DNA of 8,362 nt from Clostridiales bacterium (GTDB lineage Bacteria > Bacillota > Clostridia > Oscillospirales > Oscillospiraceae), in assembly GCA_012718935.1 (NCBI GenBank), contig JAAYBH010000002.1:1-8362 (forward strand), given 5' to 3'. A model generated the notes under the pieces. That model did not search any database. It was not told the DNA's origin and saw only the letters and a program-made list of their open reading frames with translations. Position 1 is the first letter of the stretch. Each line of letters starts with the position of its first letter. This document shows, one piece after another, positions 1 to 8,362 of this stretch. Made by a program: the position numbers and the translations under genes.

Positions 1-191
1 AGGCGGTTTGGCCCTTCCCACCACATTTCGTTTCCGTCCTTAGTGATGATATTGAAGTGGCCCGACATCAATGCGTACTGGAAGAACACCGGCTTGTCGA
101 CGCGCTTGAAGTTCAGGGGACCGTGGGGCATGCCGGCGGGGATATGAATGTCAATCCTATAGACATAGCTCCCGTACTTTTTACCGGTCAT
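1..191 (-). CDS. Hypothetical protein, N-terminal 63 codons only; the gene runs off the left edge of the window
   Basis: ATG at 191-189 sits 8 nt downstream of GGAAGGAG (complement of 200-207). The frame stays open to the window edge and reads MTGKKYGSYVYRIDIHIPAGMPHGPLNFKRVDKPVFFQYALMSGHFNIITKDGNEMWWEGPNR. The ORF is missing from the supplied track because it is short and truncated. I do not recognise the family. Confidence 0.55.
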   Translation of the reverse strand, partial: MTGKKYGSYVYRIDIHIPAGMPHGPLNFKRVDKPVFFQYALMSGHFNIITKDGNEMWWEGPNR

Positions 192-228
192 CAATTCCGC
201 TCCTTCCATATTCGGGCTGAATGGAAAT

Positions 229-257
229 ATCATACACCAGGAGTTTTTTATATTCAA
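229..257 (-). promoter_or_regulatory. Sigma-A-type promoter for the truncated gene at 1-191
   Basis: On the minus strand, TTGAAT (252-257) is followed by a 17-nt spacer and TATGAT (229-234). A TG precedes the -10 hexamer (TGTATGAT), giving an extended -10. Confidence 0.5.
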
Positions 258-265
258 GTTTGTTC

Positions 266-299
266 TCGCAGGGCGCGATGTGGTCACCGCCCCCTGCGA
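266..299 (-). terminator. Stem-loop immediately downstream of the cadA stop; possible terminator or RNA-stabilising hairpin
   Basis: TCGCAGGG-C-GCG (266-277) pairs with CGC-C-CCCTGCGA (288-299), giving 11 bp with one C/C mismatch and a 10-nt loop. It lies 8 nt past the cadA stop. No clear U-tract follows on the minus strand, so terminator function is uncertain. Confidence 0.35.
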
Positions 300-306
300 A
301 ATGCGT

Positions 307-2415
307 TTATAATTTGCTTGTCTTTAAAACACGCATTGCGTTTAAGACTGTGATGACGGTGACGCCGACGTCGGCGAAAACGGCTTCCCAGATGGTGGCG
401 ATTCCGCCGGCGCCCAGGGCCAGGACGATCAGCTTGACGGCCAGGGCGAAAGCAATGTTCTGCCAGACGATCTGGTGCGTGCGCTTTGCAATTTTCACGG
501 CGGTGACAAGCTTTGAGGGCTCATCGGTCATGATAACGATATCGGCGGCTTCGATGGCCGCGTCGGAGCCGACGCCGCCCATGGCGATCCCCACATCCGC
601 CCGCGCCAGCACCGGCGCGTCGTTGATGCCGTCGCCCACATAAACAAGCTTGCCGCCCCGGGGCTTTGACGCGTCCAGCCTTTCCAGCTCCGCGACCTTC
701 TGGTGGGGCAGCAGCTCCGAAGCCACTTCATCCAGACCCAGATCGCGGCCGATCTGACTGCCGACGGCTTTACTGTCGCCGGTGAGCATGACGAGCCGCC
801 GGATACCGAGCTTTCTGAGCGCTTCGACGGCGCTTTTGCTGTCTTCCTTCAGATGATCGGAGATGACGATATACCCCGCAAACGCGCTGTCCAGCGCAAT
901 GTAAACGACGGTGCCCGTCTCTTTCCCTTCGGAAAATGCAATCTGACGGCTTTCCATGAATCGCGCGTTTCCCGCCAGCACCTGACGGCCATTGACATCA
1001 GCCCGGACGCCGTATCCCGCTATTTCTTCCACATTGCTGACGGAGCTTTTGTCGATCTCCCTGCCCCAGGCCTTCAGGATCGACTGCGCGATGGGATGGG
1101 TCGACCAGCTTTCAGCGTATGCAGCGTACTCCAGAAGGTCAATACCAGCGGCGTTTTCGGTACGGTGTACCTTCGTCACCTCAAAGACGCCTTTGGTGAG
1201 CGTCCCGGTTTTATCGAAGATGACGGTGTCGACCCCGCGGAGGGCTTCAAGGTAATTGCTCCCCTTGATGAGGATGCCGTTTTTCGACGCGCCGCCGATA
1301 CCGCCGAAAAAGCTCAGCGGAATGGAGATGACCAGTGCACAGGGACAGGAGACGACGAGAAAGACGAGCGCCCTGTGAATCCACTCAGGAAACGCGGCGC
1401 CGGTCAGGAGCGGCGGGAGGACTGCCAGCAGCACGGCGAAGGCGACGACAGCCGGCGTGTAATACCGCGCGAATTTCGTAATAAAGTTTTCGGTGGGGGC
1501 TTTTTTGCTGCTGGCGTTCTGTACCAGGTCAAGGATTTTTGACACCGTAGATTCGCCGAATTCCTTTGTGACCTCCACGGCCAAAAGGCCGTTGACGTTG
1601 ACGGAGCCGGACAGCACCTCGCAACCGGTCTCGACGTCACGCGGCATAGATTCGCCGGTCAGCGCCGACATGTCGAGTACGGACCGTCCTTCGGTGACTA
1701 TGCCGTCCAGGGGTACCTTTTCACCGGGCTTGACGAGAATGATGTCCCCGACGCGGATCTCCCCGGGGGACACCCTCTTCTCCCCTTCGCCCGTCTTCAG
1801 ATTCGCGTAATCGGGACGGATATCCATCAGCGCAGCAATAGATTTCCTGGAACGGCTGACAGCCATGTCCTCAAAGAACATACCCACCTGATAAAAGAGC
1901 ATAACCGCGACCCCCTCCGGGAATTCGCCGAGGGCGAACGCCCCGACAGTGGCGACGCTCATGAGGAAATTTTCGTCGAAAACCCTGCCCTTGACAAGGT
2001 TCCTGCCGGCCATGAGCAGGATTTCGCCGCCGGCGAGAAGATACGCGGCCAGGTAAAATCCGAATTTGACCCGGAACGGAAAGCCGGATACAAGCGCAAT
2101 AATGAATAAAACGGCGCTTGCGGCTGTGAGACCGATTTTTATTTTATTAATGTTTGTTTCGGGGTGCCTTCCTGACTGCCCCTTTTCAATGACCCTGATC
2201 CCCGACTCGACCCGCCGGGCGATGGCCGACGCTTTATAAACAATATCGTCCATATCGTCCCAGCCGCCGGCTTCGATCGTCAGTTTTTTTGAGATAAAAT
2301 CGACGGCGGCATATGTAACGTCCGGCAGTTGACCCACTTCCCTTTCAATCCTGGCCGCGCAGCCGGCGCAGCCCAGGCCGTCGAGTATCAGTTCTTTTCT
2401 TGCGGTACTCGTCAT
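307..2415 (-). CDS. cadA: Heavy-metal translocating P1B-type ATPase, Zn2+/Cd2+/Pb2+ (CadA/ZntA) subtype
   Basis: The 702-aa ORF has an N-terminal HMA domain with CxxC (GLGCAGCAARIE). It carries TGES, the transmembrane CPC motif (SCPCALVIS), DKTGTLT, the HP motif (LPHQK) and GDGINDAP. The C-terminal membrane signatures QNIAFALAVK and FADVGVTVITVLNAMR (Lys and Asp-x-Gly) are typical of the Zn/Cd/Pb P1B-2 group rather than Cu pumps. RBS GAGG lies 6 nt before the ATG, and the gene is 13 nt downstream of cadC. Confidence 0.95.
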   Translation of the reverse strand: MTSTARKELILDGLGCAGCAARIEREVGQLPDVTYAAVDFISKKLTIEAGGWDDMDDIVYKASAIARRVESGIRVIEKGQSGRHPETNINKIKIGLTAASAVLFIIALVSGFPFRVKFGFYLAAYLLAGGEILLMAGRNLVKGRVFDENFLMSVATVGAFALGEFPEGVAVMLFYQVGMFFEDMAVSRSRKSIAALMDIRPDYANLKTGEGEKRVSPGEIRVGDIILVKPGEKVPLDGIVTEGRSVLDMSALTGESMPRDVETGCEVLSGSVNVNGLLAVEVTKEFGESTVSKILDLVQNASSKKAPTENFITKFARYYTPAVVAFAVLLAVLPPLLTGAAFPEWIHRALVFLVVSCPCALVISIPLSFFGGIGGASKNGILIKGSNYLEALRGVDTVIFDKTGTLTKGVFEVTKVHRTENAAGIDLLEYAAYAESWSTHPIAQSILKAWGREIDKSSVSNVEEIAGYGVRADVNGRQVLAGNARFMESRQIAFSEGKETGTVVYIALDSAFAGYIVISDHLKEDSKSAVEALRKLGIRRLVMLTGDSKAVGSQIGRDLGLDEVASELLPHQKVAELERLDASKPRGGKLVYVGDGINDAPVLARADVGIAMGGVGSDAAIEAADIVIMTDEPSKLVTAVKIAKRTHQIVWQNIAFALAVKLIVLALGAGGIATIWEAVFADVGVTVITVLNAMRVLKTSKL

Positions 2416-2428
2416 AGTTTTCCTCTTC

Positions 2429-2797
2429 CTATTGCTCTTTGATATGTGTTAAGCCCTGGTCGAGAATCTGCCGGATGTGCTCGTCGTCCAGCGAATAGTA
2501 TACAATTTTGCCTTCCTTCCGGTGCCGGACAAGCCTCGCCTGCTTCAGCACCCGCAGCTGATGGGAAATGGCTGACTGCGTCATACCCAGCAATACGGTG
2601 ATGTCGCACACGCACATCTCCGCCTCCGTCAGCGCCCACAGGATTCGCATCCGCGTGGAATCACCGAACACTCTGAACAGCTCGGAAAGCTCGAAAAGCA
2701 ACGGTTCCTCCGGCATTTTAAGCCTGACAGCGTTCACAACATCCTCATGGATGACGCTGCAGGCGCATTTGTAAATGTCGTTCTTGCCCTGTTTCAT
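2429..2797 (-). CDS. cadC: ArsR/SmtB-family metal-sensing repressor, CadC type
   Basis: The 122-aa ORF contains ELFRVFGDSTRMRILWAL, the winged-HTH segment MCVCDITVLLGMTQSAISHQLRVL, and YYSLDDEHIRQIL. This closely parallels S. aureus pI258 CadC (ELCVCDIANILG, YSLGDEHIRQIM). It has N-terminal Cys pair C-A-C plus the CVC pair (alpha3N thiolate site) and C-terminal D/H...H/E residues (alpha5 site). RBS AAGAGGAG lies 6 nt before the ATG. Confidence 0.93.
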   Translation of the reverse strand: MKQGKNDIYKCACSVIHEDVVNAVRLKMPEEPLLFELSELFRVFGDSTRMRILWALTEAEMCVCDITVLLGMTQSAISHQLRVLKQARLVRHRKEGKIVYYSLDDEHIRQILDQGLTHIKEQ

Positions 2798-2819
2798 ATG
2801 TGACTCCTCTTTACATGAA

Positions 2820-2843
2820 TATATGAATAACCGTTCATGCGTT
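2820..2843. promoter_or_regulatory. CadC/SmtB-type operator, proximal copy (between the -10 and the RBS of cadC)
   Basis: TATATGAATAACCGTTCATGCGTT contains the dyad TGAA-N6-TTCA (2824-2837). This is the core of the imperfect 12-2-12 inverted repeats bound by ArsR/SmtB repressors. Its position overlaps the start of the cadC transcript. Confidence 0.6.
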
Positions 2844-2851
2844 ATGCCGTC

Positions 2852-2880
2852 ATTATATGTGTGAATTTCGCGTTTGTCAA
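2852..2880 (-). promoter_or_regulatory. cadCA promoter (consensus sigma-A)
   Basis: On the minus strand, TTGACA (2875-2880) is followed by an exact 17-nt spacer and TATAAT (2852-2857), about 55 nt upstream of the cadC ATG. Confidence 0.7.
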
Positions 2881-2884
2881 CAAG

Positions 2885-2908
2885 TATATGAATGATTGTT
2901 CATGTGTT
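2885..2908. promoter_or_regulatory. CadC/SmtB-type operator, distal copy (upstream of the cadCA -35)
   Basis: TATATGAATGATTGTTCATGTGTT matches the proximal copy at 20 of 24 positions and keeps the same TGAA-N6-TTCA dyad (2889-2902). It is offset from the proximal copy by exactly 65 bp. Confidence 0.5.
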
Positions 2909-3325
2909 CGATTGTATGGGAATATATCCACATGGCAAACATATCCGGTTGCCATGGCCTCGCGGCTGCAATAAGATAGAGTTGCAGATAACGCCGAGCC
3001 AAGCCCGCAGAGAGAGAAACGGAAGGTGTAACGACTGGACACGGAGCAACTCACGAAGTTGAAGGCACAGTCTGAGCTGCATGGCGACATGCAGAGTTAT
3101 GCAGAAATGACATAGCCACGCTTAAAGCGGAGTAACAAGCCTGAACCGAAGCATCTGACGATTTTGCGCCTACACAAGAGCCCCCCGCAGCCGAGGCCCC
3201 TGAATTAGCTTCCGCACCATACGAAGACTCAGGAGGATTAAATATCGAACCGACGGTGATGTATTGCCCTTCTATATGGCGACATATATGACGCACTCCG
3301 TAAATTCGGCGAAAGTCTGCAATAG

Positions 3326-3406
3326 GAAGCCGCGAAAGTGGCTTCCTATTTAGAAGCCGCGAAAGTGGCTTCCTATTTAGAAACCGCGAAAGTGGCTTCC
3401 TATTTA
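3326..3406 (+). repeat. Tandem repeat, 27 nt x 3 (plus 5 nt of a fourth unit), each unit a GAAA-tetraloop hairpin
   Basis: The unit is GAAGCCGCGAAAGTGGCTTCCTATTTA at 3326-3352 and 3353-3379, which are identical. The copy at 3380-3406 has one G-to-A change. Each unit folds as GGAAGCCGC-GAAA-GUGGCUUCC. The first copy extends to a 13-bp stem (3321-3350). Confidence 0.9.
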
Positions 3407-3437
3407 GAAAGAACGAGGTAACAAACGTGATATGGTC

Positions 3438-3517
3438 GTAGGGGCCGGTTCCAAACCGGCCCACTCTTTTCGGCGTGGTGCGGCACGGGAATGGGCGGGT
3501 TTGGAACCCGCCCCTAC
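3438..3517. repeat. Inverted pair of 26-nt GTAG-palindrome (REP-like) elements separated by 28 nt
   Basis: The left element is GTAGGGGCCGGTTCCAAACCGGCCCA (3438-3463, + orientation). The right element is GTAGGGGCGGGTTCCAAACCCGCCCA (reverse complement of 3492-3517). They match at 24 of 26 positions. The two differences are the two partners of a single stem base pair (C-G in one, G-C in the other). Confidence 0.6.
3442..3470 (+). terminator. Intrinsic terminator closing the candidate RNA
   Basis: GGGCCGGTT (3442-3450) pairs with AACCGGCCC (3454-3462) to give a GC-rich 8-9-bp stem, followed by CTCTTTT (3464-3470). Confidence 0.55.
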
Positions 3518-3527
3518 GGTATTTATG

Positions 3528-3962
3528 TCAACCTTGCGATAACAATGCTCTTAATCTCTCCTCAAAGGCCTTATCCTGCGCGGGGGTGCGTTTTGCGGGG
3601 CCTTTCAGGCGGCCGCCGGCACTGCGGATTTTCCGGGCGGTGTGCCGGGACATCAGCAGCGCGTCGATGTTTTTATCCGAGTATACCATGCCGTCCTGAT
3701 TCAACGGCACAGCGCCGCGGGCAAGGCACATGGCAGCGAGGCCGTAATCCTGCGTCACGACGATATCGCTGGGCAAAAGCATATTGACGAGGGCGAAATC
3801 GACACTGTCGGCGCCCTTTGAAAACGTCAGCGTTTGAGCGCCTTCCTTCTCAAAAACATGCGCTGTGTCACACAGGATGAGGCATTCGATTCTGCTTTGT
3901 CTTGCCAATCGGACGGCGATATCCGTCACCGGGCAGCCGTCGGCATCAATAAGAATGCGCAT
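3528..3962 (-). CDS. YaiI/YqxD family protein (UPF0178, DUF188)
   Basis: The 144-aa ORF starts MRILIDADGCPV. It continues with GADSVDFALVN, DIVVTQDYGLAA, GAVPLNQDG and a basic C-terminal tail, colinear with E. coli YaiI as I remember it (IWVDADACP, GFDVADNEIV, DLVITADIPLAA, GAAALNPRG). RBS AGGAG lies 6 nt before the ATG. Confidence 0.88.
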   Translation of the reverse strand: MRILIDADGCPVTDIAVRLARQSRIECLILCDTAHVFEKEGAQTLTFSKGADSVDFALVNMLLPSDIVVTQDYGLAAMCLARGAVPLNQDGMVYSDKNIDALLMSRHTARKIRSAGGRLKGPAKRTPAQDKAFEERLRALLSQG

Positions 3963-3988
3963 GGTTTTCTCCTATAACGTTTTTTATC

Positions 3989-3997
3989 ATTCTATCA
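3989..3997 (-). promoter_or_regulatory. Possible extended -10 promoter for the DUF188 gene
   Basis: The minus strand reads TGATAGAAT (TGn + TAGAAT) about 27 nt upstream of the ATG. No good -35 hexamer is present. Confidence 0.3.
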
Positions 3998-4019
3998 CAA
4001 ATATGCGTTGGCTTGGTAT

Positions 4020-4047
4020 TTGCATCGGCGGAAACATGAGGTATAAT
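4020..4047 (+). promoter_or_regulatory. Sigma-A-type promoter for the URO-D family gene
   Basis: TTGCAT (4020-4025) is followed by a 16-nt spacer and TATAAT (4042-4047), about 38 nt upstream of the ATG at 4086. The RBS is AAGGAGA. Confidence 0.6.
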
Positions 4048-4085
4048 AGGGACATAAACGCATTGACAGAAAAGGAGACAGAAGA

Positions 4086-5099
4086 ATGCTGACAGCCAAA
4101 GAAAATTTCCTGAAATGCCTGCGCGGAGAGACGCCGGAATGGGTACCGATCTACTCCATGGGTATGATGTTCGACGGTGACAACCCGCCGCCGGATATGC
4201 TGGTTGAACCGCTTATTATCAGCGAGCACCGGGTCAGGGGCGGCGGCCCCGATGTGTGGGGTGTGGAATATGTGCCAACAGAATCCACCAGCGGCGCGCT
4301 TATCCCAGCCAATGATAAATTCATTCTGGACGATATAACCAAGTGGCGCGATGTCATCAAGGCCCCCGACCTCTCGGGCGTCGATTGGGAGAAAATGTGC
4401 AGGGAGGATATCGAGCGCCGGAAACTCGACCGCTCCAAAACAACCGTTTGCATGAATCTGCATATGGGTTACTTTCAGACACTGATGTCTTTCATGGGTT
4501 TCACAAACGGCCTGTGCGCCATGTACGAGGAACCGGAAGAAGTCAAGGCCCTTTTTGAATACCTCTGCGACTTTTATTGCACGGTCGCCGAAAAATATGT
4601 GGATCACTGCAAGCCCGACGTCTGGACGATGATGGACGACACAGCGGCGTGGGCGAACCCCTTCATCTCCCCGGCTATGTACCGCGAGTTTCTGATCCCG
4701 CTCTACATCCGCCAGGCCAAGTTCGGCCGCGACAGGGGCCTCCCCATATCGATGCACAACTGCGGCAAATGTGAGGGCTTCCTGGACGACCTTGTGAAAA
4801 TCGGCGTCACCATGTGGGACCCGGCACAGACGTGCAATGATCTGGTCGGTATCAAGAAAAAGTACGGCAACAAGCTCGTCATCGCCGGCGGTTGGGACGC
4901 CCAGGGCCGCATTCTTCAGGACGACGTGACCTACGAGGAAATTTACGAATCCGTCAAAAAGCAAATGGACCTTCTGGCCCCCGGCGGCGGCTACTGCTTC
5001 CTTGGCGGCTTCCTGGCCAACAAGGGCGACGAAAACGTCGTGAAGAAAAACGCCATGCTCTACAAAGCCTACAACGCGCTCTGCAGAAATTATTACTGA
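4086..5099 (+). CDS. Uroporphyrinogen decarboxylase (URO-D) family protein, MtaA/CmuA-like methyltransferase type
   Basis: The 337-aa ORF has the N-terminus ENFLKCLRGETPEWVP typical of URO-D/MtaA-like proteins and a TIM-barrel-sized length. It carries a His-x-Cys...Cys pattern (MHNCGK at about residue 223, GGYCFLGG near the C-terminus) resembling the zinc site of MtaA-type methylcobamide methyltransferases. The substrate cannot be inferred. Confidence 0.85.
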   Translation: MLTAKENFLKCLRGETPEWVPIYSMGMMFDGDNPPPDMLVEPLIISEHRVRGGGPDVWGVEYVPTESTSGALIPANDKFILDDITKWRDVIKAPDLSGVDWEKMCREDIERRKLDRSKTTVCMNLHMGYFQTLMSFMGFTNGLCAMYEEPEEVKALFEYLCDFYCTVAEKYVDHCKPDVWTMMDDTAAWANPFISPAMYREFLIPLYIRQAKFGRDRGLPISMHNCGKCEGFLDDLVKIGVTMWDPAQTCNDLVGIKKKYGNKLVIAGGWDAQGRILQDDVTYEEIYESVKKQMDLLAPGGGYCFLGGFLANKGDENVVKKNAMLYKAYNALCRNYY

Positions 5100-5121
5100 G
5101 CAGCATCGATATGTGACGATG

Positions 5122-5147
5122 GGAGGGATTCTGATCCCTCCTTCTTC
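5122..5147 (+). terminator. Intrinsic terminator after the URO-D family gene
   Basis: GGAGGGAT (5122-5129), loop TCTG, ATCCCTCC (5134-5141), followed by TTCTTC. Confidence 0.6.
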
Positions 5148-5207
5148 ATGCATCGACGCAGTCAGCCGACCTAATATTATTGCCACGGAATATTCATAAA
5201 CTCCCTC

Positions 5208-5238
5208 CTGCAATTGCCGCGGCGTCAAATGCTACAAT
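5208..5238 (+). promoter_or_regulatory. Possible extended -10 promoter with a dyad in the spacer, upstream of the MerR-family gene
   Basis: TGCTACAAT (5231-5238) is a TGn + TACAAT extended -10. The only -35 candidates are weak (CTGCAA/TGCAAT at 5208-5214, 18-19-nt spacing). The spacer contains the imperfect dyad TTGCCGCGGCGTCAA (5214-5228), with a perfect GCCGCGGC core. Confidence 0.35.
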
Positions 5239-5270
5239 GAGCGCAGTGATCACGGAAAGGAGTAAAAACA

Positions 5271-6176
5271 GTGGATAAATCCATCGCCATACACAAGCTG
5301 GCCGCGCGGTTGGGGCTGACGAGCCGCACGCTGCGCCACTGGGAATCGGAGGGGCTATTTATTAGCGGCAGGGACCGGGATTCCGGCTGGCGGACGTATG
5401 ATGAAACCGCAGTTCTGCGCATCAAGCTAACGGCCCTGCTCAGAAAACTCGACGTTCCTATCAGCGATATTAAAACAGCGGCGGACGCAAACAGCTTTGA
5501 AAAGCTGCACAGTGTTATTCAAAACAGGCTGGCGGTACTCAAATCAGATCAACTTGACAGCGCTACCAGAGAATATCAACTGACACAGTTTATGCTGTTC
5601 CTGCGGGAGCAGCACGGCACAATAATAACAGAAGAACGTCTGTCAGAGCTGTCGGCGTTTACAGGCACACTCAATACATTTAATAATAGTAAGGAGGATG
5701 AAATGATGCCGGGTATAAAGGAAAGCGGCAAAACCTTAAAGTTCGTCACACTTCCCCCAATGCGAATGATTTACAATATTGCGGTCAGCGTTTCTCCGGA
5801 GGACGAAGCCATGAGTCCCGTGCTCAATTGGCTGGAATTGGCTCAGCTCACCGGGACAGCCAGAATGTTCGGCGGAAATATGCCGCCTTTTCCGAAGAGC
5901 GATGAAACGCCGTATGGTTATGGATTTTGCGCGTCAATTCCCGAGGGCGTTGGTGTTCCCGAACACCTGAAGGAGATGCGCCAGCCGGGAGGCGTTTATG
6001 CGGTGCTGGAAAGCACCGATGATATCGGCGCATCCTGGAAGGAGCTGATGAAGCTATTATCTAACGACGAAAAGTACAAATCGGATCGTTCAAGGCTTTG
6101 CTTTGAAGAACATGTCCGAGATGACATGAACGGCTTTCTGATCACGCTTCTGGAACCGGTTAAGGCAATAAAGTAA
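5271..6176 (+). CDS. MerR-family transcriptional regulator with C-terminal GyrI-like (effector-binding) domain
   Basis: The 301-aa ORF has a GTG start 8 nt after AGGAG. The N-terminal MerR HTH reads IHKLAARLGLTSRTLRHWESEGL and is followed by a coiled-coil linker. The C-terminal region of about 150 aa (LKFVTLPPMRM, YGYGFCASIP, GGVYAVLES, CFEEH) has the look of GyrI/BmrR-like ligand-binding domains. Confidence 0.88.
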   Translation: MDKSIAIHKLAARLGLTSRTLRHWESEGLFISGRDRDSGWRTYDETAVLRIKLTALLRKLDVPISDIKTAADANSFEKLHSVIQNRLAVLKSDQLDSATREYQLTQFMLFLREQHGTIITEERLSELSAFTGTLNTFNNSKEDEMMPGIKESGKTLKFVTLPPMRMIYNIAVSVSPEDEAMSPVLNWLELAQLTGTARMFGGNMPPFPKSDETPYGYGFCASIPEGVGVPEHLKEMRQPGGVYAVLESTDDIGASWKELMKLLSNDEKYKSDRSRLCFEEHVRDDMNGFLITLLEPVKAIK

Positions 6177-6310
6177 AAAGATGCCGTCAAACAGCCACAA
6201 TAATATCATTATCATTCTTCAGGAAATCTCATATCGTTGCACCGCCATAAGATTGAGATCCTTCGTCGCTCAGCTCCTCAGGATGACAAAACCTATAGCT
6301 CCATTAACAT

Positions 6311-6352
6311 AATCCCCTCTGCTTTCGCTGAGGGGATTGCTTTGCTTTTCTT
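6311..6352. terminator. Shared (bidirectional) terminator hairpin between the convergent MerR-family gene and rny
   Basis: AATCCCCTC (6311-6319) pairs with GAGGGGATT (6330-6338). On the + strand it is followed by GCTTTGCTTTTCTT. On the - strand the loop region reads CAGC-GAAA-GCAG, and the hairpin starts 12 nt after the rny stop codon. Confidence 0.6.
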
Positions 6353-7925
6353 ATTTCGCGTATTCGATGGCTTTTGTTTCACGGAGGAGATTGACCTTGA
6401 TCTGGCCGGGGTACTCCAGGTCGTTTTCAATCTTCCTGGCGATGTCGCGGGCCAAGAGGATCATCTGGTCTTCAGAGACCTCCTCGGGTTTGACCATGAT
6501 GCGGATCTCGCGGCCGGCCTGGATGGCGTAGGAGCTCTCGACGCCGTTAAAGGAATTCGTCAGCTCCTCCAGCTTCTCGAGGCGCTTGATGTAGCTCTCG
6601 ATGTTCTCGCGGCGGGCGCCGGGTCGGGCGGCCGAAATGGTGTCGGACGCCTGTACGATGCAGGCGATGACGGTCTTGGCTTCAACGTCGCCGTGGTGCG
6701 CGTGGATGGCGTGGATGACCTCCTCGCTCTCCTTGTACTTTCTGGCCAGCTCAACGCCGATGGTGACGTGGCTGCCCTCAACCTCATGGTCGATGGATTT
6801 GCCCAGGTCGTGCAGCAGGCCTGCCCGCTTGGCGACCATGGCGTCGACACCCAGCTCTGAGGCCAGGAGCCCTGCGACGTGGGCAACCTCGATGGAGTGG
6901 TTTAAAACGTTCTGGCCGTAGCTCGTCCTGTATTTCTGCCGGCCGAGGAGCTTGACGACCTCGGGGTGCAGCCCGTGGACGCCGGTCTCGAATGTGGCGC
7001 GCTCGCCTTCCGACTTAATGGTGGCGTCAACTTCCTTCTTCGCCTTCTCTACCATTTCCTCAATGCGGGCCGGGTGGATGCGCCCATCGATAATCAGCTT
7101 TTCAACGGCAATGCGGGCAATCTCGCGCCGGACGGGGTCAAAGCTGGATAGGGTGATGGCTTCCGGCGTGTCGTCGATGATCAGATCAACGCCGGTAAGC
7201 GTTTCAATCGCACGGATGTTGCGGCCTTCGCGGCCGATGATGCGGCCCTTCATTTCGTCATTGGGCAGGGGTACCACAGAGACGGTGGCCTCGGTTACAT
7301 GATCCGCCGCACAGCGCTGGATGGCGAGCGAGATATATTCGCGCGCCTTCTGGTCTGCTTCGTCCTTAAAGCGGGCTTCGATCTCCTTTATCTTCATGGC
7401 CGCCTCGTGGGTGACCTCAGACTCAAGATTCTTTATAAGATATGCTTTTGCTTCCTCAACAGTGTAACCGGAAATCTTTTCGAGCATCTCGAACTGGCTG
7501 CGCTTTAAAGCGGCGACCTCTTCGTAGGATTCTTCCAGCTCGGAGAGCTTCTTCTGGAGCGTTTCCGTTTTCTTCTCCAGAGTGTCGGACTTTTTATCAA
7601 GCGTTTCTTCCTTTTGCTGGAGCCGGCGCTCCTGCTTCTGGAATTCGGCGCGCCGTTCCCGGACCTCGCGCTCATATTCGCTGCGGCTTTTGTGTATCTC
7701 TTCCTTAGCCTCAAGGAGGGCTTCGCGCTTTTTGCTTTCGGCTGCTTTTATGGAATCATTGATAATCCGCTTCGCTTTCTCTTCAGCGCTTTGTATCTCG
7801 CGCTCGGACACCTTTTTCCGATAAGTGATGCCAAGAAAAAAAGCTACTATAAAAACGACGATCGCTATAACGACGTAGATAATAATTTCAATTGCTAAGG
7901 GCATGGTAAGTATACACACCTCCAT
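6351..7925 (-). CDS. rny: Ribonuclease Y
   Basis: The 524-aa ORF has an N-terminal transmembrane helix ([25 protein letters not shown]) and a long charged coiled coil. It has a KH domain ([15 protein letters not shown]) and an HD domain ([31 protein letters not shown]). The start is ambiguous: ATG 7925 has a poor RBS, while the in-frame ATG at 7904 (MPLAIEII...) lies 14 nt downstream of GGAGG. Confidence 0.95.
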
Positions 7926-8027
7926 TCTCTAGTTTTTATAAACACAGGTAATAGCATTTAGACCATAATTTATTAATTTTGTGAAATCTCCCCAACATTT
8001 CACTAAAAGCATCTGATCATCTGAATT

Positions 8028-8056
8028 ATTTTACAGCCCCATGCGTGTTATGTCAA
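8028..8056 (-). promoter_or_regulatory. Sigma-A-type promoter for rny
   Basis: On the minus strand, TTGACA (8051-8056) is followed by a 17-nt spacer and TAAAAT (8028-8033). This implies a leader of about 95-115 nt. Confidence 0.6.
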
Positions 8057-8139
8057 GTTTAATTGTTTAAAGTGATATCAAAACGGAAGTACGTGGCGCC
8101 TTCCACAAAAAGCAGACTTGAAACAAAAGCTTCAATTTA

Positions 8140-8198
8140 AAGAAACCGGAAGCGAAGGCTTCCGCGAAAGAAACCGGAAGCCTTCGCTTCCGGTTTCT

Positions 8199-8199
<1 letters not shown>
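8140..8199 (-). terminator. Perfect 25-bp hairpin directly after tRNA-Arg; its terminator
   Basis: AAGAAACCGGAAGCGAAGGCTTCCG (8140-8164) is the exact reverse complement of 8175-8199, with a 10-nt loop. On the minus strand the stem ends in GGTTTCTT and is followed by TAAATT. Position 8199 is also the terminal A of the tRNA CCA. Confidence 0.6.
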
Positions 8200-8275
<76 letters not shown>

Positions 8276-8314
8276 AGATATTGGGGGTTACCGCGCTTGC
8301 GAGGCATGGAGATC

Positions 8315-8343
8315 ATTTTAGCGCATTGACCCCCTTGTGTCAA
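8315..8343 (-). promoter_or_regulatory. Sigma-A-type promoter for tRNA-Arg
   Basis: On the minus strand, TTGACA (8338-8343) is followed by a 17-nt spacer and TAAAAT (8315-8320), about 40 nt upstream of tRNA position 1. Confidence 0.65.
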
Positions 8344-8362
8344 TAAAAATCAATCCGCAGCG

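What the first reader, a model, noticed from the sequence alone, without database searches (positions are those of the whole stretch)
2909..3470. Orphan ~0.55-kb non-coding block full of GNRA-capped hairpins: candidate large structured RNA on the + strand
The 730 bp between the cadC start (2797) and the DUF188 stop (3528) is far longer than the other intergenic gaps here (about 120-270 bp) and has no credible ORF. Plus-strand ORFs are all under 50 codons without an RBS. The minus-strand ORFs are low-complexity and start inside repeats. On the + strand I see several structural signals.
- An 8-bp hairpin CATGGCAA/TTGCCATG lies at 2931-2956.
- Two hairpins share the core ATG-GCGA-CAT but have different, still complementary outer stems: CTGCATG-GCGA-CATGCAG (3077-3094) and TATATG-GCGA-CATATA (3273-3288). 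A third related word, ATGGCAAACAT, sits at 2932.
- Three tandem GAAA-capped hairpins lie at 3321-3406.
- A 12-bp long-range complement joins GGCCTCG[CG]GCTGC (2956-2969) to GCAGCCGAGGCC (3187-3198). A competing local partner, CGCCGAGCC (2992-3000), gives a switch-like alternative.
- A GC-rich terminator with a U-tract lies at 3442-3470.
All five tetraloops read GNRA (GCGA, GAAA) only on the + strand, and the repeated G.U pair in the GAAA hairpins becomes A.C on the other strand. That argues for a + strand transcript under structural selection. The size and ornate hairpin content recall the large bacterial ncRNA classes (OLE, ROOL, GOLLD, raiA), but I cannot match it to any of them from memory. 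It is not RNase P, tmRNA or SRP RNA.
Basis: partly seen in the sequence, partly recalled or inferred. Interest (0 to 1): 0.72.

Follow-up and report, generated by a model that had tools for sequence, protein, structure and literature searches.

The report
Circularly permuted phage-type group I intron

Summary
The listed hairpins, repeats and the long ORF-free gap are all present. They do not form one new large ncRNA. A profile of a large phage group I intron family hits window 2980-3142 (+) at E=2e-33. The same stretch matches annotated phage introns, including T4-type nrdD. The family structure covaries strongly. Rfam's model scores only 17.7 bits against a cut-off of 50, so routine annotation would miss it.

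The missing 5' third of the intron (P2, P3 5', P4 5', J4/5) lies downstream at about 3258-3327. It pairs perfectly with the upstream part (P3 5/5, P4 7/7). The order is therefore: 3' part with 3' splice site (G3143), a 95-114 nt spacer (3144 to about 3257), then the 5' splice site and 5' part. This is a natural permuted intron-exon layout. The spacer is hypervariable between strains.

The remaining signals have other explanations:
- a decayed second 5' module (2914-2965);
- a 27-nt hairpin repeated in tandem three times;
- REP-like GTAG palindromes, one of which is the "terminator".

The roughly 560-bp block is absent from the nearest relative at the same locus. Whether it is transcribed and back-splices is untested. 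It may be recent debris.

The parts
2914..2965 (+). Upstream flank ('a-prime'). It holds the 8-bp hairpin 2931-2956 and weak look-alikes of P3 5' (UCCG, 2944-2947) and P4 5' (CUCG[CG]GC, 2959-2966). It has no J4/5. It is probably a decayed paralogue of the 5' module. It starts where similarity to the intron-less relative L001 ends.
   Evidence: The 5'-module profile gives no hit here. nhmmer against all viral loci finds nothing. Four of the 11 deviations from family-conserved columns lie here. AUGGCAAACAUAU resembles AUGGCGACAUAU of P2 by direct reading.
2949..2977 (+). Promoter-like site: TTGCCA, 17 nt, TAAGAT (9 of 12 matches). The predicted start near 2984 falls in the 3' strand of P5, which is the point where the ring is opened.
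   Evidence: Consensus scan. Three sites were found in the region against 1.5 expected, so this is weak evidence on its own.
2966..3143 (+). The 3' two-thirds of a group I intron.
- P5: 2966-2971 / 2982-2987
- J5/4
- P4': 2992-2998
- P6: 3005-3007 / 3020-3022
- P7 5': 3033-3037
- P3': 3042-3046
- P8: 3047-3051 / 3057-3061
- J8/7
- P7 3': 3068-3072
- P9: 3077-3094 (GCGA loop)
- P9.1: 3096-3116 (loop CAGAAAUGA)
- P9.2: 3119-3129
- GAGUAACAAGCCUG, ending in the inferred terminal G at 3143 (3' splice site)
   Evidence: A family profile built only from viral contigs hits 2980-3142 at E=2.2e-33, 106.9 bits. blastn matches annotated phage introns. Family covariation is shown and the helix table. The 3' splice site position is inferred from exon boundaries in L084/L088, L108/L117 and L184/L137. 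Seven of about 71 conserved columns differ, within the family range.
3144..3257 (+). Spacer or 'exon' X, lying between the 3' splice site (upstream) and the 5' splice site (downstream). Its length is 114 nt if the 5' splice site follows U3257, and 102 or 95 nt for the alternatives U3245 or U3238. It is hypervariable between strains. It is open in the + frame that starts at 3145.
   Evidence: L085 differs from the window at 15 positions within 3146-3240, against 2 in the other 360 nt. Nine of the 15 fall on one codon position. It shows no unusual folding, z=+1.07. It has no protein or DNA homologue.
3258..3327 (+). The 5' third of the same intron.
- L1: GAUGUAUU
- Internal guide sequence: GCCCUUC (3266-3272)
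- P2: 3273-3288 (GCGA loop)
- J2/3
- P3 5': CUCCG (3296-3300)
- J3/4: UAAA
- P4 5': UUCGGCG (3305-3311)
- J4/5: AAAGU
- A second copy of the P5 5' strand: CUGCAAUAGGA (3317-3327)
   Evidence: The profile of the family's 5' module hits 3271-3314 at E=0.014. P3 pairs 5/5 and P4 7/7 with the upstream part. Joining the two parts in silico gives one continuous profile match over positions 48-231 at 108.6 bits, against 94.6 bits in the native order. The 11-nt direct repeat 2966-2976 / 3317-3327 is D5. Unpermuted relatives L185 and L187 show the same motifs contiguous.
3321..3409 (+). 27-nt tandem repeat, 3.1 copies. Each copy forms a 13-bp hairpin with a GAAA loop. It is probably a P9.2-like hairpin of an internally deleted second intron copy, later triplicated.
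   Evidence: Tandem Repeats Finder, 98% matches. D1 and I2/I4. Identical in L085. Absent from all other loci held and from viral contigs. The P9.2 interpretation is inference from similarity to GCGAAAGC loops in L084 and L081.
3417..3429 (+). Second copy of the intron 3'-terminal motif, GGUAACAAACGUG, which could serve as an alternative 3' splice site at G3429.
   Evidence: D4 (11 of 13 identical to 3132-3144). Compare L141 GUAACAAACGCG at its exon boundary. It is a short motif and chance is not excluded.
3437..3518 (.). Inverted pair of REP-like elements, each a GTAG head followed by a G+C-rich palindrome (3437-3466 on + and 3489-3518 on -). The left one, followed by UCUUUU, reads as an intrinsic terminator for + strand transcripts (3442-3470). 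The right one is also present in L001 and L002.
   Evidence: I1, I8 and I9. Terminator scan. Copies of GTAGGGGCG-palindrome with varying but still palindromic cores occur in L001 (1), L002 (3, plus one GTAGGAGC variant) and L006 (4).

Best explanation
The block (about 2914-3472) is foreign DNA derived from a compact, ORF-less group I intron of a family that is abundant in phage genes. It is best read as two tandem copies of one intron with complementary damage, [a' b] X [a delta-b].
- The first copy kept its 3' two-thirds (b, 2966-3143). Its 5' third decayed (a').
- The second copy kept its 5' third (a, 3258-3327). It lost its core.

The intact material is exactly one intron in circularly permuted order. 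The 3' splice site (after G3143) lies upstream of a 95-114 nt spacer X. The 5' splice site (most likely after U3257) lies downstream of X.

Inferred mechanism. A + strand transcript could run from the promoter-like site at 2949-2977, or from read-through, to the hairpin plus U-tract at 3442-3470. In such a transcript a and b can rebuild the group I core through P3, P4 and P5. Guanosine attack at the downstream 5' splice site would follow. The freed 3' end of X would then attack the upstream 3' splice site and close X into a small RNA circle. [quoted passage not shown]

How sure I am of each step:
- Identity as a group I intron and the permuted order are shown (about 0.8-0.9).
- Origin by tandem duplication is inferred.
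- Transcription and back-splicing in the cell are untested (about 0.25-0.3).
- A selected host function is unlikely on present evidence (about 0.1).
For: **Identity**
- Matches on the + strand to the T4-type nrdD intron, the 201phi2-1 RNA polymerase intron and a Lysinibacillus phage capsid-region intron.
- 96 IMG/VR loci carry the same P9/P9.1 signature.
- The family profile hits the window at E=2.2e-33.
- The family structure covaries: 81.6% of cells are paired against 63.5% in shuffles, 45 of 54 pairs show compensatory changes, and 0 of 500 shuffles reach this. P7, P9 and P9.1 are 99.5-100% paired.

**Permutation**
- The 5'-module profile hits 3271-3314.
- P3 pairs 5/5, P4 7/7 and P5 6/6 across the two halves.
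- The in-silico rejoined sequence gives one continuous match and 14 more bits.
- An 11-nt terminal redundancy marks the two ends (D5).
- Neither profile finds any further intron module on the outer sides.
- Unpermuted relatives have the two motif blocks adjacent.

**The halves belong together**
- Only 1.4% of non-self family pairs are compatible in both P3 and P4.
- In natural tandem arrays, 0 of 8 neighbouring introns that I read by eye have matching P3.

**Intactness**
- b deviates from conserved columns no more than family members do.
- The substitutions seen in the intact halves a and b in strain variants are loop changes or U.G to U-A (3115, 3124, 3280); G2920A in the decayed a' module likewise turns a possible G.U into A-U.

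**Transcription unit**
- A promoter-like site and a terminator-like site bracket the unit on the + strand.

**Acquisition**
- L001 (89% identical DUF188, same cadC-DUF188 synteny) has about 190 bp here, with no block.
Against: - Only one lineage carries it: the window and two metagenome contigs of the same locus. There is no comparative evidence that the permuted form is maintained.
- Rfam RF00028 scores only 13.9-17.7 bits against a cut-off of 50.
- P1 is weak. The best family-like candidate has 5 pairs with 1-2 mismatches, and three alternatives exist. P10 is about 2 bp.
- P6 is only 3 bp.
- The promoter match is 9 of 12 in a region where chance gives 1.5 such sites.
- If transcription starts further upstream, a' offers competing strands for P3, P4 and P5, and the 2931-2956 hairpin forms.
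- The 5'-module hit is modest (E=0.014 for the window alone).
- The metagenome contigs break inside the block and carry two variants of b and of X. More than one unit per genome, or a collapsed assembly, is therefore possible.
- No natural permuted group I intron was found in the literature searched. The prior is low.
Confidence: 0.55

Rival explanations
1. Inert debris. The block is a recently captured piece of a phage gene that carried tandem introns. An alternative source is a one-unit circle popped out of such a repeat and integrated illegitimately. It is not transcribed, or not reactive, and is simply decaying. The permuted order is an accident with no RNA-level consequence.
For: - The block is absent from the nearest relatives at the same site.
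- It is a single locus.
- Tandem ORF-less introns with very short exons are common in this family.
- a' and the deleted second core show decay is under way.
- The block accumulates substitutions faster than the flanking genes. Against L087 there are 3 in about 440 nt here and 1 in about 1,130 nt of flank.
- The site is an indel hotspot, filled with REP-like elements in L002.
Against: - Neighbouring introns in real arrays are not cognate, 0 of 8. Here the halves match perfectly.
- b and a are as intact as working family members while the other two halves are gone.
- The few substitutions in a and b are structure-neutral.
- + strand promoter-like and terminator-like signals bracket the unit.

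None of this excludes very recent debris.
Confidence: 0.3
2. The true locus holds a longer tandem array, b-X-a-b-X-a and so on, that assemblies have collapsed. It would include at least one normal intron between exon-like repeats. It would then be a fragment of, or a working, + strand gene for a repeat protein with one intron per repeat.
For: - Two metagenome contigs of the same locus end and start inside the block. They differ in b (3115, 3124) and strongly in X.
- The substitutions in X have a 3-nt periodicity, 9 of 15 on one codon position, and the frame is open.
- Both likely lengths of X (114 and 102 nt) are multiples of 3.
Against: - No start codon or upstream exon exists. The sequence left of 2914 is the cadC operator and promoter, shared with the intron-less L001.
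- The X peptide has no homologue anywhere.
- The periodicity fits a - strand frame equally well, 8 synonymous to 6 non-synonymous.
- Two co-existing strains explain the contigs just as well.
Confidence: 0.1
3. An ORF-less IStron, that is, a group I intron fused to an IS200/IS605 or IS607 element that has lost its transposase genes and was inserted by transposition.
For: - IStrons occur in Clostridia, are often intergenic, range down to 482 nt without ORFs, and carry their IS part after a GAACAA-type motif downstream of P9.2 (PMC4227781).
- Here extra sequence follows GUAACAA.
- The block is flanked by ...TGGG and ...CGG, like group B IStrons.
Against: - There is no trace of TnpA or TnpB in six frames.
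- There is no similarity to phage or plasmid records that carry IStrons.
- IStron introns are IA2 with P7.1 and P7.2. Here only 9 nt separate P7 from P8.
- The 'extra sequence' turns out to be the intron's own 5' third.
- The element is single copy.
Confidence: 0.03
4. One reading: one novel ncRNA of about 0.55 kb of an undescribed class, under structural selection over its whole length.
For: The fold z-score is -4.8 on the + strand. GNRA loops read correctly only on the + strand. No Rfam hit reaches a gathering threshold.
Against: - The core belongs to a known ribozyme class.
- The middle third is unstructured and hypervariable.
- The GAAA hairpins are a recent tandem repeat.
- The terminator is a REP-like repeat.
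- The block is missing in the closest relatives.
Confidence: 0.02

Closest known systems
Compact ORF-less group I introns of phages. Examples are the T4 nrdD (sunY) intron, the intron in the RNA polymerase beta gene of Pseudomonas phage 201phi2-1, and capsid-gene introns in Herelleviridae and in IMG/VR contigs.
   Same: The conserved core sequence and helices P3 to P9.2 are shared, including the J8/7-P7 element, P9 with a GCGA loop, P9.1 with the loop CAGAAAUGA, and the GUAACAA motif before the terminal G. It lies on the same strand logic and has a similar size of about 250 nt.
   Different: Those introns are colinear and interrupt protein-coding genes. Here the 5' third follows the 3' two-thirds and the splice sites are in reverse order. 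The element sits between genes of a bacterial chromosome, antisense to both neighbours. It lacks the P7.1 and P7.2 helices of the T4-type IA2 introns.
Engineered permuted intron-exon (PIE) constructs from T4 td, Anabaena tRNA-Leu and other group I introns, used to make circular RNA (known from the literature; see PMC4344496 and PMC13580324).
   Same: The architecture is the same: 3' intron half with the 3' splice site, then the 'exon', then the 5' splice site with the 5' intron half. The ring is opened in a peripheral loop, here L5.
   Different: Those constructs are man-made and proven to circularise. This one is natural and untested, carries competing decayed strands upstream, and has a weak P1.
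[quoted passage not shown] 2021, PMC8637638).
   Same: A self-splicing ribozyme with rearranged domain order. The splice sites are internal and reversed, separated by fewer than about 100 nt. The predicted product is a small RNA circle. No ORF is present and the biological role is unknown.
   Different: It is a different ribozyme class with different chemistry. The group II variants form a family of about 290 members in several phyla with covariation and demonstrated activity. Here there is a single lineage and no experiment.
IStrons (CdISt1, BcISt1 and others; PMC4227781).
   Same: A group I intron in Clostridia-type genomes at non-canonical, often intergenic sites. Extra material follows P9.2 and a GAACAA-like motif. 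ORF-less forms of about 0.5 kb exist.
   Different: There are no IS remnants and no P7.1 or P7.2. The element is single copy. The extra material is the intron's own 5' part.
REP / REPIN (BIME) elements.
   Same: A GTAG head followed by an imperfect G+C-rich palindrome. They are intergenic, in several copies with compensated cores in related genomes, and here form an inverted doublet.
   Different: They have been seen only in a handful of copies in the sequence available. No RAYT transposase association was examined.

Membership tests
Group I intron | Conserved catalytic core: P3-P8 with the P3/P7 pseudoknot, the P4-P6 domain, and the J8/7 and P7 sequence elements. | tested here: met
   All helices can form: P3 5/5, P4 7/7, P5 6/6, P6 3/3, P7 5/5, P8 5/5. 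The same helices covary in 27 relatives. The window keeps 64 of 75 family-conserved columns, and four of the misses lie in the decayed flank.
Group I intron | Significant sequence similarity to established group I introns. | tested here: met
   blastn matches to the T4-type nrdD intron, to the 201phi2-1 intron annotated as a mobile interruption, and to a Lysinibacillus phage. The family profile gives E=2.2e-33.
Group I intron | Rfam RF00028 score at or above the curated gathering threshold. | tested here: not met
   13.9-17.7 bits against 50. The model aligns only J8/7-P7-P9. This reflects the model's weak coverage of this phage family and the permuted order.
Group I intron | P1 helix with a U.G pair at the 5' splice site, formed with an internal guide sequence. 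| tested here: inconclusive
   The candidate U3257.G3266 has family-like geometry (8-nt L1, guide sequence abutting P2) but 1-2 mismatches. The alternatives are U3238 and U3245.
Group I intron | Terminal G at the 3' splice site. | tested here: met
   G3143 lies 5 nt after GUAACAA. This is the position where relatives meet their 3' exon (L084, L088, L108, L117, L184, L137, L141). It is inferred by homology, not shown by splicing.
Group I intron | Colinear 5' to 3' order of domains, inserted in a host gene (tRNA, rRNA or protein-coding). | tested here: not met
   The 5' third (3258-3327) lies downstream of the 3' part (2966-3143). No host gene exists on the + strand.
Group I intron | Self-splicing activity dependent on guanosine and Mg2+. 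| not testable with these tools
   This requires in vitro transcription and splicing assays.
Circularly permuted self-splicing ribozyme (PIE-like / CP intron) | The 3' splice site lies upstream of the 5' splice site, separated by a short spacer. One complete set of domains is split at a peripheral loop. | tested here: met
   The order is b (ending at G3143), X, then a. The 11-nt redundancy lies at L5/P5. No other intron modules are detectable outside.
Circularly permuted self-splicing ribozyme (PIE-like / CP intron) | The two halves are cognate, that is, they belong to one intron. | tested here: met
   P3 and P4 are perfectly complementary. Only 1.4% of non-self family pairs are compatible in both. 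0 of 8 neighbouring introns in arrays match.
Circularly permuted self-splicing ribozyme (PIE-like / CP intron) | Production of a circular spacer RNA. | not testable with these tools
   This needs RT-PCR with outward primers, RNase R treatment, or in vitro reactions.
Circularly permuted self-splicing ribozyme (PIE-like / CP intron) | The permuted form is conserved across diverged genomes. | tested here: not met
   It is found only in the window and in L085/L087, which are the same locus at 98.6-99.7% identity. It is absent in L001, L002 and 78 other relatives.
IStron | IS200/IS605 or IS607 component (tnpA/tnpB or remnants) downstream of P9.2. | tested here: not met
   The six-frame protein search found nothing at E<=0.01. 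There is no DNA match in phages or plasmids for 3140-3440.
IStron | IA2-type intron with P7.1 and P7.2. | tested here: not met
   Only 9 nt lie between P7 5' and P8. The feature definition is taken from PMC4227781.
Large bacterial ncRNA classes (OLE, ROOL, GOLLD, raiA, HEARO) | A match to the family covariance model. | tested here: not met
   There is no hit at gathering thresholds anywhere in the window. None of these families appears among hits up to E=10 in the block.
REP-like elements | GTAG head plus imperfect palindrome, repeated in intergenic regions. | tested here: met
   The window has 2 copies, L001 has 1, L002 has 3 plus one GTAGGAGC variant, and L006 has 4, with differing but palindromic cores. 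The 8-mer is not enriched across all 80 loci taken together (15 against about 20-25 expected), so the family is clade-limited.
REP-like elements | An associated RAYT (TnpA-REP) transposase in the genome. | not tested
   The source genome is not available beyond the window.

The most novel reading that the evidence does not exclude
This is a working natural circularly permuted group I ribozyme. It would be a self-contained + strand transcription unit that back-splices its hypervariable 95-114 nt spacer into a small circular RNA. The spacer has an uninterrupted reading frame whose length is a multiple of three in two of the three splice-site models. The permuted form would have been kept by selection while the redundant halves decayed. 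It would be the group I counterpart of the CP group II introns and a natural precedent for PIE circRNA technology.
Probability: 0.2. Interest if true: 0.85.

Novelty: new variant of a known kind. Interest (0 to 1): 0.6.

Why it matters
Group I introns are textbook ribozymes. Their permuted form is the basis of current circular-RNA production, but it is regarded as a laboratory invention. A natural example would show three things. Recombination between tandem introns can create back-splicing ribozymes in bacteria. Bacteria may make small circular RNAs by this route. Standard annotation, here Rfam at 17.7 bits against a 50-bit cut-off, overlooks both this phage intron family and rearranged copies.

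Even if the copy is inert, it documents a group I intron landing at an ectopic, non-genic chromosomal site. The review literature describes that process as poorly evidenced (PMC3984707). The claim can be tested directly with one in vitro transcript and one RT-PCR.

Tried and rejected
**Searches that found nothing**
- Rfam at gathering and at E-value thresholds gave only chance-level hits apart from a weak RF00028 match.
- Plasmid blastn found nothing.
- A six-frame 'blastx-like' protein search found nothing. A decayed gene, a homing endonuclease remnant and transposase remnants are therefore rejected.
- Looking up the exact DUF188 protein to find the source contig gave no record.
- Viral-contig scans for the tandem hairpin and for two conserved stretches of 3241-3320 gave no hits. 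The first P9.1 / 3' motif pattern also gave no viral hits.

**Ideas tested and dropped**
- A DGR-type hypermutation of X. There is no template copy in the window, and the substitutions are biased to third codon positions rather than to adenines.
- I first read 2914-2965 as the intron's own 5' part, with a 4-bp P3, and concluded the intron was 5'-truncated. This was superseded when the true 5' module was found downstream.
- I also considered that 3144-3430 is a second full intron copy. Self-alignment and the family profile do not support a second core. Only the 5' module, a P9.2-like hairpin and the terminal motif are there.
- A spliced small ORF joining ATG 2837 or 2892 to the open frame in X. 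It is in frame by construction, but it has no convincing P1 and the upstream sequence is the cadC operator.
It is broken by a natural variant and lies in the hypervariable spacer.
Full report
**Context.** The window is a chromosomal segment of an Oscillospiraceae bacterium close to Papillibacter and Sporobacter. The best DUF188 match is 89% identical, in a Papillibacter MAG. On the - strand lie a P-type ATPase (307-2415), an ArsR/CadC-type repressor (2429-2797), DUF188/YaiI (3528-3962), an unassigned 413-aa ORF, and RNase Y. The cadC promoter is a perfect TTGACA-17-TATAAT on the - strand (2880..2852). It sits between two copies of a 24-nt operator-like repeat, 2820-2843 and 2885-2908. The unexplained part of the 730-bp gap therefore starts at about 2909.

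Two qualifications apply. The three GAAA hairpins are a 27-nt tandem repeat, 3.1 copies at 98% identity. The 'terminator' is one arm of an inverted pair of palindromes. The + strand of the whole block folds better than shuffles (z=-4.8 against -2.0 for the - strand). That excess comes from the repeat hairpins and the palindrome. The segment 3144-3320 has z=+1.1 and 2914-3143 has z=-1.85.

**The block is an insertion or deletion difference.** I fetched 80 loci encoding DUF188 relatives. Only L001 and L002 keep cadC next to DUF188. In L001 the operator is followed after about 20 nt by the right-hand palindrome and then DUF188. About 190 bp stand in place of 730, and similarity to the window stops at about 2906-2913 and resumes at about 3473. 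L002 has about 420 bp of unrelated sequence there, full of GTAG-headed palindromes. Two contigs of one metagenome, L087 and L085, carry the same locus with the block at 99.7% and 98.6% identity.

**The core is a group I intron.**
- A sensitive blastn against phage genomes hit only window 3032-3144, always on the + strand. The targets were the intron of the split nrdD gene of a T4-like phage (between exon 1 and the homing endonuclease), the interrupted RNA polymerase beta gene of phage 201phi2-1, and a region after the capsid gene of a Lysinibacillus phage.
- A pattern taken from the shared P9 and P9.1 features retrieved 96 viral contigs.
- A profile built only from those contigs hits window 2980-3142 at E=2.2e-33.
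- On an alignment of the window with 27 non-redundant relatives, the group I structure is strongly supported. It covers P2-P9.2 with the P3/P7 pseudoknot. 81.6% of cells are paired against 63.5% in shuffles and 32-42% when partners are slid. 45 of 54 pairs show compensatory changes. P7, P9 and P9.1 are 99.5-100% paired.
- Exon boundaries in related pairs of contigs place the 3' splice site 4-8 nt after a conserved GUAACAA motif, at a G. This corresponds to G3143 in the window.
- Rfam's RF00028 reaches only 17.7 bits. Nothing else in Rfam matches.

**The 5' third is downstream.**
- In the native order the window has no proper P3 5' strand, no J3/4 and no J4/5 ahead of P4. No similarity to the family exists left of about 2966.
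- A profile of the family's 5' module (splice site to P4) instead hits 3271-3314 on the + strand (E=0.014).
- CUCCG pairs 5/5 with CGGAG (3042-3046). UUCGGCG pairs 7/7 with CGCCGAG (2992-2998).
- The following CUGCAA repeats the P5 5' strand. The 11-mer CTGCAATA(A/G)GA occurs at 2966-2976 and at 3317-3327.
- Joining 3230-3327 to 2977-3150 in silico gives a single continuous match to the subfamily profile (positions 48-231, 108.6 bits). The native order gives positions 77-231 and 94.6 bits.
- Colinear relatives L185 and L187 show the same two motif blocks separated only by P5.
- The intron-derived material is thus exactly one unit, 2966-3327, opened in L5. The 3' splice site lies upstream and the 5' splice site downstream of a spacer X.
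- The best family-like P1 puts the 5' splice site after U3257 (8-nt L1, guide sequence GCCCUUC abutting P2, 5 pairs with 1-2 mismatches). U3238 and U3245 are alternatives. X is therefore 95-114 nt.

**Not simply a slice of an intron array.**
- Tandem ORF-less introns with very short exons are common in this family. I read 8 junctions of one intron's 3' part followed by the next intron's 5' module. In none does the downstream 5' module match the upstream P3'.
- Across the family only 1.4% of non-self combinations are compatible in both P3 and P4. The two halves in the window therefore belong to one intron.
- The upstream flank looks like a decayed paralogue of the 5' module. AUGGCAAACAUAU resembles AUGGCGACAUAU, and it also has UCCG, a bulged P4 strand and the shared 11-mer.
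- The sequence after 3327 keeps a P9.2-like GCGAAAG hairpin, now triplicated, and a second terminal motif GGUAACAAACGUG (3417-3429).
- The simplest history is a tandem duplication of intron plus exon, [a b X a b], followed by decay of the first a and deletion of the second core. That history is inference.

**The spacer.**
- Between L085 and the window, 15 of 17 differences over 456 nt fall in 3146-3240. L087 follows the window's version. Two forms therefore co-exist in one sample, either in two strains or in two units of one genome.
- Nine of the 15 differences share a codon position, and the + frame from 3145 is open in both forms. A - strand frame fits equally well.
- Neither peptide has any homologue.
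- The spacer has no special fold, and the changes do not preserve predicted stems.
- I read X as an exon remnant exchanged by recombination, with the near-identical intron halves serving as homology arms. This is a hypothesis.
- By contrast, the three substitutions inside the intact halves a and b are a U.G to U-A change in P9.1 (3115), a change in the P9.2 loop (3124), and GCGA to GAGA in the P2 loop (3280). The fourth, G2920A, lies in the decayed a' module, where it would also turn a possible G.U pair into A-U.

**How it would work (inferred).**
- A + strand promoter-like site (2949-2977, 9 of 12 matches) would start transcription in the 3' strand of P5. A hairpin with a U-tract at 3442-3470 would end it.
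- In such an RNA, P3, P4 and P5 form between the halves. Guanosine would attack the downstream 5' splice site. The 3' end of X would then attack the upstream 3' splice site and circularise X.
- I found no report of a natural permuted group I intron in the library searched.
- Points against activity are the weak P1, the 3-bp P6, the competing upstream strands, the weak promoter match and the restriction to one lineage.

**The other signals.** The palindromes at 3437-3466 and 3489-3518 have a GTAG head and a G+C-rich palindrome. Copies with different but still palindromic cores occur in L001, L002 and L006. This makes them REP-like, here as an inverted doublet. IStron membership was considered seriously and rejected. 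There are no IS remnants, no P7.1 or P7.2, the element is single copy, and the 'extra' sequence is intron sequence.

**Verdict.**
- The finding is real.
- The element is a group I intron in a natural permuted arrangement. It is most likely a recent by-product of recombination between tandem phage-type introns.
- Whether it is an active circle-making ribozyme or inert debris cannot be decided here. It can be decided with simple experiments.

Noticed in passing
window 2820-2908 (- strand promoter 2880..2852): The cadC/arsR gene has a perfect TTGACA-17-TATAAT promoter. It is flanked by two copies of a 24-nt operator-like repeat, TATATGAAT..GTTCATG.GTT, at 2820-2843 and 2885-2908. The repeat is conserved in L001 and L002.
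   Followed up: partly
window 2938..2911, - strand: A second promoter-like site (TTGCCA-16-TACAAT, 10 of 12) lies inside the inserted block and points towards cadC. The insertion may add read-through transcription across the cadC operators.
   Followed up: no
window 3987-5228, - strand: A 413-aa ORF directly upstream of DUF188 has no Pfam and no NCBIfam match.
   Followed up: partly
window 8139-8192 and 8202-8275: A 28-nt tandem repeat (1.9 copies, AAAGAAACCGGAAGCCAACGCTTCCGCG, containing a GGAAGC..GCTTCC hairpin) lies next to a tRNA gene on the - strand.
   Followed up: no
L092, L126, L138, L155, L180, L093, L146 (IMG/VR contigs): Phage genes carry arrays of three to five ORF-less group I introns of about 230-250 nt. 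The exons between them are as short as about 30-70 nt. Neighbouring introns differ in P3 and P4, as if to avoid cross-pairing.
   Followed up: partly
window 3102-3110; L083 about 2438-2445; L081 about 2366-2374: The loop motif CAGAAAUGA (or CAGUAAUGA) recurs in different hairpins of related introns: P9.1 in most, a P6-like hairpin in 201phi2-1, and P2 in the Lysinibacillus phage. This suggests a conserved tertiary-contact module.
   Followed up: no
L002 5340-5800 and L006 4950-5300: The intergenic region downstream of DUF188 in relatives is packed with GTAGGGGCG-headed palindromes. This marks the site as a hotspot for REP-like elements and indels.
   Followed up: partly
L084 and L088 (soil metagenome contigs): A related group I intron carrying a LAGLIDADG-type ORF (frameshifted in L084) interrupts a capsid-like gene about 50 codons after its start. 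The intron ends in GAGUAACAACCCUGAUG.
   Followed up: partly
window 3143-3149 and 3247-3253: A 7-nt direct repeat GAACCGA occurs at the start of spacer X (including the terminal G of the intron) and near its end. It may be a trace of the repeated homing site or of the duplication. It remains unexplained.
   Followed up: no
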